A program made the translations under genes and the position numbers. A stretch of 64,000 nucleotides of DNA from the NCBI GenBank assembly GCA_004524445.1, contig SDNP01000017.1:1-64000 (forward strand), in the 5' to 3' direction. Positions 1 to 64,000 of the stretch are shown here, in pieces. The notes under the pieces are model-generated. The model ran no database searches and was not told the DNA's origin. It saw only the letters and a list, made by a program, of their open reading frames with translations. The DNA comes from Candidatus Thorarchaeota archaeon (GTDB lineage Archaea; Asgardarchaeota; Thorarchaeia; Thorarchaeales; Thorarchaeaceae). The number at the start of each line of letters is the position of its first letter. The first letter of the stretch is position 1.

Positions 1-96
1 ATCACTCTGTCATACGCGAATTCAAGTGTACCTAGAGGGGGTGTACATAGCTGGCTCGTCCAATCCCGAAGGTACTTCTCCTTTAGTCAAGAGAGG

Positions 97-633
97 TTAT
101 TCCACCGTAGATTGATGTTCTTTTTCCCTATTTCTAATCGCTTCATATTCCGCCTCTGCCTTGGCTAATCTCTTTGGGAAAAGCCATTTGACATCAATGA
201 TTCCGCCTATGCCCATAATTATGAACCCAATACCAAACAGCAATAACATACCCAGATATTGTTGAATACTAGGATAGGCAAGATACAATGCTATCATGAA
301 AATTCCAACGGCAAAAGCAATCGGAGCTCCAACATAGGATTGCTTTACTCCCTTCTTGATACCATCAATCTCAGTCAGTTTCTCGTGGATCTGTCTTTCT
401 CTATCATGCATCCAAACTAGACTCCCATTGTATCTAATATGCGGTTTGCCTATTTCAGTATGTCGAGTTTTTATATAAAGAATAATGGAATCGAAGAACT
501 CTCTGATTCTCTCCTTATCCGGCAATTGCTCCTGATCAAAGATTCTTATCAGATCGCGTAGGTTGTCATAAGAAACGTGAGGGGCCTCATAAAGGACGCT
601 TCTCCAGAAATGCTCTTTCTCAATGTCGAGCAC
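97..633 (-). CDS. Hypothetical membrane protein (two C-terminal TM helices)
   Basis: 178-aa ORF with two hydrophobic segments; no recognised motif. Confidence 0.6.
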   Translation of the reverse strand: MLDIEKEHFWRSVLYEAPHVSYDNLRDLIRIFDQEQLPDKERIREFFDSIILYIKTRHTEIGKPHIRYNGSLVWMHDRERQIHEKLTEIDGIKKGVKQSYVGAPIAFAVGIFMIALYLAYPSIQQYLGMLLLFGIGFIIMGIGGIIDVKWLFPKRLAKAEAEYEAIRNREKEHQSTVE

Positions 634-695
634 ATCAATTGCTCCATCCGCGATTAGAATCTGAGGTGAATAAATAGGTCTGCATCTACAATAGC

Positions 696-1091
696 ATGAA
701 ATCCAAACATAGAGCGGACTGGTGCGTACGATTGGAAGAAGACTACAACGATCCAGACATATGTCCCAACACAGGGAAGACCAGATGGGAGTGTTCGTGT
801 TTCGACTGCAAACCGGATATCTTCAGATTCAAGTTTCTCTGCATCGGGTGTGATGACATAGACTGTGTCATTGGGGTGCTTGAGGGAACACTGGAGCGTT
901 TTCGCAGTTGGAAAGAACAAGGATATACAATCGGCGGAGGGATTGCAGATGATTACATGTACATTCTCCCCCCAAAGAGAGAGGGCTTTTTCGCGGTGAG
1001 CTGTTCATGTGGTGAGGTAGGTTATTGTGAGGTGAGGGGTAGTGATTGCTCATGTGAGTCCTGTGGAAGGGTTTGGACACTACCGTCCTAG
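696..1091 (+). CDS. Cys-rich putative multi-zinc-binding hypothetical protein
   Basis: 131 aa with clustered motifs CPNTG..ECSCFDC, CIGCDDIDC, CSCGEVGYC..CSCESCG. Confidence 0.6.
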   Translation: MKSKHRADWCVRLEEDYNDPDICPNTGKTRWECSCFDCKPDIFRFKFLCIGCDDIDCVIGVLEGTLERFRSWKEQGYTIGGGIADDYMYILPPKREGFFAVSCSCGEVGYCEVRGSDCSCESCGRVWTLPS

Positions 1092-1297
1092 CAATATGCA
1101 ACTCTCAATCCCCACCGCGAGGTACCCCATAGCGCTCCGGGTATAGGAGCAACCAAGAGCTCTGTTTATGTTCCTTTGAAGTAGGTTCTTTTGATTGGTT
1201 AGGGGCCGTTCTAGAGTCTAGATTAATTAAACCCCCTTCACCAGCCTCTTTTTCTGGTTCGAAGAGATTGGCATGTCCCCACCAGCGATAATCACAA

Positions 1298-2569
1298 TTA
1301 CAGAAATATACCATCTCCATATGAATCTGGCAAATTGAAGACGGCTTGCGCTGCAGTGTAGCCCTGTCCATCTCCGTTGTCATTATACCATGGTGTTTCA
1401 TTTCGACTATCAGTGACAGCAGCGTAAACAAAGGCTTCTTTCATTGAGATCAGCCCATCATTATCATAGTCTGCATTAATGGTCAATTGAGGGTCATGAA
1501 ACGAGAAACTGACCAGACCACACATGAAATGGTAGACAAACTCATCCCAAGCTCCTTCCGTGTCCGCACCATACGAATTCTGATTATCAGCACACGCTGT
1601 CATAATCACCCTGTTCTCTGCGCTCAGGTAGGAAATGAATTTACCAGATACACACTGTTCCATGACAATTATCATGTGCCTGCACGTTATTGCATCAAGC
1701 CAGTTACCAACCTGAGAATGAGTGAGCGCACCCGTGTTATCCATGGGTCCCCATACACTGATTCCACCGGAGCCTCCATGATTGGTTGTATAGAAGAACA
1801 GAGTGTCTCTGGAGCCCATCTCATCTGCCAGGTCACCAAAGACTGTATCCAGGGAAGTGTGAGTTGCAGGGTGATCTACAGGTGTATATCCATCCTCAGA
1901 AATACCATCCTTATAGATAACATAGATATTTTCAGCTTGATAGCCATGCATCTGCAAAATGAAATACATGTAGATGATGTCGTTCCAGTATCGATAGTAT
2001 GCTTTCTCCACGTTGATTCCTCCGCTGTAGAGAACAGCATATTTCGTTTCAGTGAGGTCGAATTGATCGAATGGAATAGACTCAGGTAATGCATGAATCG
2101 CATCGGTATATACTCCGGGATATGTGTCTGAAGTTGTTCCTTTAAAGTAGGAATCAAAGACCAGTTCTCCGGTTCCATCCGATTCCCTGAAGACATCAAA
2201 TATCCCTTTAACACGGATCTCGTATCCCCGGTATTCTCCCATTGATTCGGGAATGGTCCCTGTTATGACAATGTGATTCTGGCTATCCAATGAATTGTTG
2301 AAAAACACCAGTGGATTGGATACCAGCATATGATGATCTGCAGCGTAGATATAGAATCCAAGTACGGAAACAACCTTTCCAATGAAGTTTTCCATATTCT
2401 CGCCGGTGATATCTGCTATACCCATTGGCACATCCTCAGCTGGTACTGAATCATCCAACACAAGAAAATATGCCACTGTGGCAATATTAGATGTCAAAAG
2501 AATCAGAACTAGCACACTTAGTCTTGATGATTTTCGCTTGGTGGATTTCTTATTCCCCTTCTTAGGCAT
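1298..2569 (-). CDS. Membrane-anchored C13 (legumain/GPI8-like, clan CD) cysteine peptidase
   Basis: TNHGG (His) and EQCVSG (Cys) dyad, VIMTAC and DEFVYHF blocks, EF-hand-like DYDNDGLISMKE, N-terminal TM. Confidence 0.8.
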   Translation of the reverse strand: MPKKGNKKSTKRKSSRLSVLVLILLTSNIATVAYFLVLDDSVPAEDVPMGIADITGENMENFIGKVVSVLGFYIYAADHHMLVSNPLVFFNNSLDSQNHIVITGTIPESMGEYRGYEIRVKGIFDVFRESDGTGELVFDSYFKGTTSDTYPGVYTDAIHALPESIPFDQFDLTETKYAVLYSGGINVEKAYYRYWNDIIYMYFILQMHGYQAENIYVIYKDGISEDGYTPVDHPATHTSLDTVFGDLADEMGSRDTLFFYTTNHGGSGGISVWGPMDNTGALTHSQVGNWLDAITCRHMIIVMEQCVSGKFISYLSAENRVIMTACADNQNSYGADTEGAWDEFVYHFMCGLVSFSFHDPQLTINADYDNDGLISMKEAFVYAAVTDSRNETPWYNDNGDGQGYTAAQAVFNLPDSYGDGIFL

Positions 2570-2806
2570 CGTATGAACCTCTTAATTGGATGAAGAATAC
2601 ATCCACAGCTAGTAATAAGTAGAACCTATTTCAGAAAGGAGTCATAAACATTGCAAAAGAAATGCTATCTTTGTGATGTTGTGGGATATCTGATTGAAAA
2701 GCATGGATGGAAGATAGACCTGACTGACTCAAAACCGGCACCATTTGAAATCGTTATTCCAGAATACCAAATAATCCCATCATCAGAAAAAGATGATTGA
2801 TTGTCA

Positions 2807-3430
2807 CTATTGTTGATACAGATCTTCAAGAAAAGCCATGGTGTTTTTGAGTATGTAGCATGGTGTTTTACTCAATGTCTTACTAACATTCGCTTTTGAT
2901 GTCTTTACTATCTCTGAAATCTCTGAAAGGTTCTTTTGATCCCATAGGTAATAATAGCACTGCTGCAGTTGGGTTGTGCTCTGTCCAAGGAAGGACGTGA
3001 GGAACAGAATCGAAGTAATAACCATATTTGCCTCAATCTTTGATGAGTTCTCATCTATCCTGAAATCAGCAGACCTCGTCATGTATCTCATTTCCTTGAT
3101 TTCATCGAGAGCCATTCTTGCATTCCAGAAAGCCGGTCCATCGCTCTCGTCAGCCTGATCCTTTTGTAGGGTAATTCCCCCAGTTCCGAGGCCGACACGA
3201 AATTGCAATCCATCCATGAGGAGTCTGTGAAAGAGAAAGACAACCGGTTGCCAACTTGTTACTAGTAACTCAATACTATCTCCTTGAGTAAGAGCTGGAC
3301 GGGAGCTGCAATACTTCTCAAACCGGTCATAGAGTGTTGTCAAAAGATTCCGAAGTTCGTCATCCATTTCTTTTCGGCTATCGGAATCGAGATCCTTGGA
3401 TTCTACAATATCAAGAATAGCCGCAATCAT
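2807..3430 (-). CDS. SatD family protein with C-terminal HTH
   Basis: AILDIVESK, QGDSIE, FRVGLGTG, DGPAFWNARMALD motifs; HTH LSEISEIVKTSKANVSKTL. Confidence 0.8.
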   Translation of the reverse strand: MIAAILDIVESKDLDSDSRKEMDDELRNLLTTLYDRFEKYCSSRPALTQGDSIELLVTSWQPVVFLFHRLLMDGLQFRVGLGTGGITLQKDQADESDGPAFWNARMALDEIKEMRYMTRSADFRIDENSSKIEANMVITSILFLTSFLGQSTTQLQQCYYYLWDQKNLSEISEIVKTSKANVSKTLSKTPCYILKNTMAFLEDLYQQ

Positions 3431-3437
3431 TGTACAT

Positions 3438-3968
3438 TCATCCGGTCAAAAGAAACCTGAACCCAAACCAGGTCAATGCCAGGGCCAAGGTAATGCTCAT
3501 GAGGGTACCGAGGATGTACCAGTCAGCACAAGCTCGATCATCTGTACCCCGACTCGAATACCTGAAAATTGCTTTACTTGCAACAATGACCGAGAGAAAA
3601 CTCAATACCGAAACAAGTGAGATGGCGCTGTCAAAGTATGCAATCATGAATGCCACGTATATGAGACTCCTCTCTGTATAGCCAATGAGGTAGCCACCAT
3701 ATTGCAGACCACCACATATTTCTGAGATGTCCCCTTCCTCCGCTGTTCCCAATCGGGAAAATACGAAGTCGATAAACAGACCGGGTAGGAACAGAGTCAG
3801 AAGAAAATTGAAGAGGATGATGAAAGGTTGGGTAGGGATTGCTGGAGATAGATACGTTTCCATCACATAGAGGGAGATGATGCTAAGCACAGTCATTGCA
3901 ATGCCAAGAATCCTTTGATACTTCTTCATGTTCACACTTCCGTCTACTTTCGTTGTTGCAGGGCCCAT
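3438..3968 (-). CDS. SatE/DUF3307-associated membrane protein
   Basis: GYLIGYTER, SKAIFRY, WYILGTLMS motifs typical of SatD partners; 7 nt from the SatD gene. Confidence 0.7.
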   Translation of the reverse strand: MGPATTKVDGSVNMKKYQRILGIAMTVLSIISLYVMETYLSPAIPTQPFIILFNFLLTLFLPGLFIDFVFSRLGTAEEGDISEICGGLQYGGYLIGYTERSLIYVAFMIAYFDSAISLVSVLSFLSVIVASKAIFRYSSRGTDDRACADWYILGTLMSITLALALTWFGFRFLLTG

Positions 3969-3973
3969 AATAA

Positions 3974-4048
3974 GTTAACCTTTATAGTTTATAATACTTA
4001 TTGTTAACCTATATAGTTAATAATATATATAGTAAACCATTTTGGTTA
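3974..4048. promoter_or_regulatory. Three phased AAC-N7-GTT palindromic boxes (29-bp period), putative operators
   Basis: GTTAACCTTTATAGTT at 3974, GTTAACCTATATAGTT at 4003, GTAAACCATTTTGGTT at 4032. Confidence 0.6.
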
Positions 4049-4515
4049 GTATATTTTGTTCGGCAAAGTTTACTCCCCACAATCTCGAATCCATGGTATT
4101 TGTGAGTGTCATTCCCAGATGAAAATGAACAAGAAAAAATACACGTGCGCGGGTTATGCCTTGAATAGCGGATAATACGTGGCAGATTACTACGAACATC
4201 GATTTGATATACTAAAATCTAAGTTTGTTCGGATTACAATGCCACGGAGAGAAGAAACGGTACTGGGTTGAACTCCTTGAGGTCGTGGGATGACTTGGGA
4301 TGAGAGTTCAGAAGCAGAGTACTCAAGCGCCTCACTAAAGCCTACTCATTGTATAAACTGCCATCTCATATATGTCCAGATTTGCTGAATCTGTTGGAAT
4401 ACCCGGACAGGTCACGGATAGAAGTCGTACATTATTCGGCAGTATCATTTGAGTTGCAGAGATACAACCGCGTGATCTAGAAATTCTATGTGCAGAATGC
4501 AAATATCCAAGACGA

Positions 4516-4842
4516 CTACTCAAAAACTTCTAGCTCGCCTTCTATGGGGAATGTATCATCCGAGAAATCACTCTCTGCACTGGTGAGAGCCTTTTCAGCT
4601 GCCTTACACTTTTCAAGGTCCGGAACGTCTACGCCCAATATTCGCAGCTCCTCAACCACATAGTCGTTGATGTCGAATCTCCATACCTTACTGTATTGAT
4701 CCCATCCTCGATGAGAGAGTTTCCAATCCATTCTCTTGATGGACTTGACTAATTGCTTATTGTATTCAGTCTCGAGTGCAAATTTCATCCCGTAGCCATC
4801 TCCAGGATCTTCCAAATTCAGCTTATATGCCACCATTGTCAT
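4516..4842 (-). CDS. HARP-like domain protein, probably a truncated SNF2/SMARCAL1-type helicase N-terminus
   Basis: YNKQLVKSIKRM..RGWDQYSKVWRF resembles HARP; ORF stops where the helicase core would begin. Confidence 0.5.
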   Translation of the reverse strand: MTMVAYKLNLEDPGDGYGMKFALETEYNKQLVKSIKRMDWKLSHRGWDQYSKVWRFDINDYVVEELRILGVDVPDLEKCKAAEKALTSAESDFSDDTFPIEGELEVFE

Positions 4843-4927
4843 CTAAATCACCATCCTTTGTCATGTGGTAGCCAATACAAATCCATCGGTCTATTCACAA
4901 ATGAGTGGTCATTTCTTCATCTTCAAG

Positions 4928-5239
4928 CTAACGGATGTCATAACCACACTCCGGGCACCTAGTTTCCCCATATGGTATTGCCGTCCTACAAACTGGACAC
5001 TCATGGGCCGTCGGGCGTTCTAGGTGTTGCCCAAATCGTCCGGATCTTCTGATATTTTGTAACCCAATGGAGTCACTGTGTAATTCCGTATATCCACAGT
5101 TTGCACAAGTGTAAGAATCTAATGTTGCAGTTGAGAGGCCCGGAAGGTCCACCTTGATGTGTCCATCCCCACCATGAACATTATGAGGCCCGGCAATAGC
5201 ATTTCCTCCGCATTTGGGACAAGTGTTTGAGTTTTTCAT
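4928..5239 (-). CDS. Double zinc-ribbon protein
   Basis: CPKCGG..CANCGYTE and CPVC..CPECGY. Confidence 0.75.
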   Translation of the reverse strand: MKNSNTCPKCGGNAIAGPHNVHGGDGHIKVDLPGLSTATLDSYTCANCGYTELHSDSIGLQNIRRSGRFGQHLERPTAHECPVCRTAIPYGETRCPECGYDIR

Positions 5240-5295
5240 TTCCCCTCAAGAAGTAGGTGCAATGAAAGCACATAATTCTTAGGTTCATTTCTATG

Positions 5296-5325
5296 AAAAA
5301 GAGAACCCGAGGTTAATCCTCGGGT
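5296..5325 (-). terminator. Hairpin plus U-tract terminator of the ABC operon
   Basis: ACCCGAGG-TTAAT-CCTCGGGT followed by TCTCTTTTT on the minus strand, just after the permease stop. Confidence 0.7.
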
Positions 5326-5333
5326 CAACATGT

Positions 5334-6596
5334 TTACTCGGATCTAAGTGCCTCTACTGGCTCAAGCTTTGAAGCTCGACGAGCAGGATAGATTGCGAAT
5401 ATCACACTCACAAGAACCCCGAATATCAGTGCTTGAAACGCCAAGAGGGGGGTGACAACAGGGGTAATGCCAATAGAACCAGCTCCAGGTCCCCCCATGC
5501 CACCCGCACCGCTAAAGACTCCTCCGAATAGATTTGCAAGAAAGACTCCTACACCGATACCAAGGATACCACCAATCAGACCAATGATTAGAGCCTCGCC
5601 GAGAAATATTCCGAGAATAGACCGTCCCTTTGCGCCAAGGGCCTTGAGAATGCCAATCTCCCGGGTTCGCTCCATGAGTGAAACAATCATGATGTTCATG
5701 ATTCCTATCCCGGCAACAAGCAGGGAGATGCCGCCAATGCCTGCAAGTAGAAGCTCAACAGTGGCCAGCGCACTTGAGATTGTGCTCAGTAAAGCTGTTG
5801 CAGAGGTGACTGTCACCTCATTGAGGAAGAGCTCCTCGATTTCATCAGATACACTAGCTATGAATTCCTCGTCATCACTTTCGAGTTTCACAGCAATTTG
5901 ACTCACTTCCTCAGTTTCAAAATAGACCATGGCTGATTCAAGCGGGATGTACATGCCACTATCCGAGGGTCCGAAGCCAATAGCACCAATTTCCTCCAAT
6001 ATTCCAACAACAGTCAATGATTTGTTAATTGGTACCAGTTGGGTCCCGTTTCTCTCGGTGTAGTACACGTTGAATGTGTCACCCAGTTCAACAGGGTGAG
6101 TACCATTTCCCCAAGGATCATAGAGCCTGTATCCGATGACCGCCTCATCGTCAGCCGGACTGTCGGGAATGCTTCCATATTCAGCAACAAATGTGGAATA
6201 TATTTGCTTATACGAATCAAAATTAACGCCCGTTAGACTGACTAACCTATCCATGTTTTCCAACTCGGCAGTGACTGTTTCTGAAACAGATGCGGAAGAT
6301 GTGACCACACCATCGATTTCGTTGATGAGGTCTGTATCATTGGCATAGAGAGTAAAATCCGAGTCATCACCACCAAATCCAAAGAAGCCACCTGACCCAG
6401 GAGAAACAGTTACAACGTCGGTTGAGAGACCCTCTTGAAATTGTCCTGAAATAGCAACTTGAAATCCTTGTGTGAAGGAGAGCAGTGCAACGATTGCTCC
6501 TATACCGATAACAATGCCAAGAGTGGTGAGACCAGATCTTAGTTTCCGAAGGCGGATAGCTCCAAATGAATAGGATAGCGTGTCACGAATTTTCAC
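5334..6596 (-). CDS. MacB/FtsX-family ABC permease
   Basis: RSGLTTLGIVIGIGAIVAL, GIMNIMIVSLMERTREIGILKALGA, YPARRAS. Confidence 0.95.
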   Translation of the reverse strand: MKIRDTLSYSFGAIRLRKLRSGLTTLGIVIGIGAIVALLSFTQGFQVAISGQFQEGLSTDVVTVSPGSGGFFGFGGDDSDFTLYANDTDLINEIDGVVTSSASVSETVTAELENMDRLVSLTGVNFDSYKQIYSTFVAEYGSIPDSPADDEAVIGYRLYDPWGNGTHPVELGDTFNVYYTERNGTQLVPINKSLTVVGILEEIGAIGFGPSDSGMYIPLESAMVYFETEEVSQIAVKLESDDEEFIASVSDEIEELFLNEVTVTSATALLSTISSALATVELLLAGIGGISLLVAGIGIMNIMIVSLMERTREIGILKALGAKGRSILGIFLGEALIIGLIGGILGIGVGVFLANLFGGVFSGAGGMGGPGAGSIGITPVVTPLLAFQALIFGVLVSVIFAIYPARRASKLEPVEALRSE

Positions 6597-6597
6597 T

Positions 6598-7308
6598 CTA
6601 GTTCACCTCATCTGAAATAATCAATCCATCACGCATTCTTACTGTACGCCGTGCAAACTGGCTCGCTTCTGGATCGTGAGTTACCATGATAATGGTCACA
6701 TTCTCTTTGCTATTCAAATCTGCAACAAGCTCCATTACGCCTACTGCAGTCTTTGAGTCTAAATTACCGGTCGGTTCATCCATCAGTAGAAAGCTGGGAT
6801 TGTTCACCAGGGCACGAGCCATGGTCACCCGCTGACGTTCTCCGCCACTCAGTTCTGACGGCTTGTGGTGCCTCCGATCTGCAAGGCCAACCTTCTCCAA
6901 AGCTCTTTTTGCCAGATCTCGTCTCTCATCTCGAGGAACACCTGATATCATCAATGGTAGTTCCACATTTCCTTGTGCATCCAATCGCGGAATGAGATTG
7001 AAGAACTGAAAGACGAATCCAACATTCTTTCTCAGGTCTGCTAATTCATTATCATCCAACTCTGATATGTCAACGCCATCAATGATGACATTCCCACTAG
7101 TGGGTCTATCTAGGGCACCAACCATGTTCAGAAGGGTGGACTTACCACTTCCCGAAGGTCCTAGTATGGCAAGGAACTCCCCCTCATGCAATTCAAAACT
7201 GATTCCTCTCAAAGCTTGGACAGGAACTTCTCCAAGCCTATACGTCTTTGTTACATCTTTTACATTCAGTACTTTGCTCACTTCTTTCGACCTCTTTGAT
7301 ATGGTCAC
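6598..7308 (-). CDS. LolD/MacB-type ABC ATP-binding protein
   Basis: Walker A GPSGSGKS, LSGGERQR, Walker B LLMDEPTGNLD. Confidence 0.95.
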   Translation of the reverse strand: MTISKRSKEVSKVLNVKDVTKTYRLGEVPVQALRGISFELHEGEFLAILGPSGSGKSTLLNMVGALDRPTSGNVIIDGVDISELDDNELADLRKNVGFVFQFFNLIPRLDAQGNVELPLMISGVPRDERRDLAKRALEKVGLADRRHHKPSELSGGERQRVTMARALVNNPSFLLMDEPTGNLDSKTAVGVMELVADLNSKENVTIIMVTHDPEASQFARRTVRMRDGLIISDEVN

Positions 7309-7321
7309 AACGTACAGCTGT

Positions 7322-8074
7322 TCATTCTATGCGCTCCAGAATATCATCCAGCCTCTGTGAAGTCTTCTTGAAGAGCGAGTCTACTTCTTGAGCTAGATTA
7401 GGATCCGGGTTCTCGCAGATTTCTATAGCTAATTCCATCATCCGTCTAAAGAGACCCCGGGCAGAATCACTAAGATACTTGATATCATCTGGGAGCTCTA
7501 GAAAGGGAGGAGCAGGAACGGGACCCGAAATAAGGCGTTTCCTCATCTGTTCAAACATTCCCGTCTGCTCATCAAGGAAAGCCTGTCCCAACTCTGTGAG
7601 TTTGTATCTCTTTTTTCCATCTACTACTGGGAGTTCTTCAATAATTCCTCGTTCTTTCAGTTGCTGAAGAAGCGGATAGATAGATCCCGGACTGGGTCTA
7701 TAGCTTCCGGCAGTATCTCTTTCAATTTGATCAGAAATCTCTGATCCAGCCATCGACTTGTCCCTTAGCATGAACAATACTCGATAGCGCAAATACCCAC
7801 GAGGAACTCTTCCAGTTTGTTTTACCCAGTTGCTAAAGGGAATACCTTGTATCATGCCTTCTTTGATATCACTGGCATGTTTCTCATCGAGATAGTACTT
7901 ACCATCCTCTTCAAGGAAAGGCAGGTCAGCTCCCATTGGTGATGACATCAAATATTTGAACATCTTCGGTAAGCCAAGCTCTTCGAGCGTCAGGGCGCCT
8001 GCTTTGTTTGTGGCTCCCTTCTCTCGAAAGATCTTGATGGTCTCGTTGAGTTTTTCACGCAAATTAAGCTGCAA
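7322..8074 (-). CDS. PadR-family regulator with N-terminal extra domain
   Basis: GYLRYRVL..PSPGSIYPLLQQL..KRYKLTELG. Confidence 0.85.
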   Translation of the reverse strand: MQLNLREKLNETIKIFREKGATNKAGALTLEELGLPKMFKYLMSSPMGADLPFLEEDGKYYLDEKHASDIKEGMIQGIPFSNWVKQTGRVPRGYLRYRVLFMLRDKSMAGSEISDQIERDTAGSYRPSPGSIYPLLQQLKERGIIEELPVVDGKKRYKLTELGQAFLDEQTGMFEQMRKRLISGPVPAPPFLELPDDIKYLSDSARGLFRRMMELAIEICENPDPNLAQEVDSLFKKTSQRLDDILERIE

Positions 8075-8099
8075 GTTGTCACGAACCTATGTCATTAGT

Positions 8100-8129
8100 G
8101 ATATCGTAAGCGATATCGCATTCGATAAT
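8100..8129. promoter_or_regulatory. Overlapping palindromes, putative PadR operator
   Basis: GATATCG-TAAG-CGATATC (8100-8117) and GATATCG-CATT-CGATAAT (8112-8129) upstream of padR. Confidence 0.6.
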
Positions 8130-8249
8130 AAACTTTGTGTTGAGAGCCGTTGTCGTGAGAAAGTGGATGGTACCTAGGATCTGTCCACTCCGAAACAGTC
8201 TGCTTAAAAAGAGGAATACAAACGCTAATTCCTACATGAAGGTCTGACA

Positions 8250-9476
8250 ATGGAAGAGAAGTCACTTGTCTTTACTAGAAGTGGGGCAGCAATCATTCCC
8301 ATGCAGCTCACATCAGGCTTCATCAACTCACTCTATTTCACGTTCATACCTCTATACGTCTACGATCTTTACGGGTTTATTGCAAGCTCCCTCTGCCGGA
8401 CTCTTGTGGCAGTGACCGCCATCTTACTATCATGGGTGTGGGGGTGGGTGAGCGATGTCTTCTCGTCAAAGAAGAAACTACTAGTCATTTCTATTCTTGG
8501 CCAAGCGATTTTCACAGTGCTCTTTGCCCTAACTCAGATTGTTGGAGAACCTGGATTGATGAATCTCATCTTTATCCTCTTCATGTATACCCTTGCAGCC
8601 CTGTTTACGTCAATGTACAATCCTGTGAGAAATTCAGTAATCACTCTCATGTCCAAGGAAGAAGGTAGAGCATCAAATATCGGCTCTTTCTTTCTCTTTT
8701 CTTCAGCAGGGTGGGGAATAGGCGCTCTAATTATCGGCTATCTGTGGGAGATTATTCCTCTGTACTGGATCTTCATTTTCACCGGAGGGATACACCTTTT
8801 GTCCATGGTCATTTTTCAGGCGGTCTTCCAAGAGAGCGATGTAACAACAGAAGAATCCACACGAAGAGGAATCATTGAAGGGCTGAGAAACATGAAACCG
8901 CTCCTGCTATACATTACCCTAGCAATCCTGCTAGTGAGTGTGGGCAGAGGAATCTTTCTCCCGATTTTCCAAATCAAGATGTACATCATTTTTGGACGAG
9001 AGAGTCTCTGGATTGGCATCATCTCAGCATTGAGTGGACTGGCAGGGGCAATAGGGTCGTTTGCATATGGGAAGCTTACAGATCGTATTGGAGATTCATT
9101 TGCACTTAAACTGGGCATCTTTGGGAACGTGGCGCTCTTCCTTCTTGGCATTCTTAACCATCCATTAACCGCAGCCCTAGTTTGGATCTTTCCTGTTTGG
9201 CCATTGATTGCTGTTTCTTCGGTTTCACTCGCTGCAGGACATTCAGAAGAAACAAGAAGAGGCGAGGCACAAGGTGTTGTAGAGAGTGCAAGGTCTTTCT
9301 CCGGCTTCTTTTCAGTCATTGGCGGGATTGTGGCTACATTTGTAGGTGCTGAGGAGAATGTGGATAATCTGAATCCGTTCTTCTTCTCGTTGATAACGCT
9401 ACCACTCTTAGCATTGATTCCAGTCTCAAGAAGCAAGCTGGGTGAAGAAGAGAGGAGGAAGAGGGAAGAAGATTGA
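8250..9476 (+). CDS. MFS transporter
   Basis: About 12 TM; WGWVSD..KKK and GKLTDRIG loop motifs. Confidence 0.9.
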   Translation: MEEKSLVFTRSGAAIIPMQLTSGFINSLYFTFIPLYVYDLYGFIASSLCRTLVAVTAILLSWVWGWVSDVFSSKKKLLVISILGQAIFTVLFALTQIVGEPGLMNLIFILFMYTLAALFTSMYNPVRNSVITLMSKEEGRASNIGSFFLFSSAGWGIGALIIGYLWEIIPLYWIFIFTGGIHLLSMVIFQAVFQESDVTTEESTRRGIIEGLRNMKPLLLYITLAILLVSVGRGIFLPIFQIKMYIIFGRESLWIGIISALSGLAGAIGSFAYGKLTDRIGDSFALKLGIFGNVALFLLGILNHPLTAALVWIFPVWPLIAVSSVSLAAGHSEETRRGEAQGVVESARSFSGFFSVIGGIVATFVGAEENVDNLNPFFFSLITLPLLALIPVSRSKLGEEERRKREED

Positions 9477-9526
9477 ACCTGTATCGGGCATATCTCTGGT
9501 GATAGAGCTCCGTAAGCCAGATGCTG

Positions 9527-10093
9527 CTAGAAGGATTTGATCAATTTCTTCTTTACAACCGACAACAGGGCATCAAAAGCTACAGGTTCTTGATCATTCT
9601 CTTTGGTCAGATGCTCAAGGACCCTTGCAGTCTTGACGCACTCCTCCTTGCCCACAATGGTGTCATCCGAATGATCTATGAAGTCCAATGCCCCTAGATA
9701 GCCATAATCTATACTGAGAGCTATTGCCCAATCCTTGAATTTACAGGCAATGCTCCAGGCCACAAATCTTAGGACAGAGAGATCTTTAGAACAGGCTCTG
9801 CGAGTGATATCCATTAAGAGATAGTCCAGCCGCGAATTCATTTGTTCAAGATTTCTTGATAATTCTTGTATGTTTTCTGCCAACTCTTCTTCTTGGATTT
9901 CGTCTGTCGTCTTGCTGAAGACATTGATTCTGTCCCAGGTTGAGATAGCACTCTTAACATCCGATAACATGGCCTCGGAGTCATCCATCCGATCTCGAGC
10001 ATAGGAAATGTCTTGAGCCAGTCTACTAATCTCGGATGAGTCTCTCGCTTTTTCAAGCAATAATTCTACGACATTTTCCGGCATGAATACCAT
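9527..10093 (-). CDS. Hypothetical coiled-coil protein
   Basis: 188 aa with heptad-like helical N-terminal half. Confidence 0.6.
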   Translation of the reverse strand: MVFMPENVVELLLEKARDSSEISRLAQDISYARDRMDDSEAMLSDVKSAISTWDRINVFSKTTDEIQEEELAENIQELSRNLEQMNSRLDYLLMDITRRACSKDLSVLRFVAWSIACKFKDWAIALSIDYGYLGALDFIDHSDDTIVGKEECVKTARVLEHLTKENDQEPVAFDALLSVVKKKLIKSF

Positions 10094-10200
10094 CGTCTAA
10101 TACCTACCACAAATTCTCTGAGATTCTGATTGAAGGGAATGAAATTCAGTTTTCTCTATAGTACGCATTCATTCATCTCACTATTAGTTTCTTCGACTTT

Positions 10201-10593
10201 CTAAGATGCTCTGCGGATAGCCAATAAATCTTCAATGAAAAGAAGTCCAAAAATCAAGTCACCCAGAACCACTCCTACTAAGATAAGAGATGCTTCTCCT
10301 ATCAAAAAGTAGGAAATTCCGATTACAAACACCCAAACCTTCTCGAAAGCTGCAATTTTCACGAGCCCATGGTTCTTTGCAGGATTCAAGCTAACGAGAT
10401 AGAATCCAATTCCAAAGGCAAAAACAAGCCCCATGAAGCAGTCGAACCATAGGAGGGTTGGAGGAATGGTATCGCCAGCAAGCGAGAAATAGCTTATGTC
10501 AATTCGAGGAAGCACTAAAAATGTAATGGCAAGCACCCAATTCCAAATGGCTGCAAAAGAGTACATCAATCTGTGATATTTCGCCCGGTTCAT
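10201..10593 (-). CDS. Hypothetical 4-TM membrane protein
   Basis: ATG at 10593 (MNRAKYH); four hydrophobic helices. Confidence 0.7.
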   Translation of the reverse strand: MNRAKYHRLMYSFAAIWNWVLAITFLVLPRIDISYFSLAGDTIPPTLLWFDCFMGLVFAFGIGFYLVSLNPAKNHGLVKIAAFEKVWVFVIGISYFLIGEASLILVGVVLGDLIFGLLFIEDLLAIRRAS

Positions 10594-10718
10594 GTCAATC
10601 ACGATTTGACAGGGAAAATTCGCACCTAATATTTCCAACGTAAACTTGCGACAAGTCCCAAAAACCATAATGCCTATAGTCGGGGGGCACCTCTATTGAA
10701 CGGCAGGAGAATCACAGA

Positions 10719-11243
10719 TTGACTACAGATAAGGAGTTAATGAAGAGAGTAGAAACCCAACTCAAGAAAAGCTTTGAGGCAGTGGGTAGCTGCGAGTTGT
10801 TCATGGACCCGGACATGATTAAGGAGAAGGTTATAGAGTCAGCAAAGGAATTGGCAAGACCTGTGATTGAGTCCTGGGAACAATACCCAGAGATGATTGG
10901 CGAAGTATCCATTGAAAAACCACTCCCATCAGCATCGAAGAGAACTGTACTTGTTGAGATTGTTAGTGACCGTCCCACCCTCAAAGAAGTTTATCGACTG
11001 AAACGGTATGCTGAGGTCATAACTCCGGATTATTCATTTTTCATCTCAGAGAAACCATTTGATGACGAAATCAAGCTCTTCCTACGGGAAAACACACATG
11101 TTCTGAAATATTTGATAGAGGGGGCCACCGCATTCTCGGGATCGAAGCCAATTGTGGCTATGAGTCTGGAGGAGGACAATCTAGTACGAGATGAAGATAT
11201 GAGCCCTGCAGACCCGTTCGACCCAAAACATATGTGGACATAG
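10719..11243 (+). CDS. Hypothetical protein
   Basis: 174-aa ORF preceded by AGGAG. Confidence 0.65.
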   Translation: MTTDKELMKRVETQLKKSFEAVGSCELFMDPDMIKEKVIESAKELARPVIESWEQYPEMIGEVSIEKPLPSASKRTVLVEIVSDRPTLKEVYRLKRYAEVITPDYSFFISEKPFDDEIKLFLRENTHVLKYLIEGATAFSGSKPIVAMSLEEDNLVRDEDMSPADPFDPKHMWT

Positions 11244-11276
11244 CTCATTTGCGAATGAGCAGTAGGAGGTTTTCCC

Positions 11277-11435
11277 ATGGAAGAATCAAAACCAAAGAAT
11301 CTTCGCGATGAGTATGTAAACGCAAAAATGAAGAAAAAATGGATAATGGGGTCTCTCAATAAATTGACCCATGAGCAAGTAGACCTGCTCTATGGAATGA
11401 TAAAAAGATGGATGAAAGAGACCGAAACCTGCTAA
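11277..11435 (+). CDS. Small hypothetical protein (52 aa), not in the ORF track
   Basis: AGGAGGT at 11264-11270; MEESKPKNLRDEYVNAKMKKKWIMGSLNKLTHEQVDLLYGMIKRWMKETETC. Confidence 0.65.
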   Translation: MEESKPKNLRDEYVNAKMKKKWIMGSLNKLTHEQVDLLYGMIKRWMKETETC

Positions 11436-11469
11436 TACCTTGCAGAGTCCCAGCCTCTTCATTGCGCTA

Positions 11470-14391
11470 TTATTGTTTTGTCCAAATATCAGAGGTCACT
11501 AGATTCGCTGCTGAATCATACTCAAAGCCAGTCCCAGAGAGGCTGCTCACAGTAAATGTGTAATCTCCGGTAGGCAAGAACTGGTTCGGTCTGAAGTAAT
11601 AGGTAAAAACGACTTCACCGTTCGAGTCAGTAACTCCTGTATAGCTCTCGATTGAGCCATCGGGTAATAACAAATCGCCATCAATAGTTACACCCTCGAT
11701 TGCAGAGCCAAATTCATCTGCTACCTTTACAGTAATGTCCAGGTATTCTGTCCGGCCATTAGCTGAATATCTGGTTGAGAAGGAGATACTTGATACATGC
11801 ACTTTTGTAGTTGAACTCTGACCGGCATTACTTTCTCCAGGGGTTGGTGAAGTAAAGGTGGTCCATGTGGATCCACCGTCGGTCTCACGACCATAACTGA
11901 CATCATCAGAAGAGGATGAGTAGCTGTAGGAGTCTAGAACAGTTGTCCCATCCGGCTTGAGGAAGTTCACAGTGTCGCCGTCATTGTTCAAAGCTATACC
12001 AGTTACACCTTGATAGAACACTACGAAGCCATATGCTGGGATTGTTGTTCCATCAGGGATGGCATAAGCTCCAGTTCCACCTGAGGTGATGTCATCCAAG
12101 ATATAGCCGGAGATGTCTACTTGAGTGTCAGATGGATTGTAGAGCTCGATCCATTCCTCACTGTATAAGGTATAGGGGTCTGGAAGGAACTCGTTCAATA
12201 GCACCACATCTCCACTCCCAGAAGTGCCGCCATTTGATTCTCCAGGGGTTGGTGAAGTAAAGGTAGTCCAAGTAGACCCGCCATCGGTCTCGCGTCCATA
12301 ACTGACGTCATCAGAAGAGGATGAGTAGCTGTATGAGTCTTGTACAGTTGTCCCATCGGGCTGGATGAGATTTGCTGTGTCTCCTGCATTATTCAAACCA
12401 ACCCCAGTAGTTCCCTGATAGAATACTAGGAAACCCTTTCCGGGAATGGTTGTGCCGTCCGGTATTGTGTACGGATTAGTCCCCCCATCTGTGATATCAT
12501 CCAAGATGTACCCAGATAGGTCGGCATCCAAGTCTTGTGGATTGTATAGCTCAATCCATTCTTCACTATACAGGGTGAAAGGATCCGGCAGAAACTCGTT
12601 GAGTACGACAAGAGTGGCACTTCCACCCTCGTTTGTGGTTGCAGCAGCAGGGTCAGATTTTGGCCCCTCATTCAGGCTTGTATCACGAGCCGAAACCTCG
12701 TAAGTGTATGTCGTACTGGGCTCAAGTCCAGTATCACTGTAGAGGGTATCATATACTTGTGCAATAAGAGCACCATCTCTGTACACACGGTAATGAGAAA
12801 GATCGGTTTCTGTGTTAGCGTCCCAAGACAAGTCGATTTGTGACATGCTCACAGTCGTTGCAGTCAGACCTGTGACTTGAGCTGGCGGAGTAGTATCTGG
12901 TTCGGATGTTGAATTCCAACTGACAAAGAGGTCAACAGAATAGTGGTCCGAACCTGTATCCGCGGTGGGTGTATCGCCACAAGTTGAATTAATCAGCTTG
13001 TCATTGAAATATGAATTGACTATCATGAAGTCGATTCTCGATGTATATTGCGTGTCTTGATGTCCGTAGGTATAACCGGGATCTGTGGGATTTAGTGTCC
13101 TGAAGACGTCCGTGAAGGTATGTACAGTGGATGAATATTGTCCATAAGTTGGATCTGATGGGTACATCTTCATCGTCATGGGTCCATAGCCTAAGTCGCC
13201 CATCGGGGCTAAGTCGCCGGTATCATCAGGAGAGAATGAATTGAGGTCACCCATGTACATAATGGGAACATTGCCAAGGTTATCCATGTAATTGATGATT
13301 CCCTCCGTTTCTCGTTCTCGCCTCCATTCATTTTCTGAACCTGACATTGCCTTCAAATGCGAACCAAAGACATGGACAACGGTTCCGTCAATATCCAACA
13401 CTGCCTCCACAAAGTCGTGAGTGACATCATAATCAGACCCATCATCAAGAGGAACAAGGGGGATTTGGTTGAACTCTAAGACAGGATATCTGCTCAGAAT
13501 GGCCTCTCCGCTGGTTGAGTAGGTGATATCTTGAGCACAATAGCCAGTATATGGTACTTCGTCTGTGAAGTACGAATTGAACTCATTGACGACATCGCTC
13601 AGGAGTTGGTTGCCATTATCATCCCAAGTACCCGTTTCTACAACAATAAGAATATCTGGATTTTCTTCCTTTACCACTTGTTTCCAATCCTCATTTGCCC
13701 CAGATGCTTCAATATTGTACGTCATTACCTTGAAGGCGTCACTGATTGGTTCCTGGGAGCCCGTATTGTCGATGGTCACAGTGTTGGTATCAGACCCAGT
13801 TAGACCACCAGTATCAGTGGCTTCTGCGAATATCTCGTGTGTGCCATCTGCATAACCAGTAGTGTCCCAATTGTAGGTGGATGCCGAGGCAACAAAAGTT
13901 CCATCAATGTATATATCTGGAGTGAGTGTTTCCTCATCATTTACGGATATAGTGATGCTTACAGTTCCAGAAACAGTTGAACCATCAACGGGATTCGTAA
14001 TGGTGACTGAAGGAGCAAGATTTTCGCCACTGTTGTCAACTGTGACCAAGATGGAGTCTTCACCCCAATTCTTTGAATTGTCTCTTGCCCTACATGTTAT
14101 GGAGTGGTCACCATCTGACTCTACAGTAGTGTCCCAGTCGTAGGTCTGGTCTTCGTAATAGAGTTGTCCATCTATAAGAATCTCATACCCTACGACCGGA
14201 TTCTCATCAGTGGCTGAAAACGTGATTGTGACAATCCCAGACACTATTTCACCATCGCTTGGATTGGTGATAGTGACCGATGGTGGTGTTGTATCCTTCG
14301 GAGGCCTGGCTGCAAATGTTGGTGAAACTATAGCTAGACCTATGAGAAGGAATGATACTGCAAAGAATAGAGTGAACTTATGAAATTTCAA
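11470..14391 (-). CDS. Secreted multidomain EEP nuclease/phosphatase (2x Ig-like, EEP, Fn3, 2x lamin-tail domain, Ig-like)
   Basis: Signal peptide; MTYNI, GDLNS, SRIDF, GSDHY; Fn3 YSDTGLEPSTTYTYEV; LTD VLNEFLPDP..EEWIELYN twice. Confidence 0.85.
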   Translation of the reverse strand: MKFHKFTLFFAVSFLLIGLAIVSPTFAARPPKDTTPPSVTITNPSDGEIVSGIVTITFSATDENPVVGYEILIDGQLYYEDQTYDWDTTVESDGDHSITCRARDNSKNWGEDSILVTVDNSGENLAPSVTITNPVDGSTVSGTVSITISVNDEETLTPDIYIDGTFVASASTYNWDTTGYADGTHEIFAEATDTGGLTGSDTNTVTIDNTGSQEPISDAFKVMTYNIEASGANEDWKQVVKEENPDILIVVETGTWDDNGNQLLSDVVNEFNSYFTDEVPYTGYCAQDITYSTSGEAILSRYPVLEFNQIPLVPLDDGSDYDVTHDFVEAVLDIDGTVVHVFGSHLKAMSGSENEWRRERETEGIINYMDNLGNVPIMYMGDLNSFSPDDTGDLAPMGDLGYGPMTMKMYPSDPTYGQYSSTVHTFTDVFRTLNPTDPGYTYGHQDTQYTSRIDFMIVNSYFNDKLINSTCGDTPTADTGSDHYSVDLFVSWNSTSEPDTTPPAQVTGLTATTVSMSQIDLSWDANTETDLSHYRVYRDGALIAQVYDTLYSDTGLEPSTTYTYEVSARDTSLNEGPKSDPAAATTNEGGSATLVVLNEFLPDPFTLYSEEWIELYNPQDLDADLSGYILDDITDGGTNPYTIPDGTTIPGKGFLVFYQGTTGVGLNNAGDTANLIQPDGTTVQDSYSYSSSSDDVSYGRETDGGSTWTTFTSPTPGESNGGTSGSGDVVLLNEFLPDPYTLYSEEWIELYNPSDTQVDISGYILDDITSGGTGAYAIPDGTTIPAYGFVVFYQGVTGIALNNDGDTVNFLKPDGTTVLDSYSYSSSSDDVSYGRETDGGSTWTTFTSPTPGESNAGQSSTTKVHVSSISFSTRYSANGRTEYLDITVKVADEFGSAIEGVTIDGDLLLPDGSIESYTGVTDSNGEVVFTYYFRPNQFLPTGDYTFTVSSLSGTGFEYDSAANLVTSDIWTKQ
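11830..12610 (-). repeat. Intragenic tandem duplication (405-bp period) encoding two LTD domains
   Basis: tccaggggttggtgaagtaaaggt at 11836 and 12241; identical peptide YSYSSSSDDVSYGRETDGGSTWTTFTSPTPGESN. Confidence 0.85.
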
Positions 14392-14587
14392 ATGCTTATC
14401 CTCCCGACTGGCGTACGCGAATTAAATTCCGCTGGACGGGAAAAAGCATAGTGGGTAATAAGTGTTCTTTACAATATCCCAAATGGATCGATAACCCAGC
14501 TGTGGACATGCAGATTAGTGCTCCAAAGGATCTACTGCAGCCGAGCAACTCAAATAGGTTAAGCTATTCTGGTAGAAACGAGTTCCA

Positions 14588-15064
14588 ATGTTCAAGACTA
14601 TTATTGTATACGAGAGCGTGTATGGTAACACTAAACACATTGCTGAAGAAATAGGTAAAGGAGTCGACACGCCTGGAAACATTCAAGTTGAAGTTGTCAA
14701 GCCGAGTGAGATTCATACCGATCAGCTGCTTGACTATGATGCGATTCTCCTCGGATGCCCAAACCATAACCAAAAGCCTGCCAATAACCTTGTCAAATTC
14801 ATAGAGAGGGCATCAATAGTCCACCCCGAATGCAAAATAGGAGCTGCATTCGATACGTATACAGGAGGTAACAAGGGTGTTGCATTGAACAAACTTGAGA
14901 AGATTATTAAAGATAAGCTGCCGGGCATCGAGTTTGTGATGTCAGGGCTTTCATGCAAGGTCGAGGGCCGAAAGGGACCTTTGGCGGAGGGGGAGAAAGA
15001 GCAAGCATTTGAATTTGGAGTGCGCTTCGCCAAGAAATTGCAGGAAGATCTTGAAGCTAGTTAG
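14588..15064 (+). CDS. Flavodoxin-family protein
   Basis: VYESVYGNTKHIAEEI, LLGCPNH, AAFDT. Confidence 0.9.
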   Translation: MFKTIIVYESVYGNTKHIAEEIGKGVDTPGNIQVEVVKPSEIHTDQLLDYDAILLGCPNHNQKPANNLVKFIERASIVHPECKIGAAFDTYTGGNKGVALNKLEKIIKDKLPGIEFVMSGLSCKVEGRKGPLAEGEKEQAFEFGVRFAKKLQEDLEAS

Positions 15065-15163
15065 TAGGGGGATGGCAGACATAATATTTTGTATTCACAC
15101 TAATTAGCTCTATATAGCAAAAGGGGTACTATAGCTCCGTAGTACAATCCGGGAGGTGTATGT

Positions 15164-15493
15164 GTGAAATCCAGTGCGCTTGCCACCACAGCATTGAATT
15201 CTCAACCAGGATGCGACCAATCCAGTTGCATCATCTTCTACAGGAGCGACTACTGTTTCTTTTGTGATGCTGCACATGAAATCCTATCGGACACCTTGAC
15301 TCAATTTGGCATGTCAAAGGACTCGGTGACGGAAATAGATGTAGGACAAAACGAGGAGAGTGTGTATGAGCGGGAGATTCTTGGGCTCCCGACGATTACA
15401 ATTTGCCAGGAGAAGATTCTAGGTCTTCCTGACAAAGGAGTAGTCAGAGATGCATTAATGAAAGCAATGCTACGCGATTGCTTCCGAGAATAG
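15164..15493 (+). CDS. Thioredoxin/glutaredoxin-like protein
   Basis: CFFC motif and GLPTI cis-Pro loop. Confidence 0.75.
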   Translation: MKSSALATTALNSQPGCDQSSCIIFYRSDYCFFCDAAHEILSDTLTQFGMSKDSVTEIDVGQNEESVYEREILGLPTITICQEKILGLPDKGVVRDALMKAMLRDCFRE

Positions 15494-15614
15494 AAGTTCC
15501 AAAGATCCATGAACCTTGGGGAACATATCTAGTTTCACAAGTGGGAAAGCTATCTCTTCCAGGATGTTTGGCAACTAATTTCGCCTGAGAGTATTCAGGG
15601 TCTGACGATTTGGC

Positions 15615-15802
15615 CTACTTATTGCTTGCTCTCATGGTTTCCTCAATGCCAGTTATTGCAGCAGCAACAGCTGAAATAGCAAATGCGGCACTGACCAGAC
15701 CATTGCCTAATACAGCACTCCCAATGGCAATCAGTATGAAAATATAGGAAAAAAGAGCGCCCCACGACGAATCTGATTTTTCTGTTTTTTCTGTTCGGTC
15801 AT
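15615..15802 (-). pseudogene. Small 2-TM gene with a 1-nt frameshift in an A-tract
   Basis: AAGGTGA SD and ATG at 15802; adding one A in CAGAAAAAACAG joins the start to an open 2-TM frame ending at 15615. Confidence 0.4.
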
Positions 15803-15926
15803 ATTCTATATCACCTTGATATGAAGGAATAATAAGAATATGAGGTTTTCAGATGAGTCTGCCTTGGCAGATGTCTTATGTCTATTACCATAGGTGGATA
15901 GACGCATTTCATTATGATGCTGTGAC

Positions 15927-16382
15927 TCAGAAATCCACTCTCAGAGTTTCCCACCTAACCCTGCCGGCCTCCACTGCCTCTTTGATTCTCTTCTCAGTCC
16001 TGTTCAAGCGGGCACTACCAGTCTTAATATCCGCCAAGACCACAGTTATTGGCCTGCCTGAGTTCTTATCCTTCACTTCAGTGTAGCCATCAAAGATCAG
16101 GTAATCAATGGGCGATCCAATGAATCTTGCATCCGATGGGTCGTAGGTGAAGACATCACTCAGCATCGGAACCATGTGCTCGGCAATTTTACCCTTGAGA
16201 ACATACCGGCTTCTGTTTGCGGCATCCTTCCTGACACTCGACTCCTGTTCAGCCCAGAGTATTTGGAATTCGGACTCCACTTGGGATATGCGATGACGTA
16301 AACGAATCTGCATGATGAGGTATACGAAAAGGGAAATCAGCAGTCCAATTCCCAGGCCGATTAGAATGTCGTCGAATGCCAT
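15927..16382 (-). CDS. Membrane-anchored Holliday-junction-resolvase-like endonuclease
   Basis: KGKIAEHMVP, DARFIGSPIDYLIFDG, DIKTG. Confidence 0.9.
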   Translation of the reverse strand: MAFDDILIGLGIGLLISLFVYLIMQIRLRHRISQVESEFQILWAEQESSVRKDAANRSRYVLKGKIAEHMVPMLSDVFTYDPSDARFIGSPIDYLIFDGYTEVKDKNSGRPITVVLADIKTGSARLNRTEKRIKEAVEAGRVRWETLRVDF

Positions 16383-16692
16383 ACTATACTATAGGTATGC
16401 CAGTATATATTGTCAGGTAATAGTGGAGTATCCCCCCTATGATATCTGGATATACATAGCAGTGAGCAACTGCAGGCACGAAGGAACAGAGTGTCTTGCC
16501 AGTATCCATCTCCGGGAATCTCTTTACTTGACCTGGGAAGCGTCAATGGGTTTTCAGGCAGGAGTAAATGATAACAAGCATTCCACATAATCAACGATAT
16601 CTGAAATCAACGAATTTCTTAATTCCGCCCTGAGAAAGACTAATTACACCTTTTAGAGGATTCTTCAATTTAATGGCAGCTACTAGGAGAGA

Positions 16693-17115
16693 GTGCGACC
16701 AATGAGGAATCAAACAAAACTCATTATCATTGGAGCGATCATAATGGTACTTCTTTCTAGTGTCATTGTCTATGCTCTTGTTGATGATGTTAAGGGGCCT
16801 TTGCTCTATCAGGTGGATATCCTGCCTCAGTCGCCTGTTGTGGGGGACATCGTCAGCGTCGCAGTCTATTGCATTGATCCCTCAGGAGTTTCAGGTGCCA
16901 AATTACACTACACCCTTGACGGGGATACCTGGAATACAAAGGAGATGCAATTCTTAGCATGTCTTTGCATAGCTGGAGGAAGATGGACTGCGTCTTTCGG
17001 TCCCCTTGAATCAGGCGACACGCCTAAATTCTATGCCACGGTATTTGATGACTCTCCCTTCAAAAATCCTGAGGACAGCGATGTATTCACTCTTGAGATT
17101 GAAGACTCAGAATAA
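16693..17115 (+). CDS. Membrane-anchored extracellular beta-sandwich protein
   Basis: N-terminal TM, DPSGVSGAKLHY, CLC motif. Confidence 0.7.
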   Translation: MRPMRNQTKLIIIGAIIMVLLSSVIVYALVDDVKGPLLYQVDILPQSPVVGDIVSVAVYCIDPSGVSGAKLHYTLDGDTWNTKEMQFLACLCIAGGRWTASFGPLESGDTPKFYATVFDDSPFKNPEDSDVFTLEIEDSE

Positions 17116-17324
17116 TGGTGATTGACATGAAACTACAGATTATACTAAATATGGTCATACTGATTCTTGGTCTCGTGGTGGCAATAGCACCATGGACCTT
17201 CGCGCCAGTATGTATCATCGAAATGAGATGCTGGCTAACTCGTGACGTGGAAACCGTTCTGGGAATAGCCATTGCTGTATTGGCATTAGTAGGGATGTAC
17301 AAAGGTATGGAAGAGCAGCTATGA
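17115..17324 (+). CDS. DUF4418-like small membrane protein
   Basis: APWTFAPVC..MRCWLT between two TM helices. Confidence 0.65.
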   Translation: MVIDMKLQIILNMVILILGLVVAIAPWTFAPVCIIEMRCWLTRDVETVLGIAIAVLALVGMYKGMEEQL

Positions 17325-17338
17325 AGTAGGATCTCAGA

Positions 17339-17806
17339 ATGAACTCTCAACAACGAACCCTTCTTCAGGTAGTCTTTGTAATCGTAGGAATCATTGGTAT
17401 CTATACCTTCACTTCAGTTGCTGCGCCTGTTCGGCACTATTGTTCCTGGACGGGGCTAGAAATAAAGGAAAGAATTGGTCACGAGGTGACATTCACATAC
17501 TTCAACGGATCAGTGGATTATTACTGCTGTGTCAACATATCCCTTTTGGCATTCCAGAGACTTGTAGAGGAAAACAGCTTGAATCTTATTGAAGAAATTC
17601 ATGTCCGGTGTCCGATGTGCGGCATGTTGATGGCTTGGGACGATCCCATGATTGTCTGGGTGTTATCAAAAGAATATACCAATCCGACTACGAACGAAGT
17701 CACAATAGTACCTCTTTGCGAGGATGTGGAGGCAGAGGATCTTTGTGAGAGCCATTTTTTGGATGTCTATGGTGGAGTAATCATTGAGAACCCATTCGAT
17801 TTCTAG
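17339..17806 (+). CDS. NosL/TRASH-like metal-binding membrane-anchored protein
   Basis: HYCSWTG, YYCC, CPMCGM, C..HF..YGG. Confidence 0.55.
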   Translation: MNSQQRTLLQVVFVIVGIIGIYTFTSVAAPVRHYCSWTGLEIKERIGHEVTFTYFNGSVDYYCCVNISLLAFQRLVEENSLNLIEEIHVRCPMCGMLMAWDDPMIVWVLSKEYTNPTTNEVTIVPLCEDVEAEDLCESHFLDVYGGVIIENPFDF

Positions 17807-17822
17807 ATGAGGTGTTTGCATA

Positions 17823-18233
17823 ATGAAGAAATCTTCTATCCCCGTTCTTGTTCTGCTTTTTTCATTAATGTTCAATCTAGGATTCTTCATTGCATATACT
17901 CTTGGCAATCATGTAAGCACAGGGTGGTCGCTGGTTGATATAGGCCCAGCAGTGATTCAGGACTCCTATTATGGTGGAGCAATAGCATTGGAGTCGCCAT
18001 TTGGGATGATTGGAGTGGTGCCAGGTGGCTATTCACCATATTTTGGCAATCCGCTTCAAAATCCGAGCTATCTACCTTATTCTCAGTGGATTGACAGCCG
18101 AGTACCAATTGAACTAGCGAACCCGTCAGTCGACATGAATATGCTTTTGGTGGCAGTGATTCTACTTGTCATTCCCATTTTCTTGGTCTATGCGATAGGG
18201 AGGAGGTCCTATGGGGCTACAAAAGCACAGTAA
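17823..18233 (+). CDS. Hypothetical 2-TM protein
   Basis: SD GAGGTG; TM at both ends; overlaps the permease start. Confidence 0.65.
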   Translation: MKKSSIPVLVLLFSLMFNLGFFIAYTLGNHVSTGWSLVDIGPAVIQDSYYGGAIALESPFGMIGVVPGGYSPYFGNPLQNPSYLPYSQWIDSRVPIELANPSVDMNMLLVAVILLVIPIFLVYAIGRRSYGATKAQ

Positions 18234-19425
18234 TCTCGCAGGATACGCACTCGGAAATATCTTGAAACATAAGACAAAGACGGTTGCATTACTGATAGCC
18301 TTGATTACATCGACCTTTCTTCTCGCGTCAACAGAATTTATTCGCGAGGGAGTGGTTAGAGATGTAAATTCATCACTAGAGGAAGGGCCTGATATTGTTG
18401 TGCAGAGATTGGTCGGAGGTAGACAGGTGGCCGTCCCCCATAGTTGGGTTGACAATGTATCAAAGACTGCGGGAGTCCAGCTAGCTTCACCGCGGGTCTG
18501 GGGATACTCGGATATCGGAACCGGTAGTTTGCTCACAGTGATGGGCGTGAATGCTTCAGATTATGGAGAAGCATATGGAGCAGTGGGAACCAATATTCTC
18601 GAGAGCGGCAGATTTCTTAGGGAGAATGATACAAACAGAATGGTTGTTGGAAAGGGGATTGTTGATCTAATGGCAGCATCCCATTCTAGCCTCCATGTAG
18701 AAGTTGGGTCCAATCTATCATTAATCTCCTATGATGGCAGATTGATCAATTTCCAGATAGTAGGCATTTTTACTTCAGAGTCGAAGATTTTCAGTTATGA
18801 TTTGATTTTGACTGACTTGGAGAGCGCAAGAAGTGTAATTGGAGGTGAGAATTCCACCTTTACAGATATTGCCGTGTGGACTGAACTCGGGGCACCTCTC
18901 AATGATGTGGCATTCCGACTCGACACTAGGATGCCAGATGCCAGAGTATTGACACGGGACGGAATTTCAGATTCGATGCTAAAGGTATATGGTGGACGAG
19001 CTGGTATAATCGCTATTCTATGGGCAATCATCCTCGTGATTGTGGTCCTACTGGCCTTGACTGTGTCAAGTGGAGGGTCAGATGAATCAAGGAGAGAAGT
19101 AGGGCTTCTGAAGGCACTAGGATTTGACACTGTGGATGTTATAGAAATACGAATGTTCGAGAGTACATTCGTGGGTTTGCTTGGAGGAAGTATTGGTCTC
19201 TCAGCGTCAATAGTATTCGATTTCATTCTTGGGGCGCCTGTACTATCAGGATATTTGCTCGGATGGAATCTGCTACTCTTGAATGGTGGTATTCCTCTAA
19301 GCTTTTCCCCACAAATCCTGTTCATCGTGTATTCAATGTCTGTCATCCCTATCCTAGTTGCAACTGTTTTGCCAGCATGGAGAAATGCAATCATTGAACC
19401 AGATTCGGTTCTGCGGGGGGTCTAG
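18211..19425 (+). CDS. FtsX/LolE-like ABC permease
   Basis: RREVGLLKALGF, LPAWRNA, large extracellular loop. Confidence 0.9.
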   Translation: MGLQKHSNLAGYALGNILKHKTKTVALLIALITSTFLLASTEFIREGVVRDVNSSLEEGPDIVVQRLVGGRQVAVPHSWVDNVSKTAGVQLASPRVWGYSDIGTGSLLTVMGVNASDYGEAYGAVGTNILESGRFLRENDTNRMVVGKGIVDLMAASHSSLHVEVGSNLSLISYDGRLINFQIVGIFTSESKIFSYDLILTDLESARSVIGGENSTFTDIAVWTELGAPLNDVAFRLDTRMPDARVLTRDGISDSMLKVYGGRAGIIAILWAIILVIVVLLALTVSSGGSDESRREVGLLKALGFDTVDVIEIRMFESTFVGLLGGSIGLSASIVFDFILGAPVLSGYLLGWNLLLLNGGIPLSFSPQILFIVYSMSVIPILVATVLPAWRNAIIEPDSVLRGV

Positions 19426-19429
19426 AAAA

Positions 19430-20104
19430 GTGGTGCTTGCCCGGGCAGAGAATGTATGGAAGATTTACAATAGTGGAGAGCCCCATGAAGTTTCCGCGTT
19501 GAGAGGGGTTTCTCTAAACATTGAGAGGGGGAGGGCTACCGCATTAGGAGGGCCAAGCGGTTCGGGAAAAACAACACTACTGAGTCTAATAGGTCTCTTG
19601 AGTAAACCCACAAAAGGAAACATATTCATAGAAGACCAAGAGTATTCAATCCTTTCAGAAGTCTACCGTACCAAAATACGTAGAGAGAAAATCGGATTCA
19701 TCTTTCAGTCGGAGTATCTGATGCCTCAGTTGACAACCATTGAGAATGTTGCTCTACCAAAGCTGGCTACAGACACACCTCGGTCAGTTGCAGAATCCAA
19801 AGCCAAGGAACGACTAATCGAGCTTGGGATGGAGAAGCGTCTCAATTTCCGAGTTGCGGAGTTGAGCGGCGGGGAACGTCAACGAGTCAGTATTGCCAGA
19901 GCCATGATAAATGATCCAGACCTTCTGATTGCTGATGAGCCAAGTAGTTCCATAGACCAAGAATTAACATTGGAGGTGCTTGAACTCCTCCGAAGTATGA
20001 TGAAACAGAATGCATTGACTGTGATAGTTGCGTCCCATGATCCGCTCGTCCTCGAATGGGCAGACGTAAAATACATGATGGAAGATGGGTCGATTATTAC
20101 ATGA
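19430..20104 (+). CDS. LolD-type ABC ATP-binding protein
   Basis: GPSGSGKT, LSGGERQR, IADEP; GTG start at 19430. Confidence 0.9.
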   Translation: MVLARAENVWKIYNSGEPHEVSALRGVSLNIERGRATALGGPSGSGKTTLLSLIGLLSKPTKGNIFIEDQEYSILSEVYRTKIRREKIGFIFQSEYLMPQLTTIENVALPKLATDTPRSVAESKAKERLIELGMEKRLNFRVAELSGGERQRVSIARAMINDPDLLIADEPSSSIDQELTLEVLELLRSMMKQNALTVIVASHDPLVLEWADVKYMMEDGSIIT

Positions 20105-20128
20105 AAATGCATTTGCATATATTCGAAT

Positions 20129-21109
20129 TCAAGATGCGACGATTAAATGAGATACGAGGCTAGTGAGAGAAAAAATAAGGCACACCGCAGATACTTTCCT
20201 CGACAGTGCCAAAACCCCATCTATTTGATTTATGGACAGGCCGTTGCGACTCCAGAGGAATTCCAAGACCACGTTCCAAATAGACATGACAACCCCCAAC
20301 CAGAACAGTCCAGCAAAGACGGCAGTATCAGGAAACTCTTGAAACAAGCAATAGGGGCAATGGTGACTGGATAATCCAAGAACGACAGGAGCCACTGTAT
20401 CATGAATAGCAGTAAGATAAGAGAATCCAAGAAGTGGACCAAGTGTCAAGATTGTAATGAGCCGTCTATTAAGAGGAAGTTCAATCAATTCTATTGCTAT
20501 GATGATTGTGGCTAATGTAATTGTCAACACAATAATAGCAATCCCCACTTCCGGACCGAACAAGGCGGACGGAGAAAAGGGCGGTTCAACATCGTAAACA
20601 CTCGAACAGCAGGGAGCATATACCGGCTGAATTAGAGAAACAAGAAGTACATCTAGTACACTCTCAACTACGAGGACAGGAAGCAAAACTAGAGCGAAGC
20701 TTTTTGCCAATAGATTAGCCATTGCCAAATCTTTACTTCTTCTATTTGCTATCTCAATGAAAATCCATTGCCCGTAAAGCGCCGGTACGATGAGTTTGAG
20801 AGCCATATCAAGGGAGGAAAAAGGTTCTGAAACATTGACAACTCCCGAGATACACATTGCTCCAGGACAATAGGGAACAAGCGATTGAAGCATCCAGAAG
20901 AACAGGGGCGCGGCAACAAGTCTAGCTGCTAGGACAATCAAGCCAATCATGCCCAAGAGATAGTATTTTTGTTCGGCAGTCTGGCTGCCATTCGAATTTT
21001 CATTCTTATCTCCTGTGATAGATAATGAAATGTGCCCACCATAGAATGCTAGTACTAGAGATAGTATTGCTAGCACCATGAGGACAATGGTGGAAACGGT
21101 GATAATCAT
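20129..21109 (-). CDS. Multi-TM protein with Cys/His loop motifs
   Basis: CPGAMCISG, CCSSVY, HHCPYC. Confidence 0.75.
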   Translation of the reverse strand: MIITVSTIVLMVLAILSLVLAFYGGHISLSITGDKNENSNGSQTAEQKYYLLGMIGLIVLAARLVAAPLFFWMLQSLVPYCPGAMCISGVVNVSEPFSSLDMALKLIVPALYGQWIFIEIANRRSKDLAMANLLAKSFALVLLPVLVVESVLDVLLVSLIQPVYAPCCSSVYDVEPPFSPSALFGPEVGIAIIVLTITLATIIIAIELIELPLNRRLITILTLGPLLGFSYLTAIHDTVAPVVLGLSSHHCPYCLFQEFPDTAVFAGLFWLGVVMSIWNVVLEFLWSRNGLSINQIDGVLALSRKVSAVCLIFSLTSLVSHLIVAS

Positions 21110-21209
21110 TGGTCGAGCCTCTTGGAATTGAGCGATGCATTATGTTGTATTGGCTGGTATGTTTCTGCTTGATACTTCCGATGTTCTTCCGCTATGCGGT
21201 TCTACATGA

Positions 21210-22304
21210 ATGAATCGTATTTATATGTCCACCTTATTTGAATCGGTAGGGATATCGTTGTCTGGTGATATATTTACGACGCTCAAGGACCTATGTGATT
21301 TGCCAGGCCCCGTGGGCCGCGAAGGTGTTGTGCAGAAGCGGATCAGAGAGGAATTATCTCAGTATTGTGATGAGATTAAAACAGACAAGATTGGCAATCT
21401 AACTGCCACTATGGAGGGTACAAAAAGCCATTATGCTGTTGTAGCTCATGCGGATGAAGTTGGATTTTTGGTAAGCAGTATTGATGACAATGGATTCATT
21501 CAGGCGAAATGGAATACCCAGGGATATCAACCGGATATGCGTCTTATGCCTGGTCAAAGGGTTTTGTTCATGTCTGACCAAGGGATGATACCCGGTTGCT
21601 TTTGTGTGAAGACAGCTCATATCGCAGGAGCAAAGGGAAAAAAGAAGATACCCTCTTGGGATGAGGTATTCATCGATATTGGAGCTGAATCGTCAGAGGA
21701 AGTCCACGAGATGGGCATTGATATTGGGACTCATCTTGTGTATGACGCGGGAATCGAGCAAATCGGAAAGAATGTTGTTGGAAAATCCCTTGATGATAGG
21801 GTTGGGCTGGCAGTTATTTTGCATCTGGCAAAACTCTTCTCCCAGTTGCCACAAGTCAAAAAACCAAGAGTAACTTTTGTTTCCACAGTTATGGAGGAAA
21901 TAGGAGCGAAAGGGGCATCCGCTGTCGCAGATGAGATGGATGTTGACGCAGTACTCGTTTTGGAGATTGGACTAGCAGACGATTATCCCGGAACTCAAGG
22001 AGAGGCAAATGTTGATTTGGGCAAGGGACCGGTCATTGTCATCAAGGATAATCAGATTGTCTACTCTCACGAACTAACTAAGGCATTGGGAAATATATCA
22101 AAGGAGAAAGGTATTGAAACACAGAAGGCCGTATACCACAACTATGCTACTGACGGTTATAGGATGGCATCCCAAGGTCAAAAAGTTGCAGCCATCGGAG
22201 TTCCCTGTCGCTATTCTCATAGCAGTTTTGAAACTATCAGGATTGACGATGTGAAGAATACTCTGAAACTTGTCTATGAGTTTCTACTGAGAAACCATCG
22301 ATAA
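21210..22304 (+). CDS. M42 (TET) aminopeptidase
   Basis: AHADEVG, KSLDDRVG, MEEIG, RYSHS. Confidence 0.9.
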   Translation: MNRIYMSTLFESVGISLSGDIFTTLKDLCDLPGPVGREGVVQKRIREELSQYCDEIKTDKIGNLTATMEGTKSHYAVVAHADEVGFLVSSIDDNGFIQAKWNTQGYQPDMRLMPGQRVLFMSDQGMIPGCFCVKTAHIAGAKGKKKIPSWDEVFIDIGAESSEEVHEMGIDIGTHLVYDAGIEQIGKNVVGKSLDDRVGLAVILHLAKLFSQLPQVKKPRVTFVSTVMEEIGAKGASAVADEMDVDAVLVLEIGLADDYPGTQGEANVDLGKGPVIVIKDNQIVYSHELTKALGNISKEKGIETQKAVYHNYATDGYRMASQGQKVAAIGVPCRYSHSSFETIRIDDVKNTLKLVYEFLLRNHR

Positions 22305-22314
22305 CGTGACCAAT

Positions 22315-22705
22315 TCACTCCTCTTGGACCCTAACACGAACCCTGAGGCTCTCGCGTGAAGTGATTACAACTTCGGTGCCTGGGTCTATTGATCCTTCGT
22401 CAGGTCGAGCATCCCTGATCTCCTGCCCCACCTTGACTTTCCCAGATAAACTATTTCTGAGTCACAGTAGAAGTGACATAGCCAGTGAGTCCATGAAGGT
22501 CGTATTGACCCGCTGTTGCTTCTTGTAAGGAGGGATAGACCAGATAGCACTTGATTGCGATAAAAATGGCGCATCCTACAACACCGATCACTCTGATTGG
22601 AAGAAGTATCTCTGGTAAGAAGATAGATACAGGAATGAATACGATAGGAACCAGAAATAGTTCATCTATTGTAATGGCTATGAATTTGATTTTGGCTGAA
22701 ACCAC
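22315..22705 (-). pseudogene. NfeD-like (YbbJ-type) gene interrupted by a stop and frameshift
   Basis: ..LHGLTGYVTSTVTQK then TAGTTTA, then SGKVKVGQEIRDARPDEGSIDPGTEVVITSRESLRVRV in another frame. Confidence 0.7.
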
Positions 22706-22845
22706 TTGTGAAACATACCCATTCCAAGTCTACAACATACTCCTTATGATAAGAAAAGAGGTTTCTGGAATAAGGTCCCTATCGTGACAGGGAAACCAGA
22801 CGCTTAATTAGATGATTTCATTCCGTTTCGAGTAGTGATGGCCAG

Positions 22846-23970
22846 TTGCGTACTGAAACGATCCAGATGATGGCTGGTGCTGCATTATTCTCTGCAGTTA
22901 CATACGTTCCCATACTGGCCAGAGAGTATCTTGGAACAAATGAGTTCTATGTCACATTTCTTGTTGGGGCCTATGCCACCGCCTCATTCGTGTCTTCGTA
23001 CATATTTGGCAGGGCGGGGGATGTCTATGGGAGAAGAGTCATACTCAGGCTTGGATTATTGCTTTGTACCATAAGCTTCGGGCTCCTTCTCATAGCCATT
23101 GACCCGGTAATCCTATTCTTGATACGAATTCTCAACGGATTCTGTATCGGAATGTATCCAGGAGCTTTAGCAGCTTTTGCCTACGAATCCGAGATGAAAA
23201 TGGGACGGTTTGCAGCCTTTGGAGCAGTCGGTTGGGGTATTGGAACGGTGACCGCTGGCTTTGCAGCAGGTTTCTGGATCTATGGTGCATTCTTGGTTTC
23301 AACTTCGTTTTTCGCCCTTGCCTTTGGTAGCGCAATGACTTTGCCCAAGGCACCTCATCAAGAAATGGATGTCCCTCTATTTCCTGTTGCAACCTTGAAA
23401 CGAAATTGGTCAGTATACACGGCAGTCTTGGTCCGTCATAGCAGTGCTTCAGCATTATGGACCCTATGGCCCTTGTTTCTTTTTGATATCGGAGCAGATT
23501 TCTTCTGGATTGGAGTAATTCAAGCAACAAATGCAATCTCACAGGTTGCGTTTATGGCTGGCATGACGGATAGGTTCGAATGTAGGAAGCTTGTTGCGAC
23601 AGGGCTTCTCGCGTCAGCTGCAACCTTCACATCCCTTGTTTTTGTCACTAACGTACTAGAGGCCATTCCAACTCAAGTCATCCTTGGCTTTGCTTGGTCA
23701 TGTCTTTATGTCGGAGCTCTCAAGTATGTCACTGAACGAAACTTGGATAGATCTACAGCCTCGGGCCTTCTAACATCGGTCATGTCGATATCCGGAGTCT
23801 TGGGCCCAATTTTTGCCACCGTGTTATTCGCGCTTTGGCCAGGATATCATGCGATTATGATTTTTGCAGCATTGATGTCAACAATGGGTCTATTGATATT
23901 TGCTGGAAGCAGTCGAAATGAAGAGTGTGATATTACATATCCGCCTAAGGCAAATAAGATGCCTAGTTGA
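22846..23970 (+). CDS. MFS transporter
   Basis: FGRAGDVYGRR motif A; about 12 TM. Confidence 0.9.
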   Translation: MRTETIQMMAGAALFSAVTYVPILAREYLGTNEFYVTFLVGAYATASFVSSYIFGRAGDVYGRRVILRLGLLLCTISFGLLLIAIDPVILFLIRILNGFCIGMYPGALAAFAYESEMKMGRFAAFGAVGWGIGTVTAGFAAGFWIYGAFLVSTSFFALAFGSAMTLPKAPHQEMDVPLFPVATLKRNWSVYTAVLVRHSSASALWTLWPLFLFDIGADFFWIGVIQATNAISQVAFMAGMTDRFECRKLVATGLLASAATFTSLVFVTNVLEAIPTQVILGFAWSCLYVGALKYVTERNLDRSTASGLLTSVMSISGVLGPIFATVLFALWPGYHAIMIFAALMSTMGLLIFAGSSRNEECDITYPPKANKMPS

Positions 23971-24694
23971 CGTAAGCCTTAACTAACCAGTAGTTTGGGA
24001 TACCATTGCCTTGCCCAGATATTGTTTTAGAAATCTCATGCCTGCTAAAATCACGCTCGATTAAATCTACAATCTCTTCTTTCTCGAATGAGTAAGGTTG
24101 GCTTGTAGCCGGTGGATGCCTGGGACCGCGGATAAAACCAATGTACATGCCATTTGGTCGTAAGATGTTAGCAACTCGTTGGAAATACTTCCGCCTCAGA
24201 GTTGACGGAAGAGTCTGAAGGAAGGACCGTTCGAATACGTAGTCATAGGACCCCTCGATTTTCTTCTCATCAATTATGAAATCTGCAATAATAGTGTGTA
24301 TTTTCACATCTGCTGAGTTTGCCCTATGATTTAGCTTCCTTATAGCCTCTTGAGAAATGTCAACTGCAACCACTTCGAATCCGTGGCGAGCAAGATATAT
24401 CGCATTTTGGCCAAGACCAACCCCAGGGATGATGATTTGACCTGTGCTTAATTGTCCTGATTCCACCAATCTTGCTAATTCAGGATGATAACGTCCTATA
24501 TCCCATGGCGGATCCCCAGAGAGATAGGCTCGATCATTAGCAATGCGAGCAGCACAAGAGTAGTGAGCTGTTCCACCATCTCCGATCATCGAGCGAAGCC
24601 AGCCCGACGTCTTGACCCTAGTGTCATCTGCCTTAATGGGCTGACCACAAATCTCACAGATGACGTGTGTCTGGCCTTTCATTGTGGCATTCAT
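23963..24694 (-). CDS. TPMT/TehB-like SAM methyltransferase with N-terminal Zn-finger
   Basis: PPWDIG, PGVGLGQNA, AVDISQEAI; CEIC..HYSC. Confidence 0.8.
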   Translation of the reverse strand: MNATMKGQTHVICEICGQPIKADDTRVKTSGWLRSMIGDGGTAHYSCAARIANDRAYLSGDPPWDIGRYHPELARLVESGQLSTGQIIIPGVGLGQNAIYLARHGFEVVAVDISQEAIRKLNHRANSADVKIHTIIADFIIDEKKIEGSYDYVFERSFLQTLPSTLRRKYFQRVANILRPNGMYIGFIRGPRHPPATSQPYSFEKEEIVDLIERDFSRHEISKTISGQGNGIPNYWLVKAYVN

Positions 24695-24738
24695 TTTAGT
24701 TCCTATTAATAACCGTTCTTACATTGAGAGAGTGTGTT

Positions 24739-26157
24739 TCAAAGACAAATCCAATACCACTCAGCATATTCGGGTGAATTCATGACACGCGAGTCAGAGG
24801 GAAGATGAATATGGTTGCCGTTGGTCTTGAAGTCTGTGTCACCTGATTCGTATACAAAGCCACAGGTTCCCACCGCCTGGTCACCATTAATGGCTGTAAC
24901 GAAATAATTGCGAACAAGATGAGCTGTGCCAATGCTATCATACCAGCTAATCTCGTAAGTGATGAGATTTTGGTCACCCAATGACATGATGACATCAATT
25001 CCTGTAATCACGTCAGGTTGAAAGATATCAGATCTCAAATCATGTGCAGTGACATTAACGTCTTCAAACGTCCAGACGTTGTTTCTCCCTGCAATTCTGA
25101 CATGCGGGATGATGAGGTTCCCAGTATTACTCTGAAGGCGCTCATTCTCCTCAACAAAAGAGGAGTATATCTGAGTGATTCTGCTCTCAGATGCTTGATA
25201 AAACTCGAGTCTGGTGAGAGGCTTCCAGTGATAGTGGTCCATTCTAAAGACATTACGCTCCGGCCATCCTCCACTATACCATGTTCGATACCACCAGAAC
25301 AACTCACCATTAATAGTGTCAATGACGAATGTATTCATGGTTGCATTGAAATGGTACGCCAACTGAATGTGTCCCAAATCTGCTATATGTACCAACACAT
25401 CAAACATCGAAAAGGCGCCCTCTTTGAATATATCCGGCCTTCTTGTAACAACATTGCTTGAATTGAATTGATAGCTGGTATCTCCAATAGTGGCAGATCC
25501 AACAGCATCTCCGATGGGTTCAATTGGGACGGTAGCAGTTGGATCATCATCCCCCGGATTTGTTGTTTGTATGGGCGGTGAAAGACCTGGTTGAAATTGT
25601 AGGAAACTGACTACCAACAAGAGGCCGATTGTTGTTGTGAATATAACTGAATTGGCCATCCTCTTCCTTATTCTCTTTCGGATTGTAAAGAATTTCAAAC
25701 CAACGGCAACATGGATTATTATTGTAACAACAAGACCAAAATCATAGACTCTATGCCAATTGAATGGTATTATGCCGTCAAGATAAACGGCGAAGAACTC
25801 GTACCCTAAGAGACCGGATGTGATTACAAGAAATGCGAAGGCTATGATCATCCAACTGGATACACGCTGGACTAATCTGAGAAGATTCACCTTCAGACCC
25901 CTCCCAGCCATAATTCTCTGCAATAATCGTTTCCTATTGATACTGAAATGCCAGAGTGTAATTCCTACATGAAGAGCAAGAAGGGCTATGAAGAATACCT
26001 CAAATACACGATGCAGAGCAGAAATGAGGTAGATTTGGGAAATCCAACCGCGAGAGAGGCTATACCCAGTCCCAATGGTTCCAATTGATACCAGGGCGAG
26101 CAGCCAAGATATTGCTCTGTGAATCATGATTTTGGAGGGTGGCATTACCACCTGCAA
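24739..26157 (-). CDS. Cytochrome-b-like TM module (x2) fused to an extracellular duplicated domain
   Basis: LHRVF..LHVG and WHRVY..IHVA; FVIDTING..WWY and FVTAING..GFVYE repeats. Confidence 0.6.
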   Translation of the reverse strand: MQVVMPPSKIMIHRAISWLLALVSIGTIGTGYSLSRGWISQIYLISALHRVFEVFFIALLALHVGITLWHFSINRKRLLQRIMAGRGLKVNLLRLVQRVSSWMIIAFAFLVITSGLLGYEFFAVYLDGIIPFNWHRVYDFGLVVTIIIHVAVGLKFFTIRKRIRKRMANSVIFTTTIGLLLVVSFLQFQPGLSPPIQTTNPGDDDPTATVPIEPIGDAVGSATIGDTSYQFNSSNVVTRRPDIFKEGAFSMFDVLVHIADLGHIQLAYHFNATMNTFVIDTINGELFWWYRTWYSGGWPERNVFRMDHYHWKPLTRLEFYQASESRITQIYSSFVEENERLQSNTGNLIIPHVRIAGRNNVWTFEDVNVTAHDLRSDIFQPDVITGIDVIMSLGDQNLITYEISWYDSIGTAHLVRNYFVTAINGDQAVGTCGFVYESGDTDFKTNGNHIHLPSDSRVMNSPEYAEWYWICL

Positions 26158-26216
26158 TGAGTTTAATCTATTAACTATTGGGAATCAGGTAACTTACGTT
26201 CTGTAAGCAAGCCAGA

Positions 26217-26244
26217 GAGGGTGGAGAAAGCAAACGCCACCCTC
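26217..26244 (-). terminator. Stem-loop after the sugar MFS gene
   Basis: GAGGGTGG-N12-CCACCCTC. Confidence 0.45.
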
Positions 26245-26249
26245 AAGAC

Positions 26250-27635
26250 CTATGCGGCCATTTCACTCTTGCTTTCATCGCCCACCTCGCCCGTTCTTAC
26301 AGCTAGGGTCAGAATAAATGCAACAATGAAAAACACAAGAGACAATGGAAATAGGAAGCTGATGGACGTAAGGTCAAAGAACACTCCTGCAACGAATGGA
26401 CCTACTATTGCTGCCCCCATGCTGGCTGCATAGTAGAGCCCAGTACCAGCTCCAATCCGGACCTTTCCAAGTAACTCCCACATAATAACAATACTGTTCA
26501 CATTCACAAATGCCCAACCAATTCCTGCCACAGCGAATATCCCGAGAATGGTATTATAGTCGGCTGAAAACCAGAGCGCAATCAGGCTTGCATGCATGAT
26601 CAGAAGGCCAACAAGTATCGTATTCCGCCTACCTAGCTTTTCAGCTAACAATCCTGCGGGAACTGCGAAGATGACAAATGATAGAGCAATGCCTGTAAGA
26701 AGGAATGAAGCATCTTCAACAGCAAAACCAAGAATTTCATTCCCGTATTTTGTGAACCATGTTTCGATTGCGTTGTACCCGAAAAACCACATGAAAATGG
26801 CACCAAGTATTGCTGCAGCCGACTTATCCTCGGAGAAGGAAACCTCACGAAATGCCTCAATAATCCCGATTTCTCGTGGTTTGTCCGCATCCACAGGAGG
26901 GACTTGCGGTTCTTTGATGGCGAAAAAGAGGATGATTACTGCCACAACCATGATGATTGAAGTAGACAGGAAAGTAAGAATAGGACCAACTTGTGCGGCA
27001 GTCACACCAAGTAATGCACCCAATGCAGGGCTGTTGATTTTGAATATTCGAGATGCAATCGCGAAAGCGTAGATTGCGCCAATGCCACCCATCAGATTAA
27101 TGATGCCATTTGCTTTTGTTCGGTGTTCTGAAGACACCAAGTCTGGCATCAGAGCTACAACAGGAGCTCGATAGAATGCCATTGAAATATTGAAGATGGT
27201 AATAATGGCCAGCATGAACCAGAAACCAAAGACTGCCCATCCATACGCAATTAGCGTGAAAAAGGCGGCAGCAATAGGGGTTCCAACCATGATATAGGGC
27301 ATCCTTCGTCCCCATCTCGTCCTAGTGCTATCGGATTTGGCCCCTATATATGGTTGAATAACCACGGCCAGAATGTTGTCTAATACCATTATAGCCCCGA
27401 TTATTGTATTTTGAAGGTCACCAACAATAAAGGTTGGAAGGAATTCTGCGGGGAGATAGCTGTTATAGACACTCCAACTGATTCCCGTGGTAAAGAATCC
27501 CAAGCCAATTGCCAAAACGTATAACCATCGCATCTGGCTCTGAGAATCTTGGTCGAATCCGGTTTCTTTGTGCTCATCTGCCGGTGTAGTTTCGAGTTCG
27601 ATTTCATCTTCGTGCATTTTCACATTCCTCTTCAT
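26250..27635 (-). CDS. GPH/SLC45-like sugar MFS transporter
   Basis: QPYIGAKSDSTRTRWGRRMPYI, ALMPDL, ANGIINLMGGIG. Confidence 0.9.
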   Translation of the reverse strand: MKRNVKMHEDEIELETTPADEHKETGFDQDSQSQMRWLYVLAIGLGFFTTGISWSVYNSYLPAEFLPTFIVGDLQNTIIGAIMVLDNILAVVIQPYIGAKSDSTRTRWGRRMPYIMVGTPIAAAFFTLIAYGWAVFGFWFMLAIITIFNISMAFYRAPVVALMPDLVSSEHRTKANGIINLMGGIGAIYAFAIASRIFKINSPALGALLGVTAAQVGPILTFLSTSIIMVVAVIILFFAIKEPQVPPVDADKPREIGIIEAFREVSFSEDKSAAAILGAIFMWFFGYNAIETWFTKYGNEILGFAVEDASFLLTGIALSFVIFAVPAGLLAEKLGRRNTILVGLLIMHASLIALWFSADYNTILGIFAVAGIGWAFVNVNSIVIMWELLGKVRIGAGTGLYYAASMGAAIVGPFVAGVFFDLTSISFLFPLSLVFFIVAFILTLAVRTGEVGDESKSEMAA

Positions 27636-27946
27636 GCAGGTTAATGCTGAGTTATTTGATATAAAACCAGTATAATAGATAGGCGGTTATTGAACCATAT
27701 ACTCCAGGTGACCCAGTGGATGAGAATTTCAACCTGAAAAATTGCCCTCAGTCCATTAACCACCATTGGTATGGTAGTTCATATCGCTTTTAGTGGGGCT
27801 ATATCATTCATAGATTCACCAGAATTCTATCTACCAATACCCAATAGGATGAATTGAAATAGCAATATTCTCACTATCTTCATTGCCGAATCCACCGATA
27901 TAGGGGAATGAAATACGAATGGAGTGGATTCAAGCTTTGAGGGAAT

Positions 27947-28930
27947 ATGATGAAAAGGAGTATGCTAGCTAGGCACCTGATTCGCTTCATAGGAATTGGT
28001 TTATTCATCTACATACTCACAACTATTGATTTCACCGCAATGGTCAATGCGTCTCTTTCAGTCACCCCCATCACTATTCTTGGAATTGCCTTTCTCATAA
28101 TTCCAACAATGGTGCTTAAGGGAGCTCGTTGGCAAATCATATCGGAGGGCCTTGGACTTAGGCTCAAGACAACCGAAGCCACTGAAGCGTTGAGCATAGC
28201 ACAGCTGGCTAATCTAGCTACTCCCGGTAGTCTAGGCGACTTCATCCGCGTTCCATACATGACAGCAAGAGGCAATCCAACTGACAAGTCTACTCTGAGC
28301 ATCTTCATAGACGCAATTATCTCAATTGTCGTTCCCTATTCCCTTGGTGGCCTTGCACTCCTCGTGCTTTTGGAGGTTGACATAACCATTCTCGGATTAT
28401 TCGGTGCATTGTTATGGTTTGCAGGATTCATCCTTCTTTACTATTTCATAAAGAAGACAATCTGGACATGGTTCTTCAAGGCAAGAATTGATAGGCTTCT
28501 GTCATCGGGATTCAGGGGAAGCTTTCTCTTCACTTTGCCTTCAGTAATCAAGTCAGTAGGGAAGAGAAATCTCTTGTTGAGTTTGGGGTATTCAGCAGTT
28601 GCATGGCTAACATATACGCTTCAAGCAACAGTTCTAGCTTGGTCATTCGGAATCAACGTCAATTGGATTTTCATCAATGTCGCACTTGCATTGTCTACGA
28701 TGGCAACTGCCATACCCATTTCAATTCAAGGGCTTGGAATCAGAGAGGGGGTATTTCTGTTCTTATTTGGACTGATCAATATCGACCCTGCCATCATCGT
28801 AGCGTTCTCCCTGAGCCTGATGCTAGTCAATATCACACCAATCAGCCTAGGACTCGTAAGCTGGGCAAGAGATCCATTTGATTTGACTCCGGAGGAAAGG
28901 CCCAATGAGTCGATAGGAGAGCTCAGATGA
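27947..28930 (+). CDS. UPF0104/lysylphosphatidylglycerol synthase TM (flippase-like) protein
   Basis: RWQII, NLATPGSLGDFIR, IPISIQGLGIREG. Confidence 0.9.
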   Translation: MMKRSMLARHLIRFIGIGLFIYILTTIDFTAMVNASLSVTPITILGIAFLIIPTMVLKGARWQIISEGLGLRLKTTEATEALSIAQLANLATPGSLGDFIRVPYMTARGNPTDKSTLSIFIDAIISIVVPYSLGGLALLVLLEVDITILGLFGALLWFAGFILLYYFIKKTIWTWFFKARIDRLLSSGFRGSFLFTLPSVIKSVGKRNLLLSLGYSAVAWLTYTLQATVLAWSFGINVNWIFINVALALSTMATAIPISIQGLGIREGVFLFLFGLINIDPAIIVAFSLSLMLVNITPISLGLVSWARDPFDLTPEERPNESIGELR

Positions 28931-29010
28931 GAATAGCCAGATATCTGAACAAGAATGGAACGTTAACGGTTACTTCATATTTGATAAGAAGAGAGTAGAA
29001 AGGGATAGAG

Positions 29011-29310
29011 ATGTCTTTCGAGTACCTTATACAAAAACCTGTGCTTGAACTCTTGTTTGCACTGAAATGGAGTGACAAGTTCGAACGAGACCTCATTTCT
29101 CGTCTGCAAGATATCGTTGATGAGCCAAAGGCTTCATTTGAAGCTATCAAATCTAGATTAGTAGAGTTAGAACTAGCCAACGAGTATAAGGGGGGAGCCG
29201 GAAGTCCCTATCTTGCTCTGACAGATAGAGGACAGGCTATCGCAGATAGGCTCTATGAGATTAAATTTGTACTTGATCATCCAGACGAAAGGGCATTTCC
29301 CACCGAGTAA
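29011..29310 (+). CDS. Small winged-helix protein
   Basis: RLVELELA..YLALTDRGQAIA wing motif. Confidence 0.65.
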   Translation: MSFEYLIQKPVLELLFALKWSDKFERDLISRLQDIVDEPKASFEAIKSRLVELELANEYKGGAGSPYLALTDRGQAIADRLYEIKFVLDHPDERAFPTE

Positions 29311-29406
29311 AAAATCGAGTCATAGGATATGTTATCCTATCCGTTAGTAGTCGGGAGCACATTGATATTAGGGCAAACAATCCTATTCTTTGAGGCATGA
29401 TTAGTT

Positions 29407-30216
29407 CTGAAATTAGAGGATCTAAAGGCACTCCGCTGTCCCAAATGCAGCAAAAAGATGCATCTAACCGAGGTTTTGGAGCAGGAGGAGTCCATTGTTA
29501 CTGGAGTGGTGACCTGCGAAAAGGGGCACCTCTGGTACATTGAGAATTCGATAATTGATTTGTTATATCCACCCCTGAGGGAAGAGGACAGAAAATGGGT
29601 TGCTGAATACAACAGAATGGCAAAGGATTATGATGAAGCTGTTAAGAACTATGACGATTGGCTGCAAATTGACATGATGAAAGAACGAGAACACCTTGCC
29701 CAGTTTCTGCCAAATACTGGCCACATCAATATCCTAGATGCCAGTATCGGTACAGGCGCCAACTTCATCGCACTTGAAAACACTCTGCAGGATCAAGTAT
29801 CTAGACTATCGATGCATGGGTTGGATGTTTCAGACGGGATGCTAGAGGTCTGTAGGTCGAAGTTCGAGTCGGTCGACCTGTATGTCAACCTTGTAAGAGG
29901 AAACATTTTCAACATGCCATTTCGGAGTAACTACTTTCATATTGTAGTACATACCGGTGGATTGAACACATTTTCTGAAAAAGAAAGGTTCCTGCAGGAG
30001 ATGCTCAGAGTTGCAGTAAATGAAGGGACCATTGTTGTAATTGACGAGGGGATATCACCGAAGATTAGAAATGAAGAAAGGGGAAGGTCAATTATTGAAG
30101 AGAATTCTCTTTTCGGTACAAGACCGCCACTTGAATGCCTTCCTGAAGCAGCGCGAGATGTGGAAGTGGACTATATCATGAATGATACGTTCTATCGAAT
30201 TGTCTTCAAAAAGTAG
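29407..30216 (+). CDS. Trm112-like Zn-finger fused to a UbiE-like SAM methyltransferase
   Basis: LRCPKC..CEKGH..IENSIIDL; ILDASIGTG, GLDVSDGML; start inferred at CTG 29407. Confidence 0.8.
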   Translation: MKLEDLKALRCPKCSKKMHLTEVLEQEESIVTGVVTCEKGHLWYIENSIIDLLYPPLREEDRKWVAEYNRMAKDYDEAVKNYDDWLQIDMMKEREHLAQFLPNTGHINILDASIGTGANFIALENTLQDQVSRLSMHGLDVSDGMLEVCRSKFESVDLYVNLVRGNIFNMPFRSNYFHIVVHTGGLNTFSEKERFLQEMLRVAVNEGTIVVIDEGISPKIRNEERGRSIIEENSLFGTRPPLECLPEAARDVEVDYIMNDTFYRIVFKK

Positions 30217-30236
30217 GTAATGTGTTGCAGAGTATC

Positions 30237-30279
30237 AAAAAAAGGAAGTCTGTGCTCATGTCGCTTCGAGCATGAGCAC
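30237..30279 (-). terminator. Hairpin terminator (possibly bidirectional)
   Basis: GTGCTCATG..CATGAGCAC (30252-30279) followed by a 7-U tract on the minus strand. Confidence 0.7.
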
Positions 30280-30381
30280 TTCTTTGCATGAGAGCCCACG
30301 ATCTCTATTTGGGTCTACCGAGTGACAATCAGTATCTCTATCTTCAGATCGGTTTGATTGATAAGGGGATACCATTACCAT

Positions 30382-30462
30382 CTACCTTCTGAAGTAAGAG
30401 TAAGCGATTGCATTGGTTGAGATGTGCGTCTTCTCATTCTTATTCTTCTTAGCAATAACCAT
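30382..30462 (-). CDS. Small peptide B (26 aa) MVIAKKNKNEKTHISTNAIAYSYFRR
   Basis: GGAGGT SD upstream; C-terminus paralogous to peptide A. Confidence 0.6.
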   Translation of the reverse strand: MVIAKKNKNEKTHISTNAIAYSYFRR

Positions 30463-30467
30463 CTAGT

Positions 30468-30575
30468 TTACCTCCGATATTGGTATGCGTAGCCAAGAGC
30501 CTCAGTTGTCTGAACCTTGCCCATTGGCATAGTTTTCGAATGACTCATTTTGGTTGCGTTCTTTGCTTCAGCCAT
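30468..30575 (-). CDS. Small peptide A (35 aa) MAEAKNATKMSHSKTMPMGKVQTTEALGYAYQYRR
   Basis: TATA-like TTTATAT about 35 nt upstream; C-terminus paralogous to peptide B. Confidence 0.6.
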   Translation of the reverse strand: MAEAKNATKMSHSKTMPMGKVQTTEALGYAYQYRR

Positions 30576-30595
30576 GTTTTTTCACAAGAATACTG

Positions 30596-30663
30596 TGTGT
30601 TAAACACATATAAATATTGCGTATGGTTTGGTATCTAAACCATTTATTAACAAACTATTTGTT
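30596..30663. promoter_or_regulatory. AT-rich divergent promoter with inverted repeats
   Basis: TGTGT-TAA-ACACA 30596-30608; ATGGTTT-N7-AAACCAT 30623-30643; AACAAA-CTA-TTTGTT 30649-30663. Confidence 0.6.
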
Positions 30664-30746
30664 TCACAACAAAATATTGTAATTTACGTTTGTAGCATAA
30701 TCGTTAACCTTATAATCGGTGTTTCCTATGTTTAAACGTTATAGAG

Positions 30747-31520
30747 ATGGGTCTAGCTGCAGTAGAAATAGGTGGAAAGAGCTTGAATGCGGATATTCCA
30801 GATAGCCTAGAAGGCATTGAGTTGACAGAAGAAGGAAAAGGACCTCAAGAAGAGATTGTTTTTATAAAAGATCCCGAAAGAGCTGCGGAGCTGGATGACA
30901 GCGCAAGGCTTTCGATTCTTAGAGTATTGAGGGAGGGAATACCCGACACTGTCACTAGCAAGAGACGGGATGAAAAGACAGGAGACTTAATCATCCGTCA
31001 ACGTGAAATCCAACGGCACGCACTATCGGTAGTAGAAATAGTGAAACAGTCAAAGAAGGTGGAGGGAGCAGAAGAGGTTACCAAGAATCAAGTATATCAT
31101 CATCTCCCAAAACTCATTGATGCCAACTACGTAGTTAAGTACGGTACTGTCACGACAGGCAAGCGAACTACGGATTACTATCGAAGAACAGCAAAAGGGT
31201 TCGTTGTGACTACTGGTATGCTTGACGCTGATGAAAAGGTACTCAAGAAGAAGAGCAGAAACTATGTTGAAAAAATCACCCAAAAATTCGATATCGAATT
31301 GACTGAGGAGCAACAGAAAGAGCTGGCAAATCTTCTGTTACAAAAATACAAACTGGAAATGCAACCCAGACGAGAAGTGGCAAATCTGATTAGAGGAGAT
31401 TTGGCTGATAAGGAACTCCTCGACCTGTATGAGTTTCTTATTGAAATTCAGTCACTCGGACAAGAAGCCTACATAGATCTTCATAGGCGGATGCGGGAGA
31501 TCATCTTCTCAAACAATTAG
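30747..31520 (+). CDS. ArsR-like winged-helix transcriptional regulator
   Basis: ARLSILRVL, LSVVEI..TKNQVYHHLPKLIDANYV, TDYYRRTAK. Confidence 0.8.
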   Translation: MGLAAVEIGGKSLNADIPDSLEGIELTEEGKGPQEEIVFIKDPERAAELDDSARLSILRVLREGIPDTVTSKRRDEKTGDLIIRQREIQRHALSVVEIVKQSKKVEGAEEVTKNQVYHHLPKLIDANYVVKYGTVTTGKRTTDYYRRTAKGFVVTTGMLDADEKVLKKKSRNYVEKITQKFDIELTEEQQKELANLLLQKYKLEMQPRREVANLIRGDLADKELLDLYEFLIEIQSLGQEAYIDLHRRMREIIFSNN

Positions 31521-31581
31521 TATACTGAACGGTGTAACTACTTCCGCGTCCTTTGTTATAGTGCCTTAGAATTTCAAATCG

Positions 31582-31953
31582 CTAGCTTTGCTTACCTAAG
31601 GATATTGCATGATACTGGAGGTCAACTATAGCAAGCCCGGGGTCAGAATCGGGAGCTGCCCATGCAACCATTGACCGATTCCTATCCACATTCGAAACTA
31701 GCAGGTGCCCCTTTTCGCCTGCTGTAGCCACATAGTAATCTTCCGACGATTCTATATGAGAGTAATCGATTCCAGCAAGTGTGACTGTTGGAACTTCATT
31801 TTTTGCCATCTCGACAATCGTAGGGCCATCTTCAACGACGTTCCAATTTGATGTCTGCCAGATGACGGTCGAGGATTCAATAACGGCCAGGGCCTTAATG
31901 TTTGGATTACTTGTGTACAGAGAACTCCAAATTTCCTCAATCAGAGAGCTCAA
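31582..31953 (-). CDS. Profilin-like protein (divergent paralog)
   Basis: ALAVIE..VIWQTSNWNV..TLAGIDY; 123 aa. Confidence 0.75.
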   Translation of the reverse strand: MSSLIEEIWSSLYTSNPNIKALAVIESSTVIWQTSNWNVVEDGPTIVEMAKNEVPTVTLAGIDYSHIESSEDYYVATAGEKGHLLVSNVDRNRSMVAWAAPDSDPGLAIVDLQYHAISLGKQS

Positions 31954-32038
31954 TGTTCCTGTTCACACCCTTACCAGATAACCAGTGGAATGCATACACG
32001 TGGGCAGATGCGCCATATAGTTTGTCTGCAAGACAGCC

Positions 32039-32419
32039 CTATATTTTGCCTTTCAGCGCTTTGGCCGCTCGATCTATATCGACATAGACGCTGTCAGGTG
32101 CTGCATCAGCACTAGCCCATGCAACAACCCATTTATCATCCTCAATCCTTGCAAGGATGAGAGTTCCATTTCCTTGTACATTTCTTGCAACCAGACTCTC
32201 AGGGCTTGTTCTAATGGTGCTGTACTTCACATCATTCTGTTTCACACTTGCAGATTGATTATTCACAGCAGAGATTAGTTGCTGTGCATCGGCACTTAAA
32301 TCCCAATTGTTGCTCTGCCAGAGAACAGATCCATCAGCTTTAATCACTCCAAAGGCTTGGACCATCTGGTTCGACGCTTCATATGCTTGTGTGTATGCTT
32401 CCATAACAGGATCAGACAT
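32039..32419 (-). CDS. Profilin (Asgard type)
   Basis: FGVIKADGSVLWQSNNWDL, VKYSTIRTSPESLVARNVQGNGTLILA; ATG at 32419. Confidence 0.85.
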   Translation of the reverse strand: MSDPVMEAYTQAYEASNQMVQAFGVIKADGSVLWQSNNWDLSADAQQLISAVNNQSASVKQNDVKYSTIRTSPESLVARNVQGNGTLILARIEDDKWVVAWASADAAPDSVYVDIDRAAKALKGKI

Positions 32420-32535
32420 TTCCAATTTACTCCGTAGACTTATCCATTCAGTTCCGAGGTTGTAGCCGCACATATTGTATAAAAAACAATTCACGACGGA
32501 ACAGATTCAAATATTCCAATTGTACTTTTAGCAGT

Positions 32536-32847
32536 ATGAGAGATAAAACCATTTGGGAAGCTGACGCGGGAACATTCATGCGTGTTGTAGTTAGACCCAA
32601 CTCGAATGAAGAAGATTTGATTCGAGAAATGGCGGAAGACCTTATTGTTTTTGACCTCAAGAGCTCGCCCCAGAAAGGGAAAGCTAACAGAGAGCTGGTG
32701 AAAAGACTATCCAGTCTCTTGGAAATTTCAAATAGTGATGTCGTTATTGCTGCAGGTCACCTATCAAGAGAAAAGACCTTGGTGATCTACGGGATGCGCC
32801 CATCTCAAGTTAGAGAAAGATTGGAAACTTGCATAAATGATAAATAA
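32536..32847 (+). CDS. DUF167/UPF0235 protein
   Basis: VVVRPNS, SPQKGKANRELV, GHLSREK. Confidence 0.9.
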   Translation: MRDKTIWEADAGTFMRVVVRPNSNEEDLIREMAEDLIVFDLKSSPQKGKANRELVKRLSSLLEISNSDVVIAAGHLSREKTLVIYGMRPSQVRERLETCINDK

Positions 32848-32950
32848 CGACAGCTGACCACTGAATTCTGGTCCATTCATTATGTGAATATTCAGCAGCA
32901 GAGAGCAGGTTCTATGCTGTATCATGCTCTCCTTGGAGATTGATTAAAGG

Positions 32951-35164
32951 ATGAAAAAGCCCAAATCGAACCGAGCTCTCCTGCTAGGTTTGTACATTGC
33001 AGGGCTCTTCTATGCACTCGTTGTTCTTTTCCAGGGGAGGATAGACTATGGTGTAATCACTGCGATAATAATTGAAACCACACTTTTGGTAGGTTCTTTG
33101 ATAACGGGGCCTCTAAATAAGAAGGGTCTGGCTCTTTTATGTTTGGGGATAGTGCTCTATGTTTCATTAGCGACACTATTGGGTACATTTTCGGAAGTTG
33201 TTATCATGGCTGCAGGCGGATTGGCAGTATACGGGTTTGTTGCTAGCGAGCCTAAATTTCCCTTAACAAAGAGGGCGCTTGGTACTGGAGTTGTCGTCGG
33301 GGTTGTCATGACCTTCTTAGGAATCTATCTTGCACTGAAGCTTGGTGTTGTCTATTTCGTTGGTGCTGAATTGTTGGGGTTCTTGATTCTGACCCTGTTT
33401 GGAAAATACACTCCAGAAGAGAATGCTGTGGTCGTGGCCATTGCCAATAGCTCATCAATGGTATCAATTGGGGTCCTGATTACTTTTCCAGCTATCGCTA
33501 TTTTTCAGCCAAGCATCGCTTCATCACTTATTACCTATCAGTTCATAGCCTTCGTAACTGGAACAAGCGCGATTTTTGGGCTAATACTGATGGTGCCCTT
33601 CAGGGATAGATTCATGGATGAGCCATGGCCGCAAGTCCTGCCTCAGGCGGAGTGCATCAATTGTCTAGGAGCGGATGTAAACGCAAAGAGGACCGTTATA
33701 GCAGGGCTCGGAGCTGCAGCGTCATGGACCGCCGCAACCAGAGCTGCGGAGTATATAGTCAGTTCTGGAACTGAATCACCAGCTTCATTCAGTTCTTTTC
33801 CTAATGCAGTTAGCCCAATTGTTCCAGACTGGATAGGTATCAATAATTCACCACTAATAGCTGCAATCGGATTCTTCGTTGGATGGAAACGGGTTTTGAT
33901 CATGGCAGCGGGAAGTCTCATCTCACTAGTCATATGGCTAACTCTTGAAGGTGCAGCGTTCATTCCATTTGGAGAACATCTCACCAGGCCTGAGATTCTC
34001 TATCTTGCACTCGGAGTGTTTGCATCGATAATTCTGGGGGATGTTTTCACAGGTGGAACTCGTGACGAATTACCAGTCGACGAGTTTGAACGTTCGGTGA
34101 ATCAAAAGAGCGCTGAAACCAATGACGCTCAGGGGGTAGTCATAGAGGACCCACATTCGCCCTCTGAACTTGAACGACTCATGAGACTAAGAAGAGAATT
34201 GTTCTCAGTCAAGGCTATAAAAGAGGAAATTCGTGCAATGCTTTCTGACCCTAGTGCGTATTTGGATTCTAGAAAAGGGCAAATCCCCCCTTGGGTCGCC
34301 ATCATTTCTATGCTAATATTCATGGCAATTGGAATCTTCGCCTTTTGGATAGTAAGGCTGTTTTCAGGGCTACAGATACATTGGCTGTTATTTGTGATTG
34401 GATCACCCCTAGCACTGGTTTCGGCCTATTTCACAGCAAGGTCAATCAGTGAAACTGGCATGCTAGCTGGCTATATTTCGGACACAGTGGCAATTCCTGC
34501 AATTCTCTTTTTCCGTCTATCATTTGCAGCAATAACCACTTTCATGACAATGCTGGGTGCACTTCAAGATGCTGCCATAGCAGTATTGGTTCACTTGAAA
34601 CTAGGTAGCCTCACAGGAGTAAAGGGAAAGGACATACTCAAAGCAGTCTTCGTTGGGGCTCTTCTTGGAACGTCTGTTGGATCATTGATAACGTATATGA
34701 TTTTCCTTACCTATGGGTTTGGCGGATCGGATTTCCCGAGTCCTGCTGCACATCTTTTTGGATTCCTGGTTGTTAGTCTGACAGGTCTGGGCAATCTGGA
34801 GATACCAGGTGTTGACCAACTTCCAAATGTTCATCCGTATCTCGGTTTTGCATATCTTTTTGCCTTTGGGGTAATAGGATTCTTGGCAGGAAGAGAACTA
34901 AGCAAAAGAGGCATGAGTCCAATGAGTCTTGCAGTTGGGCTCTTGATTCCACCAGCAACAACAGTGACCATGCTTATTGGTGGATACATTGACTACAGGA
35001 TGAAGAGAGAGGTGCCTGTTTCTACTGAGCTAGACTCATGTGGAGTCACTGAGAACTTTCCTCGCTACGAACGAGTGAGTAGACTTCTGAGTGGGGTTGT
35101 CGCGGGAGAAGCGATTGTAACGGTTATTTGGGTCCTTTGGAGTGCCATTAGTTTCTTCGCTTAA
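32951..35164 (+). CDS. OPT/YSL-family oligopeptide transporter
   Basis: YLALKLG, TPEEN, ISETG, LSGVVAGEA; more than 15 TM. Confidence 0.8.
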   Translation: MKKPKSNRALLLGLYIAGLFYALVVLFQGRIDYGVITAIIIETTLLVGSLITGPLNKKGLALLCLGIVLYVSLATLLGTFSEVVIMAAGGLAVYGFVASEPKFPLTKRALGTGVVVGVVMTFLGIYLALKLGVVYFVGAELLGFLILTLFGKYTPEENAVVVAIANSSSMVSIGVLITFPAIAIFQPSIASSLITYQFIAFVTGTSAIFGLILMVPFRDRFMDEPWPQVLPQAECINCLGADVNAKRTVIAGLGAAASWTAATRAAEYIVSSGTESPASFSSFPNAVSPIVPDWIGINNSPLIAAIGFFVGWKRVLIMAAGSLISLVIWLTLEGAAFIPFGEHLTRPEILYLALGVFASIILGDVFTGGTRDELPVDEFERSVNQKSAETNDAQGVVIEDPHSPSELERLMRLRRELFSVKAIKEEIRAMLSDPSAYLDSRKGQIPPWVAIISMLIFMAIGIFAFWIVRLFSGLQIHWLLFVIGSPLALVSAYFTARSISETGMLAGYISDTVAIPAILFFRLSFAAITTFMTMLGALQDAAIAVLVHLKLGSLTGVKGKDILKAVFVGALLGTSVGSLITYMIFLTYGFGGSDFPSPAAHLFGFLVVSLTGLGNLEIPGVDQLPNVHPYLGFAYLFAFGVIGFLAGRELSKRGMSPMSLAVGLLIPPATTVTMLIGGYIDYRMKREVPVSTELDSCGVTENFPRYERVSRLLSGVVAGEAIVTVIWVLWSAISFFA

Positions 35165-36150
35165 GTCCTCTCAGATACATATTCGGTCAGTTTATGAAGA
35201 AAATTGGGGAAGTCACCCTTCTTCATCGTGGCTCCTGAGGCAGCAGGATGTCCGCCCCCATGTGCATCGTCTATTGTGGAGAGAATTTCAATGAGTGCCT
35301 TATTCAAATCGACCCGTGGACCTCTTCTACGAAGGCTCATATCTACTACATCCGCGAAGGACCTAGCGCTGATTCCTACACGGGATTGAGTAAGGTATGC
35401 AGCAAATTTGGCTGATTTTCCACGGTAGCCAGAGAGTGGCATGTCTAAAATGTATCCCACTTCACCCATCTTTCGCGCATTTTCTCTCACGTATGTGAAG
35501 ATTTCATGCTCGATTCTTGTAGCTCTCATTGCAAGCTCCACGATATTACTCATGGAACTGGGAGGGATTCCTAATGTGAGTTCTCGAACAAGATCTTTGG
35601 ATTCTCTGCGATAGTCTATTTCTTGAAGAGCCTGTACTAGCAGCCCGGCTTCCAAGTATAGTGTTCTTTTATCGTAATCTTCGAGATGCTCTCTCGCAAA
35701 GGGAGTATCATCACAAAAGTCCCCAATCGCCCCATAAAGCGCAAGATGGATTGCATGTTCAGGAAGCTTGTCTTCGTATTTCCTGTAGACCAGTTCAGCA
35801 GCACTAGGCCCCTTCTCATGAAAAAAATCAACCCGCTTTTCCAATTCCTTCCTGTGTTTGTTTAGAATTGGGTGATGGTCAATCCAAGTAATTTCGGTAT
35901 TGTCAGGAAACCTATCAAGCGCACGAATGACTTCTGGAAACTTCTTTTTGTTGATTGCTATGTCACTTATATTGACCTTATCGGGGCGATCCTTAGCTAT
36001 ACGAAATAGATCCATGTGTATTTGAGATGGTCGTGTGAAGTAGAACGTAGCACCGGGGGTAACAAGTAACGCTATTGCCCCAGCAGTTATGCCATCAGCA
36101 TCACCATGAGTGAGTACAATGTTCTGCATCAGATACGGAGCCTCATCCAT
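35161..36150 (-). CDS. DHH/DHHA1 phosphoesterase
   Basis: THGDADG, SDIA, WIDHH, GGGHPAASG. Confidence 0.9.
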   Translation of the reverse strand: MDEAPYLMQNIVLTHGDADGITAGAIALLVTPGATFYFTRPSQIHMDLFRIAKDRPDKVNISDIAINKKKFPEVIRALDRFPDNTEITWIDHHPILNKHRKELEKRVDFFHEKGPSAAELVYRKYEDKLPEHAIHLALYGAIGDFCDDTPFAREHLEDYDKRTLYLEAGLLVQALQEIDYRRESKDLVRELTLGIPPSSMSNIVELAMRATRIEHEIFTYVRENARKMGEVGYILDMPLSGYRGKSAKFAAYLTQSRVGISARSFADVVDMSLRRRGPRVDLNKALIEILSTIDDAHGGGHPAASGATMKKGDFPNFLHKLTEYVSERT

Positions 36151-37536
36151 TTATCTCTTGAATTCCTTTTCAAGGGCTTGGTCCCATTCGTCACCTTCAA
36201 CCTCGCTTTCTCTTCCGGATTTTGCGTCCCTTCTCTTTCTTTTGGGTATCTTTTGAATCATGCTCTCCCTAGTCATCTCTTTTTGTTCCTCTACAGCGGA
36301 TATCTCTTCCTTGGTAAATAATACAATTATCATTGCAGCCAGAGGGAATAATAGTAGGATGGGGAGAAGAAAGAAGACTACCAATTCGGGCTGAGCAATC
36401 TCAACGCTATTCTGTATGCCCGGAGGGAGTTTGAAGAAAGATATGAAAAAGGCGGGATTCATGAAAACAAAGGACAGAGTGATAACACCGGCAAAACGGA
36501 TTGCAGAGCCCAATATGGTTGAGCCGATGACATAACTTTCAGATGGGGCTGCTGCACTAGCCGTCAAGTTATTTTTGGCTTCAGGATTGGACTTCAGCAA
36601 TTGATCAACAAAGATTTGCAATCTTCTAACATCTGAGATAACGTCAAGATTTTCGATGGCGTCCTTTCGACCCAGAACTTTCCGTTCAATTGCCTCTCTT
36701 AAAAAAGAAAACGCAGTGGCTCCAGAGACTCTACTCATTCCTGTTGTTCGGAGCTTTTCATCGCGTTCAATCGCATCTTGCTTCTTTGTTTCTTGTCGAA
36801 GTGCCAGCAGTTGTTTTTTGAGGGTTTCTTCCCTTTCCTCAACGGGTTTTCCTACTGAGTCGCTATACAGCATTTGGTAACTGAACTCCAGATATGCAAA
36901 AGAAACCACTGCCAGAATCTGAGGGCTGCTTGTTAGAAATACAAAAATGTCAGTCGGAAAGATTTCGAAATTGGGAATATCCACTGTGGCTAATATCGGT
37001 GCCGTGATGATACCTCGGCTAACAAGGAATTCAGCAAATGCAGATATGACCAGGATTCCCTGAATAGCCAGAAATGAGCCCCCGACAAATTTGTGATTCA
37101 TTCTAACCATGGACTGGAGGAACAGTGCAACGCCCAGGGCAGCGAAGAGGAAATAGATGAATATGAAAGTATTAACCTGCAATATCTGCCAGATGCTCAA
37201 TAAGTTGCCAATGAAGTTCTGAAATACTGCCTCCACAGAGGTAAATGGGCCGCTCACACCAAAGGGTTGCAGATACCAGCCCCTCAACACTAATGTATTA
37301 TACAGACCAACTATGAGTGGACCCGGTTGAGAGCCTGTTACGCCAGCAACTAACCCGCTCATGACTATAGATGCTACAAAAAACAAAACCATTGAAATCA
37401 ATCTGAACACAGTGACTATGAAGACATACGGGGCATCCCAATCCCATAGACCAGACATTATGTTATAGACAATCCAGCACATGGCAATGAACGCCAAGGT
37501 TGAGAGTATTCTTAGAATCCATGTGACTGTCTTCAA
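36151..37536 (-). CDS. Multi-pass membrane protein of the MoxR operon
   Basis: TTG at 37536 overlaps the DUF58 stop; about 8 TM plus a charged helical insert. Confidence 0.75.
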   Translation of the reverse strand: MKTVTWILRILSTLAFIAMCWIVYNIMSGLWDWDAPYVFIVTVFRLISMVLFFVASIVMSGLVAGVTGSQPGPLIVGLYNTLVLRGWYLQPFGVSGPFTSVEAVFQNFIGNLLSIWQILQVNTFIFIYFLFAALGVALFLQSMVRMNHKFVGGSFLAIQGILVISAFAEFLVSRGIITAPILATVDIPNFEIFPTDIFVFLTSSPQILAVVSFAYLEFSYQMLYSDSVGKPVEEREETLKKQLLALRQETKKQDAIERDEKLRTTGMSRVSGATAFSFLREAIERKVLGRKDAIENLDVISDVRRLQIFVDQLLKSNPEAKNNLTASAAAPSESYVIGSTILGSAIRFAGVITLSFVFMNPAFFISFFKLPPGIQNSVEIAQPELVVFFLLPILLLFPLAAMIIVLFTKEEISAVEEQKEMTRESMIQKIPKRKRRDAKSGRESEVEGDEWDQALEKEFKR

Positions 37537-38855
37537 TACATTGCAACCCCCCGCTGTTTTGCATTCTCGTATTGTTTGATTATTGTCGGTAAGAAATCCT
37601 CTGGGCCTACATTGATGACATCTATGCCAAATCTGGCAAGCGCTCTGGAGATTTTGCGACGTCGCTCCCATAATTCCTCTGAAACCGCTTCAGCTAGCAC
37701 TCGTTCCACGGGGCCAAATTGGCCTATTGGTGCTTCGAACCAAGGGCCAAAAGGACTGATAACCATGGCTTTGTGACCATTTGCTACGACTTTCTTCATA
37801 GCATTAAGTAGCGGAGCAGGAGATTCCTCCAAATCAGTTAGCCAGATTATGAATGACCGATTCTTTGTCTGATTGGTGACATAAGATATAGCAGCCTCAT
37901 AGTCACTCCAGCCACTGGGCTCCGCACGTGCCAATGCGTCTAAGACGTCGTACATATGATTCGGATGCAAAGAGGGGGGTACGTACGAATGCACCAAATT
38001 GCTGAAGACACAGGTGCCCACGAGATCCTTGCGTTCTAATCCAAGATTGGTTAGAAGCACCGCTGCACGTATTGCATATTCCAGTTTGGTGTTTTCAGGA
38101 TAGCCATTCCCCATACTTCCGGATGAGTCGACCATGCAGATGATTTGGACGTTTTTCTCCATTTCATATTGCTTGACAATCAAATCTCCACGTCGGGCGC
38201 TGCTTTTCCAATCAATTACTCTGAAAGCATCACCCGGTACATAATCTCTGAAGCCTGCAAAATCGGTTCCCATCCCAACAACCTTTGTTCTATGAGCACC
38301 GAACATCAGTCCCAGCTGCCGTTGTTTTCCAATAGCTTCGAGTCTCCGCACATCCTTCCAAGTCGGATAAACCAGCATCTCGGTTCTTTCTCTAACTGTA
38401 CGTTTGTAGTAATGGAGTCCCAGTCGGTCCCTCATTATGACCTCTGTAGGTCCCAGATAGTAGGAGCCACGCATTCTGACCTGTACAATATATGAAAAAG
38501 TGATGCTACTATTGGGTTCGATTCTTGATGCGATGAAATTTTCTCCAATCGCCAATATCCAAGTTTCGGGGTACTGGTCATGTACTTCAATAAAATCAAA
38601 GTGTCTTCTTGAGGTGTTCTTCACAACTACTTTGACTTTCAGGAAATCACCTGAGAATATCTTTGTCTTGTCGATATATCGCTCAACTTCAATTCCAGAG
38701 AGATTTGCTGTCATTGCGAAGAGAGGGAGAGTTATCACTAATCCAACGAGTAAATATACTCCCACCAGTGTGAGGTAGAAATTATCAAAGGAGAATCCAC
38801 TGGTAAGTAGTAACACACCGGAAAAGAGAACAATCCAACCTCTCTGTGTTATCAA
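37533..38855 (-). CDS. DUF58 (vWA) protein
   Basis: RDYVPGD, IDWKSSARR, MIDAS DSSGSM, LTD. Confidence 0.9.
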   Translation of the reverse strand: MITQRGWIVLFSGVLLLTSGFSFDNFYLTLVGVYLLVGLVITLPLFAMTANLSGIEVERYIDKTKIFSGDFLKVKVVVKNTSRRHFDFIEVHDQYPETWILAIGENFIASRIEPNSSITFSYIVQVRMRGSYYLGPTEVIMRDRLGLHYYKRTVRERTEMLVYPTWKDVRRLEAIGKQRQLGLMFGAHRTKVVGMGTDFAGFRDYVPGDAFRVIDWKSSARRGDLIVKQYEMEKNVQIICMVDSSGSMGNGYPENTKLEYAIRAAVLLTNLGLERKDLVGTCVFSNLVHSYVPPSLHPNHMYDVLDALARAEPSGWSDYEAAISYVTNQTKNRSFIIWLTDLEESPAPLLNAMKKVVANGHKAMVISPFGPWFEAPIGQFGPVERVLAEAVSEELWERRRKISRALARFGIDVINVGPEDFLPTIIKQYENAKQRGVAMY

Positions 38856-38875
38856 TATTCGCAGTCCTCTTGGTT

Positions 38876-39862
38876 CTATCTAGGAATGTCAACTTCTCCG
38901 AGAATCTTGCTTACCACTCTCTCAACAGTAAGCCCCTCGAGTTCAGCCTCTGGTTTGAGAATGAGCCTGTGATTTAGGGTTTGTACAGAGAGTCTTCTTA
39001 CATCCTCTGGAATTACATAATCTCGTCCGTGCATTGCAGCCCGTGTCTTAGACGCATTCATAAGAACAAGCGAAGCCCTAGGAGACCCTCCCAGCAAAAT
39101 CTGAGGGTCATTGCGGGTTCTAACCACGATATCTCGAATATATTCAATGATATCCTCATCCATGTATACCGTCTTGCAGGCATCCTGCATTCTAACAATG
39201 GTCTGTGGATTCACCAAGACTCGGAGGTCATCAACTTCACCTCTATGTTTCCGGCGAATGACTTCTGCCTCTTCAATTCCGGTGGGATAATCTAAAACCA
39301 ATCTGAACATGAATCTATCAAGCTGAGCTTCAGGAAGGGGATAAGTGCCTTCTTGTTCAACTGGATTCTGTGTGGCAATGATCAGGAATGGTCTAGGTAA
39401 CTTTCTTGTCACACCCTCGATGGATACCTGACGTTCTTCCATTACCTCTAATAGTGCACTCTGCGATTTCGGAGGACATCTGTTTATTTCGTCAGCAAGT
39501 ACTAAATTAGCAAAGACCGGTCCTTTTCGAAACCAAAATTCCCCTGTCTGCTGGTTGAAAACATTCGTTCCAAGGAGGTCAGCAGGCAATGTATCAACTG
39601 TGAGTTGAATTCTCTTGAAAGCGCACCCCAGTATTGATGCAAATGTTCTAGCCATGTACGTCTTTGCCAAGCCAGGAACACCCTCTAGGACAACATGTCC
39701 GTCAGATAGAAACGCAATCAGAACGTCTCTAAGGATTTCAACTTTCCCAACTATGATTCGGCCACATTCATGGATGATTTCATCTGCAATATCGTTTACT
39801 TGTGAGATAGACATAGGGGATTCTGAGTTCCCCACAGCCGTATCTGTCGATTCTGTAGTCAT
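38876..39862 (-). CDS. moxR: MoxR-family AAA+ ATPase
   Basis: LEGVPGLAKT, LADEINR, ATQNPVEQEGTYPLPEAQLDRF. Confidence 0.95.
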   Translation of the reverse strand: MTTESTDTAVGNSESPMSISQVNDIADEIIHECGRIIVGKVEILRDVLIAFLSDGHVVLEGVPGLAKTYMARTFASILGCAFKRIQLTVDTLPADLLGTNVFNQQTGEFWFRKGPVFANLVLADEINRCPPKSQSALLEVMEERQVSIEGVTRKLPRPFLIIATQNPVEQEGTYPLPEAQLDRFMFRLVLDYPTGIEEAEVIRRKHRGEVDDLRVLVNPQTIVRMQDACKTVYMDEDIIEYIRDIVVRTRNDPQILLGGSPRASLVLMNASKTRAAMHGRDYVIPEDVRRLSVQTLNHRLILKPEAELEGLTVERVVSKILGEVDIPR

Positions 39863-39876
39863 TATTATCTTCTACC

Positions 39877-41262
39877 TCATTTTGTTTCAATCAGTTTGTT
39901 TTGGATGTCACGCATCCAAAAGAACAAACTCATCATTTCATCTTCCTTGATCTTAATGTCAGACTTCGATTTTATTTCTTCAATTCTATCAATCTTTTCG
40001 AAGAAGGCATCCTTGTCCATGTTAGGCATTTTATGACGCAATATCTCCCATAAATCATGGGGGTCAAATTGGGACCAATGATATTGTTTCTGCAATTCAC
40101 GTCGTAAACGGCGATACAGCATCCTTACCACTCGCCCATAATTGCCCTCCGTTCGGTAGTAAGACATTCGCTCGCTGAAGTATGTCTGCCCCCTTCTCAT
40201 GAATACCTCTGACACGCTTTTAACTTCAGGCTTTTTCATGTCCGGTAGATACTTCCTGATGCCAATTGCAGTCATCAATGGATATACGGGAGCTAGAAAC
40301 AGGTTGGTAGAGGCCCAAAATATTCTCCCAAGAAATGCCCCAAAAAAGAACTCTGCGGAGGAAATGGGAGTTGCGAGAAGCTGTTCCGAAAATATGATTG
40401 TATTGTTGAGGACCCTTTCTGTTGCCCAATCTATAATGTTCATGGAGAGCCTTCTGTTGCCCTCAAATCTGCCATACATATCATTTATGAAAATGCTTGG
40501 ATCTGATATTGCCACGAGCTTTCCCGCTCCTTCAAAAAACGGACCAATGTCAATTGCTCCCACAACAGGCAAAACTCCGGAGAGTTCACCTTCATTTGGC
40601 GAGGGATTTGGGTCGGTGATATTTGTTTCACACCAAGCCCGAGAAGTTGTACGGGCGATTCCAGCGAACCCAAGTGCAGACGTTGGACTGAGTACTGTGG
40701 CATTATTGAGATAGAGAGAATCCACTCCTTCAGTGAGGGGGTGCGATACAAAATCGCGAATAACAGGGACTTTGGGTGTCGTGTCATAAGAGTCCAAATC
40801 TAGAAGGACACCATCCGCGAACGAAACAAATCCATCAACACCTAATGCTTCCAAATACTGAGCTCCGATTATGTCAAGAAGATACTCGTTCAGCAGTGAA
40901 AATGAGGTGTTGGCAGTGCCAAAGTCATCGGCAATGACAACAGTGCCACCAGCCAGTATATGCTGAAAGATTGTAAGTGTCGCATCAATTGTGAAGTCCC
41001 TCACAGGACCAATTATGAAGAGAACTGCATTTCCGTCATAACGCGTGACAGTGCTCATAGTGGATTGAACCACACTAACATCATAGCCTTGTTCTTCGAT
41101 TTGAATCCGATAGTCACTCAATCCATTCCAATCCGAGTTGAATACTGAGAAATCCTGAGGGTATGCTCCTGTGCCACCGGAAAATGTTGTGACTGCTAAG
41201 AAGCCAATCGGAACCCAGGCTAGAATGAAGAGCGTAATTTGCAGTGCTTCTTTCCAACCCAT
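39877..41262 (-). CDS. DUF4350-domain membrane protein
   Basis: FNSDWNGLS, GGTVVIADDFGTAN, ISDPSIFINDM. Confidence 0.8.
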   Translation of the reverse strand: MGWKEALQITLFILAWVPIGFLAVTTFSGGTGAYPQDFSVFNSDWNGLSDYRIQIEEQGYDVSVVQSTMSTVTRYDGNAVLFIIGPVRDFTIDATLTIFQHILAGGTVVIADDFGTANTSFSLLNEYLLDIIGAQYLEALGVDGFVSFADGVLLDLDSYDTTPKVPVIRDFVSHPLTEGVDSLYLNNATVLSPTSALGFAGIARTTSRAWCETNITDPNPSPNEGELSGVLPVVGAIDIGPFFEGAGKLVAISDPSIFINDMYGRFEGNRRLSMNIIDWATERVLNNTIIFSEQLLATPISSAEFFFGAFLGRIFWASTNLFLAPVYPLMTAIGIRKYLPDMKKPEVKSVSEVFMRRGQTYFSERMSYYRTEGNYGRVVRMLYRRLRRELQKQYHWSQFDPHDLWEILRHKMPNMDKDAFFEKIDRIEEIKSKSDIKIKEDEMMSLFFWMRDIQNKLIETK

Positions 41263-41289
41263 TTCGCTTGACTCCTTTGTTTCTCTCTA

Positions 41290-41751
41290 TTATGACGCGG
41301 AAGTTGCTGCAATCGACGGTGTTGCACCTTCTATGCGAGGATAGATATCTGTGAATATCTTGATTGCAGATTCATAACTGTCCCGGGATAATTTGTGATC
41401 TGAAAATCTGGCCTTATGGTAAATGTCGATAAAGGTTTCAACCTTCTCAGCGTTAAGTGGTAGAATCTTCAGTGTGCGCTGAATGAATTCTCGAGCTGTT
41501 TCTGAGCTCGCACGATTTGAGCGGGTCTTATTCCCTACCATCTCTTCAAAGGTTCGATATGCCAGAATGATAGCCTCGTCGTACTTGCCCGAATCGGCCA
41601 TCTTCTTTATTCTTCGCAGTTTCTGGGGCATATCTACAGTTGTAATAGTATCACCATTTCTGAAGTATCCCTTAACATAGTAGAGATATAGCAGCACGAC
41701 TATGACGGCGCCGGCAACGGCGGCTACTGGCATTATTGTTCCAAGCTGCAT
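41290..41751 (-). CDS. DUF4129-domain protein
   Basis: SETAREF..IYHKARFSDH; N-terminal TM. Confidence 0.85.
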   Translation of the reverse strand: MQLGTIMPVAAVAGAVIVVLLYLYYVKGYFRNGDTITTVDMPQKLRRIKKMADSGKYDEAIILAYRTFEEMVGNKTRSNRASSETAREFIQRTLKILPLNAEKVETFIDIYHKARFSDHKLSRDSYESAIKIFTDIYPRIEGATPSIAATSAS

Positions 41752-41757
41752 TTCTTT

Positions 41758-44700
41758 TCACCTTGTTTCTTTCTTAGATTCTATAGATTCTTTCTTCTCC
41801 ATCGTTATTCCTGAACCAAAGGGGCCACCCGAAGAACGATAGCGGGTCAGTAGAAGAGACCCGACGACGATTTCTGCAACAATTGCAATAGTCCAAAACA
41901 TCATCATAATAGTATCTATGGCAGGCCCAGAAGATACTTGGATTAGGACTGTTCCCGATGCTCTTTCGAACTCAATTCCATCAATTGTATGAAGAGCAAT
42001 GATATAGTTTAAACGAGAGCCATCTGGATAACCACCTCTAATAGCATATGCAAAAGCACCATTTTCGTCCGTGGAAGTGGTTTGGTATTCCGACGTGCTG
42101 TTCAGATATATTCGCACTCTTCGCCCGACAATGGGATTCTCTTGGTCATCCAGCAGCCTCCCAGATATTGAGAATGTTGAGTCGGGAAATACGGATGACG
42201 GAGATAGGTCAAGAATTTCAACAGCCACAACGATATGCACCGTTGATTCACTTGTGTCGTCTGAAGCGTCAATGAGCCCTACACCGCTGAAGACCGCTCT
42301 AGCAACAAAATGACCACTTCCGGCAGTCCAGCCAGTAGAAATATCGATGGTTGTGGTGAAGAGACCGGTTCCGGATAGAGTGACTGTCTGCATTAGCGTG
42401 TTGTTTAGGTAGATGTCAACATCTTCTCCACCTACTGAATTTCCATCCTCATCCACTAGATTGACACTAACTGTGAAATTCTCACTGACAAGAACAATGC
42501 CATCGCTTTCAATAACAATGGAAACTATTGAACGCAGGTGTACGTCCACTATCCAGAAGTCTGATGCCTCGGATAGTTCGCGATAGCTAGACACTGCAAT
42601 AGCACTGAGATTGTATGAACCAGCCTCCTGGTCAGATTCTATGACAATGGTGAAGATGAAGTTACCGTTTGAATCGGTAGTGGTGGTTAGTCCTGTGAGT
42701 GTGCCGTTGACTAACAGCTCCACCTCTAAGTCACCAATTCCACCCCCTTCGTTGGTTACACTGCCATTCATTTCAAGTGAGTCACCCCTGTTAACGACAG
42801 CGACCTCTTGAGTATCGAGGATGATTGTGATTGAATCACGCACTTCTACAAATTCTTCAGTTGTTTCGGCTTCGGAATACGCTTCTGATGGTTGAACGAA
42901 TCTGGCATAGAGGGCAATCAGACCAACATCTTCAAAGTATGGCAAGTTCAGATAGTGAATATAGGATCCGTCTATGCCATCTTCAACTGTGATTGTGGCT
43001 ATTAGTTCACCATTCCAGAAAATCTCTACATCTTCATTGACGATAGCTGTACCATTTCCAAAGGTAAGAGTGCCATTGATTGTGATAGTATCGCCCAAGT
43101 ATGCCAAAGACACGTTAGCTGATACAGTGAGCGAAACTGGAATCTGTTCAATAAATGCACTTCGAATGGATGACTCTCCTGATGCAACATAGGAGTCAGT
43201 CGGAGTACAATTTGCCCAGATATCCTTGAGGCCAAGCGTTTCAGTATTTCCAATTCTAAACAGGTATTGAAACGAGCCATCAGCTTCAGTGACGACTGAA
43301 ATAATGAGTTCTGCGAATTCATCTGAGCCAACTGATATCCAGTAGATATCTACAGTCTGTCCTCCATACGATGTTCCGTCGTCTAACTCAAGGGTCCCAG
43401 ATATGTTTAGCCATTCACTCCGATAGACCGTAAGTGGATAGGATATCGCACTGTTTAGTGTTAGTGTCCAGACTAGTTCATACGGGTCAATATCGATGGA
43501 TATAGGGGCAGATGTCGTATTAGATATCCAGTTATTGGATGACGTGAATCTAGTTGTCAAATCGTATGTACCAGGGGGATACGACTGTGGAACTGTCCAA
43601 TAACCTGTGAATGAACCATCGGCGGCTGATGTTGTAGTGTCAACTACTTCTCCATTAACAAGAATCTCTACTATGCCCCCACCATATGGCACATCGGGAT
43701 CGGGTTCATCATAATACAAGATTCCCGATATCACGATGGTTTCCGTTGGATGATAGGAGGTTGTCCCGCCCGTACTGATGGAGGAGAATGTCGTTGACCA
43801 TCTCAATAATGTGAGTGACTGATGAGCAGACTCCTTGGCCTCGATAAGACTCGTCCCAGAATAGGTTGCATACACCTCCACTGACAGGATAGTGTCCTCA
43901 TCCATCTTGTCATATATGAAAGAGACCTCTCCCGTGGCATTTGTTGTGAGTGTGACCAGATTGAAATCTGTTCCATTGTACCACCATAGAGTTATCTCTG
44001 CGTTTGAGATATCAGACCCATTTAGAAAGAACAGGTGTGCTGTTATTGTCACTGTTTCATTAAGATGCACCGGATTTGGATTAACACTAACATCAAGGAC
44101 AACCGGATAAAGCTGCAACGTAATAGTGGTGCCTGGTATTGAGGATGCATCATCCCAGAGGGCATTTGTGCTGGAATAGTCCGCCCAGATTGTGACATCA
44201 CCCGGAGAGTCATCCGGTGGAGAGAGGTTGATTGTCAAGTTGTAATGGCCGGTTGAATTGGTGGTATGGAAACCAAGATCAATCTCATCAGTACCATTAT
44301 CCCAAAATACACGAACCTGCTCGTTCGGAATTCCTGTTCCGTTGTGTGTGAAAGAAAGCTGCCCAAAGATGAAGACGGCCTGATCAAGGTAATAGGAAGA
44401 GCTATTGGTTGCAGTTGTGAGGTCTAGTGCATAGAGAATTACTTGAACAGTCCTCATAGGAGAGGTTGCATTATCCCAAAGGGGATTGGTACTCCTATAC
44501 TCTGCCCAGATGTAGATAGCTCCCAATGCGTCGGCAAATGAATAATTGTAGAGGAATGAATATCCTCCAGATGAGTTTGTTATCCTGAGGTATTCAGAGA
44601 CTGTTTCATTACCATAGTCATAGAAGATGCTTATCGTTTCTCCTGATATTGGTGCGCCATTCTCGACAAAAGAAAGGGTCCCGGAGAATAGTAGGACCTC

Positions 44701-47700
44701 GTCTTGGTGTACTTGGGTTGCATTTACAGTACCGGTCAAGTCCAGTTGATAGAGCTGCACTGTGAGAGATGGACTGAGCCAAGCCGATGAGCTGTTGTAT
44801 ATCGGATCGGTAGAGGTGTGAATTGCCTGAATATCTATTATGCCTTCTGAGTCTTGACTCAGTGAGAAGTTGTAAACGAATGAGTAATCTCCGCTTGAGT
44901 TCGTCACCACAAAGAAGGAATATGCTGAGCCATTGTCCCATTGTATCTCGACTGTATATCCAGCTAGGGGGGTTCCATTATTCAAATGCAGATTCCCATA
45001 GATGAGGATAGACTCATTTAGGTGGACAATAGTTGAGTTTGAATTAACTGATATGATTGAGGCGTAGTTCGAAACAGACAATGAGATATGTTGGGACTCG
45101 TTACTTGCGAATGCGGCTGTGGGGGATATGAATTCCGTCCAGACTCGTACGGCTGCAAGTTCATGGTCGATAGGAACTTGATAATCAAACAGGTAGCCAC
45201 CGCTTGAATTGGTATATGTCCCCGTAAGGTTATGAGTACCGGTTGAGTTCTGCCACCAGATTGTTAGATGAGCTCCTTGAAGCAAGGCAGGGATTTCCGG
45301 CAAAACAACCAACCCTTGGATACGAACAACTTCTGATCTACTAACGGGATTAGGAGTTGCGGAGATAGTGATAGTAACATCATACTTCTTCACAGTGATT
45401 GAAAGATTCACTGAGCGGCTGCTCTGATAGTAAGGTTCTGTTGATGAAAATTCGCTCCAATAGGTCACTTGACCTTCATAACCGCTTGGAACGGTGTATA
45501 CAAATTCATAATATCCAGTTGATGTTGTTGTGTTACTCCCGATTTCGACGGGCCCGCCATCAGCCTCCCACCATATGTCTATCGTTCTGTCGGCAAGTGC
45601 GGTACCATTCGAGGCATCTGTAAGATAGCCATAGATTGTTATGTTCTCAAAAATATGCACTGGGTCGGGGGAGCGAGGTGAGGAGTCAATGCTCAAGTCA
45701 GTAAGTCCCGACCTAATAGTAATTGGAATCGGGATGCTCGTATTACCATCCAGAAGGGAGAATGTGGATGTCCAGTTGACCTGTGCGTAGGCTGTACCTG
45801 GGGGATAGTCCCAAGGGACATCATAGCTAAATAGGTAGCCTCCTGAGCTATTAGTTGTGGTTGTGGAAACCAGTGTTCCATTAAGAATGATACCAACTGT
45901 TTCTCCAACTAGAGGTGTACCATTAAGTAGTTCTAGAGTTCCCTCATATGTGATATTTGAACCAGCATAGGTATCAGTTGGAGATACTGAAAGTCCGAAG
46001 CTTGGATGTCCACGAACTTCCACCGTGGAGTTATCTTCGGATCGACCCGGCAATATAATCGGAAATCCTGTTTCGCTGTCATATTCGCCAGCATACTGAG
46101 CCCATAGTAAGTGGTCGCCCGTTACCATGCGAACAAGGTCCGCAGGATTAACAAAGATATCAATCTCATAGTGCCCATCCGATTCAATTGTGGCATTGCC
46201 ATAGAATAATTCATCCCACATTATCTGCATCTGATCGTTATCCAGTGTTGTACCATCCACAGGTTGACCATTGACAGTTAGGGTGCCATACACATGAAGG
46301 ACATCTTCCCAATGAGCGGTGTAGTTATCAAAGCCAAGCTTGATATTCACGTCGGTTGTTTCGCTCGGAATGAAATTCGAGCTCTTTCTGAGGGGTTGTG
46401 TCGACAATGGATTGGCCTCACCCACAGCATATACTGTAGTGAAATTGCTTATCGAATAGACGTCAGAATTCCAAGTTGCTGATATATTATGGGAACCAAT
46501 TGTTGCATTGTCGGGGAACGTGTAGGTGATATTTGCCAAGGGCAAATAAGTTCCCTGTTCAATCTCCGCTGTGCCCATCAATACATTGTCTGTCTCATCA
46601 CGATAAACAATTGTTTCATTTCTGGTCACTGGGATGTCATTTACGAGGAGGAGCGAACTCAAATTGAATGGTTCACCAATGAGAGACCATTGTGGTGGAA
46701 AGACGTAGAGGGAAACATTTCCTTCTCCGGAATTAGCTGGGAGCTCACCACCGCCCATATTATCTGGAAGACTAAGCGGTATGACTTGAATCCACTCTCC
46801 ACCTCCGCCCTGAAGAGGAATAAAGACTTCCGCGTAAAACATCATATGACGTACTCGAATAATTCGATAGCCGTCCTGGGCATCCCCAAGCGCATAACCT
46901 GTTGTCATTCGTGCAGGTATTCCTAAGTCACGCATGAAGACACAATAGGCGGTCGCGAAGTCCATTGGCAGGCCTCCACCTCGTTCTATAAACCAATCTG
47001 TCACTTCACGGTCACTTGGAGGTCTCTCATTGATGCGGTCCTCATCAATTATGAGATCATAGGTGTCACGAAAGTATACCTCAACTGCGCGTGCTTTCTG
47101 ATAGGCATTATCTCCGACATCAACGAATTGGTCCACTTCGTTTTGGACGCGAGGTGTGAGTTCACCCACCAAGGAGAGGTCAGTATACAGGCTGGTGATA
47201 CTAGCTGGGGCTGCGCTGCCTTCTACTGCATTATCTGAGATGTTCTGTTGATTTTGTTCGGTGTATGTCACATTATAGCTGACTAGTATGGTTTCGTTTG
47301 TATCACCCAGAAGCATTGGACTAAATCGTACTGTTCCATAATCATCGGTAGAGAGTTCATAACTCTCAATCCTTCCCGCAGGTTCACTCTGAAACGAGTC
47401 TTGGATTATCTGAGCCTCAGGAAAAATCGTCGGCAACTGAATCTCACCCACGTTAGGCCCAACAGAAATATTCAGGTAAATGGTATAGATAGTATTCCCT
47501 TGATTGGTCGCCACTTCTTGTGAGATGCCAGAAAAGGAGTATTGGGAAGCTTGTGTTTTTGACCAACCAGAGCCGTCATACTCATCGTATGCGCTATTCC
47601 GCCATAATTGAGGAGGTTGGTCCGGTTCTGCTATAAAGACAACATTTTCCATTTGTTCAAGAAGATTCTCCGGTAGTTCTTGATCTAGTGGTAAATCAGT

Positions 47701-47928
47701 ATAATTCACGTTCTCAAACCAGTTAGTACGTCCACCGGCCCATTCAAGGTCGTATTCCCAGGGAGGGATTTCCTCATATGGTTGATGTGGCTGATATGCT
47801 CTAACGTTTCCGCTCTGTATCATTATGAGGGTATAAGTCCCCCAAATAATGGTGGCAATAATGAATAGGGAACTAGCTATGGTGATTATTCCCATTTTTC
47901 GTTTGGTCTCTATCTTGCTGGCACTCAA
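41758..47928 (-). CDS. Giant surface protein: inactive transglutaminase-like domain plus about 15 Ig-like repeats, TM at both ends
   Basis: WRNSAYDEYDGSGW, RDLGIPARMTTGY; ~100-aa beta repeats; abundant NxS/T sequons. Confidence 0.85.
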   Translation of the reverse strand: MSASKIETKRKMGIITIASSLFIIATIIWGTYTLIMIQSGNVRAYQPHQPYEEIPPWEYDLEWAGGRTNWFENVNYTDLPLDQELPENLLEQMENVVFIAEPDQPPQLWRNSAYDEYDGSGWSKTQASQYSFSGISQEVATNQGNTIYTIYLNISVGPNVGEIQLPTIFPEAQIIQDSFQSEPAGRIESYELSTDDYGTVRFSPMLLGDTNETILVSYNVTYTEQNQQNISDNAVEGSAAPASITSLYTDLSLVGELTPRVQNEVDQFVDVGDNAYQKARAVEVYFRDTYDLIIDEDRINERPPSDREVTDWFIERGGGLPMDFATAYCVFMRDLGIPARMTTGYALGDAQDGYRIIRVRHMMFYAEVFIPLQGGGGEWIQVIPLSLPDNMGGGELPANSGEGNVSLYVFPPQWSLIGEPFNLSSLLLVNDIPVTRNETIVYRDETDNVLMGTAEIEQGTYLPLANITYTFPDNATIGSHNISATWNSDVYSISNFTTVYAVGEANPLSTQPLRKSSNFIPSETTDVNIKLGFDNYTAHWEDVLHVYGTLTVNGQPVDGTTLDNDQMQIMWDELFYGNATIESDGHYEIDIFVNPADLVRMVTGDHLLWAQYAGEYDSETGFPIILPGRSEDNSTVEVRGHPSFGLSVSPTDTYAGSNITYEGTLELLNGTPLVGETVGIILNGTLVSTTTTNSSGGYLFSYDVPWDYPPGTAYAQVNWTSTFSLLDGNTSIPIPITIRSGLTDLSIDSSPRSPDPVHIFENITIYGYLTDASNGTALADRTIDIWWEADGGPVEIGSNTTTSTGYYEFVYTVPSGYEGQVTYWSEFSSTEPYYQSSRSVNLSITVKKYDVTITISATPNPVSRSEVVRIQGLVVLPEIPALLQGAHLTIWWQNSTGTHNLTGTYTNSSGGYLFDYQVPIDHELAAVRVWTEFISPTAAFASNESQHISLSVSNYASIISVNSNSTIVHLNESILIYGNLHLNNGTPLAGYTVEIQWDNGSAYSFFVVTNSSGDYSFVYNFSLSQDSEGIIDIQAIHTSTDPIYNSSSAWLSPSLTVQLYQLDLTGTVNATQVHQDEVLLFSGTLSFVENGAPISGETISIFYDYGNETVSEYLRITNSSGGYSFLYNYSFADALGAIYIWAEYRSTNPLWDNATSPMRTVQVILYALDLTTATNSSSYYLDQAVFIFGQLSFTHNGTGIPNEQVRVFWDNGTDEIDLGFHTTNSTGHYNLTINLSPPDDSPGDVTIWADYSSTNALWDDASSIPGTTITLQLYPVVLDVSVNPNPVHLNETVTITAHLFFLNGSDISNAEITLWWYNGTDFNLVTLTTNATGEVSFIYDKMDEDTILSVEVYATYSGTSLIEAKESAHQSLTLLRWSTTFSSISTGGTTSYHPTETIVISGILYYDEPDPDVPYGGGIVEILVNGEVVDTTTSAADGSFTGYWTVPQSYPPGTYDLTTRFTSSNNWISNTTSAPISIDIDPYELVWTLTLNSAISYPLTVYRSEWLNISGTLELDDGTSYGGQTVDIYWISVGSDEFAELIISVVTEADGSFQYLFRIGNTETLGLKDIWANCTPTDSYVASGESSIRSAFIEQIPVSLTVSANVSLAYLGDTITINGTLTFGNGTAIVNEDVEIFWNGELIATITVEDGIDGSYIHYLNLPYFEDVGLIALYARFVQPSEAYSEAETTEEFVEVRDSITIILDTQEVAVVNRGDSLEMNGSVTNEGGGIGDLEVELLVNGTLTGLTTTTDSNGNFIFTIVIESDQEAGSYNLSAIAVSSYRELSEASDFWIVDVHLRSIVSIVIESDGIVLVSENFTVSVNLVDEDGNSVGGEDVDIYLNNTLMQTVTLSGTGLFTTTIDISTGWTAGSGHFVARAVFSGVGLIDASDDTSESTVHIVVAVEILDLSPSSVFPDSTFSISGRLLDDQENPIVGRRVRIYLNSTSEYQTTSTDENGAFAYAIRGGYPDGSRLNYIIALHTIDGIEFERASGTVLIQVSSGPAIDTIMMMFWTIAIVAEIVVGSLLLTRYRSSGGPFGSGITMEKKESIESKKETR

Positions 47929-48103
47929 TGGCGTCCCTCTAGGCTTCCTTGGGCGTGCATCTGTGAAGTTAGAAACTTCACTGCATAGGCAAAACCTCAG
48001 GTGGTATTCAGACTTCCTAAAGGTAGTGTTTAAAGGATTTCTTGCATGGCTCCCTTCAATAAATCGATACGGGAAGGCACTAGAGTTGAATCAATCCGAG
48101 GAC

Positions 48104-48697
48104 ATGACCGAATTCCCGAGGGAACCTATTGAAGAATACGTGAAACAGACTCTGGGGGATGATGAAATCGGAGCGCATACCTACGATCATATTGAGCGTG
48201 TTTTGACTTTGGCATTGGATATGGCTGGTGAGATGAGAGTGAATATTCGAGTGCTAGGTGCTTCTGCCCTGCTCCATGATATAGGAAGACCCTTCGAAAA
48301 ACAGGTGGAAAAATCTCACTCAGTACTATCAGGTGAAATGAGTGTAGAGATTCTGAGAAATCTGGGATATTATGACTCAGAGATTGATTCTGTTATTCAA
48401 GCAATTAGAACCCACAGATTCAGCGAAGGGCTAGAACCCGTCAATGTCGAAGGTGAAATTCTAAGCGATGCTGACAAGCTGGATGCGATGGGAGCCATTG
48501 GAGTTTTTCGAGCCATTGCACAAGCCTCAGTCGACAACCGTGGCATCGAGGGGTTTCTTCAGCATGCACATGAGAAGCTCCTAAGATTACGTGACCTGAT
48601 GTATACAGAGATTGGACAACAGATGGCTCAAGAGCGTCACAAGGTACTAGAGGAATTTGTGAATCAGCTGGAGAAGGAAATGGGTCTTGTTAGCTAA
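48104..48697 (+). CDS. HD-domain phosphohydrolase
   Basis: HTYDHIERV, LLHDIGR, DADKLDAMGA; ATG at 48104. Confidence 0.9.
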   Translation: MTEFPREPIEEYVKQTLGDDEIGAHTYDHIERVLTLALDMAGEMRVNIRVLGASALLHDIGRPFEKQVEKSHSVLSGEMSVEILRNLGYYDSEIDSVIQAIRTHRFSEGLEPVNVEGEILSDADKLDAMGAIGVFRAIAQASVDNRGIEGFLQHAHEKLLRLRDLMYTEIGQQMAQERHKVLEEFVNQLEKEMGLVS

Positions 48698-49286
48698 GAG
48701 ATTTTTTGGCGAGGTATAATTCCAAATAAGACTCTCGAATCGAGTCTTTGCTGTTATACCCGATTCGTTCAACCAAATCCAGAAGCTCTTTCCGGGCGGC
48801 TTCAACTAAATCAGCCTCGGTAACCATTCTTTCGATTTCTACAAAGCACCCAACGTCTAATACATTGTCAAGGCCGATAGTAAGGTCGCCATATCTGTAG
48901 AAGATTCTCTGCTTCTCGATGCTGGCAACTTCTATGAAACCAAGTGAGGAGAGTATGGATTTAGCATTTTCAAGACTATCAACTCCAACTGAGGACTCGA
49001 CCCGCGTCTTCGTAGTTTTGTCAAGCTTAGGCCCTTTATACGTAATCTCAATGATAGGAAAATCCTCAAGATCGGTATTTTCGTGCCCTGTTTTAGCGAG
49101 TATTCTTCGCCTGAGACGCAGCGCCTCATCGGTCACTGAGTAATCCCTACACGGATGGTTATAATACAAGTCAACTTGTTTTTCTGAATTCTTCAGCTCG
49201 GCCCCAATAGACACTAATTGTCGTTCTACAGCCTCTAGATTGTCAACCTCAATTTTTACTTCCGCTTCAATGCTGGTCTTCTTCAT
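48690..49286 (-). CDS. cyaB: CYTH/class IV adenylate cyclase-like protein
   Basis: EAEVK, QVDLYY, EALRLR, TYKGPK, FVEIE, SYLELYL. Confidence 0.9.
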   Translation of the reverse strand: MKKTSIEAEVKIEVDNLEAVERQLVSIGAELKNSEKQVDLYYNHPCRDYSVTDEALRLRRRILAKTGHENTDLEDFPIIEITYKGPKLDKTTKTRVESSVGVDSLENAKSILSSLGFIEVASIEKQRIFYRYGDLTIGLDNVLDVGCFVEIERMVTEADLVEAARKELLDLVERIGYNSKDSIRESYLELYLAKKSLS

Positions 49287-49391
49287 AGTCAATAGCCTCA
49301 TCGAGAACCCATACGAGCGAATGAATATTCGCCGATTGTGCCAGGAACTAATGTGCAAGCCACAAGCCACATAACCTTGGCATACTCTGTG

Positions 49392-50663
49392 ATGGTGGTT
49401 GATGTAAAAGTGTCTTTTGTCAGTACGTACCGGTGTGCAAAGTGCGGCAAGACATATGAAAATGAAACGGTGCCGCCTAATGACGGATGTGGTGGACGTA
49501 TTGATATTGAGCTTGATATCGAGTCACTAAAGGATGTAATGGATAAGACCACACTTGTAAATAGAGAAGCAGGACTTTGGAAATACTTTGAATTCCTACC
49601 CTTGACTAAAAGAGAGAGTATTGTCACTCTGGGAGAAGGCAACACTGCGCTACTAGAGAGCAAAAGACTCGCAGAGAAGATGCATCTCAAACATCTTTTC
49701 CTTAAGGATGAAACCACCAATCCATCGGGTTCATTCAAGGATAGACCCATCTGCGTAGGAATCAGCAGAGCCCTTGAAGATGGTGTGAAAACTGTTGCCG
49801 CAGCCTCTTCTGGAAATGCGGCTGCATCAATGTCAACATATGCGGCCAGAGCAGGTCTTGAGGCTATGGTATTTGTACCTGAAAATGCCCCCGCAGGAAA
49901 GCTAATTCATCTTAGGACTCTAGGAGCCAATGTGTTCAGAGTTAAGAAGGAGAAAGAGGGTGTCGACCCCACAACAACTCTTCTGAAGGATGCATGTGAC
50001 CAACTGAATTGGGTACCCTGTCCGTCGTTTGGCCCATTCAACTGCTTCCAGTATGAGGGAACAAAATCCCTTGCGTATGAAATATCCGAGCAAATGAATT
50101 GGAAGCCTCCCGACTGGATCCTCTTCCCCACTGGAAGCGGAGGACTAATGTCAGGAACCATGAAAGGATTCTCTGAATTTGAGCAGATGGGACTAATCGA
50201 TGAAATTCCTCGACCAGTTGTTGTTCAGCCGGAAGGGTGTGCACCCATTGTTCGAGCATTCAAGGAAGAACAACCGCCGTTGGATATCAAGCCATGGGAC
50301 TCAAATGAAACCATAGCAGGAGGACTTGCGGATCCATTTCCGTGGGATGGTGATGCCGCCTTGAAGCACTTGAAGGCGGAGGATGGCCAGGCTGTTTCGG
50401 TTCCAGATCCCCTAATTGAGAAATATCTCTTAGAACTGGGTAAGTTAGAAGGCATTTTTGCTGAACCAAGTGGAGTCGCCGCATTGGCGGGACTTGAACT
50501 ACTAGTCGATGATGGAACTATTGATTCGAGCGATAGAGTTGTCGTCCCTATTACTGGATCTGGGTTCAAAGACCTAGCAACCCCGGATAGGCTCACGCCC
50601 GATGTGAGAGTCATAACAGCTAGCGTCAAGGATTTAAAGACCGCCTTAGCAAAAAGGAAATGA
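49392..50663 (+). CDS. thrC: Threonine synthase
   Basis: TLGEGNT, NPSGSFKDR, ASSGNAAAS, ITGSGFK. Confidence 0.85.
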   Translation: MVVDVKVSFVSTYRCAKCGKTYENETVPPNDGCGGRIDIELDIESLKDVMDKTTLVNREAGLWKYFEFLPLTKRESIVTLGEGNTALLESKRLAEKMHLKHLFLKDETTNPSGSFKDRPICVGISRALEDGVKTVAAASSGNAAASMSTYAARAGLEAMVFVPENAPAGKLIHLRTLGANVFRVKKEKEGVDPTTTLLKDACDQLNWVPCPSFGPFNCFQYEGTKSLAYEISEQMNWKPPDWILFPTGSGGLMSGTMKGFSEFEQMGLIDEIPRPVVVQPEGCAPIVRAFKEEQPPLDIKPWDSNETIAGGLADPFPWDGDAALKHLKAEDGQAVSVPDPLIEKYLLELGKLEGIFAEPSGVAALAGLELLVDDGTIDSSDRVVVPITGSGFKDLATPDRLTPDVRVITASVKDLKTALAKRK

Positions 50664-50684
50664 TACCAAGGAGATAGGGAGACC

Positions 50685-51122
50685 ATGGACGGATTTATGC
50701 AGTCAGCCATAGATGAAGCAAAGAAAGGGTTGAATGAGGGAGGGATTCCGATAGGAGCTGTCTTAGTTATTGGCGACAGGATAGTTGGTAGAGGTCATAA
50801 TAAGCGCATACAAGAGGACAGTCCCATCCTTCATGCAGAAATGGACTGCCTAGAGAATGTGGGACGCTTGACGGCAGGAGAGTATCAGAAGTCCACCCTA
50901 TACACAACTCTATCGCCTTGTGACATGTGCAGCGGAGCGGTGCTCTTGTATGGGATTCCTAGGGTTGTAATAGGCGAAAATCGAACTTTCCAGGGCCCGG
51001 AAAATTATCTTAGAAGTCGCGGAGTTAGTTTGAAGGTATTTGATGATGCTGAATGTGTTGCGATGATGACCCAATTCATCAAAAAGAACCCAGACCTCTG
51101 GAATGAAGACATTGGAGAATAA
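50685..51122 (+). CDS. Cytosine deaminase, yeast FCY1-like
   Basis: HAE, PCDMC, LWNEDIGE. Confidence 0.9.
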   Translation: MDGFMQSAIDEAKKGLNEGGIPIGAVLVIGDRIVGRGHNKRIQEDSPILHAEMDCLENVGRLTAGEYQKSTLYTTLSPCDMCSGAVLLYGIPRVVIGENRTFQGPENYLRSRGVSLKVFDDAECVAMMTQFIKKNPDLWNEDIGE

Positions 51123-51160
51123 CAACCACATGAACAGGGGATTAATTGAGGTGGGCACTG

Positions 51161-52138
51161 ATGGTGAGTAGGGAGATTCGAGAGCGGGCGAAGGAGATTG
51201 CGGAGGAGTGGGGATATCTTCCATATATGTTAGAACGGTATCTCACCCTCTGGGGAGAGTCTGAAACCTTGGCATTCCTTGAAGCCTGTGAAAGTCCCAT
51301 TCCAACCGCAATAAGATTGAATCCGTTGCGGGCATCGCCGTCTGCAACAATTGAGCGCCTAAACAAAAAGAGAGTCTATCTTGAACCAATCGATTGGTTA
51401 GACCTCGGGTATATTGCAGATTTCCAAGGTTTGTCACCTGGTGCGTTGATGGAACATATGTTAGGCCATTATTATGTCCAGGGAGTTCCATCCATGACTG
51501 TAGTAGAGGTGCTTGACCCACAGCCGGGTGAAGTGATTATGGATTTAGCGTCTGCTCCAGGAGGGAAGACAACACACATCGGTCAACGGATGAACAATTC
51601 GGGCATTCTTCTGTCCATAGAGAACGACCGGAAGAGGATTCAAAGTCTTGAGAGCAACATTCAGCGTTGTGGAGTCACGAATTCAATAGTCATCAGAGCT
51701 GATGCCAAAAAATTGGACGGAATTAGTATTGAACCCGATAGAATACTACTAGATGCGCCATGCTCTGGAGAAGGCCTCATTCCAATTGATTCATCTAGAA
51801 AGACTAGCAAGTCTATGGCTGATGTTCGCTACTGCGCGACAAGAGAGGGGGATATGCTTGAGGCCGCAGTACAGAAACTGGCGGTCGGAGGGGTTCTGGT
51901 CTATGCAACCTGTTCCATAGCGCCAGAAGAAAACGAGTTTGTAGTGGACAATATCCTTCGAAACCATCCAGAAATGGAAATTGAGGAAATAAGTCAGAAC
52001 TTTGGGTCACCTGGATATTCACAGCCTTATGGCGTAAGACTGGATGAGTCACTGGAAAAAACAAAACGGTTTTTGCCTCATAAGGATGGCACGGAGGGGT
52101 TTTTCATTTGCAGGATGATAAAGGGTGGTGCCCAGTAA
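51161..52138 (+). CDS. NOL1/NOP2/RsmB RNA m5C methyltransferase
   Basis: DLASAPGGKT, LDAPCSGEG, YATCSIAPEENE. Confidence 0.95.
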   Translation: MVSREIRERAKEIAEEWGYLPYMLERYLTLWGESETLAFLEACESPIPTAIRLNPLRASPSATIERLNKKRVYLEPIDWLDLGYIADFQGLSPGALMEHMLGHYYVQGVPSMTVVEVLDPQPGEVIMDLASAPGGKTTHIGQRMNNSGILLSIENDRKRIQSLESNIQRCGVTNSIVIRADAKKLDGISIEPDRILLDAPCSGEGLIPIDSSRKTSKSMADVRYCATREGDMLEAAVQKLAVGGVLVYATCSIAPEENEFVVDNILRNHPEMEIEEISQNFGSPGYSQPYGVRLDESLEKTKRFLPHKDGTEGFFICRMIKGGAQ

Positions 52139-52681
52139 ATGGGAGTAGAACTAGTTGAAACTACATACTGGAGCAAAATTGCTTTCGAAATCAATAGGGA
52201 TTTTGGAGATGGGATCACAAACAAGCTGATAGCAGATTACTTGCCAGTAAAAATCGAAGACGTAGAGCCAGTATCTATCTACCTAGTTCCGAGGAACTGG
52301 AGTGGAATAATTGAGGACAAAATCTCTAATCTTGATATCTATTCGCTTGGACTGTGGTTTGGCGATGTATACCAGAATAGATTCAGGCTTAGTTTGCCGA
52401 TTCTCAATCCGCTGGCAAAGCTAACGTCAAATATAATCCATGTTAAACAAATTGCGGCAGAATCCTTTACCTATGGTAGAAGCATCCTCAAAGAGTCCGT
52501 GATTGATATTGATGAGTCATTGAAAAGACATCAGCGAGTGATAGTTCTGAATGAGAAGGACGATGTCTTAGGTCTTGCCGAGTTGGTTACTGATGCAATA
52601 CGAGTGTCCGATATGAAGGATGATGACCTAATAGCCAAGAACCTCATTGATATCGGTTGGTATATCCGGAAGTTAGGATAG
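52139..52681 (+). CDS. Nip7-like PUA-domain protein
   Basis: FTYGRSIL, DIGWYIR; adjacent to the Nop2-like gene. Confidence 0.8.
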   Translation: MGVELVETTYWSKIAFEINRDFGDGITNKLIADYLPVKIEDVEPVSIYLVPRNWSGIIEDKISNLDIYSLGLWFGDVYQNRFRLSLPILNPLAKLTSNIIHVKQIAAESFTYGRSILKESVIDIDESLKRHQRVIVLNEKDDVLGLAELVTDAIRVSDMKDDDLIAKNLIDIGWYIRKLG

Positions 52682-52694
52682 TTATTTTTCGGCA

Positions 52695-53435
52695 TCATAG
52701 GTACATTTGTGAGGGATCACTATCGGATTCGATGGACTTTCTCATCTTCTCCAAGCGCTCAATCTCTTTGCTCTCTTCGATGAGTTGATCCACATTGGCT
52801 GAAACACCAAAAACATCATTGATTTTCTCAAGCATGCTTGCAGCAGACCGGGGATCTGGACGCCCTCTAGTGGCATAAGTAAGCAGTCCTATGGCTGGAG
52901 ATTCATTCATCTCCAAGTGTGCCAATAGCAAAGCGAGAGGTCCTGCTACAAAGAGGCCTTCTTCCAATACTGGCACATTCCACTTGTCCAGCTTCGTTCT
53001 GTATGTATTAGTGGGAACCGCACGCATATCTTCCTCGCCTTCTTTAAAGCTGGCATCGAGCCCACCTAACAAGAGAACCTCATCGAATTTTTGTTCCATA
53101 ATCCAGTTTGCTAGATGTTCAATAAATCCCCATTGTTCGGATTGATGGGGCTGAAACCGGGGAACAAAGAAAATCATATTCTTCTCTGTGTAGGAATAGA
53201 TTTCAAAGGGAAGCACCATTTTGTCATTTTCCATCGACACAAACAGCGGCAACATATCACTCTTGATGAAACCAACGCGTTCAGCTTCTAGGGTTCGTGT
53301 CAGATGAGCTGTGCTAAGGAAACCAACCTCTCCAAGCCCGTGAAATCCAGATATGAATATGGAGCCGGGTTTTACTTTAAACCCCTTTTTCAATATTATT
53401 TCGAAAGTGCTATCTTTAGTTGCTACGAAAGCCAT
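52695..53435 (-). CDS. PAC2/Pba proteasome assembly chaperone
   Basis: GFHGLGEVG, LGGLD, PDPRSAA, C-terminal HbYX (MYL). Confidence 0.85.
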   Translation of the reverse strand: MAFVATKDSTFEIILKKGFKVKPGSIFISGFHGLGEVGFLSTAHLTRTLEAERVGFIKSDMLPLFVSMENDKMVLPFEIYSYTEKNMIFFVPRFQPHQSEQWGFIEHLANWIMEQKFDEVLLLGGLDASFKEGEEDMRAVPTNTYRTKLDKWNVPVLEEGLFVAGPLALLLAHLEMNESPAIGLLTYATRGRPDPRSAASMLEKINDVFGVSANVDQLIEESKEIERLEKMRKSIESDSDPSQMYL

Positions 53436-53747
53436 GACTTTCAGTCCTCATGGAGATTGGAACTACCAAAGCCTCCAACTTCGGGTGACAATACTAGGTT
53501 CACCATCTTTTGCTTTTCAATCGGTATATGATAGAGGTATTGTTGTGGCAACAGGTCCGTTGGGAATCTTAGTACGGCCGCTGAGCAAAAAGCGAATCAA
53601 AATGTAATTAAACCTTATTAAAGGATGGCTTACATTTTTTGGCTTCCGAGTGGCGCATTATGGAGATTTATGAATATTTTTCGAGAGTTTTGACATAAAA
53701 AGGGATAATAGGAGAGAATACAATCCTCTTGAAGTGCATTTGCGCAT

Positions 53748-55979
53748 TTGAAATCAGGGAGTGGATATAATTTGAGTACTCTACGTGAACTCGAGTATGC
53801 TCAGATTTCGCCTCGTCTGTTAGAGATATTGAGGCGAGAGGGCTGGGCTAGCCTCACTGATTTCCAGAGAGCCTCTGTTCGAAAGGGCCTTTCAATTGGT
53901 AACAGCCAAATTCTTGTAACCTATGACTATGACGAGGCATATAAGATAGCAGAGGTGGGGCTTCTTCATAGAGTTGCCTCCAATTTTAGGGCAAAGGCAA
54001 TAGTTCTGACTCCAAATCCCCACCAAGCTGAGAAACGGTTCAAATCAATAAGCAAACATTGTAGGCGTTTAGGTATAGAGGCAACCATGCTAGCAAGGAG
54101 ACGCAGTGCCCTAGATTCTAAGGAGATTAATGGCAGGGTTATTGTAGCAACATATACTGCGTTGAACATCGCTCTTCGGACTCATCCAGAGATTCTTAAT
54201 GACATTCAATGCGTACTAACAGAGCGCCTTGACCTAATTGGTGAGCCTGAGTTAGGTGCACGTCTTGAAGCAATACTCGTGACGATTATGGGAAGAGGAG
54301 CAGATTTGCAGCATATAGCCATTTGTCCGCCGGTAGAGGATTTGGTGGAGCTCGTCACGTGGCTTGATGCAACTCCAATTGTAGATGAAAAGGCGGATGT
54401 CAAGAGAATATTTAGTGTCAAGGTATTTGAGAATATGAACGAGTCACTCAAGGATTTGACTCAATTCGTACACCGACGCGGGGGGCAAATCATGATTATG
54501 ACCCCGAATCGGGATATGGCAAACCACTTAGCATTAGGTTTGGCTGGAGTCGGTAAGAGTAATGGTGTGAGGCTCGAGCTACCTTTAACACTTGGACATA
54601 GAGAAGAACTCAGAGAACTCTCCGAAGAGATTACTGACCATTATAAGAATTGCAGGATGACCAAGAATCTTGGGCGGACAATTTCCAGGGGTATAGCATT
54701 CTTCCATCAGGGCGTTTCTAGAATACAGAGGCGTGCTATATCTAAGGCATGGGAGGACAGGCTTCTACCTGTTTTGGTCATGCCCTCGAAATTTGCAATA
54801 GCTAGCGGACTAAGAGCCACAGTAGTATTTCTACTGGGTGTTTTCATGCAGGAAAAAGAAACAGAACCGCTCACACAGGGCCTCACAATGTTATCTGAAT
54901 GGCAATTGGATAAAATACTCCAATCTGCAGGAAGACGGAATCTGGATAATGAAGCATTTGGAGTTGTTGTGCTTGACTCGGAAACAGAAAAGACACGTGT
55001 GATTAATAGATACTTCATAACAGACCCCAAGGGGGATATCGCTCCAAGAGCTGGAGAGGTAGATAGCATGCTCGATGAAAGTGAGAACATGCAAGATCTC
55101 ATTCTCGCAGAGTTATGTACCAGTCGGGGGAACAAAGCTGACCCCTTTAGTATCCTAGACCGAACGTTCTGGGCACATAGTAACAAGACGGCTGCAAAGC
55201 TCACTGGGAAAGGATACATTGAGTCTGAAGCATCAGTTGATACCCTTCTTGCTCTACGGTCAACAAAAATAGCTCGTGAGAGAGCAGAGAAGATTCCAGA
55301 TAAGAGCGTGAGGATTGTCAGTACTCGTCCAAACAAAATTGAAGGACTAGTGCATAGTCAATCGAGAGATTTGTGGCATCATGTTTTGCTCAGAGCAGCA
55401 GAGGGCATTTCCTGTACATGCGAAGCGTGGAAATACCAAGGGGCAAAAAGGCACAGGCTCTGCAAACATATTGTGAAGTTCATCAGGACCGCCGTAAAAA
55501 CAGAGGCATCCACCTACGCCACCGCTGTGGTACAGCAGGCCCTAACAGGACTAGAAGTTATAGATGACCTTGAATCAGTAGATCTCATCAGGAGGGCAAA
55601 AGATGGTCTTGAATGCACCAGTCTCGGAGAGAACGTTGCAATTCTAGGCGTCCCAGTAGAAGACGCAAAACTGGTCACAAAAGCCGTTGCGAGGAAACGT
55701 GTGAATTTAACTGATCTGTTGGAACGGGTTGTTGTGGACCGCACGGGGGCACCAAGAGAATTGGTAAGAAGAGTGATTGTTTCAGCTGAAGATGATCACG
55801 ACAGGGGTATCCCTTATTGTGAGGATGATTCACCGGGGATATTGGAGAATGTCATTGAGGAGCTTAATTACGTTAATTCCATTATTCTGGGACTAACCAG
55901 CAGAGAGAGAAGACAACTCAGGCAAAGGATAAAGTCACTGGGAGATGGATTTGGGCGTTTACTCGGCCATTTCAGTTAA
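53748..55979 (+). CDS. Inactive Ski2/Hel308-like helicase with SWIM zinc finger
   Basis: LTDFQ, RGIAFFHQG, QSAGRR retained; Walker A/B degenerate; CTC..CKH. Confidence 0.75.
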   Translation: MKSGSGYNLSTLRELEYAQISPRLLEILRREGWASLTDFQRASVRKGLSIGNSQILVTYDYDEAYKIAEVGLLHRVASNFRAKAIVLTPNPHQAEKRFKSISKHCRRLGIEATMLARRRSALDSKEINGRVIVATYTALNIALRTHPEILNDIQCVLTERLDLIGEPELGARLEAILVTIMGRGADLQHIAICPPVEDLVELVTWLDATPIVDEKADVKRIFSVKVFENMNESLKDLTQFVHRRGGQIMIMTPNRDMANHLALGLAGVGKSNGVRLELPLTLGHREELRELSEEITDHYKNCRMTKNLGRTISRGIAFFHQGVSRIQRRAISKAWEDRLLPVLVMPSKFAIASGLRATVVFLLGVFMQEKETEPLTQGLTMLSEWQLDKILQSAGRRNLDNEAFGVVVLDSETEKTRVINRYFITDPKGDIAPRAGEVDSMLDESENMQDLILAELCTSRGNKADPFSILDRTFWAHSNKTAAKLTGKGYIESEASVDTLLALRSTKIARERAEKIPDKSVRIVSTRPNKIEGLVHSQSRDLWHHVLLRAAEGISCTCEAWKYQGAKRHRLCKHIVKFIRTAVKTEASTYATAVVQQALTGLEVIDDLESVDLIRRAKDGLECTSLGENVAILGVPVEDAKLVTKAVARKRVNLTDLLERVVVDRTGAPRELVRRVIVSAEDDHDRGIPYCEDDSPGILENVIEELNYVNSIILGLTSRERRQLRQRIKSLGDGFGRLLGHFS

Positions 55980-56063
55980 ACTTTTTATGTGGCAGGTCGC
56001 GAAGGCGGCTTAACCCGGGGGACAAAATACTCAACCCCCATTCTCCAAGAAGGAATGAAAGCA

Positions 56064-57209
56064 ATGAAGCTATTCGAGCATGAAGCAAAGGATATCTTCC
56101 GGTCTTTTAAGATGCCAACTCCTGCTGGGGGTGTAGCGAACACGCCCGCGGAAGCCAAAAAGGTTGCCAGTGAGATTGGAAAACCTGTAGTCGTGAAAGC
56201 ACAGGTACTCTCAGGCAAAAGAGGAAAGGCTGGAGGTATCAAATTTGCCGATACACCTGACGAAGCTGCGAAGTACGCTCAAGAGATTCTTGAGATGAGA
56301 ATTAACGATTTGCCTGTTGAAGCTATTTTAATCGAAGAGAAACTCGACATTGAACAGGAAATCTATGCAGGGATTACTATTGACAGAAATGAACGAAAAT
56401 ATGTTGTAATCGGTAGCTCTGCAGGTGGGATGTCGATTGAAGAGCTCGCAGAGGAGAGTCCTGAAAAAATTGTTAAAAAGCATATTGACCCCTTAATGGG
56501 ATTTCAGCCCTACGAAGCTCAACAGATGGCTATAGATATGGGATTCTCAGGAAAACAGATTATCAAGCTGGCTGGATTTTTCCGGTCTTTGTGGAACATA
56601 GTGCAGGAATACGATGTAGAATTGACTGAAATTAATCCACTCATACTTACAACCGATGGAGAGTTTCTTGCTGCAGATGCAAGGCTGAACATAGATGATA
56701 ATGCACTCTATCGTCATCGCGAATTGATTGATGAGCTGGACAGGAAGGCAGCTGAACAGAATGAACGGGAAAGGATGGCCTCACAGGAAGGAATGGCATA
56801 TGTAGAACTCGAGGGCAACATTGCTTGTATCTGTAATGGGGCTGGCCTCACTATGGCAACTCTTGACGCCGTAGCTCTCCATGGAGGAGATGCCAGTACC
56901 TTCCTAGACTTGGGAGGAGGAGCCGATGCCGAGAGAGTCGAGAGAGGCATTGAGATTGCGTTGATGTATGACAAAGTGGAAGCGATCCTAGTTAATATCA
57001 TGGCGGGGATTACCCGCTGCGATGAGGTTGCAAAAGGAATTGTTGCTGCAAGAGAGGAGAGAGGAATAAAAGTGCCCTTGGTAATCAGGATGGTAGGAAC
57101 AAATGAGGATGAGGGGCAAAAAATCCTAAATGAAGCTGGAATTCCCTTCCTGCAAACCATGGAGGAGGCAGCTGCGAAGGTAGTTGAGTTAGCGAAGGAG
57201 GAAAACTAA
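56064..57209 (+). CDS. sucC: Succinyl-CoA synthetase beta subunit
   Basis: MKLFEHEAK, VKAQV..GKRGKAGG, NGAGLTMATLD. Confidence 0.95.
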   Translation: MKLFEHEAKDIFRSFKMPTPAGGVANTPAEAKKVASEIGKPVVVKAQVLSGKRGKAGGIKFADTPDEAAKYAQEILEMRINDLPVEAILIEEKLDIEQEIYAGITIDRNERKYVVIGSSAGGMSIEELAEESPEKIVKKHIDPLMGFQPYEAQQMAIDMGFSGKQIIKLAGFFRSLWNIVQEYDVELTEINPLILTTDGEFLAADARLNIDDNALYRHRELIDELDRKAAEQNERERMASQEGMAYVELEGNIACICNGAGLTMATLDAVALHGGDASTFLDLGGGADAERVERGIEIALMYDKVEAILVNIMAGITRCDEVAKGIVAAREERGIKVPLVIRMVGTNEDEGQKILNEAGIPFLQTMEEAAAKVVELAKEEN

Positions 57210-58079
57210 ATGGCAGTACTTGTCAACAGAGACACACGAGTCCTCATACAAGGAATAACCGGTTCTCAAGGGGCATTCCATAGTGGTGCAATGCTAGAAT
57301 ACGGAACAAGAGTCGTTGCTGGTGTGACGCCCGGAAAAGCTGGACAAAAAGTTCATGGAATACCGGTCTATGACAGTGTAAAACAGGCGAAAGAGGAACA
57401 TGATGTGAATGCCTCGGTAATCTTTGTTCCTGCTCGTTTTGCAGCTGATGCTGCACTAGAAGCCATTGCAGCTGAATTAGACCCGGTGGTGGTAATCACT
57501 GAGCATGTTCCAGTCAAAGATGAAATCAAAGTAATTCATGCCGCCAAGAGAAAAGGGGTTACTGTTATCGGCCCCAACACACCCGGCATTATCACGCCCG
57601 GAGCAAAACAGAAGCTAGGGATAATGCCAGGCCACGTCTTCTCACATGGGGAGGTTGGCCTTATGTCACGCAGTGGGACTCTCACCTACGAAATCGCCGC
57701 GGGTATGACAAACGAGAATCTGGGGATCTCAACGGCTATTGGTCTCGGGGGAGACCCATGTGTTGGTTTAACACCCATTGAAGCTGTGAAACTCTTTCAG
57801 AAGGATAAAGACACGAAGGCACTGGTCTTAGTGGGAGAAATTGGCGGTGATGCTGAGGAGAGAGCTGCTGCCTATATCAAGGAACACTACGATAGGCCTG
57901 TTGTAGGTTTTATAGCAGGTAGAACTGCTCCGCCAGGAAAACGTATGGGTCATGCAGGAGCCATTATCAGCGGTAGTACCGGTACTGCAGCGAGCAAGAT
58001 TCAGGCTCTCAATAAAGCAGGTGTTGAAGTCGCTAAGAAACCCAGTGACATCGCCCGACTCTTAGATGAGATGATCTAG
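57210..58079 (+). CDS. sucD: Succinyl-CoA synthetase alpha subunit
   Basis: QGITGSQG, SRSGTLTYE, RMGHAGA. Confidence 0.95.
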   Translation: MAVLVNRDTRVLIQGITGSQGAFHSGAMLEYGTRVVAGVTPGKAGQKVHGIPVYDSVKQAKEEHDVNASVIFVPARFAADAALEAIAAELDPVVVITEHVPVKDEIKVIHAAKRKGVTVIGPNTPGIITPGAKQKLGIMPGHVFSHGEVGLMSRSGTLTYEIAAGMTNENLGISTAIGLGGDPCVGLTPIEAVKLFQKDKDTKALVLVGEIGGDAEERAAAYIKEHYDRPVVGFIAGRTAPPGKRMGHAGAIISGSTGTAASKIQALNKAGVEVAKKPSDIARLLDEMI

Positions 58080-58260
58080 AATAAGAGGTCATGGTGACGC
58101 TGGCAGGGGACGGGTGGAACACAGAAGCCTCAGACACGTTGAGTTCACTCAATATGTCAGAAATAGTTCTTAGAGGAATAGGTTTAAATTCTCAGTGTCT
58201 GGGTTGGCCTGAGCGGGCTGACTACTACAGAGTCATCACGCTTACAAAGAGGTCATACTA

Positions 58261-58419
58261 ATGCCAGTTTCCGATATTGAGAAGCGAAGACTTGCACAGC
58301 ACTATTTGCTCTACAAATCAGTCTGTCGAGACTGCGGAGCTACAAATCCCATTAAAGCGAAAAAGTGTCGCAAGTGCAAAGGTAAGGACCTCCGGCCGAA
58401 GAGACGAAAGAGGCAGTAA
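58261..58419 (+). CDS. rpl40e: Ribosomal protein eL40 (not in the ORF track)
   Basis: [27 protein letters not shown]; SD GAGGT. Confidence 0.95.
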
Positions 58420-58443
58420 AATACAGTATAGCCAATAGAGTCT

Positions 58444-58550
58444 GGGCCGGTGGTCTAGTTGGCTATGTTCTGGCCGGATTTACCGGTCAGTTAGAAAACG
58501 TCGCCTTCACACGGCGAAGGTCGGGCGTTCAAATCGCCCCCGGCCCACCA
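58444..58550 (+). tRNA. tRNA-Val(CAC) with 30-nt D-arm intron (58468-58497) and encoded CCA
   Basis: GGGCCGG/CCGGCCC acceptor stem, TCGCC-TTCACAC-GGCGA, GGGCG-TTCAAAT-CGCCC. Confidence 0.9.
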
Positions 58551-58580
58551 CAAAAACAGTAAATGAAAGGGGCTAAAATA

Positions 58581-58802
58581 ATGCCTAAACAAATCTACGA
58601 TGCAGAAAAGTTCATTGAGATGAGCGAAGACGCAACGGAATGTCGTGTTAAGAGAGGCAGCGACCAAGTAAAGCTCAAACTTCGCACTCCAAGATATCTC
58701 TATACTTTAGTAGCTAAGCCTCAGCAGGCCGAGGATATTCTTCAAAATATTAGATGTCAAGTCGTTGAGGCTCGACCTTCTGAAGAAGCTGAAGTACTTT
58801 AG
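58581..58802 (+). CDS. rpl38e: Ribosomal protein eL38
   Basis: MPKQI..VKLKLRTPRYLYTL. Confidence 0.9.
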   Translation: MPKQIYDAEKFIEMSEDATECRVKRGSDQVKLKLRTPRYLYTLVAKPQQAEDILQNIRCQVVEARPSEEAEVL

Positions 58803-60067
58803 ACTTGATACGTTTCATTTCTTTCTGGAACAGTAGCCTTACGTCCAATCTCCCGCAATTTCTGAGCAAGAGCTTCACAAGACTCGGGTTCTCCATGTAT
58901 GAGGAAGAATTCTGGATCGCCGGGTATATTTGATAACATTTCCAGCATTCCGTTTGCGTCAGAGTGGCTACTGAGATGGTGGTATCGAACCTTAGCGGTG
59001 ACTTTGTACAACCTGTTACCCACGGTGGCCATTTTCTTTGCCAGCAACTCGGCGCCAGGCGTCCCCGGTATTTGGAAGCTCACCAATACGATGGCGTTCC
59101 GCGGATCATCATGAACCTTCTTGAAGTATACATGGGAAGCGCCTCCCTTGAGCATTCCTGCAGGCGATATGATAATATTGCCGGGCGCAACGGCCGCATC
59201 TCTGTCCCTATTATTGTGAATGGTATGGGTCTTCTTCATGGCACTTTCAAAATCTCTAGGAGAACCAACATACTCAGGATGTTTGAGTAGAATTTTGTTC
59301 ACGGCCCTCGCCATGCCATCGATATGAGTTGGAAAATTATCTAGTACACCATAATTTTCCAGGATACACATAACTTCTTGACTCCGCCCCACAGCAAATG
59401 CAGGGATAAGAACAGTTCCTCCGCTTTCAGCGGTTTCAATAACGGTATCCACAAGGTCTTGCTCAATCTTCTCACGGTCAGGATTAATCCTTCGAGCATA
59501 TGTGCTCTCAGTAACTACATAATCATGTTTGGGAAGGTTGTTCCGAGCTCCAGCGCATAGTCGGGATTCGGTTGCATTGAAATCGCCTGTGAATAGAATA
59601 CGTTTGCCATTGTATCTCACTGATACCATAGAGCTACCCGGAATATGTCCAGCATTAAACAGTGTCATTTCAAAATGACGGCCGATGGGCATGGTCTCTT
59701 CATATGTCAAGGCTTGGCACTGTCTATTGACTCTGGCCAAGTCCTTTTTTGAGAAGGGTAACCTTCCCCTTGAGATTTTATACATGTCGTGAACAAGGAG
59801 AGTAACTATATCACGTGTAGCTGGGGTACAAAACAATGAGAGATGGGGATTCTTTGAGAGAATCCATGGTACTCCGCCTGAGTGATCTAAGTGTGCATGA
59901 GTGATGGCCACTCCTTGAAGATTAGAAGTATAAACCATATCTGGAAAAGTCGGTGGATTACCAAACTTCACACCATAATCAACTAGAAGGGTTTCATCTT
60001 GTTCTTCTAGAAGATAGCCGGCCTTCCCAATCTCCTTTGTGGCTCCTAAGAAGGTAATTTCTGCCAA
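58799..60067 (-). CDS. Beta-CASP MBL ribonuclease (aCPSF2-like, no KH domains)
   Basis: THAHLDHSG, AGHIPGS, TESTY, PAFAVGRSQE, SSHSD. Confidence 0.9.
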   Translation of the reverse strand: MAEITFLGATKEIGKAGYLLEEQDETLLVDYGVKFGNPPTFPDMVYTSNLQGVAITHAHLDHSGGVPWILSKNPHLSLFCTPATRDIVTLLVHDMYKISRGRLPFSKKDLARVNRQCQALTYEETMPIGRHFEMTLFNAGHIPGSSMVSVRYNGKRILFTGDFNATESRLCAGARNNLPKHDYVVTESTYARRINPDREKIEQDLVDTVIETAESGGTVLIPAFAVGRSQEVMCILENYGVLDNFPTHIDGMARAVNKILLKHPEYVGSPRDFESAMKKTHTIHNNRDRDAAVAPGNIIISPAGMLKGGASHVYFKKVHDDPRNAIVLVSFQIPGTPGAELLAKKMATVGNRLYKVTAKVRYHHLSSHSDANGMLEMLSNIPGDPEFFLIHGEPESCEALAQKLREIGRKATVPERNETYQV

Positions 60068-60287
60068 TTAGTAAACATCCAATTGAAATCGCCGCGAGCA
60101 TCAAGAAAAGTGTTGTGACCTGATACAAAAGCAAGATGTGGTTCGTATTTTGGCAAGTGGGAGCCTACATCGCTATATTCCTCATCGAAATCGGTGATAT
60201 GAATGACAGTCATATTAAACGAAATCTATATGAGTCACGCTCAACTCAATATATCGAGCTGGATTTCTCCCAGCGGAGAGAATTCAC

Positions 60288-60599
60288 GTGGCGGAGGAAC
60301 AGAATTCGGAACATTCCGAAGACAATGATATCGGTGATTCAACAGTTCTTGTGGGGTCTAAGAATGTCATGAGCTATGTATTGGCATGTGTGACTCTATT
60401 CAATAAAGGAGCCACAGAGGTCGAGATAAAGGCTCGAGGGAGATTGATTAGTAGAGCTGTTGATGTGGCAGAGATAACCCGGAACAGATTCATCCAGGAC
60501 GTCGATGTTTCGGACATCATCATTGGCACCACGACTGTAAAGACGGACAAGGGCAGCGATCTCAACGTGTCAACAATAGAAATCACGCTATCAAAATGA
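60288..60599 (+). CDS. albA: Alba DNA/RNA-binding protein
   Basis: [27 protein letters not shown]. Confidence 0.95.
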
Positions 60600-60671
60600 C
60601 CTTTGGTAAGTTTATTATTGCATTGCCTAAGAAGACCTATTGAGCTGTCATAGGTTTATTAGGCGAAGAAA

Positions 60672-61256
60672 ATGAAACTACCAGTCTGTGTATTTGACCT
60701 CGAAACGGATATGCTTTGTCCAAACTGCCAAGAGCGTCTTGAGAGGGGAGAAATAACCAAGTTTGAAATCGATTTTTGTAAATGGATATTAGAGAAGAGA
60801 GATATTTATCCATCTCTCGAAGAACTCGAGCTGTTAAAGGCTATACAGACAGATGACCTTCTCATTCTAGTTGTAAAGAAGGGAAAAAAGCAAGTCTTAA
60901 CATCCAATGATGATTTGATGGGTGAGATTGAAGAGAACTACGGAGAAACCTTGGTTGTAGAGGGGCCAGCCAAGCTCCATTCTACAATTCGGTCACTCAT
61001 CAAGCCAGCGGTTGAAGTTGGCGTCAACAGCCTATATTTGCCAACTGGTGTCAAAGAGAGTATAGTGATCCTTAGATCGGAGGATAAGGATAGAATTGCC
61101 TACACAAAAGAACAACTAAGAGACATTGCTACTGCCATTGTTGGGGATCCGGTGATTTTCCAGTTCCAAAGTGAGCGTGAGAAGCAGGAAGAAAGAACAG
61201 AAGACGACGATGCATATGAAGAGAAAATGATGGATTTCACAAGACGGCGCCCATGA
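60672..61256 (+). CDS. Archaeal NusA-like protein with N-terminal Zn motif
   Basis: MKLPVC..LCPNCQ..GEIT; LIKPAVEVGVN. Confidence 0.75.
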   Translation: MKLPVCVFDLETDMLCPNCQERLERGEITKFEIDFCKWILEKRDIYPSLEELELLKAIQTDDLLILVVKKGKKQVLTSNDDLMGEIEENYGETLVVEGPAKLHSTIRSLIKPAVEVGVNSLYLPTGVKESIVILRSEDKDRIAYTKEQLRDIATAIVGDPVIFQFQSEREKQEERTEDDDAYEEKMMDFTRRRP

Positions 61257-61257
61257 A

Positions 61258-62607
61258 TTAGACCCGATTTATGGGATTATTTTTCATTATTTCCCTCATT
61301 ATTATGGTTGCGTAAGAGCCCTTTATTATACTGAAGGAAAGATCGAGAGATTCATCTCTGCATTCTACTTTGAGATTGGGAACTTTTATTGAAACAAGAC
61401 GAAGTCCTCCAGCAGAGTCAAGTTGCTTTCGTTCCGGATTTCGGAAGTCAATAAGTCGAATTCCTTCTTTCTTTAGCACCACTCTCAACAACTTAGATGG
61501 TTTTCCTGGCGGCAACTTTGTTGAATATCCGGGAATATGAGCTGCAAGACCGTATTCTCCAGTTTTCACGAGTTTTCTTCTCTCATCTAGACTTCGTTCA
61601 TTTACGTACAACCATTGGTCTCGCCCAGAATGAGTCATATCTTGCTTAACAATGAAGTCACCAATCTGAGGGGTTTCTATTGATAGACCTCTTTTAGCCC
61701 GAAGACTGATGAGTCGATTGAAGATGAAGGATTGATATGCGTGAACAAAGAAAGCCTGCATGCGCGACGGAATACGGAAAAATGCCTTTTCATACTCTCC
61801 CGGGTGATTCATCAAGTACTCTATGACTTTGCGTTCATATCGAAAATCACTAGGGAGTTCTTCCAGTAGACTCTCATCCAAGTTCCCGGAGGCAATCTCT
61901 TCTCTTAGAGCTGTAATTTCTTCCGATTCATAATCGCTTGTTGTTGAGAGCATAAAGGATATGGCTTCTTCGAAGTCGTTTTTTAGAAGTGCCTTACCTA
62001 CCAGATGGGTGAATGGGCGAACGACGCCAAATCTCTGGACACCGTAATAGTTCAACAGACTTGTCGCTCTCAAGGAATTGATTTCATTCAATCTCTCTTC
62101 ACAGGGAGAATCCATCTCTCTCAGTACAATCTTGAAGCGGTTTCCCCACAAGTCGCCAATATGAAGCTGCGCTCGTGAATACTCGGGGTCTCTTAACCAT
62201 ATATCGTATAATTCGAGAGCACCCAGTTTCTCAAATTGACTGCCGGGAATACACATACGCTGTGAGGTTATTGCTCTCTTGTCTTTGAGCCCAGCATGGG
62301 TTACCAAGTAACGTGGAATACCAAGCGAACTTGCCAAGATACTTGCGACATCGAACGTTGTCAATCCCATTTTTTGAACTGTAAAATGTATATGTTTGGT
62401 ACTGTCTTCGGGGTTTCTAGGAACCTGTTCATTGATAGGAGGCAGTGTGTTTGGATCGTTCAAAACCTCAAGGATTTTTCCACTAGGGGTAATCTCTTCA
62501 ACAATGAAGTCTGCATATCGGTTTTTTATCGAGCCACCCAGGCCTGACCAAGAGGTGCTATACAGTTCAATGCCCAAAGTTTTCTCGATTGGGAATGGGG
62601 TCTCCAT
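61258..62607 (-). CDS. truD: tRNA pseudouridine(13) synthase
   Basis: DFIVEEI, AGLKDKRAITSQ, NYYGVQRFG, GSYAT. Confidence 0.95.
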   Translation of the reverse strand: METPFPIEKTLGIELYSTSWSGLGGSIKNRYADFIVEEITPSGKILEVLNDPNTLPPINEQVPRNPEDSTKHIHFTVQKMGLTTFDVASILASSLGIPRYLVTHAGLKDKRAITSQRMCIPGSQFEKLGALELYDIWLRDPEYSRAQLHIGDLWGNRFKIVLREMDSPCEERLNEINSLRATSLLNYYGVQRFGVVRPFTHLVGKALLKNDFEEAISFMLSTTSDYESEEITALREEIASGNLDESLLEELPSDFRYERKVIEYLMNHPGEYEKAFFRIPSRMQAFFVHAYQSFIFNRLISLRAKRGLSIETPQIGDFIVKQDMTHSGRDQWLYVNERSLDERRKLVKTGEYGLAAHIPGYSTKLPPGKPSKLLRVVLKKEGIRLIDFRNPERKQLDSAGGLRLVSIKVPNLKVECRDESLDLSFSIIKGSYATIIMREIMKNNPINRV

Positions 62608-62617
62608 AGATTGTCAC

Positions 62618-62986
62618 TCACAGAAGCCTGAGATGACCTGTCAATCTGTCAATCTCTTCAGACTTGGCGGGCCCGATACCAACTACTGTAGCAGTGCCTG
62701 AGGGAAGCTCTGTTAGTCCTGCATCTTTGACCAGTGCATATGGTAGACCCATATTATTTGCACCACGAACAAGCTCGATGAGTTCCTCTTCCGACTCCAC
62801 TTTCACTGCAACCTTCTTCTGACCCTCTCTCAGCCATGCCTTGTAAATATCCTGTTTCATACTGCGTGTACGTTCACCCGCGCTGACCGCACCATGTGCG
62901 ACTTGGACTGCAGTCTTTCCTGAACTCATGTCTAAGTCAGTTCTTACAGCAATTACCTGCTTATACGTAAATGACCTATATTTCAT
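62618..62986 (-). CDS. pth2: Peptidyl-tRNA hydrolase 2
   Basis: VRTDLDMSSGKTAVQVAH, DAGLTE, GIGPA. Confidence 0.95.
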   Translation of the reverse strand: MKYRSFTYKQVIAVRTDLDMSSGKTAVQVAHGAVSAGERTRSMKQDIYKAWLREGQKKVAVKVESEEELIELVRGANNMGLPYALVKDAGLTELPSGTATVVGIGPAKSEEIDRLTGHLRLL

Positions 62987-63808
62987 TGGGGACAATCTTC
63001 CTATCACGTTCTTCGTTTGGAAAGAGATGCAATATCTCCTGTTTCCTAGTCTAACTGTCCAATAAAAGTGTTAGATTTTTCCCAAATATTCCCTCATACT
63101 AAAGTAACAGCAGACATGAATGAGGGCAACAAATCCTTTTTCATTCCTGAATCCTAAATCATCCAATTCATTTAGGTCGGTTAGTCAGGGATGAATTCAG
63201 ATCTAACACTTGTCCTCTGACCAAGTAACATCGCGAAAGAGTCCATGCGCCGGATTGACATTGTGAATATTCTGATAAAGTCCACCACCGACAAGCCCGT
63301 TTTCTCCGTTGTGGATAACAGTCATCCCCAGTCCACCACAATCCTCTCATTGAACGTCAGAATACCTGAATCTATCCATTTCCCGCGGACACGAGTGCAT
63401 TGCCCAAGAGAATAAGAGGACAGACAATCATGATTATGCCCAAAGAATTAGAAAACGTCTGTCCCCTGCTTTAGGCAAGTCCAAGCCCCATATTGATAGC
63501 AGCGCTATTTCGGGCTAGCGCAAATCTTTCAATAGGGAACGGGATACAACCAGTGAATATGGATCCGTATGTATCACTGGCGGACACATAGTATTGGCAT
63601 GTCATGTGGCATATTAACAAATCCCAATGAGCTCTAAAAAAAGTGAGATCCATAACATGCTCACGGTCTATCCACTCTGCGCGTCACCACGTAAGCAAGA
63701 AAGACAGGGCTGTGCCAATGCCGATTGTGGAGTCAAGCTGCGAGTCGAGCCAAAGGCTCTGAACTGGTGGATGTTTTACCCTGCATGCGATGGCTGGGCA
63801 AAGCTTGA

Positions 63809-64000
63809 GGAATAGTGAAAAAGCGATCTTTTGTTGTGGTGTTCGCAATCCCCGTTGGAAAACTCGAATTCAAGACCATCATGGATAGAATCTCAGAGGT
63901 ACAGTAGAAAATTGGAGCGAAGCGTTTGGTGTTAAATTCAGTGGCCGCGTTCCTTAACGATTTGGGCTTACAGGAAAGAAGAGAAGCAGTGATGAAGCTT
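63809..64000 (+). pseudogene. Decayed KaiC/RAD55-like ATPase fragment
   Basis: IMDRISEVQ*KIGAKRLVLNSVAAF resembles the AKRVVIDS block; in-frame TAG at 63905. Confidence 0.35.

Follow-up and report, generated by a model that had tools for sequence, protein, structure and literature searches.

PH1932 of Pyrococcus horikoshii (PDB 1ULY, 2CWE) is an ArsR-like regulator composed of a winged helix and a helical C-terminal domain, and is not known to be accompanied by a peptide cassette. In the Rgg/SHP and ComR/ComS circuits of the RRNPP family, a short peptide gene with a basic N-terminus and a conserved aromatic C-terminus lies beside the gene of its TPR-repeat regulator (divergently for Rgg/SHP), with transporters nearby. 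Tandem paralogous micro-ORFs, each with an SD and arranged in a stand-alone regulated operon, occur in the staphylococcal PSM-alpha operon and in multi-peptide leaderless bacteriocins, where the peptides are amphipathic and membrane-active. Small soluble proteins acting in trans include the small acid-soluble spore proteins (SASPs), whose genes are scattered, multi-copy and hairpin-capped, and the transporter regulators SgrT, MntS and Methanosarcina sP36. HalA-type bactofilins, such as the halofilin HalA of Haloferax, shape haloarchaeal cells and have reported homologues in Asgard archaea (PMC11459167).

The locus described here lies in a 64,000-nucleotide stretch (the window) of Candidatus Thorarchaeota archaeon contig SDNP01000017.1 (assembly GCA_004524445.1), and shares some features with each of these systems. 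Its regulator has PH1932 as the only significant sequence match (E 3e-9) and as one of two significant fold matches, both the same protein, but identity is about 20% and a conserved beta-hairpin insertion and an N-terminal extension are present. Unlike Rgg/SHP, the regulator has no TPR domain, the peptides are hydrophilic, three ORFs of two families are present, and dispersed copies occur under what is inferred to be a second regulator. The GRAVY of the peptides (-0.66 to -0.81) contrasts with the membrane-active PSM-alpha peptides. They have no detected sequence likeness to SASPs or the soluble transporter regulators, are half the size of SASPs and are polycistronic. The associated multi-bactofilin protein, like HalA, has no obvious leader, and no co-regulated peptides were seen in the halofilin work. 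The system failed membership in every known family tested, and resembles the Rgg/SHP, PSM-alpha and SASP systems only in layout.

The 530-bp gap between a methyltransferase gene and a winged-helix gene holds three minus-strand ORFs: A (30468-30575, 35 aa), B (30382-30462, 26 aa) and C (30256-30381, 41 aa from the ATG at 30381, but probably starting at 30375 to give 39 aa). A sequence-only reading had proposed a hidden operon of paralogous micro-peptides here, with its own promoter, operators, terminator and divergent regulator, and this observation is confirmed. A is basic, with a conserved N-terminus (family MALxxNxR) and the C-terminal motif STxAIxYAYxYRR; B is a paralogue of A with a shorter linker. 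C is acidic, with the conserved tail LTxEEVLx[WL]EAT and no detectable similarity to A. The strict A/B motif occurs exactly twice in the 2.8-Mb genome, both here, and a looser version gave 2 matches in the genome and 0, 0 and 0 in three shuffled genomes. Four details of the sequence-only reading required correction. ORF C, regarded there as weak, has a tail conserved in 45/60 genomes; the hairpin, placed beyond the unit, overlaps the last 8 codons and stop of C; the conserved operator is at 30623-30643 rather than the palindrome over the TATA box; and the first Tyr of the proposed YxY signature is not invariant (Y 72, H 35, F 16 of 148).

Coding status was tested by comparison with related genomes. 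The same cassette lies upstream of the regulator's orthologue in most family genomes. Profiles of A/B and C hit 59/60 and 45/60 Thorarchaeota genomes, respectively (1-14 A/B matches each, a few of them weak), and A/B hit 0 of 191 genomes from other Asgard families. Several genomes with weak or no hits still carry divergent 30-36-aa peptides behind the same promoter. The invariant Ala of A/B and Thr of C use all four codons, third positions in the motifs vary freely, and pN/pS is 0.39 and 0.38, indicating selection at the protein level; these tallies come from related genomes, are not independent tests and overstate the evidence. Among close A pairs the ratios were 0.48 (N-terminus), 0.59 (middle) and 0.37 (C-terminus), so that both ends of A are constrained. 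A is 33-36 aa and B 26-32 aa, both with a median charge of +5, whereas C is about 29-40 aa with a charge of -3, and none has a hydrophobic stretch. Extra, divergent first ORFs of 33-38 aa (for example with a THESLY-like motif) precede the canonical A or B in some cassettes (loci L007, L059, L105, L126, L133 and L243; L, G and C denote the loci, genomes and contigs of this analysis, G000 being the present genome). In L006, peptide B seems to start with CTG.

RNA signals are overlaid on the coding sequence. The last codons of A and B, which encode the RR-stop, spell GGAGGT or AGGT and lie 5-7 nt before the next start, serving as SD sites for B, as the sequence-only reading had noted, and for C. 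Distances this short allow translational coupling in archaea, whereas about 20 nt nearly abolishes it (PMC10666635). Arg is still selected, as CGG is as common as AGG at the penultimate codon and Gly was not seen among the common endings. The 3′ hairpin (30252-30279, minus strand) is conserved across cassettes and overlaps the last codons and stop of C in most of them (39/46 with z below -2; 69/74 pair the Val-Leu codons). Four loci moved the hairpin yet kept the motif of C, so both constraints act. A terminator-like U-tract follows (30237-30243, minus strand), and similar tracts follow C in most cassettes.

The cassette is repeated within genomes. In G000, further A-B-C cassettes are present on C9 and C30 and an A-only copy on C7, giving four loci. 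Of 88 distinct cassettes, 45 were called A-B-C, with A-B, A-C, A-only and four-ORF forms also occurring. Copies within G009 or G023 are nearly identical although the sites are shared between species, which suggests homogenisation by gene conversion. Cassettes often sit at contig ends, as expected if near-identical copies break assemblies, and copy numbers are probably underestimated. Neighbours of dispersed copies vary, no enzyme recurs, and 59 of 88 cassettes face a convergent gene.

Two promoter classes precede the cassettes. At the present locus, a TATA box (30607-30614, minus strand) is predicted from spacing to give a 5′ leader of about 10 nt. Next to it lies the class I operator palindrome (30623-30643; consensus RGTTTG-N5-CAAACY, one mismatch here), the one strong site in this genome (24.8 bits; next best 14.9). 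A second palindrome (30649-30663), of uncertain role, contains a class I half-site but did not score as a full site. The divergent winged-helix regulator (30747-31520, plus strand), with an inferred TATA-like box at 30710-30715, carries the beta-hairpin insertion and a helical C-terminal domain. The class I site is present at loci of the regulator's orthologues, stays where the cassette is lost and is absent at seven paralogue loci, so the divergent protein is its likely binder. Class I also precedes one MFS transporter family in 17/30 loci, against a background of about 0.001, and TldD/PmbA, DUF362 or GNAT genes in single lineages. Class II (AGTCACA-N3-TGTGAC with GTGAC repeats before TATA) precedes the dispersed cassettes, the same MFS in 11/30 loci, and a multi-bactofilin gene in 28/28 loci with upstream sequence. 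The latter encodes a single-copy protein of about 415 aa with three bactofilin matches in 56/60 Thorarchaeota genomes (L240:1581-2822 and orthologues L282-L311), possibly a HalA-like cytoskeletal protein; it was not found in the 90%-complete G000. An HTH_45/Sso10a-type wHTH gene lies directly before it in most of those loci and encodes the candidate class II factor. Both regulator-operator pairings are inferred from co-occurrence. GGTCAC/GTGACC repeats recur downstream of some cassettes and before MFS or GNAT genes (L036, L042, L110, L120, L399 and G000:C7 near 18110-18140), possibly as a third binding site, and two promoters of G025 (L218, L223) share a class I-like palindrome plus a further conserved block before TATA, possibly as targets of a regulator paralogue.

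Class II extends beyond Thorarchaeota, occurring in four other Asgard families (13/19, 9/26, 2/5 and 1/1; controls near zero), one of which includes Heimdallarchaeota AB_125. There it is predicted to drive MFS homologues, the bactofilin and monocistronic, conserved basic ORFs of 30-34 aa. These form families of their own, found in 26/31 genomes, often multi-copy and partly as tails of about 90-aa ORFs, sometimes in tandem (the Heimdallarchaeota-containing family; L368, L370, L372, L373, L375), and in 4/5 genomes (family f12; L378, L380, L381, L384, L386). Their aromatic-basic tails are in a similar register to A, but the similarity was not significant by HMM or hhalign, and homology is unproven. 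Viral contigs held neither the peptide nor the class II promoter.

The flanking genes could not be told apart from inherited synteny. The convergent SAM methyltransferase (29401-30216, plus strand), with a Trm112-like N-terminal domain, is convergent at 31 cassette loci but was not found in three genera that keep the peptides (0/15), and is probably not part of the system. Its frame extends upstream through its CxxC motif without ATG, GTG or TTG (29401-29457), and a CTG start at 29407 is possible. On the regulator's other side, a tandem profilin-like pair (31582-32494; second copy without a Pfam hit), conserved beside the regulator in most loci, a small conserved ORF and an OPT transporter gene are equally conserved.

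The peptides matched no described family. Pfam, PDB sequence and ESM Atlas searches gave nothing usable, no Rfam family reached its gathering score, and literature searches found no description of them. A search of 1.84 billion proteins returned 37 short family-like hits and one low-complexity false hit, and this peptide A sequence is absent from a 15-billion-protein collection, consistent with gene callers mostly skipping these ORFs. Peptide mimicry of the regulator was not detected. HbYX proteasome-gate mimicry was rejected because only some B peptides end Hb-Y-X and the terminal Arg codons are SD-shaped.

The sequence-only interpretation, that the module supplies signalling peptides, modified-peptide precursors such as Tyr-crosslinked RiPPs, or small regulators, is only partly supported. 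Sequence evidence supports a translated, regulated multi-peptide operon with its own promoter, operator and 3′ hairpin, tied to the divergent regulator; the RiPP reading is not supported; and the dispersed copies, the second promoter class and the regulon had been missed.

The favoured explanation, held tentatively and at less than even confidence, is that the cassette encodes cytoplasmic micro-protein effectors acting in trans. What the sequences themselves establish is that three coding ORFs are under purifying selection, that genomes carry multiple copies, and that there are two promoter classes, of which class I travels with the regulator, both precede one MFS family and class II precedes a multi-bactofilin gene. 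The rest, including expression, is inference. In this view the PH1932-like protein would repress its own gene, the cassette and the MFS from a palindrome at the BRE/TATA until released by a ligand, while a second factor, probably the Sso10a/HTH_45-type protein, would activate the dispersed copies through 11-12-bp GTGAC repeats upstream of TATA. A short, hairpin-capped mRNA would be translated with close coupling from A to B to C. Each peptide would be a disordered charged linker ending in a short N-capped helix that docks on a conserved, as yet unidentified partner, with several copies raising the dose, and the likeliest role would be to tune a cell-state switch in shape, envelope or transport. 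The absence of a hydrophobic segment gives no obvious export or membrane insertion, and because most cassettes end against a convergent gene no downstream gene is there to control. The co-regulated MFS and bactofilin are the first candidate targets, although co-regulation does not show physical contact, and a fold search with the MFS returned only generic matches at 11-15% identity with no substrate hint. C is missing from many loci, so there is no obligatory A-B-C complex.

A broader reading is not excluded but is unlikely on present evidence. It supposes an ancient Asgard cell-state regulon, present in Thorarchaeota, a Heimdallarchaeota family and at least two further families, that couples a bactofilin-type cytoskeletal protein and an MFS transporter to short basic peptides, possibly one fast-evolving superfamily. 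The peptides would be motif-bearing regulators or exported signals controlling cell shape or state, expanded in Thorarchaeota into homogenised multi-copy operons with a second, ligand-sensing input. A peptide-based control system of this kind has not, to our knowledge, been described in archaea.

Among the alternatives, an exported signal survives best, although it is also unlikely. A housekeeping protease would trim A/B, the MFS would export the aromatic-Arg C-terminal fragment, and OPT would re-import it to release the divergent repressor in an Rgg/SHP-like positive-feedback circuit. The adjacent, divergent layout fits, with control by the regulator inferred from the operator. The MFS lies under both promoter classes and often directly behind an A or A-B cassette, a class I site precedes TldD/PmbA in 4 genomes of one genus, OPT lies 1.4 kb from the regulator, and divergent regulators sit with divergent peptides. 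However, no hydrophobic export segment was found, the regulator's C-terminal domain is PH1932-like rather than TPR, OPT is no more conserved than the profilins, and many near-identical copies are unusual for a pheromone. Peptide divergence did not clearly track the C-terminal domain better than the DNA-binding domain (48/500 permutations). Complex prediction of the regulator dimer with peptide A gave a score of 0.00, which is no evidence either way.

Slightly less likely, the peptides may be abundant nucleic-acid- or ribosome-binding proteins for dormancy or stress, resembling SASPs, protamines or hibernation factors. A and B have a median net charge of +5, A keeps a tight length, and the scattered, multi-copy, homogenised genes with strong SD sites and a stable 3′ hairpin are as for high-dose products. 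This reading is weakened by the lack of any Pfam, PDB or Atlas match and by the acidity of C, and it leaves co-regulation with a transporter unexplained. A likeness to histone loops amounts only to generic helix caps, and the middle segments are hydrophilic and variable.

A role as cis-acting leader or arrest peptides is doubtful. Nascent C-terminal motifs would stall ribosomes at the stop codon, controlling reinitiation and the hairpin overlapping the stop of C, and so read-through or mRNA stability. Conserved residues do lie in the last 12-13 codons, A is about one exit tunnel long, the hairpin overlaps the end of an ORF (C only), and some A-B cassettes lacking C end within 5 nt of an MFS start. 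However, the cassettes are not consistently upstream of a co-oriented regulated gene, since 59 of 88 face a convergent gene and same-strand neighbours are unrelated, and the N-terminus of A is also under selection.

A RiPP, with MALxxNxR as leader and a Tyr-rich core cross-linked or methylated by an enzyme encoded elsewhere, is more doubtful still. A leader-spacer-core layout of fixed length is present, and a methyltransferase and MFS genes are frequent neighbours. An orphan PqqD-radical SAM-SPASM protein (G000:C46:7143-8573; L330, L334), mostly 71-79% identical across Thorarchaeota, exists in 62/85 family genomes; no precursor was identified for it, and a 131-aa conserved gene lies divergent to it in some genomes. 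This rSAM has no class I or II site and no cassette nearby, and was not found in the peptide-rich G025, G032 (both single-contig), G018 and G028. No enzyme recurs near the 88 cassettes, no modifying enzyme was found clustered or co-regulated with the peptides, and no P450 or YcaO was found in 5 genomes. The second Tyr is present in 130/148 sequences (Phe in 16) and the first in 72/148.

Programmed amber read-through joining B and C into one protein of about 70 aa is very unlikely. The B-C junction is an in-frame TAG in 43 of 61 cassettes, but 13 are out of frame, C keeps its own start codon and an SD spacer of 6 nt gives the same frame. No PylB exceeded the cut-off in 61 genomes, no tRNA-Pyl was found at default threshold, TAG is the commonest stop codon, and the three 69-70-aa database fusions are gene calls with TAG read as Q. 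A non-coding RNA or repeated DNA element with incidental ORFs is largely refuted, for although the hairpin constrains the Val and Leu codons of C and the RR codons follow the SD consensus, third positions vary freely, the four displaced hairpins left the motif of C intact, and no conserved structure covers A or the A/B junction.

These ORFs are near-universal and multi-copy in a whole Asgard class, which points to an overlooked small-protein programme in close relatives of eukaryotes. The analysis gives two operator motifs, a candidate regulator for each, and regulons linking the peptides to a cytoskeletal protein and a transporter, with all parts small enough to test in vitro. If the peptides control shape or cell state, they show a layer of short-motif regulation in the lineage that includes the closest known relatives of eukaryotes. 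The class II sites also precede, in several Thorarchaeota (L396, L402, L404, L406), the gene of an approximately 365-aa protein with no Pfam match and an acidic-then-basic N-terminus; the copy in L374 may be from a mis-binned Thorarchaeota contig.
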